NCBI GenBank assembly: GCA_036172245.1 | Contig: JAYWIR010000006.1 | Span: forward strand, 434,001-498,000 | Length of the DNA: 64,000 nucleotides | From: Raillietiella orientalis | Lineage: Eukaryota | Direction of reading: 5' to 3' | Shown: in pieces, positions 1 through 64,000 of the stretch | How positions within the stretch are numbered: the first letter of the stretch is position 1 | Layout: the number at the start of each line of letters is the position of its first letter | The notes under the pieces: generated by a model | Told to the model about the DNA's origin: nothing | Seen by the model: the letters and a program-made list of their open reading frames with translations, nothing else | Databases searched by the model: none | Position numbers and translations under genes: made by a program

Positions 1-1013
1 GAAGGTCATTGACGCAAATGCATCCAATTTGGGAAAAAAAACACGGGGAAAAATGGTCCTTGGGATGAGAGGAAGAACAGTTCGAGCTTTTCCTTCCTTC
101 TGGGTGGTTGCCATGAAAGTTCCTTAAAACTCACCTTTGGAAGAATCGCTTCAAGCACAGACTCGCTGCTGCTTAAGTCTCTCACGGGAGTTGAGAGTTG
201 TGCGTAGTGACCGGAGTGCATTCTTGGAACAAGCCTCCAAATATGTGAAAGTCAGGATAATTTGCTCTTCGATGATCGCATTTTCTTTAAAGCTCCATGC
301 CTTCGGGTCTCATCTCTCGCTGCTTTAATTGGGGAGCTTACGTCCAAGTCCAATAACCTCAGCGTTGCGTTGCCGGCTTGAACTCTTCCGCTCAATCAGC
401 GTTGTCGACTTTCGAAAGCATTCGGCGAGCCCTAACCACAAAGGAAGTGGATAGCTGGTTGGGAATCTGCACTGGTCTCTTTGCATCGCACGGTGAAACT
501 GGATCCAAGAGTTGAAGATGCAATCATTCTCCGAATTGCTTTTCCTGCAGGATTTATCTCTGCTTGCACGAGGAATGGCTAGTGCGATGCTATAGATCAC
601 CAGGAACCGAGCAGAGAAATAGACAAAGAATAAGGACAGAAAATCTTCAACCTTGCATGCGAATACAAACAATGATGCAAAGGAGAAGTCAACATCGCAC
701 ACTATCAAAAGGCATCGTTTGCTAGGGAATGAGTGCGCAAAAGGGGTACGAATTGCTGTTCGAGGATGAACAAGTGGTGATGTCCGTGGTGTTTCGCCGA
801 GTCGATTAGGTCCGAATTCTCTATCCCCCCCTGAAAAATGTCTTGTCGACGGAAATGTCTTGAAACTTCCTTCTAGCTGCTTTCCTTTTGTCTTGACGCG
901 GTCCGTTCTGCTCACCCATGCAATCGATGAGAGCAGAACCGCGTGCTTCGCTTAAGAAAACCTTTTTGCGAATTGAGGAACAGTACTGCACAACTCTGTT
1001 GTTTGTGTTGAAG

Positions 1014-3229
1014 GGTCTGGAAGAACATGACCTTGGATGAAAAGCTGAGCTCTGTGGAAAGGTCTATGTTCTCGGTATGGGATTATCCCCTGTCCAACAA
1101 GTTCATCAAAATATGGCAACAGATGCAGAAGATCAAATTGCCAAGCACGCTGGAAGAAGGGGTGGAACGCGTGAGGCAGACAGTCTCGGTGACCAACGGA
1201 TTCGCCTTCATCGGTAAGCTGGCATGCCTGAAAGGTTGCGAGAGTGCCCAGAATCTCTGCTCGAATCTCAGTTGCGGAAGGTGATGCCGGATTGTGCGCA
1301 GGGTCTCGCCTGTTCCCCCCATCAAAGTAGTGTTGGCGCAGATTTCTTCCGTGAGGAAGTTAAGAACTCGCTTGTCCTTCTGATGTTTCTTTCTTAAACA
1401 TTCGAGCTTAGCCATTGAGCCGCGACTCAGCCCACAAACGTCGCTTCCCGACTATGGGGCTCTGATAACGGGGGACGATTCTCAAATATGCTCATGCAAT
1501 CACTTTACAGCTGACTCATCTTTGGTCAACTACATCTCCAGGAAAGATTGCGTGTTTGAGGTGGTGGGAGAAGAGTTCAGCAAGAAGCCTTACGCTATCG
1601 CTGTGCAGCAGGATTCACCGCTGAGGGACGAACTAAACCAGCTGTGAGAATTTTTTTTTTTTTGTTTCACTCTCTCTCTCACGGATCTCTTCGTCTTTTC
1701 TTTTCGAAAAAATCAGGAGTGTTTCTCTTAGTAACATCTCTCACGACAGTGACATATTCGAGATCGAAATAACGAAAAACGTGATTCGATCTCTTGGTTA
1801 CGGAAATCTCGTGCATGCTCCTTTCCGCAGCCCGAAGGTCCATCACGAAGGACAGAAAAAAGCAAGCAGCTTCTAGCATCCACAAAATTTAGAGTTTATC
1901 CTTTCTCCTCCGCGAATTGTCCGCGTCCTCCGCGATTGTGGAGAGCACTGTAAGATGTAAAATCTTCGGAGAATCAGGCACAAATTACCACATCTGGTAT
2001 TGCGGAAGAGCAGCAGAATGGTGATCCTGGACGCAGCTCACCCCTTTGAGAATGACTCCTTCGGCATCGCCAGGAATGAAAAAGTACCCGGGTACCAAGG
2101 CGTAGCCAACCCATTGATCCAGGAAAACGCCCATGCAAAGGCCATCATTATTGGGCCTTTGGGAACTTGGGACCCCAGCAAGCTCGTGGTTGGACCTTGC
2201 ATCCGCTACACTCGCGACAGTTACAAAACACACACACCAACAATATATCGACAACGAAAACTGTCGATATATTGTTGGTGTGTGTGTTTCATCAATGTTC
2301 AGTTTCATCTAGGGGATGCGTTTTAGGGGCAGTTGGAACATTTCCCGTCCTTTTCCTGTTGGTCCTGTTCATTACTCCTCACAAACCTCACAAATTCCGA
2401 GGAAACCACAACCATTCCGAGCAACTGAAGAAAGAAACATTTGCACATCTTATCCGCAACTGTGGTCGGAAAGACGACCAGAGCAACTACACTCTCTCAC
2501 CCGTGGACACTGCATCCGGGCTGGGAACCGAAAAAGCATGGTTGCTACCGGCGGGATGAACACGCAGTCTTCGTCTGATGCCTGTTCCTCCAGAAAGCGG
2601 ACCGGGGGCACCGACCTGTGGAACTTGTGGATTTCCCATTCGGATTCCCGGACTTATCAAATGTGCCTTTGATAGGCGCGACTGCTCACTCCTCCTTCCA
2701 CGGATTTCCGTTGCCGAAAAGCAGCCCGAGGGCTTTTGCCTCCGGGCTTCATGAACGCGGGATTTCCTCGGAGCACTGTCGCTAATGTCGCACAAGCACT
2801 CTCGTGAATGGATGGTCTACACCATCGCTTCATCCGCCTTGCGTGCTGATCGGGTGGTTCACCGCCACCAGCATCACCACACCACGTCTCATACTCTTTT
2901 CCGGATACTGAAGGATTCTCATTCTGATGAATAACAAAACGCTGGAGCGTCTCAAGATAAAGTGGCAGATGTTCGGAGAACAAGACTGCAATAACTTTAG
3001 TGACCAGTCCATCAGCATCAGGAATATCGGTGAGGGCGGGCGATCCTTCAAGATTCTAGAACGTCCAGGTCTCGCAGGTGGGGTGTTCTTGATCGTCATC
3101 ATGGGCCTGATGCTGTCCATCCTTGTCCTCCTGTACGAGTACTACAACTACACCTCGAAGAAGGCTCTGAAGCAGGCGGCAAATGCCAGGAAGAATCTGG
3201 ATCCTCTGTTCTTCAGGGTGGCCAAATAG
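1014..3229 (+). CDS. Ionotropic receptor, IR25a-like (3' exons: S2 ligand-binding lobe, M4, C-tail); 5' exons not found in window
   Basis: Exons 1014-1213, 1511-1643, 2914-3029, 3078-3229 with GT-AG junctions join in frame: VWKNMTLDEKLSSVERSMFSVWDYPLSNKFIKIWQQMQ...GFAFIADSSLVNYISRKDCVFEVVGEEFSKKPYAIAVQQDSPLRDELNQLILILMNNKTLERLKIKW...SISIRNIGGVFLIVIMG. Resembles the IR25a pattern (VWDYP insertion, VVGEEFSxKPYAIAVQQ, ISIxNIGGVF). Stop at 3227-3229 is tentative. Confidence 0.88.
1985..2200 (+). mobile_element. Fragment of a restriction-like endonuclease (RLE) domain from a NeSL/Utopia-type non-LTR retrotransposon, inside an IR intron
   Basis: Translation LPHLVLRKSSRMVILDAAHPFENDSFGIARNEKVPGYQGVA...IIIGPLGTWDP fits the PD-(x)n-D..PFEN..AR..K..KY...IVGALGxWDP pattern of NeSL/Utopia C-termini. 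Confidence 0.7.
2226..2289. repeat. Perfect 28-bp inverted repeat with 8-nt loop
   Basis: 2226-2253 AAACACACACACCAACAATATATCGACA is the exact reverse complement of 2262-2289; loop ACGAAAAC. Confidence 0.95.
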
Positions 3230-4199
3230 ATTCTTCATGAGAGAAATGCTCGCACCCCCTGCAGAACCCCGTTTTCAAGCCCCGTAGCTATCTTGGACTC
3301 ACGTCCTCGCAACGCCAGAACATTACCCTGGTCCAGAAGGAATAAAGATCCATTTGTCAGATGTTTTTTCTAGAAGCTTTCGGAACGGGAAGGCGAGCCA
3401 CGAACCTCAAGGCTCGCGGCTCGCCTTCATGGCGCCTTCACGTTCTTCTCTGTTCGTCGAGAGAAGCGACTATGGTTGCCGAGCAAGAGACATCGCCGCC
3501 AGCCGTTCACTTCAAGGCATTCACTTCAGCCGTTCCAGCTGCGCAACGCACTGCTTCTGGCCTTCTGCTTTTTCCATGCGACTCGAGAGGCAATTTATCC
3601 TCCAAAGCCATCTCGTTCGGAGTGCTTTTTCATTCTCCTGATACACAACCTGGATCTCTCTTGTTTCTTGTCCTAGGGATTCCAGCAAAGAAAATATCAA
3701 TATGATTGGCTGGACGTGAAATACTTTCTGCCATACATATCGAGTTTTGTTATGGATTTCTTTGCTGGAGGTATTTTCTACCTCCAGACTGAATGCCTGT
3801 CAGCATAACGGATGCTTCATCATGCACACTGACGATACGAAGCAAGTATCTAACTAAGGCATCCGACACGATGTAGCGCACAGATGCTGTACCACTGAGT
3901 AATGAAACTGGATGCAGAGAGGAAAGACACAAGCGAGGTCTGCTAGGTGAGATGGACCTTTGGAGACCCAAAATTGGAGCAATGCTGAACAGGCACATAA
4001 GGAAGAAGGTCTCTTAGGTCGGATGCTAGCTGATATGCAGCTTTTCCTCGGGTTAGTCAATGCATGGGAAGCTGGCTTTGAGCGCTTTCCATGTGCTACG
4101 TGAGATTACGAGATGACGTAATCATAGATGGCGTTTTTTTTTTTTGAACGAAATTTCAATTTCGTTTCCATCTTTCACAAGATCTAGATGCCTGCGGTT

Positions 4200-7100
4200 C
4201 AGTTCATCAGTCAGGTAAGAAGTTGTCATGTCAATTTTCACCAACTAAAACCAGGGACCATACCTTGGAACCTGGTCACCTGCACTCTGGACACCATCCA
4301 CAGTAAGGAAGCATAGATTCCACCATTCAAAAAACATCTATTCCAAGGAAAAGATATCTCCTGCTTGGTTCAGCAAGCAAAATATATCCCTTCCTTGGTA
4401 AAGATGCTTTCTGTTGTAGCTGCAGAAAAACGTGGAGAAGGCGGTGTCTTGAACATCCTGGAATAGACTCAATATCGACTACCGGATTCGGATGTGCATC
4501 CTTGTCCAGTCTGTTGTGGCGAAAATGCAGTGACCTCTGAGAATCTTCTATCAGAGCAGTATTCGATCCAAGGCGAAGGAAAGTTGCGAAGGAAAGTTCA
4601 GAAGATTGGCTTTCCATTTCGCCGATGAAGAATTGCCAGAATCCGTCAAGGACAATCGTCGTAGGATCTTGGGGATCACGAACTCAGGAAGTAGCAAGGG
4701 AACTTTTGATGCCTAATTGATGGATAGAAAATGGATAGATTTCCTTTTCCTTCCTTCAATCGGGCATTTATAGTAGTTCTCCAGCACCCTCTGCTCTACG
4801 GGAATCAACTGAGGGAGCAGGTTGGATGCTGTTGATCCCTGGACGGGATACCTAACCCTTGCGAGAGCACAACCCCGAGCGGAGGATGAAATGGGAAGCA
4901 AAGCACAGCCAGACAGTGAAGATGGTGACAATCTCAAAGAGTTCTGGTGAAGCCCGATGCATCATGTGATCGGAAATCAATGGACAAGCTTATGATCTCG
5001 TGATGCACCGGATTTATGCCCCTGAGGGGGATTGAACTGCGTACTCTCGTACCCTCGTGCAATTCATAACACCTTGTCCCAGAAAAACTTGCATATAGTA
5101 GATCCCCATAGATCTTGAGGCAAACAATCGTCATCATCCATGCAACAAATCCACACATTTGCCTGTCTAGTATGGAGAACTGAATTCCTTTCTCAGAGCA
5201 GACGCAGTAGTTTACTCCTCTACGAAAGAGAGTCAGTTCAGCAAGACGGTGAAAGAGTCCTTTACACACTTCCTTACACCGCCTTGATGAACACAACCCA
5301 AATTCTGTTCCTACCCTGGCGGAAGGATACGAGGATCCCTCAAGGTGGAGCAAGGAATAATTTCTTATATCGCTCCTTACACCAGCATAAAACTTCCATA
5401 TTCCTGTTGCTTCTTCGAAACCTCCCCGAAAAAGAGGGTAACTCACCCCGATGAGTTCATTGAATTTGATCAAGCTTCAAGGAGATTTATCCTCTCGAGG
5501 CCAAATAAATTTGGGCAATGTATTTGGCAATTTGGGCACACGTTAGCCATACCTCCTTAACGTCTAGCTGCACTTCAAACTACGGAATATCTCTCCTAAG
5601 GACAGTGTAGACCTTATCTCTGAATATAAGGCAGGAACTTGCTCTAGAGGCGGAGGACACGGAACGGGAACCAAAGTTCCTCCTGGGCATCGCTTCCCGG
5701 ACACGCTGAACCAGTCTACACCTCGTAATGGTGATCATTCACTGAACCGTAGTCGAGTGAATGATAGTGTACGCCTCATTCGCCTCATAAGGTGGCCCTT
5801 ATATACCATTTCAAAGAAGGTATCCTCAAGAAATTAGTAAAGCATTGTATGCCCAGAGCCCTGAATACTGAGCTGGCAGCTCTCTGTCTAGACTGAAGGT
5901 CACCGTCTGTCTAGCAATGCTTGCCTTCAGCTCGTCCAACAGACAAGTTGTCGGCTGCCATCAGCTGCGGTGCGAAATTGAAATGCAAAAATGATGGAAA
6001 CAGTGGAAAGGGTGGACTGGAGCTCTCAGACTTCGCGTGGTTACCTTACTATTAGGACGGAGGCGAAGAACGGAAGGAAGCTGCAAACCGACCCAAACGA
6101 CAGATCCTCCATCCAGAAGCTCCACAAAATGAACAAGAAGAGAAGGGCAGTCCGTGTCATCATGAGCCAACAAGACCATACATGCAAACCACCATGAATT
6201 ACTTATGAATGTGCAAATTACTTATGAAATAATTTGTAAAGAGAAATGTAATTTATTAACAAAATATGCTTATTAAAAATTATTAAATGTTCATAATTTT
6301 CAGCGATGTCCTAAATGGCACCACGTAACCATTTATGCACAAAATCGTGACGTTACCGTTCTAGAGTTAAGGCCGCGGTGGATGTAACGAAGCGGACCCT
6401 TGTGTCAATCAATCAGAAGGCTCCAGAGAATCACGACCCAACCTGATACTACAGAAGAGTAACCGCATAATAGTGCTGGACGTCTGTTGCCCGCTAGAGG
6501 GTGGAGGAGAAGCGACCAGCGCAGCCAGAAAAGCAAGACGGAGAAATACAAAGAAATGGCCCTCCAGATGAACAAGAAAGGGAAGCGCTGCAAAGCGCAT
6601 GCTGCCATCGTCGGTTCACTAGGAGCCCGGAATCCAGAAAATGGAGAGGTGCTGTAAGATCTTGGAGTCCTTAGGAAGCACTTGGAGAAGATTAGTCACC
6701 GTATAATGACCTCTTGCATCCCGATACTCTAGGGACATCTAAGTGACGCACATCTCAGGAAGAATGCCAAAAGAGACCGAAACTGATTTGTGACCTTCTC
6801 GCAAGACCAGCAAGCTGCTCTAGCAAGAAGTGCGCATTAGTGGACAGGATGCTGAAAACGCACCAGAATAAGGGGCAACAAGTGCCCCAGATAGAAAGTT
6901 GACGAAACCCGGAAGAATATGAAGAGTCCACCCACCCCTATAATGCCCTAGGAAACTGCATCCTTGAACGAGAGAGAATTTGCAATCTGCACAGGTAGTT
7001 CATGCTGGAAGGAAAGTGGCCGGAGTTCCAGTGCAATCCAATGCATCATGTGATCACATCACGTGATCAGGATGTCCGTCGATTATGGATCAACATGCCC

Positions 7101-9400
7101 CACTCTGTCGGGCAAAGGCAATCAACTTGTGAGGAGTTCAGGCGAGTCGGGATCAAAATTCGAGATCTTTGTGGGCTTCTGGAGATGACAAACTGCGAGA
7201 GCTGCATCTGAGCATCGTAAACGCCAATCTTCCAGACAGAGTGGTGATATGGGAATATATGCAGAGGATGCATGTAGAAACCAGCGAAGATCAGTCGCCG
7301 GAGGCTCTATTCAGGAGCAGCTGTGTACTGGAGAAAGTGACAGTAATCGTATCCGGACAGAGTAATGATACAATTGGTAGGAAGAATTTCTTAACAGTCC
7401 TGCAGCGTGGAGGCAACCACGACTGCTAGCCGCTTGGATAGTGCTACCTCAACCAAGCTCCACATCCTAGAAGAAGGCAAGAAATTGAAAGTAGCTGAGG
7501 TGTAGTCAAAAAATCGTAAATGCCACGCACCTCTTAGCGAGGTGAATATAAAATGAGCTCTAATGATGTCCAATTTGTCCAAAGTCTTAAGGCTGCATTC
7601 GGGAAAACTCTTCAATACTTGGAAACTTCCAGATGTTGTTTCTTCGGTTCACTACGAACTGCCGTCGTTGTGAGAGCCTCTGCGACGGATTTCAGCCTTC
7701 TGTGCAGCATGGGAATATGTAAGGATGCTGGATTTAGAGAAAAACTGTACTTGTGTCAGCTTGCAGGACAAACTGAGGAACAAGACGTTCGAAGCAGATG
7801 GAAAACGTAGATGAGCTTCCATCGTGCTGATGCAGAGCAAAGTTTCCTGCAGAGTGTCCTCTACAACAGAAGATGAAAGGACGCCCCCTACATGCACTCA
7901 TGACAGAGGCTGGCAAGGGTTTGCCCACCTAGCTCATCGGATAGCCTTCCAGGATTCTCTGATGGTAATCCTAGGAGGAATGCCAAGGAGCACTCCGTCT
8001 GCTCCTGCGAAGACAATGACATTGCTATTCAAGGGGCAAAAATCCGATGTTTCTAGTCTTGTTCACTCTCCAGGAAGTATGCAAACTTATGGCTCTATCC
8101 AATTATGCCCCAAGAGCCTGAGGGTACGTCCCGAAATACACCTCCCTCTGCTCGACATCCTCATTGCCTAATAAGAAAGCAGGACTTGGAGAACCCCAGA
8201 CATTGGTCGAGATCCGGGTATGATGTAAGCGCGGACAAAATCTTCGAAAATTGTTCATGTGATTCACGGCCTCTGATCGCTGCGGCCTTCAAATTTTAAC
8301 ATCCAGATGCTGTGTCTACCTGCTCTTCGATTCCTCAAAGTGCTGAATTTCTGTTCGAAGTTCGTTGCTAGTTGGACCGCAGCTCCATGTGCAGTCGCTG
8401 CTGAGTGAGAAAAGATCCTGCTCACTAACAGATTTTCCTCTAAAAACGCTAAGGTCCTCATCGCCAGATAAGTCCGATAACCGCGGAAACAGGACCTCCT
8501 TATCAGATTCCTTCCTTTGAGATCTTGGGAAATACCAGGTTAACTTCCTGCTCTTTCGGCAGCGACTAGCGCACTCGATAGCAGAGAATCACACAAATGG
8601 CAGTTCCGAAGACCATTTGTGTGAAGATGAAATGACCACGCTCTCTTGCCACTGAAACCTTCGTCTTGTATACAGCAGCAACATTGAGAAAGCTCTCTGC
8701 GATCTTCTGAAACAAAAATGGCGTCGCTGTTTATGACCTCTCCTCGCTTCACCGTCATGGAACACAGCAGAGTATTCGCTTTCTCATTGGACTTATTAGG
8801 ACACTGAAAAGAAGTCGAAAATCCTTTTGATCTCTCACTGAAGAATGACTCGCCTTGGCAGTTGGCAGAGTCCTCAGCTGATGGAGCCCATGGTGCCCCC
8901 ATAATTAACAAAGAAGGCCTTACTCGACTCCTTTGTTGATCCATTAGGGATTTTTCGTTTTGGCCATGTGGGGGCATCGGAAACATGCAATTTCGCGAGT
9001 CCTCCCACGAACTTGGATTTTCCTTTCGGCTATTTGCTGGGTCTTATTTGTAGAGGTCGCTGCCGTTTCTTGATCCTCGATGGGGGCTCCTGTACGGCGC
9101 GGGATTTCTGGGGTTCCATAGATGATAAGATGGATTCACAGACCCGGGTCTATGCTGCCCAAGGGTATATATAACCCCACCCTTAGCTACAAGGTAAATC
9201 AGAGTAGATCGTGGATATGGAGTTCGTGAAGGAGCTTTAACGACTCCTCGAGCTGAGGATGCTCGGTGGCGGTAAAGAGGTGGAGCCACGCTGCACCAAA
9301 GTAGTGTCGGCCCGTCTCCTACTCAGGTTTCCAGTTCATGTGATGAAGAGGAAGGTGTTCCCTGCCCCTGAGGACAAATAGACAATGATCCATTGAGAGG
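4200..9400 (-). mobile_element. Heavily decayed non-LTR retrotransposon (ORF1 zinc-knuckle remnant, APE-like endonuclease remnant, ORF2 debris)
   Basis: Minus strand: ACFRC knuckle remnant near 8980, LAFLEE..HGAAVQL near 8300-8460 and TY....LDR near 8100, in the order expected for ORF1 then APE. Many stops and frameshifts; RT motifs not clearly readable. Confidence 0.4.
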
Positions 9401-9439
9401 GACCACTGTCGACACGTATAAGGACGCAACAGTGGCCGA

Positions 9440-10850
9440 ATCATCAAAGTTCGGCACTGTTTATGCAGCAGGGCGCCGCATGGCGCCATGCTGCCCCTTT
9501 AAAGCGCTGAGTGGACTGGCCCAGTGCGTGTAGCCGTGATGAGTAGGTGAGCAACACATTGATGACGGAATGGTTCGCGACTTGCACGTGTCCGAACTCA
9601 GTGCAGCCGCGCGTAGGAAAAGGCATCGACTGCAAGCGGCATATCCTTGGGGCCAGAAGGCGCGCAGGAGGTACAGCCGCCTGAGGCGGAAAAGGCGAGC
9701 TCACAGCGAACGGAAAGCCAGAAGCTCCCCTGAAAGTACGGCGGAAAGAAGGGGAAAGAGGGTCCCCGATGGTCGAGGCGAACACCAGAATGAGAAGCCC
9801 GCAGGCTGCAGAAAGGGAGGCGATCGAGACCGCACCACTTCCTCGGAGCTGACACTCCCGAAGAAGAAGAGGAACCTCCCTCCAAAATCCATCCCGGGCT
9901 TGGGAGCCGTGAACGGCCATGTTCCACGCCGAAGAGGACTGCGACTGCGCGAGCGAAAGCCAGCAGACTGCGCTCCAGAGCTCTCAGGAGGGAAGCATCC
10001 CACAGTGAAGAAATGCCAGGAAGAGTACGTTCTTCTGTGTCCCGGGAAGGAAGGGGGATGGGAACAACGGTGCATGGTCCCCCCCCCTCCTGAATTTTCG
10101 GGCGACGAGGAGGCAGGGGCTCCTGGTAAAACGACGGGCCACACGGCCAAGAGCTCCACAGTCAAGCCAGCTTCGCATGTGGCCCCAGGGACATCCACCT
10201 CGTGAAAAGGCAGGAATAACGGAATGGCCATATGGCCATCCCAGGAATAACGGATCCTCAAAGGTCTCCTGCGCCGATCTGGAGCTCCTTTCCAAGACGC
10301 TGGGAAGGTTCGGCTTTCCAGCCAGCTTCCTCAGCTGCCGTTGCTCCTGCCGCTGCACAATGCAGAAATCTCGTTTTTTTTCAGTGCTGCTGGCCTTCCG
10401 CCGATGGCACGAAGGCTAGCAGACGGGGAAGTAGACAGCTCCAGCTCGACGCTCTTCGGCCTGTTCCTGGAACCCGTGCCGAACGCGCACCGGCACTTTC
10501 CAGCCTGTCTCCCGTCCGACTCCGATGGCACCCCTGCTATGGCGGCCTGCCTGACGAGGCGCGCCTACCGGACCCCAGCAAAGAAGCTCTCGAGGCTCTC
10601 TTCGTGTTTATTCACAGAGACACCGGCTTCCAGGTGGACAGGCGGAAATCGAAACTCGTGACGTTTGGCACAGCGACGGACACGGACTGGTCTTCCTTCG
10701 GAATTCTCGGGTGTGGAAGTTCCATGAAAATTCCATCCTGTGTTCCCGAACTTGAGGGTACTCATGGGTTCGTTCTCTCCAAGAGAAGTGCGGTCCGCCT
10801 TGCTCCGCGCAACGTGACCTGTCAGGTCATGACGGCTCATAGAGTCGAAT
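9440..10850 (-). mobile_element. Decayed ORF1 (gag-like) region and possible ORF2 start of a non-LTR element
   Basis: GC-rich broken ORFs with an IRYS...GH knuckle-like remnant near 10180-10260 and an RSRSRSP low-complexity tail; sits directly downstream of another element's T-rich 3' end. Confidence 0.35.
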
Positions 10851-10899
10851 AATTCTTTACGGGATGCCGACGGGGTCCGTAAAGGGAACGGAAGGGAAT

Positions 10900-12200
10900 A
10901 GAGAAAGAAAAAAAGATACAAAAAAAAAAAAAAAGAACAGGAACTGTTCCTGTGGGCGGGAGGATGGGGGGAGGGAAGGGGATTTCTGCTGGTTTTGTTG
11001 GATCCTCTGCATCCTATTCACGATGCAGAGGACCTAACAAGCTCCTCCTGATGCTTTTTCAGGTGGATCCATCTCTACAAGATCTGCAGAAACCGTGTTG
11101 CGAAGAGAGTGGTTTCCCAGTTGTTGCATCCCCTCTTGCAGCGGCGAAGACTCGCAGACAGCATAGCAGAGAGCTGCGATTGATGGCTCCAGGCGGCATG
11201 GCAATCCGCACGATGAGGGTCATCAAAGGGACACTAGGGTTGTCCCCTGAGATGGGGAGGGCCGTAGGGAAACGTTCTCACAATGTTCGGAAGGCAACAC
11301 GGTGCATTAGCAAGTGCCAGAAGGATTCAGTATCCCCGTCCTTGGCACAGTTAGGCGCGGCACTTGCCTCCGTTGAGAGTTGCCACTGCTGGCTGCACGG
11401 GAAGTCCTAGCGCGCGAACAGCAAATCTTCATTGTGCCACCACCTGGGGGTAGCACGGAGCTGCCCAAACAAAGTGAGGGGATCACGATTTCCAAAGTAG
11501 AGATCTCCAGACATTCCATCCCAGAAGAGCAGTTCTTCAGCACAGAACTGTGTGGGGGATTGCTTAAGCCAACTAGCATGTCTTCCACCGGCTCACCAGT
11601 TTCGTCTCTCCGGCTGCGGAGCACGAGATGATCCACCCTGCCGGTTGGCAAACGCCGTTTCTCTTCCATAGAGAGCACAGACTTGCGTCTAGGACCCACT
11701 TCTCTTTCTGGTCCCTTTCTATCTCCTTCAGGGAGACTGCTCTCAGATTGTAGATGGAACGTATCTCAACTCTTTGTCAGTACATGATGCAGATATCCTG
11801 GTGCCCACCATTTCCTTCTGACAAGTGTTGTGATTTGCGGAGCAGCAGGAGATCCATTGATGTTCTTCCCTCAGGGCAGTGATCTGCCTCAATGGGAAAC
11901 CCAAGCGCTTTCATGCGGTATCGGTTGCGAGGTAGCAACGACACCATGTCCTCACTCCTCGGGATTTCTCGCTGCCAATACCACATCCAGTTCTCGCCCA
12001 TCAAGACCATCATCCTAAACTGGAGCGTTTTCTTCTTGTACGTCAGGATTATGAGTCCTGCATCCTTTCGTGGCACAACAAGGTCTTCGAGGCGAACCTT
12101 CAGTCTTGAGGAGTTACATAGTGCTTTCCGCAGTAGACTGTCCGTCTTATACCTCACCTTGTATGATCAGTTTCAGCATGGGGAAAAATCCACGTCTCGA
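10900..12200 (-). mobile_element. 3' part of an L1/Tx1-like non-LTR retrotransposon (post-RT region, CCHC finger, T-rich tail)
   Basis: Minus strand RMKALGFP (KxLG thumb-like) near 11900 and APNCAKDGDTESFWHLLMHRVAFRTL near 11290-11360, homologous to PNCIRCGE..HLLMDCVALSLL near 48130; T-rich tail at 10900-10935 (A-rich on +). Confidence 0.6.
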
Positions 12201-12479
12201 ACGAAGTCGAGTACGCCTGCCTCTGGAAATAAACGCACGCTCGACAGTCCCTGCTGGAAATCGTGTCCAACCCACGCTAACTGCTGTGGGTCTCATTCAC
12301 CCCCTTGCCCCAGTGCTTCACTCTGAAAAACGCTAGGGAGAGCGACCTCCCGGCAAGATGGGAAGTATCCTGCCGTATTAAAGGAATAAACTTTTTAACG
12401 CGTAGAGAACGCGGTAGCTAGCGGACGTTGCTTCTCCGAGTGTTCCGCTGAAAGGACTTGTACGCAGGGGCGAGCTGCT

Positions 12480-13090
12480 CACGATACCTCCGGAGGAGTT
12501 GAAGTGGCTCCCAGAGTCGTAGGGTGGTGGCATCCTTCCCATCCTGAAGTGGCAAGAGACGGCGTTACTGTTGTTATATTGAGGAATCCCATGCAGAGCA
12601 CGCCTCTCTCACTGGATACTTGCGAACGTGGATGCCCCTTGTGCAGAGTGCGACGAAAGGGAAGCCTTCCTGAACCTAATAATAGACCGTGTCGACCTCC
12701 GTGACCTTTGGGATCGACTCTCATTGATCCTCAAAATACCGGAAGGCGACCGTAAAACCATTTTCCGGAACCTCTTCATGCGTGACGCAGCCTGTCCCCA
12801 GCCGCATCTCTAGCGATTCTCTACCATATACGCGGAATCCCGGCAAGCTGGAACGCCAGCAGGAGAGGCCACAATAGCAGGGATGCCATCCATTGGACGC
12901 AAATCTTCTTGAAGACCGTGTCCCTATGGCCCCAACTCCAACAAAAGAATTCAGAGCTTGTCAGCATCCTGAACACGATGCAGAGGACGCCTCGAGGCGA
13001 ATAACGATCCACTCCCCACCCTCCCTTCCCCAAAAAACATTTCCCATCACTCTTTTTCTCTTTTTTGTTTGTTTTTCTTATGGTTTTCCC
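12480..13090 (+). mobile_element. 3' fragment of the same non-LTR family (CCHC finger, T-rich tail)
   Basis: DAPCAECDEREAFLNLIIDRVDLRDLWDRL (12628-12720) is a degenerate C-x2-C...H-x3-DC finger; T-rich tract at 13050-13087. Confidence 0.55.
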
Positions 13091-15502
13091 TCCCTCTTCG
13101 CCGCTGGAGCGGACCTCACGGGTCCGAAATTTGCATTCCGGTTTGGGCAAGTCTTTCGCGCGCTGTAGAACCTAGAGTTCTACCACGATATTGTAAAAAG
13201 TGGCAAATTTATTTTTTGGGATGTGGGAGTCACTCTCCCACATCAGATACCCCCAGGTGGGAAAATGACTCCAGTTATTGATGGGTGCTTTTATTCAAAT
13301 AGAGCAAAAATTCCAAACCATCAACCTGCTGTCTACAAGATGGTTGCATTCATTAATCAGAAGAATGAATTGCTGGAGAATTTTGCACTGGTCGTCTATA
13401 TACGAAAGGTTCATGGTGCTCACCAGCATCATTGTATTATGGTTCGTCGATGGTACACCAAAACAGTTCTTAAAAATTTTAGCGAAAACATTTTCTGCAC
13501 TCATTTACAAATCAAAAATTGCATTCATTGGAGCTGTAGTGCATTGCAACCTAACATGAGATAAAAATGAAAAATAGTTTCCAATAAATTTACTGTAACT
13601 GACTTTCACTTATGCCAATAAATTTCCAAAATTATATAGTTCTGCAAATAATTCTTCTACCCTTCATACTTTTGCTTCATACTTTTGCTTCTATGAATGA
13701 ATGCAACTTGTATTCTGGTGCCTCATTTTAATGAAAATGAATTTAGTAATAATCAAAAAAGGGGTAAATGATTGTGAATTATTTCATTGGCAACTTGTTA
13801 TACCCAGCTGCAACTTGTAATGTTTTCAATAATTGCTGGAAACAAATCATCTTACATTCCTGAAGTTTGTTCTTTTCGATCTTACCTCAGAAACTAAGAA
13901 AGAAGCTTTTATTACACAACGCCAATATTAGATTCAAAATGTAGCTGAGGCTTAAATAATAGATCCAGATGCTAATAGTCCCAGAAAGAAACATCCTTAC
14001 CAAAGTAACGTAAGCATTCTTAGAGGAAATCTCTGGAAATTAAATATGTAGAAATTTCTTTCTGATCCTAAAACAAGCAGCTTGCAACAATGAGGATATC
14101 ATGCCCTGATTTTTTTTTCTAGATTCGAATGCATTAGCTTTAAAAAAAAGATGTTTAGCTTAAGAGTAACATTAGTTTTTTAACGAACGAAATGTCACAA
14201 AATGAAAATTCCACTAAGTAAGTTGTAAAGTTATAAATCACCTTATCAGAAAAAAAAACAATTGGCTACCATTTCATTAATAGATAGTGCTATTATTTCA
14301 GAACTCTTATCTCAGTAATGGCGGCACCCTGAGGACGAAAATTCTGAATATGAAAGAAGTTCTGAAAAGTTTTAGAAACAATTCAATTCAGTGTATGAAG
14401 TTATGAATTGCCATAATCGAGACTCTAGGCCTTTTTTTTTTTACTACAAAAATATGAAACATCCGATTGTATCACTGTTATAAGAAATAAAATGCGATAA
14501 AGAAAGAGGAAATAGATAAGGAGTTTCTGTTTTCGCAGTTCAGAACTCGAAGTCTTTGTAGCTGCAAATTGTCTCATAATGGAGACCAGGCATTCATGGT
14601 TCCATTACAAGAAGAAATGTAACGATATAAAAAGACTATCAAATGAAGATCTCATCTATTGAAATGCATATCAACAGTTGCCCATGATTGGTTCGGTAAA
14701 CAATAAATGTTTCCAGAAATTGTTGCATTTCTTTGCATGAATTGAATGTCAGCAATCAGTATGGAAAACTTCTCCATGTCCGGTTAATTACATTGACCAT
14801 GAGGATGCATCTGCTATTTGATTCGGAAAAATCTACTGCATAAGTAGAAGACTTTCTTTCTTCACTGTTACTATTTTATTGCTAATTCTCAGATAAGCCT
14901 TAACGAATACCTGTTACTGTGGTGTACAGTTGCAAACCTCCTAAAGGAATGCTTTTACTGTTACCTTGAATGAATGAAATTAATTTATATTCTTATTTCA
15001 TATATTTTCTGTAAAAAACAAATATAATGTACCGAACTGCCGTCCCCGATAACTTGTTTTTAATATGTGAAAATTATCTTCAAACAAAAATCTTCAGAAA
15101 CCGCTCTGAAAGCTGGAAACTTTTTGTCATATCATATGTACTACAGATGAAATTTTTGAAACTGTATTTTTTATTTTCGTGTTATTCTGCGCTGCTGTAA
15201 CCATGTAAATACATGTATAATGAAGAGGAATAGACAAATGGTCCTTTAGTTTCGACAGTGCAAATCAGTCGACAAAGGGTCACTTGGGAACACGGGATGC
15301 TTGCGTTTCGCCGGCCTTCGTGCGTAGTATTGAATATATCATGCACATTTCGTTACATTAAATGTATCGTTAAAATCTTATTAGGATTTGTTTATATTAT
15401 TTTAATTATATGTAGTTTAGGAATCAGTAGATAAAAGATCCATAATTATCACTACCTTACGTATGCATTATTTTCAGATGAAATAAGATGAAATTGTAAG
15501 AA

Positions 15503-15715
15503 ATGTACAAGTATAGAAAAGCAACTCTAGTAGACACACTACACCGAAGTGGGGTATATTTCTGCGTTGGTGTAACAGTTGTGAATTTATTCCTGTTTTC
15601 CAAGAGTCTGTATAACTATTTTGCGGGCAAGAGAACCCTCACACAAACATCAGATGTGGAACAAATCGATGCCGAACTGTTAAAAGAAGGCATAGATAAG
15701 GAATCAGCGGCTTAA
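15503..15715 (+). CDS. COX14: Small single-pass membrane protein, cytochrome c oxidase assembly factor COX14-like
   Basis: 70 aa ORF KATLVDTLHRSGVYFCVGVTVVNLFLFSKSLYNYF...ELLKEG: L-x-D-x-x-H-R, one hydrophobic helix, then Y-x-Y-F, as in COX14-family proteins. Probable 5'UTR splice acceptor TTTTCAG ends at 15477. Confidence 0.7.
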   Translation: MYKYRKATLVDTLHRSGVYFCVGVTVVNLFLFSKSLYNYFAGKRTLTQTSDVEQIDAELLKEGIDKESAA

Positions 15716-15734
15716 TAGATGTCAACTTAATAAA

Positions 15735-16331
15735 ATGGTACCTCATATACAAAAATGTTTAACAAGCCTTTGCATTCATCTTAACAAATTGAAGACTAGC
15801 GTGTCTTTTTCTACTGTCAATGCCCACATATGGAAATTGGGAAAGTAAGATTTTAATTAGAAGATTTGAGATTAACTTCACTTTCAAGGCTGAACCATGT
15901 TGCTATTGCAGTACCAGACCTTTCCCAAGCAAGTTCCTTTTATCATGATGTTCTTGGTGCTGAAGTCAGTGATCCTATTGATCTACCTGAACATGGTGTT
16001 ACTACTGTTTTTGTTAATTTGGGAAATACCAAACTTGAACTCTTACATCCTTTAGGATCTGACAGCCCTATTCAGGTTAGAATTGTAGAATATGGGATGT
16101 TTATTTGGAACTATTAGACATTTGCAGGGATTTTTGGACCGTAACAAAACTGGAGGTTTACACCATATATGTTTGGAAGTGAGTAATTTAAAACTTGCCC
16201 AGAAACAAATCTTAGCAAAAGGAATACGGTGTTTGAGTAGTGAACCTCGAATTGGTGCTCATAACAAACCAGTTCTGTTTTTACATCCTAAAGACTGTGG
16301 TGGAGTTCTAGTAGAATTGGAACAAACCTAA
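15735..16331 (+). CDS. MCEE: Methylmalonyl-CoA epimerase, mitochondrial (VOC/glyoxalase fold), 3 exons
   Basis: Exons 15735-15844, 15889-16075, 16128-16331 (introns 44 and 52 nt, GT-AG) give MVPHIQKCLTSLC...HIWKLGKLNHVAIAVPDL...EHGVTTVFVNLGNTKLELLHPLG...GGLHHICLEV...IGAHNKPVLFLHPKDCGGVLVELEQ; metal ligands H, E, H, E present; N-terminus lacks acidic residues, like a presequence. Confidence 0.97.
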
Positions 16332-16367
16332 TTTTAAGTCCATTCTTCATTATATAATCGATACAGG

Positions 16368-16373
16368 AATAAA
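16368..16373 (+). promoter_or_regulatory. Polyadenylation signal for MCEE
   Basis: AATAAA about 36 nt after the MCEE stop, followed by a T-rich tract. Confidence 0.6.
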
Positions 16374-18975
16374 TTTAGAGCTAGACCATCAAGAAATTTT
16401 GTTTCTATTCTTTTTTGAAAAGTTTCTAAGAAGCTTTATTAAGTGCTATTATGAGAATACAGGATTTTTTTAAATATAATAAGGTTTTTTGTGAATAACT
16501 TTTAAAGCAGGTTTTTGTCCATGAGCGTAATTTGAATTTCCACATTATAAGAGTAGCTGATGTGAAATCATCTAAATGCACAATTAAGTTTATCATGTGT
16601 TGACCTTAATATTTCACATCAGTATAATTTTTTTGGTATTTTCAAGTTCATGTTACATCAATTAATTGAATGCATTATTTTACATCGCTTTTCAATGTAG
16701 AGTGCAATATTGATTTCATTTTGTAAGTTTTTAGAGAAATCGATTCATTGAGATTGCCATACATTTAATTGTTTTTTTGAATTGAGCATGACGGACATCC
16801 CAAGTTAAGAATAATTTCGTGCTGAATATAGCACAGTGCTTTCCATCTATTGAATTTTCATATGTACTTTGCATGGCAAAAGATGATTGAAAGATGTACT
16901 TCAGGCTTATTTTGTGTAAGTTACACACTTTGATTACTTAAAACTGTTTTTGGCCATCAGATGATTTATTTACGTGGGCATACAAAAGAGACTGCATAGC
17001 TTGCCACTTATAATTTAAATGTGACTTGTCACCATAGGTATTTGTAGCCCCTCCTGCAGATTACATTATAGTGCATACAATACCAATATGGTACTTTCAG
17101 TGCATACAAATCCTTAGAAATTCAATATGCAGGAAATATTTAGGATTCAAGTTTTTTAGTTCTGAATAAATCGTATTGGAAATAATTTGTATAGCTGTTG
17201 ATTCACCAATAACAAACACATATGAAAATCACCATTGGGACACAGGCTAACCAAAAATGCATAAGCAGGAAAAAATCCAACAAGAAATGCGTATGCAGAG
17301 GTTTTATAGTGTGAATGCTATGAGACCTATTTTCCAAAGTGAATGGGACAAACCTGAAATTTGAACACAGGGAACATGAAATTCAGCTGTTGTTTACACA
17401 ATGGTGAACAAAGCATTTCTCTTGAGTAAATACAAAATCACAAAAAGTGGGTATAACATGCGAGTGCTATCCAATTGTTCATGCCTTCTTTTTTAGTGAT
17501 TCCACTGTTTTCAGGAATTAAAATCTGGCAAGAACTTTAATCATGAACAGTTATTAATGGTAAATAATATCGAGCAGATCTCCATTCAATAAAATTATGA
17601 TGTCCCCAATTCCGACAAGCATTGGGGTGAATTAATTTGTACAAACTTTAAATCTTTCTTTTCTTGCTTTCACCATATTCTGATTTTTCAGTTGTCACTT
17701 CCGTTTTTGGGTTAGGAGGAGCGAGGGTTTATTCCTGCCTGGGCGTATTCGTTCATCTTCAGGAGGATGTGGCGATACGTCCAGGCTGGGACCCTTCCAC
17801 AATTACTGATCCCGATTTCTTTCTTCAATAGGCCTCTTAAGATCACTCATGCCGGTACTCTTCTTCCGGATGTATACATCTTTGCCCTTCTGATCACAAT
17901 TGCTGTGATGAAGAGGGCAAGCGTGGTAAGAACCGGCATGGGTTGTACAGGGGAACGATTCCGGTACCCTGGAACAAGCCCGCCAGAATTTCCATTTTCT
18001 TTCTTCTCTGCAGGCAGGTGACCGCCTTCAGCGCTTGCCAATCCAGGTCGCAGCGTGGGGCAGGTGAACACATGGAGCTGCTTTTCTACCGCTCCACACG
18101 CTTTGCAGAGTCCTTCCTGGATGTTCCCGTTCCAATGCCGCAATATGGAACCACTCAGAATCTCTACGTGATGACACAACAGGAGGTTGTCCTGAGTGTC
18201 CGGGGGAAGGTCATTTCTCATGAGTGCAGTCCCTCCAGCCAGCACATTTGCGTGCTCAAGTCCGTAGTGGCTCGAGGCTGCATCGAGGGCACCGTTATCC
18301 TGGTGTTCTTTGAAGATTTCCCTTTTGATATTGACTTTGGACATCAGCAGCCACGTCTGTTGCAGCAGCCGTTTCTAAAGCTCCTGTGTTCGATGGTTAA
18401 ATTTTCCTTTATGTTCGTAGTTAAGCGATACAGTCGCACATGGTGGAGATTCCCACTAGTGGCGAACTGTTCTCAGTGTTCCATCTTTAATCTTGGCCTC
18501 TTGTAAATCTAGTTTGCAGTCTCCTCGGGAATGGGTACAAATTAAGGTACGCTGTTATCCCTTAGGTAACTTTTTCTTTATTTCAAGATCACTATTACTC
18601 CATATAATATTACCAAACCATGAAGATAAATTCTTCATCATCCACCCCAGACAACATCCTCTCAAAATCTCATCTTATTACCAGAGCCAGCTCTTTTTCC
18701 TATATTTCCTTGCTTCTGGGTATGATCTTGAGTTGGTCAAGTCTCGGCAATGTCTGTTTTCGCTTCCATGTGGGGACGATATTCACCCATTCTCCAGTGG
18801 CCCTATCAACGCAGACATCAGGCCTCTCGAGCTGTTCAACAATCTCGAGTAGGCTGTGTGTGCTGCGAAAGGCCACTCGTCTCAGATCATGGTATGTTCC
18901 ATAATTTGCCGCGCGTCCATGCATTCCAGGAATGCTCTAGCAGCTTCAATCCTGTTCCTTCTTCCTCACGGGGTA

Positions 18976-19770
18976 TCACAGTAGTTGGAGCCTGACCTTC
19001 GGCCTATATTCTTTCCATAAAATTTTTCGTTGTAGATTTTCAATTCCTGTCCGAGTCTTGTTGATTCTGCAGAAGGCAGCTCCGTAGAACACCTTGAGAA
19101 ATAGACCACTATTCCACAAGGTGGCCCTCCGCTGCATATTGAAGTTGACTAGGGTGTACTTATTGGCTTCTTCTTGAATTTTCCCCAGGATTTCCTTCCA
19201 CAAATTTTGCGATGCAGCTGCATCGCCAAGGTGAATACCTAGGTACTTCATATCTTCCGCTACCCGGAATCCCTCCTCTGTCAGGGCGGAGAGATCCAGG
19301 ATTCCTATTGGCAACAGATGACTCTTTCGGGCATTGATTTTCAAACCCAAACCTTTCTGCATACGCTCGACTATACCTAGGAACGCACGCTGATCCTTCT
19401 CTTCCTTTAGGAAGAACAGGAGATCGTCCGCGTACGCCAGGTGAGTCAGCTTCTGATCATCGATGGTAATTCCTTGACAGCAGCTGCTTTTATCAACGAG
19501 TGTGATGCCGCCTTCATTATAACAGGAAAAGCATCGGACTGAGGGCATCGCCTTGGCAAACTCCTCTTTCCATCCGAATGGATGCTGTTTCTAATCCGTT
19601 GATGGAAAACCTTACTTTCTGTTTCTCAAGTGTCCTTTCCACATATTGCAGGAAGTAGCTTGGGAAACCCAGTTTCCTCAAGAGCATCCCGTGATCCACG
19701 GTATCAAAGGTTTTCCCCATATCGGTTAAACCCAGCACCAGGTTTTCACCGATGTATCGGCAATACCAGC
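18976..19770 (-). pseudogene. Reverse transcriptase domain of the L1/Tx1-like element (frameshifted, N-terminal part missing)
   Basis: ORFs 19517-19957 and 18976-19548 carry RT motifs KTFD, QGDALSP, YADD and KYLG across a frameshift. Confidence 0.92.
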
Positions 19771-19771
19771 T

Positions 19772-20589
19772 CGCGTCGGAGGCCTTGTAGTTAAGGCTTC
19801 CGCGCGTGGCACCATGCGTCGCGGGTTCGAATACTCCGCCAGAAACTGACGCCACTGCGTCGTTGGGTTCCGAGTTTCTCCTGCAATGGCTCTGGTTGGC
19901 CGAGACATTCAGGAGGCATTCGTTTAAGCCGGAGGCCCATGATGAAGGCCAGAACAATGGGAGTCGACCTTCGGGTCCTTCCAGGAATCAAGGACTGGGG
20001 AGTTCCCCCTCCGCTCGTGCAACGGAGAGCGGACTTCCCACACCGGGGGGACCCCTCTGGTTCAAGATGGAGCATGAGCCTTCACAGGGACCTCTCCAGT
20101 TGTTTAAAGGAGCGGACTCCCCCCTGTTGCGGGGAACTCTCCGAGTCGTCGCCTTTTCACAGATTGCAAGGAAGCAAGCGATAGCGATTCCCCTGTGGAA
20201 AGCTACGGCGCCCCTTCTGAATTTCGGAAGCGTCCCTTCGGGGTTCTCTTCAGAGAAGTGAACAGAAGCGGTTCCCTTGCGGGTTCCTTCCGGAGAAGAA
20301 ATTCCTACTAGCGGATCCTTTCCGAGTTCCCTTCGGAGAAGATGAATTGGAGAGGACCACTCCCCTTCCGGGGTTCTCCCACCGGAGAGAATGAGGAAGG
20401 AGATTCCCTTCTGGGTTCCCCTTCGGAGACAACCAGGGTGGGAAGTACGATCCCCCCTCCCCAAACGTGAGAGAAACGGACTCTGAGCCTTCCTGGATTC
20501 ATAGGATGGAATCCGCCTTCCGGGATGCCCCCTATCTTGAAGAATAACATGCACTCTCCGCGGGTGGCCTGGAATAGTGTTAAAGAGCC
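19772..20589 (+). mobile_element. tRNA-headed, hairpin-rich SINE-like element, copy 1
   Basis: A-box/D-arm-like GGCCTTGTAGTTAAGGC and B-box GGTTCGAAT at the 5' end; head and tail closely match 50770-51336. Confidence 0.75.
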
Positions 20590-22052
20590 ACGTGCGCCAC
20601 GAGGCACGCGACCGGCTCGTGAGGTACTTAGATTACCAAAACAAAGTCTGCGACTCTTCCGATGGTGGCCTGGGCACACTTCACGTTTGCAGACATGCAG
20701 CGTCCGGGCACCGTACACGTCTGCGTAGGAGAAAGAATCGTTGGCATCGTCATGTTTAAGCGGTTGGCCCAAATCTTCGCCAACCATTTGGCATCTGTAT
20801 TGACATACTAAACTACTGTGTAATGCATGTCCCGATGTACACTTCAAGACACAATGCAATCGTGCTGAAACAGCAAGCAGTCGTCACAAAGGTCGGAGGA
20901 TGCAAGCTAGTATCAGTGGACCAAAGGATACCTGGAGTGGACTCCCTGTTGAGGACCAGATCTCGTCTTTAAGAAATATGTCAAGTGCATTATAGTGTAC
21001 GTTACTTGTCCATTCAAAGGCAAGGAAGCGTTCACGGAAGAAAGAAGGAAAAAGGAAGAAAAATATGAAAATCTAATCCACAGCATGGACCAGACCGGCA
21101 AAACTGCCACCATGCACGTTTTTATTGCGGGAGCCTTAGGATCGTGGGATCCAATAACGATAGCCTGCTGAGAATACTAGGAATAAGGAAAACCATGAGA
21201 GAAAAATAAGAAAACTGTCTGTATCCTGCTGCATAAGAGCAAGCAGGGTCATCACTGGATGCACAGACTGGGACATCCACGCGACGATGCAAGCGACCCC
21301 ATCCGCTACATAATGAAGGAGAGACAACGCAGAGACCAGTCTACTATCGACTAAACAGCAGCTCATCAATCATCATGGAAAAGCTGGAAGTGCAGGCAGA
21401 GCCAGAGAGAATGATTATGCACATGTAAAAAGAATTAATTTAATGAAAAGATGGGCCGCCATTGGGCGACTTCCATTAAGTCTCCTCCTTTTGGCAGCAG
21501 TTTCATCCTTCCCTCATGAAACGATCTCGGGAGCTTCCTTCCAAGTGGAGCGTTAGCTCCTGGAACAAACGCAGGTAGTCATGCATATAGCGCTGGTAGT
21601 GTTTGATTGGAACACTAACAGGACCTGCCGCCACGTCCTGTCGCAGTCCTGCGAACGTGTTCTTCACTCCTTCAACAGAAATGGCCTGTTGAAGTCTTTC
21701 TTGATGTTGCCTTTTCACTCTTGAGTGCAAGTACTGCAAGGCATTCGTTTGTTCTGATGGGCACAAATCCTGTCTTCGGGAGTGTGAGGCATAATGGTGG
21801 TAGAAGGCCTCCGCATTTCCTTCCGACGTGTGCCGAACTCGGTCTTCGTACCGTATGTGGAAAACATCGGTGGCAATGTTTCTTTTTTCCAGTACGCTAA
21901 CTTCTTTAACGTTCTTGAAGACGTACCGACTCTCCTACTGTTTCCAATACTTCGAGAGCGAGCGATCTTGGATACTGAGCTCCCGGTGTGCCTCCATTCT
22001 CCTCTTCCTGTCGCCAAACTGCAGGTTGATGGATAGTACATTTCAATCTGTC

Positions 22053-22810
22053 TCAGTCTGCGACTCTGCGGATGTTAGTGTCCCGTAGAATCGTCTCGAT
22101 GAGATCCTGGTGACAGGGATGCGACTCAAACCAGGCTGGCATTCTAATAAGCGCAGCCCTTGCGCCTGCCTTCCTCCGAGGATTTTCAGTTCGCAACGTG
22201 AACCGCAGCAGAGGATGATCCGAGAGCAAGGATGGGACGTCTCGGAATTCCTGCACACGATTCGCAATGTCCTGACTGTAGAGGACATGGTCTATCGGTT
22301 TGTGGCTCTCCGTGAGCCACTGCAGCTGTCGATAGGTCCTTCTTTCCCAAGCGTCTTTGGACTGAGTGATGTTGTCCAATATATTCAGGTCTCCCATAAT
22401 GAGCACGACGTTCTTTGCCTCAGCCTTAGTTCGCAGCAGTGCCTGCGCGGCTTCCGCACAGCGATGTTTGCCTCGGGGTGGCCTGTATACCAGGAACAGG
22501 TGGACGTTTCCGAACCAGGACATGCGCACTCCGATTATTCGGCCTGGCCACGAAGAGAAGGTTTCCAAAATGGTGTACGCGATCTCGTTTTTCACGAGTA
22601 TCTCCTTTGTAGCTACTCCTTTGGTCCTTTTCTGGCCCACGCTCAGAAACAGCTGGACAACCAATCGTAGCTCGAGCTCCAGGATGGCCTGGTGCCCGAG
22701 GTCGTGGGTTTCCTGCAGGCGTACGATGTGGTCACGCTCGATCGTTCGCGTGACCAGCCGTCGTTTTTCCTGGTTCTACAACCCGTTTACATTCCAGGAA
22801 GCAACTTTAA
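22053..22810 (-). pseudogene. APE-type endonuclease domain of the L1/Tx1-like element
   Basis: SWNVNG, LQET, GVA, VYRP, GDLN, IDH and SDH motifs in order, with an in-frame stop and a frameshift. Confidence 0.9.
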
Positions 22811-23073
22811 TGCTCCTGGCAGACGACAGGAAAGAAGCCATTGGTCTCCACGTCCCTTTTTTGTTCTTTTTCTTTTGCTCCGGGGAACTGACTATTTTCC
22901 TTTCGGATGACAGTCTCTCGTTTCTAAGTTTTTCGTTTTTTGAAGTTGGTACGCTGCTCTAGTCATTTTCCTTCTGGAGAGTGTTTCTTGTTCGCAAATC
23001 TTCAATTTTATTTCACCTACTTTTTCTTCCATTTTGTACTTTAGCTTTTCTTTTCGACCAAGTATTTTTGTAT

Positions 23074-24230
23074 TTAATCCTGCAGCTCAGCAAGGCGGAG
23101 TGCATACTTTGCGCGCTCCACCTCCGTGTTATTGAGACCAATCTTTTCCGCGAGTATTACCACTTCCTGCAAATACTCTGCGGCCTTCTGTTTTTCAGTC
23201 TCGGTAGCGAAACATTCTTGTTCCTTCTCTACTGTCGGAATAGAAAGATCCCCTACCGTCACTTGTGGCTTCCTCCGTTGTTGAGGTTTCTTCTTCCGGT
23301 GTTGCTGTTTTTGCGGAGGTTCAGCAATGCATGGAACCTCCCCTTGCTGTTCTGCTTCCCTTTTTCTCCTTTTCTTCACCTCCGTTAGAGGTGGTAGGCC
23401 TCTAGCCACCAACGAGTCCGAATATGTTTCACATTCCTTCTTTAGGTGGCCTTCCATCTTACATTGTGGGGGTCTATTGCATTTTTTAATGGAATGACCG
23501 CTTTGCCCGCATCTAAAACATTTTGCCTTGGAGCAGGCACCTACTCTGTGTCCAAACTCCCTGCATCCTACACGGAAAATTGGTTGCATCCTATACCGCA
23601 CCTTGACATCCTGAGAGGATTGCTCGATGGCTACGATGCCTGGGATTTTGGCATCAACAAACAGCTTCACCCGAACCCTTGCTTCCCCTGCAAATATTTC
23701 CTCCATATGGTTGCGAAAAGCAACCTCTTGTATTTCTCCACACTGGGAAAAGAATTCCCATGCCGTTTATTTTGTTGTATTGCAGTGTATCCCGGTGAGA
23801 TGGACCGCCGTGTTGGTCAGCTCTCCGAGGCCCCTCAACCTTCTACCGTTTAGCGTGATTCCATGTTCTATTAGGAATTCTCGTAACTCCTCGTCTGGGG
23901 TGTACACTGCAAACCTCGTTGCCGAGGAGGAGATTGCCTTTATCTTGTTGAAACCGATATTCAGCTTATGAGAAGCCACGTGCACTCCTCGCACATTCGC
24001 AAGACGTAGTGCTCAAGGAGTGAGCGTCTTAAAGGAGACCTGCTTTACATCTTGGTCAACCTTTCAAACTGGCTCATCCTCCTTGTCCACTCAGACCTGG
24101 ATACTGCGTGTTTCTCGAGGGCTGGGGCCGCAGCTGCCACCACTGCGTTGTTTAATAGTGGTGTCGGGTCCCCTAATGCTCCTGCCAGAGCTTCCTCCTT
24201 AGAGGGGCCTGGTTTGCCCAATTCCATGGG
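23074..24230 (-). pseudogene. ORF1 (gag-like zinc-knuckle protein) of the L1/Tx1-like element
   Basis: Broken ORFs 24045-24254, 23767-23994 and 23074-23706; three knuckles, one intact CX2CX4HX4C. Confidence 0.85.
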
Positions 24231-27200
24231 CACGGACGTGAATGGTCCTTCCACTGGGTATTCCAGCCGGTACGGCGACGGCTATGACGAACAGCAAAAG
24301 ATCGTAGAGTTGATAACGGTGACGACAGCTAACAGTAAAGCACTACAGGTTCTGCTTCTCAATTGTACTTTCCCAGAATCTTGATCACAATTGGGACCTC
24401 GAAGCCAGGTAAGTATAATAAAATTATATAGCACTAATACTAGCATATTATTTGTGCTCTGTATCCTGTTTTCTAAAGCATTAAAAGTGACTGTAATTAC
24501 CACAATAAAGTGAAGCTGCAGATAATGAACAGTACACAAAAAGAACAATGCCTTAATTACTTGACATTATAAATTCCTCTTTATTATCACCAGCGACTTT
24601 TGCAATTTCCCATTCTGCAGCCACTGAAGCAGTTGCGCACAGATTTGACCCAAATCATGTTGAGCACCACCCTCGTGTTGCGAAAATATTTTACATTCTT
24701 TTTGATGAGTTGATCTACGTACTCTTCTGTACAAAAAAAATGCGTGCTTTCCATCCAAGAGCCGTTCCATGCAAGAAGTGCAGAAGGACCAGCCACCTGA
24801 AACACCAAAGTGCATCCGCCGTGTGTTCACGCGGGATGTTGCTGGTTCCCCAAATTTTGCCTTGTGGCCAGCAAAATTTCCTGAGGTCATTATAGCCATG
24901 GTTCGACGTGATTGGTACACATTCGGGTGAAACATCAATTCATGCTTCCAATAACACCCACTTGAGGCACTTATGGTAGTTGGACCAGAAACAAATCACG
25001 AAACCATTTTCTGTTTTCGTACGATGGAATAAGGGGAAGTTATAAGTTATTTTGCATGGCAGGTGATTTCTCGAAGTGTTGGATGCTTCCGGATGGCTTG
25101 AGAAGGGGGGGGGAATACGCTTTCGCTTAAACGTTGTTTTCGATTCCAAGCCATGTATGCTTCTGTGATTTCCACATAAGTTACCCATCCTATGTGTAAA
25201 CCCATGCATTGGAAATCAAGGTCATTGACCCGGAATCGACGAGGTTCTGCTGCCTTTTCTTTTGAGATAAGTTCAAACACTACCACAGGACTTCATCCTG
25301 GAAAGGAAGTGTGAGCTGAATTCATCAGCTGTAACACTGTAAATGTTTTTGAGCGGATGGCATCAGTGTAACATATGTGATGTTGGAAATAGTCACACAG
25401 ACTCTTCATCTGTAGAAAAGATTTTTCCACAAAACTTCTTCAAGTTTCATTTCATCCTATCAGAACACCAAGAATGAATATATCAGAATAGTAACTCCCG
25501 AATATCGAACTATTGCTATAATCGAGTGAGTACAGCCGTTTCTGTAATTAATAATGGGTTGCACTGATCTCTGGTTGTTCTATTTTTCCGACGCAAATTC
25601 GAATGCCCGTTGTCTTCTTTTCGCTCCATCGGAATTCGCTGCCTCCATCTGGAGATCATTATAAGGGTCGAGATTTCTCTAAGATTTATGCATAATTCTG
25701 ATTTTGCGCTTCCTCCGAAAAGAGAACCGAATTCGAATACCCCATTTCACCCTGAACTCCTGTATTTAAAGAATCTACCAAAATTCGAATGTCAAAACCC
25801 TTTCATTTCATACCACTGCTTCGGATGGTTTGGGAAAAACTCGGAAACACACAGTTCAGCTTGTGGACACTCCGTGTTGCATAGAGATTCCATGGATTGA
25901 GGATTCTTGCTTTGCGTGTGCTCTTGACAGCATGCGAATCTGGAGCAGAAAAGAATTTTTCGCACCAGTTTTGATTTACAGCCTGCGCTTCCGGCGGATG
26001 CTGTAGATTGAAACCAACAGAGTGCTTCAAGATCTATGCATTAGTTCGTAAAATCTTATTAACTTCTTAGATAAGGAATTCCAACATCTGTGTCCTTCTG
26101 TGCGAATTTGGATCGTCAGGCGACTTGGGATAATAAATCAAGGGAGTCTGTGTGTGAGATGGACTGCAGGAAATTCGTCTCCCTTCTGGTACGCACTTCA
26201 ATTCAACCTTTTCCGTTGCTGCTTGACTTGCCACCATAATGCGGCAAGAAATGTAGGGTCGTCGTCATCAGCTGTTTTCAAGCCATAAGGTTCTTTCCAA
26301 GTGAGAATTTTGTTTGCTACCTTTTTACGTTACCAAGAAGCAAACAAGGAAGACTTTCGACGGAGATCTTGCAATATTTTCAGTATTATCTGCAAACAAG
26401 CTTTGGGGTCATTCGCACCATTTCTTTCCTCCAAAAAATAGCATGGAGAATAAAATTGGACTCTGAAAACTAAGGTGGTCAGAACAAACAAATTTTAGCG
26501 ATTCGAGAGACAGCTGACAACCCTGAAGCATAAAGAATGGTGACTTCCACAAACTCGCTAATGAAACATTGAAATTCATACGATGGCAGAAATGTGAATA
26601 TCAATAACGTTTATATATTCAAGCTCCCCTCATCTTACTACATCCCCAACGCTATGTTTGTCTCGAAAAGGTCTTGATCGGAATCTGACGTTTCAACACT
26701 CCCTTCTTTCAAGCATCCCTCCTCCGTGCTCTCCATCTCAAATACTTTGTCCGTTCCTTTGCCTATACAGAAAATTTTGAAATAAGGAATTCTCTCCAGA
26801 AAAAATTCAACCTTTTGGTATGTCCACAGATAATTTTTTTTTGATGATGCCTTTGAAGCTGGCTTTCTGTAGATTACTTTAATATTGTCCTTGTTTGGAT
26901 ATCAGAGATAATTAATTAGCTGTTGCTTTTGACTGTCGCCGCAAATGGAAGAACGAGACGAGGATGAATTCAGGTAGTAGAAGATCAACGATTAGTTCGA
27001 GGTGCTGAGCTCCCAGAGTTATCCTCTGGGATTAAATCAAAACGAAATTTGCGTTTGCCACCTGAATGTGTTTAAATAATAGTCCAACACTTCGTAACAC
27101 CTAAGATTAAGCAGAAAGTATGAGAACCCAGCATCTACAAAAGCAGGGTGTATTTTTCTTGCCCAAAACCAATGCATCGATTCGACTGAAGACCCGACTG

Positions 27201-28137
27201 GAGGCTGAAACGAATGAAGTGATGTGATCTTTTGACAGGTGTGGATTATCAAAGTGACTGATCTATTTGCTGTGATGCTTTCCAGTTCTATCTGGTTTTA
27301 ACCTGGGCTCGTTCCTGTCGCTGTTTGAGGAGTTCTCGCCGAGAGTCCAGTTTATCGACCGAATGTTATAACGTGGCTGTCAGATAATGCTCTTGCTGGA
27401 ACCGTTTTCCCTTCAAGAGGTTTTACAACAGACTTTCATCACGCTGCATAGGAACTGATTCTCATCCAACTGAGTTTTTCCATCAGCACACTAAAGTTCG
27501 AAGAGCTCCCATGCAAACTCACACCCGGAACCCTAAAGCTGCTCTCCCTATAATGCTGAGCAGCAGAATATGTATTGCTCAGACAGCTTTTCATCTTTCA
27601 TACGCATTTCCTCGTGCTACATGCCATCTTTACGAATCATCATCGTCATTAAATCACTATTAGGCCGCCCATGATAGTATGGGCTCCAAGTCATGAACCT
27701 TAATCACTCTATCAATCTTTCAGAAACTACACCAATTCCTACCGGAAAATATTGACGATAATGGTATGTCTTTGTTTATCTTTTCTAGGACACTGTTTCT
27801 TTAGTTGATCGAAAGATAAGTTCTCAAAGCTTTTAGCTTTTTGCAACGGAAAGTTAGCATTTCAGGAGTGCGTATCTGCTTTTTCTTGATCTCGATATTA
27901 TCTTGGAAAAACCAGCTGCCTCAATCTATGAAATGCTCTACACGAAAGCAGGCTAGACACTGGGAAAGAAAAATGGCTGTGTAAGTAAACTATCACATAT
28001 ATATCTGAAGTATTTAAGTGACGTACGTAACTTTAATGGAAAAACTTTGTTGCCAAACTGTTACCAAGTTCTCTGCAGCTTCACCGACGAAATACCAATG
28101 CAATAGGAAAAGCGTCAAAATCAAAGCATGCAGTGAC

Positions 28138-28171
28138 AGTAGTAGTGATAGTAGTAGTAGTAGTAGTAGTA
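28138..28171. repeat. Imperfect (AGT)n microsatellite
   Basis: agtagtagtgatagtagtagtagtagtagtagta read directly. Confidence 0.9.
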
Positions 28172-29868
28172 GAAGTATCAACAAAAGGCATGAAGGTTTG
28201 CTATATTTTTTGTTGAATAGCCGAGAGCGTTGCACTGCTTTTTTGCGACCATTACGGAGTTTGATTTCGAATAATCAGCTGACCTCGCCCTTTTAGTTAC
28301 CTTACGAAATGAAAAATGAAAGATCCACGTGATTGGACCGAAATATCGGCAAGCGAGACTTTGTATTTTGGGGTTTCGGAAATCTTTGCGACTTCTGACG
28401 AACAGAAGATGCTCCTCTGAATGGTGATGATGTTCACGAAAACACAAGCACAAGTTTCCATTTTACCGGTTTATAAATCTGAGGCTGCGCCGTTTAAGAT
28501 GAGGTCCTTGGCCATCTACGCATGGATTCGGTATGCCACTGATAGCTTTTTGAAAAGGAAAACATGACTAGGATGTAAAACAAGACGAGGATCCAGTTGC
28601 CGGCAGCGAATCAGCAGGTGGTTTGGTGAATTCCTTTCTCTTTGAAATTGTGTTTGCAGTTTTTTTTTTTTTTTCCGTCTTTCGAGAGTGTGCCTCTGGA
28701 GAGCTTTTTTGACTACCTTTCCGGGAAAGTTGAAAACACACGCAGACATACTGTTTCCATAACGACAAAAAAGTGCAAGTTTGCAGAAACTGAATGAGAT
28801 CAATGGGTAGGAGAAACCAAGCTGGAAAGTGAGGATGTGATTGGAATCTCAAAGAGACGAGTGAAGACCCTTCAGTTTAATCCTATCTTATCTTTGGATG
28901 GTGTGTGAATGTCGTCATGGAAAATACTTTTCTTACGATCTTTAATACGTAAAGATGGGTTCTGTCTGTAAGAAACTAGATTTTCTTACTTTTACGATAA
29001 AGGATCTGAGCAAAATTCTCTGCCAACGTGGGTAACTCAAGCAAACACTCTTTCGTAAACACGAATCTGTTTATGAGATATCAACAGATATAATGAGGGT
29101 ATTTAAAAAGGATTGTAACAGATCGGGTATGTTCAGGTGATGAAATCCTACTCGTGCGAAGGAAATATCTGCTACAGAAGAAGACGCCATCGTTTTGACA
29201 TCTGTTGGTGCTTCATCTTTGAAAGATTGCAAAGAGGAACACCAAAAACGCAACTGTGCATGGAGATTTTTCTCATCCTACACCCATCAGCGTGAGAGTC
29301 AGTAAGTTCGATATTTCCAAAATCACAGTGTCTCATTGCAACGGTTCGCAGAGTTTGTTTTGTTTACCAGGTGGCCAGCAGTTCATAGTAGGAGACCCAA
29401 GAAGAACTGAACCCTACGAAGTGAAGTGGGTGAAAATAAAAAGGATGTTGTTGTCGGATGTTCCAATTTTCTCATTCCTTTCATTTCGCCATTTTCTCAG
29501 GAGTGTTCTTATCTAAAAGCGATCGATGACACAAGAATGAGTCACATTGCGTGAAAATATTTAATGATAAAATATTCAAGTGACCTTCTTAGTTCTTTTG
29601 AGTATTGGTTTCGCGATTTCAGACATTTGAGAATTGAGGCAGTAGCGTCACACTACATTGCCAAACGCTGCAAACAGGGCAGACATAAAAACAAAAATCT
29701 TAAACCAAAGGTCAACAAGGATGAATGAAGCGCGTACACGGATCCTCTTTTAATGCATGTTTGTGCGTATAGTCGGGGTGACCTTCAGAGCACAGTGGCG
29801 CATTTACCTTACGTGAAAGTTTCGCATTTCGAGAACTCTTAGGGAGAAATCTTCTACAGTTACTAAGC

Positions 29869-29941
29869 GCCCGGCTAGCTCAGTCGGTAGAGCATGAGGC
29901 TCTTAATCTGAGGGTCGTGGGTTCGAGCCCCACGTTGGGCG
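29869..29941 (+). tRNA. tRNA-Lys(CTT), variant anticodon stem
   Basis: GCCCGGCTAGCTCAGTCGGTAGAGCATGAGGCTCTTAATCTGAGGGTCGTGGGTTCGAGCCCCACGTTGGGCG; anticodon CTT at 29902-29904; differs from the canonical metazoan sequence as I recall it at two anticodon-stem positions. Confidence 0.95.
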
Positions 29942-29950
29942 TGAGCATCC

Positions 29951-29955
29951 TTTTT
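29951..29955 (+). terminator. RNA polymerase III terminator (T5) of the tRNA gene
   Basis: TTTTT begins 10 nt after the tRNA 3' end. Confidence 0.75.
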
Positions 29956-31765
29956 GCGTTTTCGACCGGCAGCGACTGTCGCCCACGTTTTTCCCAGCGC
30001 GCACTCTGCTGATACGGAGGCAAACGATCTTGCGATCTCTGTCCGGTGCCTCAGGGAGAGTTCTGCTTTTATTTTGTTTGCAGCTGTGTCCGGTGGCAGC
30101 CAAGGGGGAAGTCCTCGGTTTGTCATGATTCCTGATGACTCTTTCATTTCACTCATACCGAATATTTCATTATAATTGCAACAAAAAATGCCTTTGCAAA
30201 CGTTCCTATCACAATAAAGGATGCAGCTTTTGCTTTTGGGGCGTTGCCTCCCTCCGTTATCTACAACGTGAACGCATAGGCGAATGCTCTTCCCAATCTT
30301 TCCGTGTTCGAGTTCTTTTGCAGAATCAGAGAACCGGTATCCAATGGACCCGTGAATTATCCGGTGCTCATAATAAGAGTCACATAGAAACGATAGCCAC
30401 CAGCTGGTGAGTGGTCTGGGTTTCCAAACTAGGAGCACGAGAAGCACGAGATGCTGTAATCACGGAAATCGGTGAATTTCCATAACGGCGGAGCTTTTTT
30501 CAGGAGTAACCGCTCATCCATCGTGGCTCAAATTGTCGTGCGAAGGAAGTGATGAGGGGGAAGAGGTGTGATATCAGAATTCGAGAAAGAGAATGGAAAG
30601 CGGCAGGAGCGTTATTTCATTTCCGTGCGGGGATGATGCTGGGATTTCTTTCGTTACCCGTACCAACCTCGGGCGGTAACAAAGATCTCTCGGTAGGAAA
30701 AAGAAAATTCTTGGGAGCACAAATTGGCGTGCTTCTCGGCAGCCGGATGAAGCTGCGTGCTGATCAGTTTCGTCTACGTGCTTCGTTGTTTCTTTCTGAA
30801 ACTTTAGGAGCATGCAAATTTCCAAGGATCACTTGGGGGAGTTTTGTGATGGACGGCGACGGCCTGATCTTCGCGTGGATTCGCTTTTCTTCGAGCGATG
30901 AGGATCAATGATTTCCGTCCTTAGGGAGGCTCAAAACATCTTCAAGCGTGTAAACATTGCCGCCAAGATCCCTTCTTGCTCTCATTTGTTAGCATGTTAA
31001 TTGTGGTGGAGTTCTCATCGATCATTCTTCCGGGTTCCAATTCCTCCCGAACTCAACCTTACTCGGTTTTCGCTCTTGAGTCTTCTTGCATCTTCATACC
31101 CCCTGGGCAAAGTGCGGCCTACCGGACATTCATGCCGGAGCGAGCCGCCGCCAGATTTACGGTGAACCTGTGGTCTTCCCCGTTCTGTCGACATACATTT
31201 GACCTAATTCTGCAAGCGGTCCCTAGGTGACCGAAAGGAGATCGATTCTGGCCGAAGGCATCCGAACGCGTGGGAATTGGACTCTCAGAGCACTTGGGAG
31301 GAACACCTTCGTCTTTCCAGGAAAGGTCGTGAGATTACGCGGGTCATCAAGTGATTCCAGGACCCAAAGTTGTTTTACTCCTGCACAAAAAAAAATACTG
31401 CAAGATTTCCAATCAGACTATCCTCTCTGGAGATGTTGGAAATGATAAGTTCGTAAGTGATTGCGTCACATCCCAAGCAGTCGGAAGTACGCGTGTGTGT
31501 TCATGGCAGCCTCATCAGCATACACTTCAACTTCACTGACAAAGGGTGAAACGCCAGCCAAAAGTAAATGAGAAGTTTGACAGAATCGCAAAGTGCATTT
31601 TCGAGGCATTTCTTTCGATTTCATCGTCTAAACACTCTCATGAAAGTGCTTCTCTTCCTCTCCTTCTTGGAAATCACACGTTTTCTCGTTTTGTTTTGTT
31701 TTTTCGTGTTCTTTAAAGTTCTTGGAAGGAATGCAATGGAGTCGATTTTTTTGTTGTTTTTGTAC

Positions 31766-32057
31766 CTAACCGCCGAATCCGTACAGAGTACGTCCCTGTC
31801 TCTTCAAGGCGTGCACGACGTCCATAGCAGTCACGGTCTTCCTCTTCGCTTGCTCGGTGTAAGTGACAGGGTCACGGATCTCGTTTTCCAGGAACACTTT
31901 CAAGCCACCACGGGTTCCCTCGTGGATGGGTCCGGAGATGCGCGTCACTCCACCGCGGTGAGCCAAACGACTTCGTGATTCCCTGGATGTTGTCGCGCAG
32001 CACCTTGAGATGGCGCTTGGCGCCTCCTTTCCCCAGACCTTCGCCACGTCCGGTCAT
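31766..32057 (-). pseudogene. H4: Histone H4 pseudogene (orphon)
   Basis: [29 protein letters not shown] / frameshift / [68 protein letters not shown]-tail deletion, loss of the PAIR segment with frameshift and many substitutions at normally invariant residues. Confidence 0.95.
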
Positions 32058-32524
32058 TGAGACCCCCACCGCTCCTTCTCAGCACCCTCCACACAGAAAT
32101 ACTTCTAAAGGTCTTCCTCACGAGTAGGCTCATGCATGCAAGAGATCGAAAACGACTTCAATTTGAGTGAACTGCTTTTTTTTTTTTTCGACGGTATCCA
32201 GGTGGATGGATGGCAGTGGGAGAAAAGGCGGTTTTAAAACTGGAAAAACTTTGCATGTAAGAGATGGGTACTTCAGTGTTGAACCTGGATAATGATGGAT
32301 CATTGTGGCAACGATTACTATTAGCTGCTTTCTAGAATCAAGATGCTTGCAAAGCTTTTTCATGTGGTCGTTTGAGAGAACGAATATTCATTTGCTAAAG
32401 TAACATGAAGATCTGTCTGCTTCAAAAGTGTGCATGCACCATTCTCTTGGCCTTTGCGACACTGCATATGTGGTGTAAATGGGCTGACCTGAAACTCTTC
32501 CTGCACGTTGCAGTTTACCAAATG

Positions 32525-32713
32525 TTAGGTGTGGTACCAGATGTGATCGTAAGCCTTTAGGTTAGTAGCTATGGCGCAGACACTCTTGCCATCCCAACAG
32601 CTAACAAAGTGTTTTCTACATAACGATGTAATAAGATTAACGAAAAGGGAAAACCATCCTGAAGATACGTTGACATGGTCTATTTCCTCACTGTCTCGTT
32701 GAATTCTGCTCAT
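32525..32713 (-). mobile_element. LINE reverse transcriptase fragment
   Basis: KSVCAIATNLKAYDHIWY resembles the D-x-x-KAYD-x-V-W RT motif. Confidence 0.5.
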
Positions 32714-33399
32714 GGGATACTCGGTTGTTATTGAAGAAATTAGCTTATGCTTCCTTACGTTGACACCTAATCTGGTTGGTACATCAGAACGGAGGCGGCG
32801 AGGGAGATTTGCGTCTATTGAATATAGTGCATCGGGCTGCTGATTTTGAATCGGAGTAAACGTATACCTAAATTGTGAAGCACTTAATGAAATTTCTAAC
32901 TGCTAATGATAGTTGTGAGAAGACCACGAAATGGAGTTGGAATGTGCTGTTTATTAGTAAAAGTCCTTGCAAAATCACACGTTAAAATTGCCTGGATGGC
33001 TTTGTACATTACGTGCCGTACAAACTTCTTATGACGGAAGGAGGACCTGGAGAAGATGGATCCTCGCAAAGGCTGATTCTTTCGCAAGCATCGAGACGTT
33101 CTTATTTTGTTCCATGAATCCTTCGTTTCGGAGCCGCTTGGCGTTTCCTCCAAGACAGGAAAACGAGATTTTTCAGATCCAGGCAGAAGATCAGCCTCTA
33201 TCGTTTTTCAATCGCCTGCAAGCTGGTAGAACGCTTTCTTTGCTAGCGAAGTCCAGAATCTTCCTTTGGCAATTCGCTGAAGCAGACCTTTCATCACGAA
33301 AAGAAAAAAAAAAAAGGAATAAGAAGGCAATCCATTTATTTGCATGCAGGTGCTCTTTCTGAATGGTAAAGAAGGCGCTTCGAGAAGCAGCATAAGCTC

Positions 33400-33830
33400 C
33401 ATCTTTGTGAAGGGCATCAGGTCCAAATGCATAGAGATTTTTTAAATGATGCAAGACATATCGGTTAGAACGAAAGACTGCCTTACCTGAACCATGGGAG
33501 AACGCAGAAGAGCGGTTCAGGTGTTGAAACAAACCGATATCCTCGTCGCGTGAAAAAGATCCATACCATATCCAAACAAACAGAAAAAAAGGAGTTGGAA
33601 GAGTACTTTCGACAGATGTCGAATGCTGGAGAAGGAAGCTGCCAAAGGAGTTCCTGACTTAGCTTTAGGTTGCTTGTGAAGCATATTCTCCCGTGGAACT
33701 TTCCACGCCATCAGTCTTTCATTCACAAGACGCTCCAAGGCTTCGAGAGATGTTTGTCTCTCTCAGATGGCGATGGAAGTACTCGCGACTGTTTTCCTTC
33801 AGGCTTAGAATGCTCGACAACCGGAGAGCT
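33400..33830 (-). mobile_element. LINE reverse transcriptase fragment (N-terminal RT region)
   Basis: Remnant LEALERLVNERLMAW...NML resembles the KxxERxVNxRL segment that follows YRPI in non-LTR RTs; frameshifted. Confidence 0.5.
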
Positions 33831-34329
33831 CATCAATATTGCCACATCAAATTATTCGCTTGCTCAATTCATTCTTTACTAATGTGCACGGGATTTCGCT
33901 TTGCCATTCTGCGTTCTCACGGCATAAAGCTAGCGTGCAGTATTATTCGGAACATGAATTTTCCCTGGAGTTTTTCCAGGTGGGAGCAAGTTCACTTTTC
34001 TCTCAGGAAGCAAGCAAATGATCGTTTAATGGGATATACACGAAAATTACCAAATGTTTTCTGTTCTGCGTTGGTATTTCTTCTTCCGACTATCCCAAAT
34101 TACAAAAGAAAAAAAAGAAAAACGACACTTTTTTTTTCTTCCACTCGGATATGCTGACGCCACGCTAAGAGCTGCTGAGGATGCACAAAAATGTTATTTA
34201 GTTGCCAAGCGTCGCCCGAATGCAAAAAATAGCAGCAGCCAAAAAAAAAGGAGTGGCTTGTTTTTCCTAAGGAGTGGGGCATTCGCCATCAACGAAGGAA
34301 TCAAGGATTCAGCGGATGAAGGAAGAGGC

Positions 34330-34650
34330 GCGGTAGAAATACTTTGACTGATAGACATTGGTTTTACTCGAGTGTGTGTCACAAACGAATTTAACGACTT
34401 GGAATCAATCGCGCATATTTTCGAAATACAAAAATGTGCGTGATGATCCCCAAATAGTAGGAACCGAGATGGACTGCTCTGGTTATGTTTTCTATCTGGA
34501 TTTCTGCTGGACAGATTTGATCTGCAGACGATTTGCAAATGATTTTTCATTATTATGTCATGGTCCTTCCCACTCCAGCTGTTTGGTGAAGATAAAAAGG
34601 AAAAAGAAAAATTCAATATTATCTGCAGCTGAGATCACCTCAATAAATCA
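34330..34650 (-). mobile_element. pogo/Tigger-like DDE_1 transposase remnant
   Basis: VISAADNI, NSWSG..IMKNHL, RFLLFGDHHAH, FVTHTRVKPMSIS follow the order of DDE_1 motifs (SAAG, SGW, LLxxDNHxSH, HTxHxLQPLD). Confidence 0.45.
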
Positions 34651-37600
34651 CTAAGAAGATCCTTCTTTTCAATTTGCAATTCTGTGTTTGTGCCTGTTTT
34701 TGATATACTGCCTGTCAACAGTCCCTCCAGCAATTTCTCTTGCTCAGAAAGAGGCACGAAGGGTATTCGAACTGAGTTGGTTCCCTAACCTAGAAAGCTT
34801 CTTCCACTTTAGCAGTAGATCGATGACAGTCCCTTCCATTTGAAACTTCTGAAAATAGAAGTGGCTGGCTTTTCGTCTTCCTCCAGTCCTCGTATTCCAT
34901 TGCCATGTTGTCTCCATATATTTTTTTTTCCCTAATCTCCTTTTCTCACAGTTCATACCGCTCCGAGAGGCTTAGAATTGGGACGGAAAGGCCGTGCCAA
35001 ATGCTTCTAAATCAGTATTTCAAGGCAACGATTTTCAAAGAATTTGAAGTTTTTGGTTCCCATTTGTTTTTGTGAAAAAAGAAATCGAGACAAGCTGAGA
35101 AAGGTATAACCAGCTGAGAGCTCTGCTAAGAAAGTAACTGGGAGCTCTAGAAGGAACGATGAGAACTGGTAGGATTGCCAGCTTCAGAAGGGCAAGAGGA
35201 TCGGCAATCACTAATCACTTGTTGGAACGCAGACCGTGTGAGTTTCTAAATTGTGGTTGCCGGTTAAAGAATTGGAGATTCCCGAGTTCCGATATGGAAA
35301 CGGTAAAGAAATGGTCATTGTAAGAAATCTGTTTGTTTTCTGAGAAGGTGAGAAGACATTCTGGTACACAAGCGAAACACTAAAGTAGCGTTAGTAGTGA
35401 AGTACTCGCCAGTGATTCTAACAAATAAAAGAGCTTTAAGCTTTTCATTTAGCTCATGTGTTTGCATGATTAGGATCGGCAACATCGTCATTTTAGGTGG
35501 TAATTACTGAAGCAATGTTTTATTATTAGTAATGAGAATAAAGCGGAAGGTTGATTTTCCTATGTAATTCTTAGTTTTTAGCTTTTACTTAGATTGCACT
35601 CTGTAAACCATCAAGCAGTGACCAAAACGAACGTTTCTTTTTCTTCCAGTAGTGAAAGCAGGAAAAGATATGACGTCTTTTGAGGACCTGAATTAACTAA
35701 AACAGCGTTTCCTTGCCTTCTTTGCAAAGTGTTCAAAGTGAATGAAATAGTTGTCATGAGGAGCTGTTTCTTGTTTCGGAAAACAGAGTTTTGCAATAGA
35801 AACACCAATGATGCTTCGTGTGCCGCAAAACTGAAGTGCTTTTATCACAAAGTCATCACTTCATTCAACACTTACGCAGACATGATAACTCCACAGATTC
35901 AACTGAACCAGTTTTGAACAGTGGCACACCCTTGGAAAGAGAACAGCTTATTCGTTAACACGAATGAAATGGAAAATCCTCCGAAATTCGTATCGTACAA
36001 TATTTGGAGATCTTATTTTTGAACACATGGCTCCTAGGCAATATTCGAAAAGAAATATTGATGAACTGGGAAACTGATTAATGTGTCTCGACTTCATATT
36101 GACGTCTCTTCTTTTAAATTGCACAGATGCATTCAGAAAAAATTCAGCAATATGAATATTTCGCTGACTAGCATTTTAACTGAATTACCCACTGGTTTAG
36201 AGTCCCATCATCACCACTGGTTTTGCATCGGTAAATGAACGTGTTTAGAAGGAAGAAAACTACCACGCTTCCTACAAGAAGGGCTGCCTAGTAGTGTCTC
36301 TTGGTTTCTACTGTACATACATAAGTCAGTTTCTAGAATTACAATGAATCAAACATAAGGCGTGCTTCTTTTTTTTGAAATTTTCAATTTATATGTAGTG
36401 TGCTTGTTGTTAATAATAGCGAAATCCGAGAGTACTAAACCATGGCTTGCACATACGTAACCATAAGCTGCCTACTTGAAAAGCAAAATGGGTTTCAATG
36501 AGAAAACGTTCACAAGGAAAAAATTTTCTGAGAATAAGTTTAAATATAGCTGAAAGGTATAGCTTGAAAGGTATAACTTATTCTTTTTGGGTTAAAGAAC
36601 CTTCTTTCTGAAACAAATTGGCCTTCAATTATTCAATAAGTGTTATTAATACTGAACTCAATACTCTTTTTAGGTACTTTCTGGAGGAAAGAATTTTTCA
36701 TGATGAAATGCTAATTGTGAATCATATGAATTTCCATTCATTTTTCCGAGTGCAGTCTGAGCTCACCCTCCATTTTCCATAGTTTCACAATTTCGTTTAG
36801 TGAGTTGGGATGTCCTTCACATTATTTGCCTAATTCTCGTTTCTAGCAAGTTTACCAATCTATCGGAATGGAAACACCTGACTGAGAGAGTAGTTAGTAG
36901 TACTATCTAGTACATTCCTCTGTTTTGTGACCTTACTCCTCATTTCTCGATTTCCTTGCTCACAGTTTGCTGAAATTTTAGTTTTGGGAAGCTAAATGCT
37001 TTGAAAAATGCAAATTTTTGAGAGTGTTTCATTTTGGCAAATCAGTAGAGACATCCGGATTCTTTGATTTGTGTTTCGCATTCTCTTTTTCACTTTAGCT
37101 AGTGTTTCTTTCTCTTTATCTTCATGTTTTCCTTTATTCTCTCATTATTATAGCTAATTTAATTTCCTAATCGAGCACTGGAAACTGAAGTGAATCCTCC
37201 TATGTCCCAATCAATCTCTCATCGGTCAAAGTGCCCAGAGGATCGAAACAACTTAGATTTCTATAGACGTGCACAACAGTTCGACTTACATGCAAGGGCA
37301 ATAGTTTACAGAGGTGGATAGGCTTTTTTTCATAATGTGAATTAATAAAAAAAATTATGATGGTATTTATCAGAAATTTCAACTCAACTTTCCTGTTTTT
37401 GTTTTCTATCTCTCTCACAGACCTGTAGCCTTCTAATATGCCTTTCCCCGTTCTGAAAAACATATCTCTCTATCAGTCTTCTCAACTATGGAGTGGACTA
37501 TCATGCTTTTCGGAAATGAGTTTTAGATGACTTCTTAAATTATGTGTACACAGAAATATGGATGTACATATGACAAATAAACAAACCCTCAGTGTTAGGA

Positions 37601-38670
37601 TGCACATCAACCCATATAGATGGCGTATGAATACAATCGGTATTAACCCTTGCATGTATTTCATACCACAGATCTTCACATGCATATGAATGTTACATAC
37701 ACAGTTATTACTTATATTGTTATTTCTTGCATGAATTTCTGCTCTATAATGGTCAAATCAATTTTGTATTTCGAAAAAAAAATATTTTCTAGAATATTTG
37801 CCGCAACGCTCTCAGTTTCGTTTTCCGCTGCAAGCATGCATGTTCTTTGGTTTAATTAGCTCATGATAGGGTATTTTTGTAGCAAATTATTTATTCCTTA
37901 TTTAATCTCTTGTTCATCAACTGTATTTGACGTGACATGGAAATCGTCTTTCAACTCCAAATGTATTTTTTTTCTGGACCGAATTTTCAGCTTATATGCA
38001 GTATGTTTATCAATTTACTAATTTATCATTTACCTTTCAATTGTGTGTGTGTGTATGGTAATTGCCACTTCCGACGTGCAGTTTTCTTGAGATCTACAGA
38101 AAAAAAAAAAAAAAGGGGGAAGAAAAAAAAAAAAAATTCAAATTTCGGAATTCCAAGTTTTCGCTTAGGCAGTATTCACGGTTTTTTCCGCAGATTACTT
38201 GAAATCAAACGTGAGATAAGATCGGTGAATAGCCAATTCTTTTGTTTTCATGAATTCATGTTTATGCAATCTTTAAAATTATATAATGCATTTGCAATTG
38301 GGTTGTGTGCGTGCAAACAGCAAGTAGTCTTCGAAAGCTCATAATTCTGTATGTGTTTTGCGTCCTCAAGTTGATGATAATTAATATGGTTTCAGATCTT
38401 GGTTTTCGAATTTTTCAGATAGGTGAAGGAGCAGAGTTCATACATATTTTCCACAATAAGTGGAGCGTTAAAAGCATAGTGTTTGTTTAAAGGTTCTATG
38501 TTAATTGCATTTTTGTGTAAAAATGATTTTATGGGTATTCGCATTTTTGTTTATAGAGCACCAATTTATACATGCCTAAGTGTATTCAGACTTTTGCAAA
38601 ATTTTGCGAACGCTCCTGATGTAAGTTTTATTCGTAAACATCGAGTTGTTTGGCGATGCACCTTGTATAA

Positions 38671-39736
38671 ATGGCGAAAACATATGATTATCTGTTTAAA
38701 TTGTTACTGATTGGTGATTCCGGTGTCGGGAAAACCTGTGTACTATTTCGATTTTCAGAAGACTCCTTTAATCCATCCTTTATATCTACAATAGGCAAGT
38801 ATTTATTTTTTATCCTTTCAGTACCAAATGCTTAAATCATGTTTGACATTAATGACCAATTTGCCATATTATAATCAAATTCATCAAGTATGAGTTCATA
38901 GTTTTCAAAATATTTTGTACTAAAAAAAAAAAACATGCTTTTAGGGATTGATTTTAAAATAAGAACTATTGAGTTGGATGGAAAGAGAATCAAGCTGCAA
39001 ATATGGTAAACAGCTGGTTGTGTAAGCTAGCAGATCTTGCAATGCTGTTAGCAGGGATACTGCTGGACAAGAACGTTTTCGTACAATTACCAATGCATAC
39101 TATCGTGGAGCCATGGGCATTCTGTTAGTGTATGACATCACCAATGAGAAGAGCTTTGAGAATATTAAAAACTGGATCCGCAACATAGATGATCAAGCTT
39201 CATATGATGTAGAACGCATGATACTAGGAAACAAATGTGATATGAATGACAAGCGCCAGGTGTCCAGGGAGAGAGGAGAACAGCTGGCCATAGAGCACAG
39301 TATAAAATTTTTGGAGACAAGTGCAAAACAAGGCATTAACATTGAGGATGCCTTCATCACTTTGACTAGGGATATCAAGATCAAAGAAGAGAAAAAACTG
39401 GTAAGTAAAAGGACTTTCCTTCTGATCATTTGTTGCTGTCTCTCCTACTCCTCAATCTGATGGCTGCGGGGATTTTCCAGAAGGTACAGGTTGTCTTATC
39501 TTCCATATGCAATCTTGCACTTTCACTAACATGCTCTGCATGTGTATTGTGTTGTTGCATGTATGCTAAGATTACATAATTGAATTGAAATAATCTGTTT
39601 TCTCTATTAATTTTAATAACAGTAAATGGTGTGGTGTTTCTAGGAAAGAATTACTTCACAACCTTGCCAGCGTAGCCGACCTGTTAAACTTCAGGAATCC
39701 CGGAAACAGCTTCTTTCTTGGCTAGCTCATTGCTAG
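38671..39736 (+). CDS. Rab8: Ras-related protein Rab-8, 4 coding exons, 207 aa
   Basis: Exons 38671-38794, 38945-39005, 39055-39400, 39644-39736: [23 protein letters not shown]...[33 protein letters not shown]...[20 protein letters not shown]...GNKCD...ETSAK...SWLAHC*. Intron 1 has a GC donor. Confidence 0.95.
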
Positions 39737-39787
39737 CCTTTTAACAGTACCCAACCATTTGATTTTACAAGATATCCCACAAATGGA

Positions 39788-39793
39788 AATAAA
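39788..39793 (+). promoter_or_regulatory. Polyadenylation signal for Rab8
   Basis: AATAAA about 50 nt after the Rab8 stop. Confidence 0.6.
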
Positions 39794-39848
39794 AAGCATA
39801 AAGCACTTGTTAACATAAAACTAGGAATCCAAATGTTGATTCCTTGTT

Positions 39849-41414
39849 TCATCTTCCTTCTTTGTCTTTATCTCTTTCTTTATCTTTTTTATCTTTTCTC
39901 CTTTCTTTTCGTTCTTTATCACGATCCTTATCTTTGTCCTTGTCTTTGTCTCTATGCTTAGAAGAAGAATGAGGACGATGATGCCGAGACCGCCGTTCAG
40001 TAGGTGTGTGACTGTGGGATTTGGTTCTGCATCGGCTACGATGACAATCATCCTTTTCTCGTTCCCGTTCTCTGTCCCTGTCTCTGTCTCGATCACGATC
40101 CCTATCACGTCCTCTACGTTCTTCTCGTGATCGCTCTTTTGGTCCAAGATCACCATTTTTATGGGAATATGAGTATGGTGTAGAGTGACCTCCATAAGCA
40201 TCAGAACTAGGATGGTCCCAACTGGATCCTCTCCAGTGACCATCAGATGCACTTTCATAAGGATAAAATGATTCCGATTCCCCAGCAAAATAATCTTGAC
40301 CATATCCAGGAGGTGGCATGTGAGGAGGGAGGGCATTGGAATAGCTGGCTATATTTCCAGCAGGTTCATAACCTGGTGGAGGAACAGACAAGTCAGGAAA
40401 TCCTGCTTGCATAACCTTCCGGCTATATTCTCTTTTGTCTGCAGTCATAACTTCAATTGTATTTTCTTTGGATGGAGTATCTCCTCGAGATAACCCACCA
40501 CTCATAAGATCTATTGGTCCACGACGGTTTTGGGAAAGACATCCTTTTCTTGAACTGCTGCTGTTTGTGTATTTGCTGTTCTCATTGATAATTGACACAG
40601 GGATAGAGCCAGGGACTGGGAATCCTTTCAGCATTGAAACACCTGCTTCCTGAGTGCGTAACCTTTTTTGTCTTTCACAATAGGCTCGCCATGTATCTTC
40701 AGTAAACCCATAATTAAAATAATCAGTAATATCCGATCCAGGTTTTCGCCAAGGCTTATCTTCCAAAGAATCTAAATTAAATTCGTGTGCTGGTACACCA
40801 TTGATGGAGCCTACAGATTCCAGATCATTCATGCTTAATCCAGCAGTTACAGCAGAGGGGAGGGAAGTTATTAACTTATTCTTATCAGTCACTCCAGTGG
40901 GATAACTTCCCTTTTTCAAATTAAAATTAACTGATGCACCTGTATTATAATTAAATGCTGCAGATGTCTTGATATCCCCTATTGTGACTTGCACATCATC
41001 ATCACTATCGTCTTCCTCCTCTCCCATATCTTCAGTTTTTTCTGACTGCTCAACTGACTTATCAGTATTTTCCTTTTCACAATTCGGATCTTCTGATACC
41101 TCTAACTGCGAGTTCTGGTCTGTTTCGCATAATTCTTCGTTTTGTTTGTCGACGGAAGGCATTTCTTCATTTGGTACTGTATCTTCCATCCCTTCTTCCA
41201 TCGGTGTTTCAGGGTTCACAAGTGGGATCTCAATGAGAGAAGTCTTACAATCATTTTCCTCAATCGTTTCCTGAACTACGGGTTCCACTGCATTCGTACT
41301 CTCCAAACTTGGTTCAGAAGTCATCGTTTCGTCTTTTTTCGCACTTTCGGGTTCGCCTTCCTCTCCGTATAACCACTCGTCCTCATTTAAAACTTCTAAA
41401 CCAACAGCCGCCAT
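39849..41414 (-). CDS. FIP1L1: Pre-mRNA 3'-end-processing factor FIP1 (CPSF subunit), single coding exon, 521 aa
   Basis: Acidic N-terminus with [22 protein letters not shown], Fip1 motif [33 protein letters not shown], Pro-rich region, RD/RE repeats and basic tail. First ATG at 41414. Confidence 0.97.
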
Positions 41415-43899
41415 GTCCACAAAACACGAAAACTTAAACAGCAAAATACAAATAATATATTTAACTGCACATATTCACACAAGAAGTCCGAATTTTCTAA
41501 CAATTCGAGAAATATCTCAGTCTATTGAGACATTTGTGTTAAGCCTTATTAACTTTGAAATACATGCCTTGCAAATCGTCTTGACAGACGAGCAACTGAC
41601 TCAGAGTTACCAGCTGCATGACACATGTGATGCACAAATTCTAAAAACTCAAGCTTAAACTACATTCGTCTTTAGTGCGACCATTCAATTGACAATATAA
41701 ATTTTATAGTTTAAATAAGGTTCAAATAAGCATTGAAACTAAATGTTAGTTTATTACCAGAAGTTGTTATACACTTTGTCATTCCTTACAATCATAAGTA
41801 AGCTTGAAAGGAACTGGAAATTCAGCTTAATGGCCGAAGACATATTGAGTTTCTACGTGCTATGCATCTTATAGATAATAAAGATGGCTGAATACATGCT
41901 TGTATGGGAGAGAGTTTTCTCTAAGATTATTAGGAAAATTTATGCTCTGTGAGTATGTAATCCAAATATAAAGTCTTAAAACACTTATTTGTAATATCAA
42001 GAACCAGTAGTCTAGGACTATGATTTCTTGATATTCATTCATATTTTCTTGATAATATTATTGATTTCTTGATATTCTAAATGACATTACTCAAAGATTC
42101 AGAGCAACTTTTGATAAAATAAACTCACATTCCAAATTCATTTCTGTTGTAGAGATAAGGCACACAGACGATTAATTACAATAAATAATCATATAAGTGT
42201 GATTGTATGTGTATATCATAATTAGTGAAAAGTATCGAAACATTTATTTGTTAACATTTAGTTAGTTGATCATAAAGTTAAATCATTGATTAAAAACTCC
42301 AATCAGAAAATAGGATTTTCTAATCTTTCAAATTATACATCCTTTTTTTCTGTTATCCTCATAATTACAATACAATTCTTATGCTCTGTTTTTAGAACGG
42401 TTTTTTTTTTCCTTCCCATGTATTTATAATCTCTATGGAAGTGAAGTTCAGGATTGCAATGGCAATTTCATCCCCAAAGAGTAGCGTGACTGGAACTTGA
42501 GGTTAACAGCATTATTAATACTGATACGAAAAAATTCAGCACCAATCGAAGATAAAAAAAAATTTTTTTTCAAGTCTATTGATGAGAGGATGAAAAGAAA
42601 GTTCAATAGCTAATGAATTAGGATTTTGGATGGAAAATAACTGATCCAGTTTGTCATGGTAACAATTATGTGCCATATTTGCATTCGATGAGACATGACA
42701 CGTGTAGTCTTCATTTTGCATGTGTCTCGTTATATTCTTCTTAAAGCAAGAAAGTTCATATCAGAAATTTCGAATCATGGAAAAGCAATTTGATCAGTTA
42801 GACTAAACTAACTAAATCGGACTAAAGCAATTTCACTTTTCTTTAGAGAGAAATGAGCAAAAAACAGTAAGAGCGGAATGATAACAGTGAAACAAAAATA
42901 AAGGAACACGAAAATATATGGGTCTCATTTACCCTGTTCATCGGGTAAAAAGGAAGGTCTTATTCTGTTCATTAATACAAGGGCAGATTTTCTAATTAAG
43001 AAAGGGGGGTGATGAGAAGGAAGAAGACCAGGAATACAGACTTTGAATGCGAAAGATTTCAGAAATAAAGCTGTTTGAGAAAAGAAAAGAAAAAGTGAAA
43101 GCATATTGGGATGGTTTCACGCATCGGTTTCATAAAATTATCTTATGAAGATGTGCTTTTAGCATACTTGATCATGATGGCCCATAAAAGGTCTAGTGTT
43201 AGTTAGCTGATCTCACTTCAGTTTACGGTATTTTAAGCCTTTTCTGAGTACGAGTCATCTCAGTATCGGAGCGTGAAACACTTACATGATAGCTAATCAA
43301 GGGAGAGAAGCTGTGTATCAGAAGCTGAAGGAGAAAGTCGAATTGTCTGAATTCAGCATTGCAGCATTGCCGTCTTCCTTGTTCCACTACTGTATCTCCT
43401 CCCCTACCGAGTCTTTTTAGATAACCTCAAGGAACTGGAACTTCAAGGAACTTCCCCCTTCTCTCTGGAATGAACAAGGAAAAAAGGAGACTTTTCTGGT
43501 TCGCGCTTCTCATCTTCATATAATTAGGGATCCTTGCCATCTAAAATGAGGTCAATTTCGCATGCCTCAAGAGGGCATGGCGAAACGAAAATGAGATCTC
43601 CAAATTCGCAGTTCTCAACCGTTGCCGAAGACATGCTTCTCTTGCGGACTGTGATCACTTGAAGTACGAGCTTAGCTTCTTAGCCCTTCAGACGAAGGAA
43701 CCACATCTTGTTACAAACGCACGGATTGGTTCCAAGTAACGAACGGCCCTACCTCGCGCTTCGTACTGCTTAAGAAGCGCAGAGTTATGAGATCCTTAGA
43801 TCGTACTGCCTTCCACCACAAAGTAGCAGTTTACCCTCCACAGACTGCAGATCTCTATTTCATCCGGTCACGCTCACTCGAAAATGCTTTACGGACACC

Positions 43900-44929
43900 A
43901 TGGGGCACGACTCAGGATTAACGATCACATACAGGAGTGGGTTCTCCTGGAACCTTCACAATGGGGATACCGCTCGTGGAACTTCTCTGAATGCATCTTT
44001 CCCCATTCTGTCTGTTGGAGGATGTGTTACAGTACCTGGGCAAATGGACTCTTGGTGCAGCTCTGTCTGCCCTAAGGACAAGCGATGACAGTTGCCTACC
44101 GACGGGATGGAAAGTCTCCTGCACGTTTGCAGGAGAAACGAGACTCATGGGAGGCTGAAAGACGAGAGAGCTGTCAGACGCCGCCACTCGTCACTGTGCA
44201 AAGGGACTCCTTCGGTGGAGCCAACTGTTGAATGTGCCCCCTGGAGAACTTGTGATCTCACCTTCGTGCGTGGAGACCTCTGTGTTCCCCCTTCGGTGAA
44301 AACAGGACGTGCTTCTGCTGCTGCATTGGAGTTTTCATTGCAATCAGCGCGCCCATCTCATTTCTGGGGGAGTTGCCTCCCTGAACGGTAGAAGGTGCAG
44401 AGCAGTGGAATCGTTCCCGCATCTGCTCTTCGACCGCAGTGCTCTCCAATGCCTTCAGCGCTCCTGCACCAGGGGGACACCGCCATCGACGTCATGCGGC
44501 ACTTCTTTACGTGTAGCAGTCTTTCTCTCGGTGCGGTCATAGCAACGATCTGTTGCATCCGCGCCATCGTCTTGGCCCATCAAGTGTTGGAGTCGAGAGT
44601 GGTTCCAACAGAAGTCACCAGGATTGCAGCCGTCCACTGAGGACGGCTGCTAGATGTCTTCAGCCCAGAGAAGATGTCAGGAACGAAATTGCTGGCATTC
44701 AACGCCGATGATTGCCGATTAAACGGCCGAAGCCAAAGACCCCTGTCTCCTCCTCTCTCCCATATCTTTTTTGTATTTTTCATATCTATTTGTGATCCTT
44801 TCCCTCCCGTTCCGGACTTTCAATGTGCCCGACCTGCGCGTCTAGGACTTCTTTTCCCTTAGCCTGGGAACTTGGTTCCCAGATGGTTTGTTCGTTTTTT
44901 CTGAATAAACTCCCCAGCGCAACCGGGTG
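43900..44929 (+). mobile_element. 3' fragment of an L1/Tx1-like element
   Basis: RCRAVESFPHLLFDRSALQCL degenerate finger near 44390-44455; nucleotide similarity to 48060-48290; T-rich tract, then AATAAA...GCAACCGGGTG. Confidence 0.6.
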
Positions 44930-47900
44930 GTACATCATGGGGATACTGTCCTTACTCTGTCGTACTGGTAGAAATTTCCAGGATAGGTTTTTGGTCCAGC
45001 GACAAGACTCCGGTAGCTGTTCCCGTCCTTCTCAGCTTCCCGACTCAGCGCCCCCGAGCGAAAGCGGAATCGTCTTGGAAACCAGGAAAAAGGGGTTCCG
45101 GCGCCGACGGAAAACGGCGCTCCTGTTTCCAGGTTTCGCAAGTCCTATGTGCGGGCAAAGTGGTAGGACGATGAGAAGAACAGTGGGGCTGTCGAGGCCA
45201 GGGACTCTGACAACCACTCCGTTGCCGCTATGAGATGCGGTTTGAAGGGTTTACCTGAGTCCCGAATGACGGCAGAGCTACAAGAGCTGTGGCCCCATCA
45301 TGCGAATGGACGTGGATGTGTGTTTCATATTCTCTTTTTTTCCGTCCTCCTTCCCTCTGTTAATCCTCGCGATACTCGGCGCCGAACGTTTGCACCCTTC
45401 ATCCTTTATTTACTCGGAGCATCCGCAGCTCTCCCTGTCCATCCAACAGCAAGGACCTCGTGTGAGCTCTTCCTTCGAACCATTTGGGAGGACTTTACTT
45501 ATGTATTTGCTCTTTCCAGAGCCCACTGGTTCTGTTCTCTCCTTCAGAAAACTTCGCCCTCTCATCTGCTTGCAGTTATTTGGATTCCGATGCTGCGATG
45601 CGTCATCTCCTCCCCCCTTTTCCGCAGTTCCGAATCCCGAGAAATCGACGCCTACCATGTCGATCAGCTCTTCGGCTCGGATCGACGATCACGTGCTAAG
45701 CAGCTGCCGTTCCAAGAGGAACGAGGCGCTCGCGCGCACGGATTTCTATTTGGACACACATGATCGGGAGTTTGGTTTGGTGCACAGGACCTTCAGCCCC
45801 TCGGCCCGATCCTTCCCGTTCCTCGGGAAGCGGTCGGTGTTCTCGAACTTGGGTCTCATGCAGTGATCCACTCTCCTCGTGCTTCGCACGCGCTGCATCG
45901 CGTCTCTTCTAGTCATGATCTTCGGGTCGCACCGTGACTGAGTTACTGAGGTACCTTCTCACGAGGGCGTGGAAAGCGGGAACTTCCTTCTTTTATCGGA
46001 GCGAAAGGGTTTCAACGGATGAACACCACGAGACACCACAGGAATACGCAGTTGAAAGTCTGCTGGCATGGGGAAAAAGAAAACACCCACGGAAAAAAAA
46101 AAAAAAAAACACTCAATAGAGAGTGGTTGGGCTGCGTTTTCTCCATCCAGTATTTTGAGGTCGACTTTAGCCAAGAGAGAGTCTTTTAGATCTGGGTTGC
46201 GCGTTGCGAGGAAACCTGGGAGAAACCTTGTCTCTGCTTTCATCTTCCGAGAACCCGCTGACTCGGTCCGACTGAGTTCGGAAGGAATTCATAAAGAAGC
46301 GGAAGGGAAGAAAAGCAAACCAAACCAACGGAAGACTAATGAAGATTCGAGGTAAGGAGGCGGGCATTCTGGACACACACGTGTTGCGTGTTCGGTTTTG
46401 TTCGTTCGCAGCAAATGTGGGAAATCGAGCCTACCTTCTGAGTGGCTGACTGTCGAGGAGCTGGGCAAGAAAGTTGCTGACAGGAAAATCGGATAAAAAT
46501 CCAGAAGGTGAGCAGATGATAATGGAACAACGTCTCAAGTAAAATCTCGCGTGGAGTGCACATCGCGTGATCCACGAACCTGTAGTGACGGATTTGGGTA
46601 ACGTTTTCTTCTCAAAAATCTTTCAGAATTTCCCTTAAGAGATGGAACAACGTGCATGCGAGTTTGGGGAATCGGAGCTGATGCTGCATCCTCTCCTCCA
46701 AAATCGGCAGCAACTCGAGACTCTGGCCAGTCCACCATCAGGATCTTTGGCATGGTATGATTATTACGAAGGCATGGTAACGTTTCATCTACATGCTGGA
46801 GGGAAGGGGGGACGGGTAAAGCGAAGGAACTTACATCGCAATTCATTATGCTTCGACGCCTCCGCATCTTCCCTCCGACTCCTCAACGCTGCTTCCACTG
46901 ACCCGCGCGCTTTGTCTGATCTGACTGGAAAACCTTTATTGCCGCCAGCTGCACGGTGATCTGGAAGGTCCACTGTGGATATTGAGGCTGGCACCCAATC
47001 GGAATCCATCAGCTGAAGAATCAGCTTTCGAAAGTTCGTACCCCAGCACTCTCCCTGCTCGTCTCGACTTTCTCTTTCCTCGGCTCTCATTCGGGAATCC
47101 CATGCCATGATCCGCATAAACTCGATTCGAAATTTGAATTGGGGAAAGCTTTATTCCCTCAGCTGCAGCACTCGTTGAGGGATCCACATGCGCTGCTTCC
47201 ATCCTCCCCCTTACTGGAACGCGTTTGCAGCTCCTCTCTTCCGCCCTCTGCTTTTTGTTTGCCCCTCTCCTACAGCCATCCAAAAGAGGATCGAGGACCT
47301 CCTCAGAAAAGCCCTGTAAGGCACAGGGAAGCCCAGAGTCCGGTTAAAGGATCTTTGCGCTCCACGTAAGGATGGTGGACGGGACCTCCTTACGCTGGAG
47401 AGGATGCAGCGTCAGTTCCGTTTCCTTAAAACTCGCACTGGCTTTGGTTTACGCCTTGGTGCGCTCCGGCAAGAATCCTCGCCAAGCGAGCAACCGACTA
47501 CGAAGGACTGACTTCGGTCGTCGTGGAGACCAAGCGAAGTTGGTTGGACCATCTTGGCTCTCAACTCCACCAAATGGTTGTCTTGGTACAACGAAATCCC
47601 TGGACACCCATCCTCCCCGCGAACTGAGCTACTTGGTTATAGGAATCCGTGTTCTCATTGGGCAAGGTCAACGGCACGAGAGAGAGGGCAGAGTCCATCT
47701 GCCTACGAAAAAACAGCAGATACACTCATCAGTCGTTGCGGAAGATTCTGGGTAACACCAGGAATCTGTTTTGGGCGTCGTTCATCCCTCCTACCCTTGC
47801 TCTAGTGCTGCCCTCCTTACGGGAAGCAAGAGACGGCGATCTTCCGGCAAAGTGAGAGGTGAAGTGCACTAGCGAAAATAGACGAAAACATCTGAATGCG

Positions 47901-48713
47901 TGCATAATTTGAGAGCTGACAGATGCTGCCACCCCGAATGTCTCTCCAAAAGGACTGCTGCTCTGGGGAGAGCCTCTAGAAATTCCTTCGGAAGAGATAC
48001 AGTGGCCTCCAGCATGCTGGAACAGTGCAACTCTCCCCCTAATGTGGCAGCGGTGTGCGATCCTTCTGTTGCATTGGAGCCTCCCGTGCAACTCCCGCCG
48101 ACATCATTGGACTCGAGGGAGTGTAAGTCCCAACTGCATCAGGTGCGGCGAAAGAGTTCCTCCCGCACCTGCTCATGGATTGTGTTGCCCTCAGCCTTTT
48201 GCGGGAACGTTTTGCCGCGTCCCTGTGGAACCACGAGGGCAACCTCAGAGACTTTCCGAAGCGCCTCTTCCAGTGTAATGCCCTCATGCCGGCCGCATCC
48301 CTAGTAGCACTTTGCTGCCTACGTGGCTGCGAGGAGCAACGCCAGAGGCCAGGACGACAGAGATGCCATCTATTTTGCTGTCCTCTTCTTGAGGATAGCG
48401 TCAAGATGGCCCCATCTGGGAATTCTGAAACAGGAACTCGCCAGCATCCTGCATAGGATGCAGAGGACACCCTCCAGCACCCGGTTATCCATTCCCGAAC
48501 CCTCTCAATGTTTTTGTATATATTTTTTGCTTTATTTTTCTTTTTTCGTTGTTTCCCCTTCCCCGCTGCTGCCGAGGCGAACCTCCCCGGACTGCGTGCC
48601 GGTTCTCGGCAGGTTCCTTTTTGTATAGACATGCAACGTGGCATGACCAAGAGTCCTGCCACGGACTTGTATGTTTATTTTTATATAAATAAACGTCCCG
48701 GAGCAACCGGGTG
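44930..48713 (+). mobile_element. Decayed ORF2 (APE, RT region, CCHC) and 3' end of an L1/Tx1-like element
   Basis: EDFTYV (GDFN-like) near 45490, ARTDFYL near 45735, PNCIRCGE..HLLMDCVAL near 48130-48195, T-rich 3'UTR 48510-48555, AATAAA...GCAACCGGGTG at 48688-48713. RT core too decayed to read confidently. Confidence 0.6.
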
Positions 48714-49054
48714 TCAATCTTCCCCTTCACTTGGAAATCACGAACTCCATCCGCCTTCGTGGAACAATTTTTCCTTTCAGCATCACCCGTTCGCAAGTGC
48801 AAGTGCTTGGGATGGAAAAATAAGGTAAACTGGCACAAGGAAAGAGAAAATTGGGATGAAGTTGCAAAAGTAGAGACCGCAAGCGATAGTGATGCTTATA
48901 TAAACCCCTGAGGTTTCATCCAGGGTTACCAGAGTGCTCTATGGTGCCACCTGCGGTCAAAACAGAACACATGCAGAAACTCCGCTAAGAACTCTTGCAA
49001 AATCATGAAATGCAAGCGCGACAACTTTTGATACCAAAGGCTTAACAAGGTTAA

Positions 49055-49874
49055 CCCTCTACAGCCTCCTATGATAAAAATTATGAAACGTGACACTTTA
49101 AAATATCAAGCTTTGAATACAAATTAATGATCGTATGAATTCAGTAGTTTCAATGATTTCATTATAACGAACGTGCTTTGTAACTTTGGGTTTGCAACGG
49201 CGTACAACGTTTACACTTGGGCGTGTATAAAATGCTGAAGCATGGAATTCCATAAAATAGGTTTTGCCTGGCGTTCGACATTGATGTACGTTGGATTTCC
49301 CGCGCTTCATTTCTGGCACTCCTTTGCATCCGGGATTTCTGCAGCCTCCCCTCTTATCCGAAAAGAGTGGCCGACGAGCCATTGCATCCTTTTTTACGTT
49401 TTTGACAGGAAGTGTTGCGCTTGTTCCCCTTTTCTCCTCCTCCTTTAACTATTTATCCACAGCGGTTGATGCACCGAATCCCACCATTACAGCTCACTGT
49501 GAGTTTCAAGTCACAAAGCTGTATCATGTGAAAATAATAACAAGATGAGTGTTTAAATATGCAAACGAATGAGAGATCGTCGATATACAAACCAAGAGCC
49601 ATTACGTAGGCTTTTTCTTGTTCGTCAAAACACCGGCAGAACAAAGAATAAAAACAACTGCACAGGATGGTTCATACAACTTTCATGCACAGACACCTCG
49701 CAAAAGCATTTACCTCGGTATCTCGGGTTCGAGTTTGATATCCGTTACCAAGACTGTTGTTGGTTACCAAGGAGACGTTATACAACGAGCCACCTTGCGG
49801 TGAAAAATTAAATCAATCAATAGGGTATCGATACATTAGTATGTGAATTCAAAGTCACATCGGGCTATAGAGGG
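49055..49874. mobile_element. Non-autonomous piggyBac-type element (820 bp)
   Basis: TTAA at 49051-49054 and 49875-49878 flanking terminal inverted repeats CCCTCTACAGCC / GGCTATAGAGGG (11 of 12 match); no transposase recognised inside. Confidence 0.8.
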
Positions 49875-50453
49875 TTAAGAACACTCGTTAAGGGACTTTG
49901 AATAAGCCGATGAAGATTGGATGGTCCACACTTATCGAGGTGTGGAAATCTCTTAGAGAGATAAAAAAAATGCATTCTGAGTACTGTGTGAGACCATGGC
50001 AACAGCGATCGCTGAGGGGGTGGCGTTGTGGGGCCGGCACACACCAGGAAATAGCCACTGTAAAAAGGATTCCACCGCGAGGTGACGTGACGTCGCTTGA
50101 TTTTTGTCCCCACGAAGTATGCTAAGTGTAAATGCCCGACACTCTGGAATCTGCACCAGCATTTCCGTACGCTTGATATCAACAGGTGTGGAAATAGAAA
50201 GATAATAAAAAAAGCGCAGCGTAGCTGATCTTCCAGAAAGCCAGGACACTGAGATGACAAGATGTTCAGAAAAGCTGCTTCAACCCGCGTGCTGCATGTG
50301 CACTTGCGAAGCCTCCAAAGACTCAGCTTGAAAGCGGACCTCAAGCACCAAGGCCACGAGATCGCGGAAGAAGGATTTTCTTCTGGTTATCTTTTTTGGG
50401 GGGGGCTTGCCAAGTGCTGAAGAACCGTTTGCGTCATTAGAAGGGGCTCTCAA

Positions 50454-51700
50454 AGCTCTTTAGCACTGTCCACGCCACCCGAGGGTGCGTGTCACTCTTC
50501 AAGCTATGGGAGCAACCCCCGAGAGATCACCCTTTGAATCCAGGAGGGGCTGCGGAGGAAGGAGTCCGCTCCTCCTACGCTTGAGAGGGAACCTCTGGTT
50601 GTCCCCGAAGGGAACTTCTTCCATATTCTCTCCAGAGGGATCTCCCGTCAGGAGCCACTCCTCATTTCTTCTCCGGAGGGCGCCCGCAAGGGAACCACTC
50701 CTCGTTTCCTCCTCCTCTAAAAAGAACCCCGAAGAAACGCACCGAAATTTTGCTGAAATGGGTTGGGCCCACAACGGAGGCTCTGTGGTTAAGGCTTCCG
50801 CGCGTGGCACCATGCGTCGCGGGTTCGAATACTTCGCCAGAAACTGACGCCACCGCGTCGTTAGGTTCCGAGTTTCTCCTGCAATGGCGCTGGTTGGCCG
50901 AGACATTCGGGCGTGGCACCGATGGTGGTTTAAGCCGGAAGACCCATGAAGAAGGCCAGAACTCCAGAAGAGTGCAAGGAATTCCCCTGCAGGAAGCTGC
51001 AGCGCCCCTTCTGAATTTCAGAAGCGTCCCTTCGGGGTTCTCTTCAGAGTGAACAGGAGCGCTTCCCTTGCGGGTTCCCTCCGGACAAGAAATTCCTACT
51101 AGCGGATCCTTTCTGGATTCCTTTTCGGGGAAGATGAAATAGAGGGGACCATCCCCCTTCCGGGGGGCCCCTCTGGAGAGAATGAGGAAGGAAATTCCCT
51201 TCTGGGTTCCCCTTCGGAGACAACCAGGGTGAGAAGTGCGATTCCCCCTCCCCAAACGTGAGAGGAACGGACTCCGAGCCTTTCTGGATTCATAGGGCGG
51301 ACCTCTTCCCGGGGTGCCCTCCCTATCTTGAAGAATACCTCCCCGAAGGGTGCAGCGCGCTTCTTGACACTCTGGAGGGTCACCCCCGAGGGAGTTTGGT
51401 ACATGGTACAGCTGCATTCTCACAACCGCAGGCGAACTCCGAACGGAACCGGCGCTCCTTGCATTCCCGGAGGACCCCAGAGGACTTTAAATCCCGGCCA
51501 GTCAACAAGGACACAAAGTTTCCTGCTGATTCCATCCGTGACACACGCAAATAGGCCAACCAGCATTATCCTGCGTGGGGAAGAGGGGAGATCCACGACG
51601 CACCTATTTCTCGGCGTCCATCCTACCAGGTGGGATTCAAACCCGCAACAGTACCACGCGCAGAGCCCGCCGCCACACGGCCGCCAGCTGGAGGTGCCCA
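50454..51700 (-). mobile_element. tRNA-headed SINE-like element, diverged copy 3, split by insertion of copy 2
   Basis: Minus-strand head (GCGCGTGGTAC..GCGGGTTTGAATCCC..GCTGGTTGGCC) at 51550-51700, body to about 51350, tail at 50454-50750 matching the reverse complement of 20215-20589. Confidence 0.65.
50770..51336 (+). mobile_element. tRNA-headed SINE-like element, copy 2
   Basis: Closely similar to 19790-19950 and 20190-20545 but lacking about 19955-20185 of copy 1. Confidence 0.75.
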
Positions 51701-54700
51701 AAAAACGTCCAGAAGGAATACCCAAAAGTCTGCTGACCTATCGGTGATAGAAATCATCACGCCCTATGCCCACATAATGACCGGGGATGTCTTTTCTCAT
51801 TGTGATCGCACCATCGGGGAAGCCGAGAGTACGGTGCGCTAAAGCGGAAGCAACGCGAATTTTTTTCTTCAGCTCGGGATGCTGTTCGATTTCATCAGAA
51901 AAATTTCTTTTTCCTGTGTTTCTGTGGATTTTGGGAGAGAGAGAGCGAAAAAGAAGGATAAAGATCTGGAGGTGCATGGGATCTCGAAGCACTTCGCTTG
52001 CTGGATTCATCGGCTAACCGTTCTTTATTCATCGATTTCTCCTATTTTCTGCATCGTACAATTCCTTGTACTCTCTCGAGCGCCACATCACTTTTCTTCA
52101 TCCGGTACCGGCATCATTTAAGATACATAACGGTTGCTAAATGGGGGGAAATGAACTCTGAAAGGACGATTTCTTTCCTTGAATGATGACGTCAGAAATT
52201 CTCGACACATCTGGAAACTGAAGTTCCAGGACTTTATAGAGACTGAAGACTCTGAATTCTGTAGGGATCCTACAGAGATTAATAAGCGAAGGCCCCGTTT
52301 ACGCGGGCAGAACAGAGCCGGTCGAAACATCTTTCCCCTTCCCCGAACGAAAAAAAAATGTCACCCCACATCTCGGAAGATTCCGAGGAATTGGAATGCG
52401 CTTTCTCAGGTGATTAGGGAGGTTCTATTGATCTACCGAATAACATGCGGTTTTCGGTACACAGAAGGGACAAAACTGAGAGTTCTGAAAAATCGTTCAA
52501 ATGTTGTTACTTTCCATGGCATTTGCTCTTTTGTTTCATACAGCTCTGAAAGCAATTTGGTAGCTTCCTCTAAGAGCGGAACCTCCTACGAGGTAGAGTA
52601 CAATTGCTTCTCTATCTTTAGAAGTGAACCACTGATTGGTTGGGGGTAAATTCCTTGAAGTGTATACAAGATTATTAGTAGGGGGAAGATTCTGTCCTGA
52701 GCTATTGAGGGTGAGCGTTTCATCATCATTTAATTCGACCTGTAGAAACATCACTTGGACCTTAGAGCAAAATGGCGAGCATTGATTCTAAAATCAGAAG
52801 ACCATTAGTAAGCATGATTATGAGCTTTATACACTCTTCAATACATTCACGCAGGCTCATACCAAATTGCCAATGTTAAAATAACCAAAGGTCACTTTCC
52901 CCGAAATTTTCTGAAGCATGGCAAACAGAAATGGTCTGCTACCTACAACAGAAACTCCTTTCCTTTTCCTTTCCTGGAGATTCCTGGAGAATCAGGTAAC
53001 CAGACCTATCTACGGATAAGTGACCTCCGATCGCTGTTTTGTGAAAAAGGAAACCCCCGTGATAAAAATTCTCACTGCAACCATTCTTGTTGCTGCGAGT
53101 TTCGATGCAATGTATTTTAAGTACCGTTCTTCAAGGAGGGCCGCTTCGATGAAGCGAGCTACCTAGAAGGGCCTCCGAGGAACTTGTGGTTTCTCCCCTG
53201 TAAAGAAACACTTTCGTGTTTCTCTACAGGGAAGGCGACAGCACCGTTCAGGCGTTTACAGGAGACCGTTTACAGCACCGTCTGCAGGCGGCAGCCCCGT
53301 TCTTGAAGTGTACTGCGTGGATCATGGAGCCATCGCTTCTGAGTCTGCTGCCAACCCCCTTCCAAAATTCGTACATCCTTATATGATTCCCTTTGAATAT
53401 TCATACCAGAAGATTGTGTTTCGAGTCGCTCATTGACTTGCCCGAGTTTCAAAACCAGAACTGAAGTTCGCTAAGTTTACGGGCTGGTTACGCAGACTGA
53501 TGAATTGAGTGAGACTGATGAGATAAAGACGAAGCACCAGTGGCATATTAGGCGATCTCGGAATTCATGATACGGACGGACTGGTCAGAGGCTTTGGGGC
53601 TTTAAAGGTTCAAAGAAAGACAGAAACTTGGATGTCATCAAGTACATCTACAGTGGTTGCTTCCGATGGTCGCTTGTGATGTCAGCTCTACATAGCCGCG
53701 GAGAGCATGCGCACATGGATGTTCTATAGCGGTCATGCATACCAACCCCCCAAAAAATTGAAAATCTTTGAAACTGTCCCGGGAAAGTGCAAGAGTGTAT
53801 TACACTCCAGGAATTGGGGAGGTCTTTTCCTCACTAATGCCATAAGGATCATATCTGGGCTAAATGCGACCCAACGTGGGCGAGATGCTGCAAGCTGTTC
53901 GGATTCAAGAAATGACAAAGCAGATAAAGTTATCTCAACACGAGCAAGGAGGAAAGCGAGGAGCTAAAGCACAAGGGAATTTGATATTCGAAGGTGCATT
54001 TTCGGTTTGCTCGGTGTACTTGTAGCAGTATGGCTCAGGGTGTCTGTCCTAATTCTAGTTTATTTTCATGACCTTCACGATCCGCAGCATTTAACTTTTA
54101 GTCTGTGCTTCTAGATGTATTCAAAAGTCAACTTCCCTGAGATGAAAAGACTCCGTTTGCCTCGACTACAAGAGCTTCTTCTAGATCAGCAATTTCTGGA
54201 GGTAAACACACGACGCTTACCGATGAACTTCCTTCCCTTTTCAAACCATTTTGAAGTCTTATGGGTCCGTGGAAATAATAAAGGACGGGCAAAAGCAAAG
54301 AAGAAAGAAAAATGGAAAATAATTCTAGTGGTCACCGACTCCACTGAGGTTAAGCTGACTGCATCGGTGTGCAGCCTATGGATGGATGCCTGGCGGACAG
54401 AAAGGCAAAAATGCAACTAACGGATCGTCAGATACCCGAATGAATTAAAATTCTAACAAGGAAATCATCAATCGATGGAAGAGGCTTTGATGAAGATTTA
54501 GTGGTGATCGTAGGCAGGAAAGCGTCCTCGACCATACCTCATTTCAGTAGGAGAATTACACGCCTGATCCGCTAAAAAAAGTGGGTTTTCAAGCTGATGA
54601 ACGCAGTTGGAAAAGGAATCAACCGGTGAAACAGAAGTTGACAACGGCCGGCCAAATCCAAGGCCTAACCTTCCTTCACCAAGGAATGAGATTAGGGAAA

Positions 54701-55736
54701 AACCGTCACATAGTATCGAAGAGTGGACTGTTTCATTAGCAGCTAGAATAGCTAGCGTTATGCTTGATGCATATTTAATAAGAAGAATATTGCACGCTTT
54801 CATAACGAAACTAGCTTTTCTGAGTCTAGTACTGAAGACTCAAGGCCCAAAGCAAAGAAGGGAATCTTCCAATGTTGTTTCAGATTCAGTAACCAAGATG
54901 GGGACAGTTCATGAAGCCAAAAAGTTGAAATTAGAATCTGAATGGAAAGGGAGAGCAATCTCTCTGGAGAATGTTTATGCTTGTTGAATCTTAGACGCGT
55001 GCGAAAGCTATCTCTGGGGGGACCCAGATCTTGGAATTGGTGAATTAAAGAGCAAGTGTTTGTCTGCTTTGGTTGGCGCAAGCATAGGAGGTTTCAAGCC
55101 TTGTTTATGAATCTTTACAGTTGGGAACACACACTGAATTCTAAAAAGTCGAGGACCTAAATCAAAGAGAATAGAATTGGGTTCGACTGCACAAAGCAGA
55201 TATGCCAAGCAGAGCTGACTCCGAGGACCGCAACGGCCAAACTGTTGAATCTGTCAAGCAGGTGACAGTCACGTGGCATCCTTTCATCCTTTGTACTCAT
55301 TTTTCAGGTTCTCGAGCAGAATAGCGGGAAGAGTATTTCTTGGTGATTTTTTCCTTCTTCGTAAAGATTGGCGAAGTGTTAAGGAGTGTAGCCGAACTCC
55401 CTTTCGGCTAGAAGCCGCTGAGGCGCCCTGAGCATTGCATTGCTTCCTCGTGAGCGTATCGGAGATCTTCCGAATTGCAGGCAGGCTCCGACTCACCGGG
55501 AAGGAAAGCACGAAGAGCATGTATCCCTCTGTTCCTCCTCCTCGCTGGTTCCCTTGCACCCAGCTCTTCCCATCCGAAGGAAATCCGTTCTCTCTGGGAC
55601 AGGATCATGGGGAACTGGGTTTGCCAAATCCACGTGTGAAGGTGGAAAAAGGGAGGGTGATCTCGGTGCCGATCGAAATACCGAAAGACCACAAAAAGGG
55701 GGGCGGTAGAGGAACAGCTGCTGATTCTGTCTACGT

Positions 55737-56418
55737 AGATTTACATGCGAGTTTACTTTAATGTACATAGTTATTCATATTTATTAACGTACCATGCTAT
55801 TAACAGTAGGATTACTTGAGATTATATATTAATTAACGTACATTTTATTAACATAATTAATGACTTGTTGGTTATATTATTGATGTACATTTGAAAAATT
55901 ATAATAAATAAAGATATATGCTTAATATATGTATAAATATATATAGGTGACATAAATATAAACATATAAACATAGAAATATATACATAGAAATGTAAATA
56001 CATCCATACATACATATATTATATATATACATATACTAATATATATTTATGCACAAAGATTAATACATTTATTTATATCCACATATTTACATTACTTCCT
56101 AATACACGTTTTTATATGTCATATTTTCTTTTTTGTTTTTTCCCATTTCTTTGCCTTTTTATTTTTTTCACTACTGCAATCATAATTATTATTTACTTCT
56201 AAAAATTCGATATTTATATATTCATTCAATATATATTATACATGTAATGAACACATGTACTTATTTTTGTAATCTTGAATACATAAATCAAAAATAATAC
56301 AATAAACAACTTACTGATTACGTTAATAAATGTATACGCTCAATCATCCTACTGTTAATAATATATGCTTAATAAATACGAATAACTATATCTGTTAAAA
56401 TAAATTTGCATATCAATC
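55737..56418. repeat. AT-rich foldback / MITE-like element with ~100-bp imperfect terminal inverted repeats
   Basis: 55737-55840 (..ATAGTTATTCATATTTATTAA..TATTAACAGTAGGAT..ATTAACGTA) matches the reverse complement of about 56319-56418; interior is very AT-rich. Confidence 0.7.
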
Positions 56419-59118
56419 CATGTGGAATGAGCACATATACTTATTTTTCCTGTGTGCGATTTCGGCGTTCGGCTTATTGAGCCAAACCCGTCCAGCCAAC
56501 ACTCAATGTTCACAGTTCTTGTCGTGAGCTCAGTCCATGGTGCCTCTGGAATACACTGAAAGGACTGCCGTACACTACAGATGAAGGTGTGACGGCTATA
56601 TCAAGTGCAGTTTCAAGTCCAACTGTACACACTCCCATTTGCTGGGCACTTGCAGCGGGAACACCTTCAGCAATCAGATCGGTTTCTGTCAGTGGAAGAT
56701 GAGCACCGGTTGGACACAGGTCGTTTCGCGGGATGAGCAGTCGTTCTGAAGCTGAGATCACGGTCGCGAGCAAAAACAACCGGTCCACAGTGCCTCGTGT
56801 GTCTCAGATTTCATTGACGGCAATGAAACGTGGATGAATCCGGCTTATCCTTCCACTCATATCTGCGAGGTCGCATCATTAATTTTTGCAATAGTACTCT
56901 GAGACAGTCGATGTTTTCAGATTACTCCCACTTTATTTCACGGCTTTGATTAAGTGCCCTCCGATGAAATGATCTTGAAGGAGTAACTCTGGATTACTGG
57001 CTACCAGCAGTTTAAGAAGCAAGGAAATTTGCCGGAGGGTGAGTTTTTCAACATAGTCCTTGAAATACAGTTTCTTGTTTCGGACATGAAGAACTGAATC
57101 CATCTTCTAGTTTCGGATACGTCGAGGTCGGAAAGGTCAAGTGCTGGCTGATGAATCCTGCGCATTCTCCCGGCGCAAACGTACTTTTCCTGTAAATGCA
57201 ACATTGCTTTTCCTGTTTTACTTCATATCCGCAACGAGTACCGTTTCTTTTGGGAAGTGCGGAGTGCTTATTGACAGTTTTCCGCTTCTCGGAATCGATC
57301 TGTATTTGTAGGCCACTAATGTCCCTGATTATTCATGTGCGTTTGCACCGAGTTCATCTGAATATTTCATCCCGCACAGTAACAGTCACAAAAGCAGTAT
57401 CATGCAAACAACATCACTGTTAAGACCACACCTCAGAATTTCGCCTGCCATTTTGGTAAAGTCATGTTTTTCAGCAGGACAGTCAAATTTAATATACATT
57501 CGTGTAGTAGTGTGAAATTACTAGTGTAGAATTATTGCATGAACTATCACTCAAGGATCGAATCGAAAGAGTAGTGATATCCATGATAACAAAATGTAAC
57601 ACATTTCAGAAGAAACCGGCTAAAACAGATACTTCTATGACTTTTCAAGGCCCGTCACAGTCGAAGATGAAACCATTGGTTACTATGAGACCTACACTTA
57701 TGGTCTTTGGTCTCTGAGTCAGAGGACAGTGTATTAAACCGAAACGCCAATCCAGATATTCGACCACGGAGAGAGAAAGAGAGAGAAAGTTCTAGAAAAA
57801 CTAAAACTTGTATCAATTTGGATGCTCTTCCGTCCAAAGTGCAGCTTCGCGGTATCAGAAATACAATTCTGCACACAGAGTTTTTTTGATTTATTGTCAG
57901 AGCAAGGTCAGGTTGATTCATCACGGAGCTCGAAATTTCGGACTCTAAGGCTCACGTTCTTACCGTCCTGGAGAATCCAACAGGTCTGTTCTTCCACACG
58001 AAACAGTTTGGTCTTCTTGATGTCAGTTGGATCTCTTGAGCCGTACAATGACCCGAGTTCGTTTTTCAGTGAATTGTGATCTTCTCCGTTCCATGGAACC
58101 ACGGATAAATTAAAACCTCTCTTCCCTGATCCGTATTGACATTTTTTTCTATAGCTTGACTTTCCTCCCTACGTGGGTACGTTTTCATAGCGTTCCATGT
58201 GTTTGTGTGAAATGTTTGGTTACATCCCATGCGTGAAGGTCATTATCAGCACCTCTTCTAGAGTGGGTCTCTATAACTAGAGTTCTAAAGAATAGCCCGA
58301 TGTAAAACTTCTTTCGACGAGAGCTGAACGACTTCTTTCATTGCCGATAACCTACACGAAAATGGCCCGTCCCTGAGTCGAAACAGACACGGCGCAGAAA
58401 GAACACAAGGTGATCCCGGCATCCTTGACAAAGAAAAGCCTTTCAGAAAGACTTCAAACTTGAAAACAAGGAGGAAATGCTTCCGAAGGGCGAAATCAGG
58501 AGAGCAAGTTTCTAATGATGAATCAAATGGTAGAGTGCACTTCCTCATTTAGATGAGGGAAATCGGGCAAGTGATGTGACCTGCACTGCAGTGCCAAGTT
58601 CTACACTAGTGTTTTCGGATTCAGATTCGAACTCGAATGTGACCAACAACTCGAACGGAAAGAAGCAATCCGTCAAGCTAACCAGTTTTCAGGATTTTTC
58701 GAAATTTCAGGAATGGTTATGCTCTCAGAGATCACGCAACAGATCACGCAACCACAGTAAACATTAAGACACCCAAACGGTCCTCCACTGCGTGTGAGCC
58801 CATCTGACGAAGCGCTCACCTCTATCAGAAATTCAATTCTCCATACCTTGACTACTAGTTGGCAGGCTGATCCATCGATGTCGCCGCCTTCCACCGCTGG
58901 ACTGTAGGATCTGGCGGTATACTTTTGGGCTCCTATATAAAAGGATGACCTTAGCATCTTTAAGGTCATCCTAAAGCCGGGAGCTGGCGTGTTCCCTTCA
59001 AAAATCACGGTCGCAGGAAGAAATGCAATATGGAATGGCATCTCAGCTGAAGAGGTTGCTTTCCGACGGTGCAACTGTTTGCTCACCTGTAGGTCCTACA
59101 GTCGTCGTCGCAGATGAA

Positions 59119-59166
59119 GCGCTGGATGCAGCACTGGATGCAGCACTGGATGCAACACTGGATGCA
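59119..59166. repeat. 12-bp tandem repeat, 4 copies (GCACTGGATGCA)
   Basis: gcgctggatgca gcactggatgca gcactggatgca acactggatgca read directly. Confidence 0.9.
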
Positions 59167-62100
59167 GTGACAGTAGTCATTGAAGTGCCGTCGGAAGTTA
59201 TGCTGGAAATGGATCGAAGAACAGTATAATGGAAATCTTAAATTTGGCTGCTTGACAGAAGCGAAGGTCCATTGGAATGCTCTTGAGAACTCATGGAGTT
59301 GAACAGACAAGGACAGATCTGCGTTTCACACTGTGCTTGGACTCTTTTGTGTTTATCCCATTGCTGCTTCACCGCGGATCTCACACCAAAATTGCTTGTT
59401 AAGATTCTTAAATGATCTTTACTCCGTGGTTATCATTGTTTGATGATGGTAATTCTCTTCTCTGTTTTTCCGGTCTGTTGGAAACCTGCGTTGCTTTTGA
59501 CTCAGAGAATTCACTAGGATGCAATTTCATTTTTTTTTTTCCTTTTCTTGTTCGGAAAACGGCACAGGATTCCGTTTCGGTTTCCTCTCTTCTCTTGCTG
59601 ACCATGTTTTCAGCTGATGCGTCAATGTTTCTGCCTTTCCTCCCCTCATATCTACTATTATTTGTGTGATATGACCTAGTATTATTAACAGATGGATGCG
59701 AAACAACCCCAATCCACCCGATTCATGACCAATGAGCACGACCGATACTAACATTCGAACTCCTCTTGTGTCAGTAATAACTATTCTGGAGTCATCGGAT
59801 ATATTCAGTGTGGTAAACGTTATCAGTACGCACTCCGGGGAGACGAGTATGTTTCTAGGCTGAAAACAAAAATTCCCCGTTACGACTCTGAAGACAGGAG
59901 ACGTCTGTCTTCTACCTGCAGGTTTAGCCTGCATCTGCTACTCATATCGTAGTCAGCAGGAAAATTGGGAGATAGGTACGTTGCTGTCAGGACATTAATG
60001 TTTGTTCTGACACTGAATGGGCAATTTCCAACTATTGGCGCATGGTGATAGAATCTGAATTTCGTTTTTGAAAACAGAGAGCTGTTCTGATTCACGGAGA
60101 CCATGCCTAACAGCATCCCTGGGCAGCAGCATACGCAAATCTGAAACACAGAATTTCTAAATGGCATGACATAAATCTTTGCTGTTGGTGCGGAGCAACT
60201 AAGAAGAAAATCACGTTGCATGCTGCAAGGTGATTTTTTCTCTTTTCAATTTCCAAGAGCGATTAACGTATCCTGATTAAAATTTCTGCAGATTCCTTTT
60301 CCTGAAGGGAAGTATTTGGGAGCTTAACTGCTTCTAGTCATGTGATTTCATCTTTATACGCTATATACTATAAATATTATGAATAGCTGTATAATTTTTA
60401 TATATTCGTATACAATCCTACGAGAGTATACGATCATTCTACGTAAATGCTGATTATGGATTTGAATTTAATCGGCACTGTTCTATTTAGGAAGATTGTT
60501 GTAATTATACAGTACCATTGCGTTTCACAAAGAATATTTACAAAATAAAAACAGCAGACAGTATTATAAGTATTGAGCAACCTTTTTCATTCAGTATATA
60601 TTTATTCCGAGACCTACGCGCGGAAAGAGACCCTTTTCACACACACAAAAATTCTTGATCCCTCCATGAGTCAGCAACCACCTCATACCATAGCAAAACA
60701 CAAAACCTTCTTCTTGCATCACCTGACCCGTCGACAAATGCATACCTCGCTATCATAATGAATTGGGGAACTGTCCTCCTCTATGACAAAATTGCATCTT
60801 CAGCAAACAAACTCTTTACCACTTTCAGCTCATCTTTTGCAATTTCTTTAAGCCTCCATCACGGTTACTCGTGCCCGACTTGATTGCAAGCACGGTGCGT
60901 CTCTTTGCTATCAGCATCCCCTCCCCCCCCCCCATGTTTGAGTTGGAGAGAACCCCTTAACGTTGGGAAAATTTTTCCTTTGAAATTCATTTGCCTGCCT
61001 TCCATCCCTGCACTTCCCAGACTGACGTTTAGTCAATTAAACTTTCCCGATCCTGAGGAGTTTTCGTCATATCTTTGCAGCCTTGGAGCCTCGGTCTCCT
61101 ACACACTGACCACGTGCGACACACGCTATTATCGACATGTGTATCTTCGTGTGAGTTTTCAAAACAAAAATCGCACCGACGTCCGGAAGAATTGCCCACA
61201 CAGAATTGTACGCAGTCACCGTGCTCCACGTGCACCGTAGCTGGTTGTACTTTTCATTCGGATTTATGTACCTTTCTTTCGCTCTGATCGGATGTCGGTT
61301 CGCTAAAGTCGAACGCGGGCCGGCACAGATGCAAGCGCCGCGAAACTTGCTGACATTGCAGATGATCGAATCGTTTCGGTCCATTCTGGACAAGGAATTT
61401 TCACTTACAGTTTGCCTCAAGAGCCTAACGATCAGTTCGTGTCATTTTCAAGACTCAAGCGTGTAGCTTGACACTTGCGTTCTCCTCACTGTCGAGGGGG
61501 ACGCTGGTCACGACAGTCTAGCATGCCACAAACAAACTGCCCGGAGCAGTACTTACCAAAAGTATTCTTCTTGCACTCGGAGGAAAACTAAACATTCTTC
61601 TTTGCTTGACTAACTTGAAGAGCTTTCGGTCAGAACAAGCTGTCTTCCGCAGACAGTTGTGTTTGGTTCCTTTAAGATCTATATATATCAAAGCATGAAA
61701 AAGCTCTTGGTTGTACCTAAGCTAAAAAACAAATGTCGCCTACGGTCTCACCCACACACCTACTACACACAACAAATATTAGCCTCTTTTCCGAGGTGCT
61801 TCAACTTATGTTCTCGTTATTTCTCCAGTAAACAATCTCATCTGCAGTGCGCAGCACCATTTGGAACTCGAATTTCTCAAAAGCGCCGATAGCTGTTGAT
61901 GCTCAAAGTAGGGGATGCTGGGAGGTTGCAGCAAAGCTGGAAAAACAACAGCCGAAAACAGGAGAATTCGCCGCTTGCAAGATTGCTGTTACCATCTTTA
62001 CAAGAGGATTCGGGAAAATAACAGTTGAAAAGAGAGGAAGAATTTGCGAATGATCATGCAGTGGGTTCAGAATAGAATGATGGGGTGATTTCAGTGGGTG

Positions 62101-64000
62101 CATGGAGATGAGCTGAATCTCGTGCTTAATTTAACACGAGTCTGGTGTGAAGGGAGGAAAGCTCCGAAAGGATTCCATGTAAACGGGAAGGGGAAAGCAT
62201 GCCGTTTTGGAGTGCTGCTCTGGATGTGCAGAACATGTGACACGCCGCCAGTCCTTGCAAACAACCCGTCTTGACCTCGGAAAATGAGTATGCGTATTTA
62301 CACGCATGCACATACTTGTTTGACAGTCGCGGACTGCTCCAATGTTCGAGGATGAATCGCATTGGACGCTTGACCCAATTGGGTGACTTGCCGACTCCGT
62401 CCTTCAACAAGTCGGGAGCGACAATCTGCTGTTCCTAAATTTATACTCACAAACACTCACCCTGCACATTTCACGCGAAACACTTCGGAGCCCGAATAGA
62501 GCAAGATTTCGGTCTCTGCTAAGCCTTTTCCACGGATTTCGGCCTGCTTTAGCGGATTCATTTATCCAGCTGTCTTCTGTGCGTCCTCCGTACATCTATT
62601 AGCTTAAAAGGAGGATGCCAGCACGTACTTTTCATCAGCAGATAGTCTCTAGAATTCGATTCCTGTACTTTTACTCGGTTGCTCCGAAGCTGGAAGGATT
62701 TCAATCAGCAGTAAGCGAATCTTCCCCGACAGCAACCAGAATCCACCTCCACTCCATGAACTGTGCTCCGGAAAGAGGGATGAGGAAAATGATTCGAGAA
62801 TCGAGAAGCGAGAAAAAGTATCTCTTTATCGGGGCTGTGCTTGCATGCAACGAGGACCAGAGGCGATGGAGAAACACCAGAGCAGTCCTTAGAAACGTTC
62901 GGACACCGGCTCGCTCCGTACGAGGGGAAAGTTTCGTGCTCTCCGGCAGACAAGATGTGTTTCTCGGCCGCTCAGGGATGGTTCGAGATCCAGTCTCGCC
63001 TCGCCACTCTGGCAAAATCTGCAATCCTCGTTCCCTGGTCATCGTGAATGCGTGGCGCTTTTAGAGAAGTTCATCGCTGGGATACGTGCATCATGGTCTG
63101 GTGGAAAGTTCCAGTATGCACCTGGAGTGTGGAGACCATCACCTCCACGAAACAGAAACGTGAGAACAACCTGGATGAAATACGCGCTTGATGAACTACT
63201 GGAGTCAGATGGGCTCCTTGTTCTTGGGGAAAAATCAGAAGCCTTCCCGCTGCTGCGGAACACGGAACCTTTCCAACTTCTCCAATTCTTCCAGAAATCA
63301 GCGTACAGCAAATCGTTCTCCGATGAAAATTCTCACGACGAGTACAGATATCAATCTCATGTAACGGTCTTTCCATCTTGCCGCAACACTGTAAAACTCT
63401 TTCTTCGAACCCGAGGCGCAAAAACCTATTTTCCCCAGTGGGGGAGCATCATTAAAGATGAACAAGGCCACTTGAACTGAGATTTCCACCTTGGGTGAGT
63501 GCATGTGTCGAGGCTGGCTAAGATGAATTTTCCATACCAGCTGCTGCTAATCTCGAAGAATTCAAATTATTCAAATCAGGTCCACAGATTGCAGCTTCCA
63601 CAGTCGCACCTTTCCAACAGCAACGCGCTCCTTCACTTGTCGTTCTGCCTCAGTCAGTGTGATCTTAGACTGCAAAGCTCTTGCGTCATGTCCAAGTGAT
63701 TGCCGGGCACAAGATAATTGTCTGCATAAACTCTTTACAAAGAGCTTTGCGTTTTTTTTTTCGTACGTTCCCTTTTTTGTATTATTATTCCATGCATTTT
63801 TTTTTTAAAGTTTACCAAGCAATGTTCCTGTTTTGCATTCTAGTTTTATTTTTTTCTAATTCTTCTTTTCTAAATTTCAGATGATCGCTATCAGCTCGAT
63901 CAGAAACTGTCAATTTCCCTTTATTAGTTAATACACCTAATTTGAAAATTCTTTCATCATCAAAACCAAAATAACGTTTTTCGATGCCAATTTCAGTAGG

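Follow-up and report, generated by a model that had tools for sequence, protein, structure and literature searches.

A COX14-like open reading frame 19 nt upstream of the methylmalonyl-CoA epimerase gene of Raillietiella orientalis: a candidate dicistronic pair

The window analysed here, 64,000 nucleotides of contig JAYWIR010000006.1 of Raillietiella orientalis, contains two distinct open reading frames (ORFs) that lie in tandem on the forward strand without overlapping. The downstream gene comprises three exons at 15735..15844, 15889..16075 and 16128..16331, the last including the TAA stop, which are separated by introns of 44 nt (15845..15888, GTAAGA ... TTTCAAG) and 52 nt (16076..16127, GTTAGA ... 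TTTGCAG). Joining the exons by these coordinates gives a protein of 166 aa with no internal stops. Both of its halves pass the Pfam Glyoxalase_4 cut-off of 27 bits: the score is 45.6 bits for exon 2, which encodes the first half of the domain, and 34.1 bits for exon 3. In BLAST comparisons the three-exon model is 62–74% identical over 135–158 aa to the best 15 of 122 proteins, which include vertebrate proteins named MCEE, and 11 of these 15 alignments are ungapped. Exon 2 taken by itself is 69–84% identical to the 120 matches listed, and nearly all of those that carry a name are called MCEE. These comparisons firmly identify the predicted gene as methylmalonyl-CoA epimerase (MCEE; VOC/Glyoxalase_4 fold), in agreement with an earlier note on this DNA. 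MCEE is a mitochondrial enzyme of propionate catabolism, and exon 1, whose start codon has the context aataaaATGg, encodes a presequence-like N-terminus of about 37 aa containing, as a matter of composition only, eight K/R/H residues and no D/E.

The upstream ORF (15503..15715, forward strand) begins with ATG at 15503, ends with a TAA whose last base is 15715, and encodes 70 aa; an in-frame stop lies immediately 5′ of it at 15497–15499. Its product matches the Pfam COX14 profile (PF14880) with an E-value of 3.8e-5 and 23.8 bits, which is 1.2 bits below the curated gathering cut-off of 25, and residues 5–48 align to profile positions 5–48 of 59. An exhaustive HMMER search among 1.84 billion representative proteins (1.84e9) returned two matches at E ≤ 0.001. 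P0121, a 75-aa protein coded on a 1176-base contig, matches with an E-value of 3.4e-5 and 37% identity over residues 5–65, and itself clears the Pfam COX14 cut-off with 48.4 bits (E 8.2e-13). The two proteins begin at coinciding positions, and the 70-aa ORF retains the transmembrane segment and an unbroken frame; the likeness extends past the Pfam domain to an ELL(K/R)EG motif near the C-terminus that is common to both. The other match, P0122, is a repetitive diatom hypothetical protein of 673 aa matched in four stretches; it was taken as a compositional match, leaving P0121 as the only credible relative. A profile built from the 70-aa ORF and P0121 retrieved P0121 alone from the clustered proteins, and a sequence search of solved structures found no COX14-like chain, the best match (E 0.069) being an unrelated contactin. 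The nearest Atlas cluster is arthropod COX14, 70 aa (score 0.92, 203 of 256 features).

COX14 is an inner-membrane protein of complex IV assembly with a role in COX1 synthesis and assembly, and members of the family are typically small (about 55–75 aa) and cross the membrane once, through a helix in their N-terminal half. The 70-aa protein resembles this COX14/C12orf62 family in size, in the span of its profile match and in having one predicted transmembrane segment in its N-terminal half (residues 16–32, the best 17-residue hydrophobic window, mean Kyte-Doolittle 1.91), and differs from the profile in an extended C-terminal tail that it has in common with P0121. Because three partly independent lines of evidence converge, namely the Pfam profile, a relative that passes as COX14 and the Atlas cluster, the ORF very probably encodes a COX14-family protein. 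The COX14-like identity suggested earlier thus gains support from P0121 and the cluster, with the direct Pfam score falling just short of its cut-off.

The spacer between the COX14-like stop and the MCEE ATG at 15735 is 19 nt long (15716..15734), and the positions given in the earlier note for the stop, the gap, the MCEE ATG and two AATAAA hexamers at 15729 and 16368 all hold on the sequence. With only 19 nt from stop to start, any MCEE 5′ UTR longer than this must include COX14 coding sequence. Within the spacer are a second in-frame stop for the COX14-like ORF (TAG, 15716–15718), a mini-ORF of three codons (ATG 15719, stop ending at 15730), and AATAAA at 15729–15734, which adjoins the MCEE ATG and has a CA (15750) and a TGTTT (15756) downstream of it. 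The only other AATAAA within 15000–16800 (16368..16373, forward strand) begins 37 nt past the MCEE stop, precedes a T-rich stretch and is likely the MCEE polyadenylation signal. The hexamer is not enriched locally, with six copies in 14000–17600 against 5.1 ± 2.3 expected from 1000 shuffles; the chance that one starts within 40 nt past a given stop is about 6%.

The pair sits alone in an AT-rich island: no other recognisable gene was found within 15 kb on its 5′ side or 2.6 kb on its 3′ side. None of the 36 other ORFs of at least 40 aa in 13.3–18.0 kb reached a Pfam cut-off; these are 36 of the 40 such ORFs in the 13.3–17.8 kb scan, and the other four overlie the COX14 ORF and the MCEE exons. 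Outside this region the scan took in 150 of 529 ORFs of at least 55 aa, covering 1–13.6 and 17.8–19.8 kb, and the sole match among the 150 was a LINE reverse transcriptase. Across the window, 27 of the 82 ORFs of at least 120 aa were scanned, with 19.8–64 kb sampled through large ORFs only. Since 19 nt contrasts with kilobases of flanking DNA that hold no other recognised gene, random placement is an unlikely explanation for the spacing, and the isolation of the pair means that its closeness is not due to genome compaction.

Across 15000–15760 there is no TATA[AT]A, and the initiator consensus TCAKTY matches once, which is about chance level. This Inr-like TCAGTC (15265..15270, forward strand), a candidate start site inside the sole locally GC-richer block upstream, is the only core-promoter-like match upstream of the COX14-like ORF. 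The promoter proposed earlier near 15300 has this one chance-level match as its sole sequence support. A scan for bacterial-type promoters and terminators gave 11 sites against 16.2 expected, a result that is irrelevant for a eukaryote. Just ahead of the COX14 ATG, at 15472..15501 on the forward strand, an acceptor-like TTTTCAG ending at 15477 and a donor-like GTAAGA at 15496–15501 could serve 5′-UTR splicing or a splice that leaves out the COX14 ORF. With G at −3 and T at +4, the COX14 AUG stands in a moderate context. All three AUGs that intervene before MCEE (15654, 15669 and 15719) have a pyrimidine at −3, and their ORFs, of 9, 4 and 3 codons respectively, each end before 15735. The count of three against 4.4 expected from composition is not a depletion and gives no hint that a path free of AUGs has been selected for. 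The MCEE AUG, with AAA in front and G at +4, matches the optimal fly context CAAAATG (PMC9681215).

In line with the earlier note, which suggested a dicistronic mRNA with alternative polyadenylation, we propose that the two genes form a tandem unit in which at least part of the MCEE mRNA starts 5′ of 15503 and carries the whole COX14 ORF, a reading to which we give an even chance. Such an mRNA would be dicistronic in the sense used by FlyBase. Ribosomes would begin COX14 at the first substantial AUG, and MCEE would be reached by leaky scanning past the moderate COX14 AUG and the three weak AUGs or, alternatively, by scanning that resumes after the tiny ORFs of the latter. The AATAAA at 15729 may additionally yield a short mRNA encoding COX14 only. 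The genuineness of both ORFs, the 19-nt gap, the isolation of the pair, the AUG map and the fly precedent all fit a dicistron. Against it, the intervening AUGs are not depleted. Many ribosomes should also be engaged by a leading ORF of 70 codons whose AUG has a purine at −3, and reinitiation after an ORF of that length across 19 nt is generally inefficient. The AATAAA at 15729 with its downstream CA and TGTTT also resembles a usable poly(A) site, at which cleavage would fall inside MCEE exon 1, and no upstream core promoter was found beyond the chance-level Inr-like match. In sum, the features fit a dicistronic mRNA, and they could also be reconciled with MCEE transcription that begins internally or with splicing past the ORF. 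A stronger version, in which MCEE is made only from the dicistronic mRNA by reinitiation after the full COX14 ORF, use of the 15729 poly(A) site sets the COX14:MCEE ratio, and the arrangement links respiration with odd-chain and branched-chain catabolism as a conserved feature of arthropods, appears improbable. A metagenome scan for the same adjacency elsewhere, using the ORF and P0121 profile, gave 191 pattern matches, none of which was confirmed by tblastn.

Comparable arrangements are known in animals. FlyBase annotates 159 dicistronic pairs in D. melanogaster, 82% of which are not tandem duplicates (Crosby et al. 2015, PMC4528330). The present pair resembles these in that two separate conserved ORFs of an arthropod nuclear genome share a strand and are divided by a very short spacer. 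Its two products, like those of that 82%, have no sequence relationship, and monocistronic and dicistronic isoforms may be mixed here as in the fly pairs. Dicistronic status in the fly is documented by cDNA, RNA-seq and start-site data; for COX14/MCEE it is a prediction from sequence. The words 'COX14', 'cytochrome', 'epimerase' and 'mitochondrial' do not occur in six supplementary files of PMC4528330, a set that excludes file 1, which may hold the gene list. A closer parallel is offered by sloth1/sloth2, the SMIM4 and C12orf73 orthologues, two mitochondrial small proteins made from one Drosophila mRNA with a 5-nt spacer through leaky scanning, as shown by reporters (Bosch et al. 2022, PMC9681215). 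As predicted for the COX14-like ORF, the first ORF there specifies a mitochondrial protein of about 70–80 aa that spans the membrane once and takes part in respiratory-complex biogenesis, and in both pairs the downstream AUG lies in an optimal AAAATG context and the upstream AUG in a poorer one. The spacers are likewise tiny, 5 nt there and 19 nt in the COX14/MCEE pair. Leaky scanning is here something that we infer. Moreover, sloth1 and sloth2 are paralogues that both act in complex III, whereas COX14 and MCEE share an organelle only, and MCEE, unlike the two sloth smORFs, is a normal-sized enzyme gene with introns. Spliced-leader operons with almost no intercistronic region, described for Ciona, Oikopleura and the SL1-type operons of C. 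elegans (PMC7986045), likewise have an upstream poly(A) signal that adjoins the start of the downstream gene across a spacer of few bases; unlike them, the present locus has no convincing trans-splice acceptor between the AATAAA and the MCEE ATG.

Other accounts of the locus differ mainly in how MCEE would be transcribed. In one that is unlikely but deserves serious weight, the genes are two overlapping monocistronic units: MCEE has its own transcription start within the COX14 coding sequence, the 15729 signal terminates the COX14 mRNA by cleavage in MCEE exon 1, and no abundant mRNA holds both complete ORFs. The CA and TGTTT behind that signal, and the low chance of an AATAAA so soon after a given stop, argue for such a COX14 3′ end, although the hexamer is not locally enriched and is partly forced by the AAA that precedes the MCEE ATG. 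An ATCGAT core at 15665–15670, 65 nt ahead of the MCEE ATG, presumably resembles the DRE housekeeping promoter motif of flies and could mark the internal start; however, neither TATA[AT]A nor a TCAKTY Inr lies within the COX14 ORF, and a promoter within a 210-nt coding sequence would be unusual given the kilobases of apparently gene-free DNA on both sides. The argument of the earlier note that there is no room for an intergenic promoter is weaker than presented, since a promoter could lie inside the COX14 ORF. Internal starts are common in this setting, since monocistronic transcripts for both genes also arise at 45 of the 159 Drosophila dicistronic loci (PMC4528330).

Splicing could instead remove the COX14 ORF from MCEE mRNAs, either in cis from GTAAGA at 15496 to the sole AG of the spacer (15717–15718, upstream of the AATAAA) or, if this is a trans-splicing lineage, by addition of a spliced leader at that AG, so that one pre-mRNA gives two monocistronic mRNAs. 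We regard this as a doubtful alternative. The donor-like hexamer is identical to the real intron-1 donor, but GTAAG is expected about once by chance here, as estimated from base composition. The tract ahead of the AG is 40% pyrimidine, which bears out the earlier observation that the gap has no pyrimidine-rich acceptor; as an argument this is weak, because the two real MCEE acceptors, at 50–60%, are not pyrimidine-rich either, and the AG cannot be dismissed on that ground. Joining at 15719 would nevertheless leave the mini-ORF ATG ahead of the MCEE ATG. Trans-splicing of a spliced leader is known from copepods and amphipods, although the trans-splicing arthropods were without reported operons as of the same survey (PMC7986045). 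A search of the 64-kb window with Rfam gave no spliced-leader RNA, a weak point that says little on the whole genome. Least probable in our estimation, the 70-codon ORF might not be a working protein gene, or might never have been one, and could be a decaying remnant or serve only as a long upstream ORF with a regulatory function within the MCEE leader. Its Pfam score lies under the gathering cut-off, a word-index search of 5.8 billion clustered proteins found no close relative, and 68 of 134 control ORFs equal or exceed its codon-usage log-odds, so the ORF is not set apart by that score, which was trained on Fip1, a Ras-like exon and MCEE and is uninformative. Low scores are expected if, as we infer, COX14 proteins are short and fast-diverging, and the similarity to P0121 across residues 5–65, beyond the Pfam domain and including ELL(K/R)EG, speaks against this account, as do the coinciding starts, the retained transmembrane segment, the intact frame and the grouping with arthropod COX14 in the Atlas.

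The earlier note knew of no description of the pairing of COX14 with MCEE, and we likewise found no publication on it. If the proposed shared mRNA is real, COX14/MCEE would join an already known class of animal dicistronic pairs and would not be the first of its sort, given how common such pairs are in Drosophila (159). If the genes merely overlap, the locus represents ordinary tight gene packing. One mRNA carrying both ORFs would extend the known dicistronic genes of animals by a pair of mitochondrial proteins that belong to different pathways, and would provide a compact natural test case for the translation of a normal-sized spliced gene behind a 70-codon ORF. It would also mean that a COX14-type assembly factor can hide in sequence that pipelines would annotate as the MCEE 5′ UTR, which would account for small assembly factors that are missing from arthropod gene sets.

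The plus-strand ORF of 70 codons at 15503–15715 (ATG 15503, TAA 15713–15715) ends 19 nt before the ATG of the methylmalonyl-CoA epimerase gene MCEE (15735) on the same strand, and a dicistronic reading of this arrangement is a reasonable one that fits the sequence. The coordinates that the earlier note had assigned to the COX14-like ORF, the gap, the MCEE ATG and both AATAAA hexamers were all confirmed, and the hexamers, at 15729–15734 and 16368–16373, are the only ones in 15000–16800. An in-frame stop at 15497–15499 lies directly 5′ of the COX14 ATG, so that an upstream extension of the ORF is impossible without splicing. Two tiny ORFs precede this ATG in 15478–15499 (ATG AAA TAA at 15478 and ATG AAA TTG TAA at 15488), themselves directly preceded by an acceptor-like TTTTCAG; if part of the transcript, they would modulate translation of COX14 as well. 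At the other end, 15713–15733 holds four COX14-frame stops in 21 nt, with a mini-ORF, ATG TCA ACT, between TAA TAG and TAA TAA, the last two stops overlapping AATAAA.

The downstream partner is an epimerase gene. Its three plus-strand exons by our reading (15735–15844, 15889–16075 and 16128–16331), separated by GT-AG introns of 44 nt (15845–15888) and 52 nt (16076–16127), join to 501 nt encoding 166 aa with no internal stops. Introns of this size are at the short end of the range for arthropods and, with their acceptors, may aid in placing the organism. The family assignment made previously is supported by Pfam Glyoxalase_4 on both halves (45.6 and 34.1 bits, cut-off 27) and by 62–74% identity over 135–158 residues to the best 15 matches among 122 proteins, which include vertebrate proteins named MCEE and of which 11 align without gaps. 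With exon 2 as query, 4010 of 4079 candidate proteins matched at E <= 0.001; the 120 matches listed are 69–84% identical, and the named ones are almost all MCEE. The first 37 residues contain eight basic and no acidic residues, a composition such as a mitochondrial presequence would have.

The small ORF is very probably a fast-evolving member of the COX14 family, with the direct Pfam test just under threshold. Alone, it matches PF14880 at E 3.8e-5 and 23.8 bits, 1.2 bits short of the curated cut-off; the earlier COX14 assignment is supported by this match together with a relative and the nearest ESM Atlas cluster. A word-index search of 5.8 billion proteins gave no candidate relatives, and HMMER, run exhaustively against 1.84 billion representatives, gave two matches at E <= 0.001. 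One, the unnamed protein P0121 (75 aa), comes from a single Logan contig of 1176 bases; it matches residues 5–65 (E 3.4e-5, 37% identity) and itself clears Pfam COX14 (48.4 bits, E 8.2e-13). The two align from the same start position with 25 identical columns, including D-x-L-H, G-V-Y-x-C, Y-N-Y and, near the C-terminus and outside the Pfam domain, E-L-L-(K/R)-E-G. The other, P0122, a repetitive 673-aa diatom protein, is regarded as a compositional match. The nearest ESM Atlas cluster (score 0.92, 203 of 256 features in common) comprises 95 proteins, mostly arthropod, with a 70-aa representative, and 85% of it carries COX14. The ORF has one hydrophobic segment, at residues 16–32.

An AT-rich island of about 33% G+C, at roughly 13.5–17.7 kb, holds the pair and is flanked by GC-richer blocks (about 50% G+C) with LINE fragments. 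Minus-strand LINE-type matches occur at 18979–19590 and 22056–22775 (RVT_1, E 4.6e-8; Exo_endo_phos endonuclease, E 8.4e-12), and both strands of these blocks carry many overlapping long ORFs. In 13.3–18.0 kb, the 36 other ORFs of at least 40 aa all fall below their Pfam cut-offs, including one with a weak match to GPR180 at 16 bits, and reverse transcriptase is the sole match among 150 ORFs of at least 55 aa in 1–13.6 and 17.8–19.8 kb. A 19-nt spacing amid kilobases of apparently gene-free flank is thus not explained by general genome compaction. Farther along, an uninterrupted minus-strand Fip1 ORF of 541 codons (39852–41474; Fip1 motif E 4.8e-24), possibly a retrocopy, possibly just a large exon, converges with a plus-strand Ras/Rab-family exon (39026–39457; E 1.6e-41) about 395 nt away. 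The nearest ESM Atlas clusters are arthropod for both this ORF and the small ORF, which makes an arthropod source likely. Rfam yields a single match at gathering threshold across the 64-kb window, a plus-strand tRNA-Lys(CTT) at 29868–29942.

That both ORFs share one mRNA is, in our estimate, the likeliest reading, at about even odds. Several sequence features would favour it: an MCEE leader of more than 19 nt necessarily includes COX14 coding sequence; the COX14 AUG context is middling, with G at −3 and T at +4; the three AUGs between the two starts (15654, 15669 and 15719) each have a pyrimidine at position −3, and their ORFs, of 9, 4 and 3 codons, all close before 15735; and the MCEE AUG context, AAAATGG, is the one that the sloth1/sloth2 study (PMC9681215) quotes as optimal in flies. 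Ribosomes would then come to MCEE by leaky scanning, or by resuming scanning past the tiny ORFs. Counting against a shared mRNA, or neutral, would be the AUG count, which is not depleted (3 seen vs 4.4 expected from composition), the 70-codon first ORF, which should hold back most ribosomes, the AATAAA at 15729 and the chance-level initiator. The promoter previously placed near 15300 has one Inr-like TCAGTC at 15265, inside the only locally GC-richer block, to its credit; one such match per 760 nt is roughly chance expectation, and TATA[AT]A is absent from the same 760 nt.

A pair of overlapping monocistronic units, in which the MCEE start site would lie within the COX14 ORF, is less probable than a shared mRNA and on balance unlikely. 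Downstream of the AATAAA at 15729 come CA at 15750 and TGTTT at 15756, which speaks for such units and makes plausible a COX14-only mRNA whose end lies within MCEE exon 1; this isoform could also exist alongside the dicistronic mRNA. AATAAA shows no local enrichment (6 seen vs 5.1 ± 2.3 expected), and the chance of one within 40 nt after a given stop is about 6%. An ATCGAT palindrome at 15665–15670, within the COX14 ORF and 65 nt 5′ of the MCEE ATG, is similar to the core of DRE, a housekeeping-promoter motif of flies, and might indicate an internal promoter for MCEE. Splicing out of the COX14 ORF, in cis or in trans at 15718/15719, is improbable. The earlier argument against splicing in the gap is nevertheless weakened, since the real MCEE acceptors are not pyrimidine-rich either (50–60% C+T in the 20 nt before AG, against 40% pyrimidine before the sole AG of the spacer, at 15717–15718) and a donor-like GTAAGA at 15496, just 5′ of the COX14 ATG, is identical to the real intron-1 donor. 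Least probable, and very much so, is that the small ORF acts merely as a regulatory upstream ORF, or is a decaying one. A codon-usage score was uninformative about it, 68 of 134 control ORFs being as high. These readings and the dicistronic one are not fully exclusive, since FlyBase's 159 pairs show every mixture of mono- and dicistronic isoforms (PMC4528330).

Drosophila has well-established dicistronic nuclear genes, those pairs making up 2.5% of its gene models (PMC4528330), and the COX14/MCEE locus would belong to the same kind. Relevant examples include sloth1/sloth2, two small mitochondrial proteins translated from one mRNA by leaky scanning over 5 nt (PMC9681215), and the spliced-leader operons of tunicates and nematodes, which have nearly no spacer; trans-splicing is known in copepods and amphipods, with no operons reported there (PMC7986045). 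The locus would differ from known dicistronic pairs in its partner: MCEE is an enzyme gene of normal size, with introns, and serves an unrelated mitochondrial pathway. The earlier note knew of no description of this pairing, and the titles and abstract openings listed likewise yielded no COX14-MCEE pairing and no nuclear dicistronic COX14, the paper that joins methylmalonyl-CoA epimerase with bicistronic expression concerning bacterial engineering; 'COX14', 'cytochrome', 'epimerase' and 'mitochondrial' do not occur in the six supplementary files of PMC4528330 that were searched. The locus would matter more if the COX14-MCEE adjacency is conserved across arthropods, and more also if MCEE depends on translation behind the 70-codon ORF.
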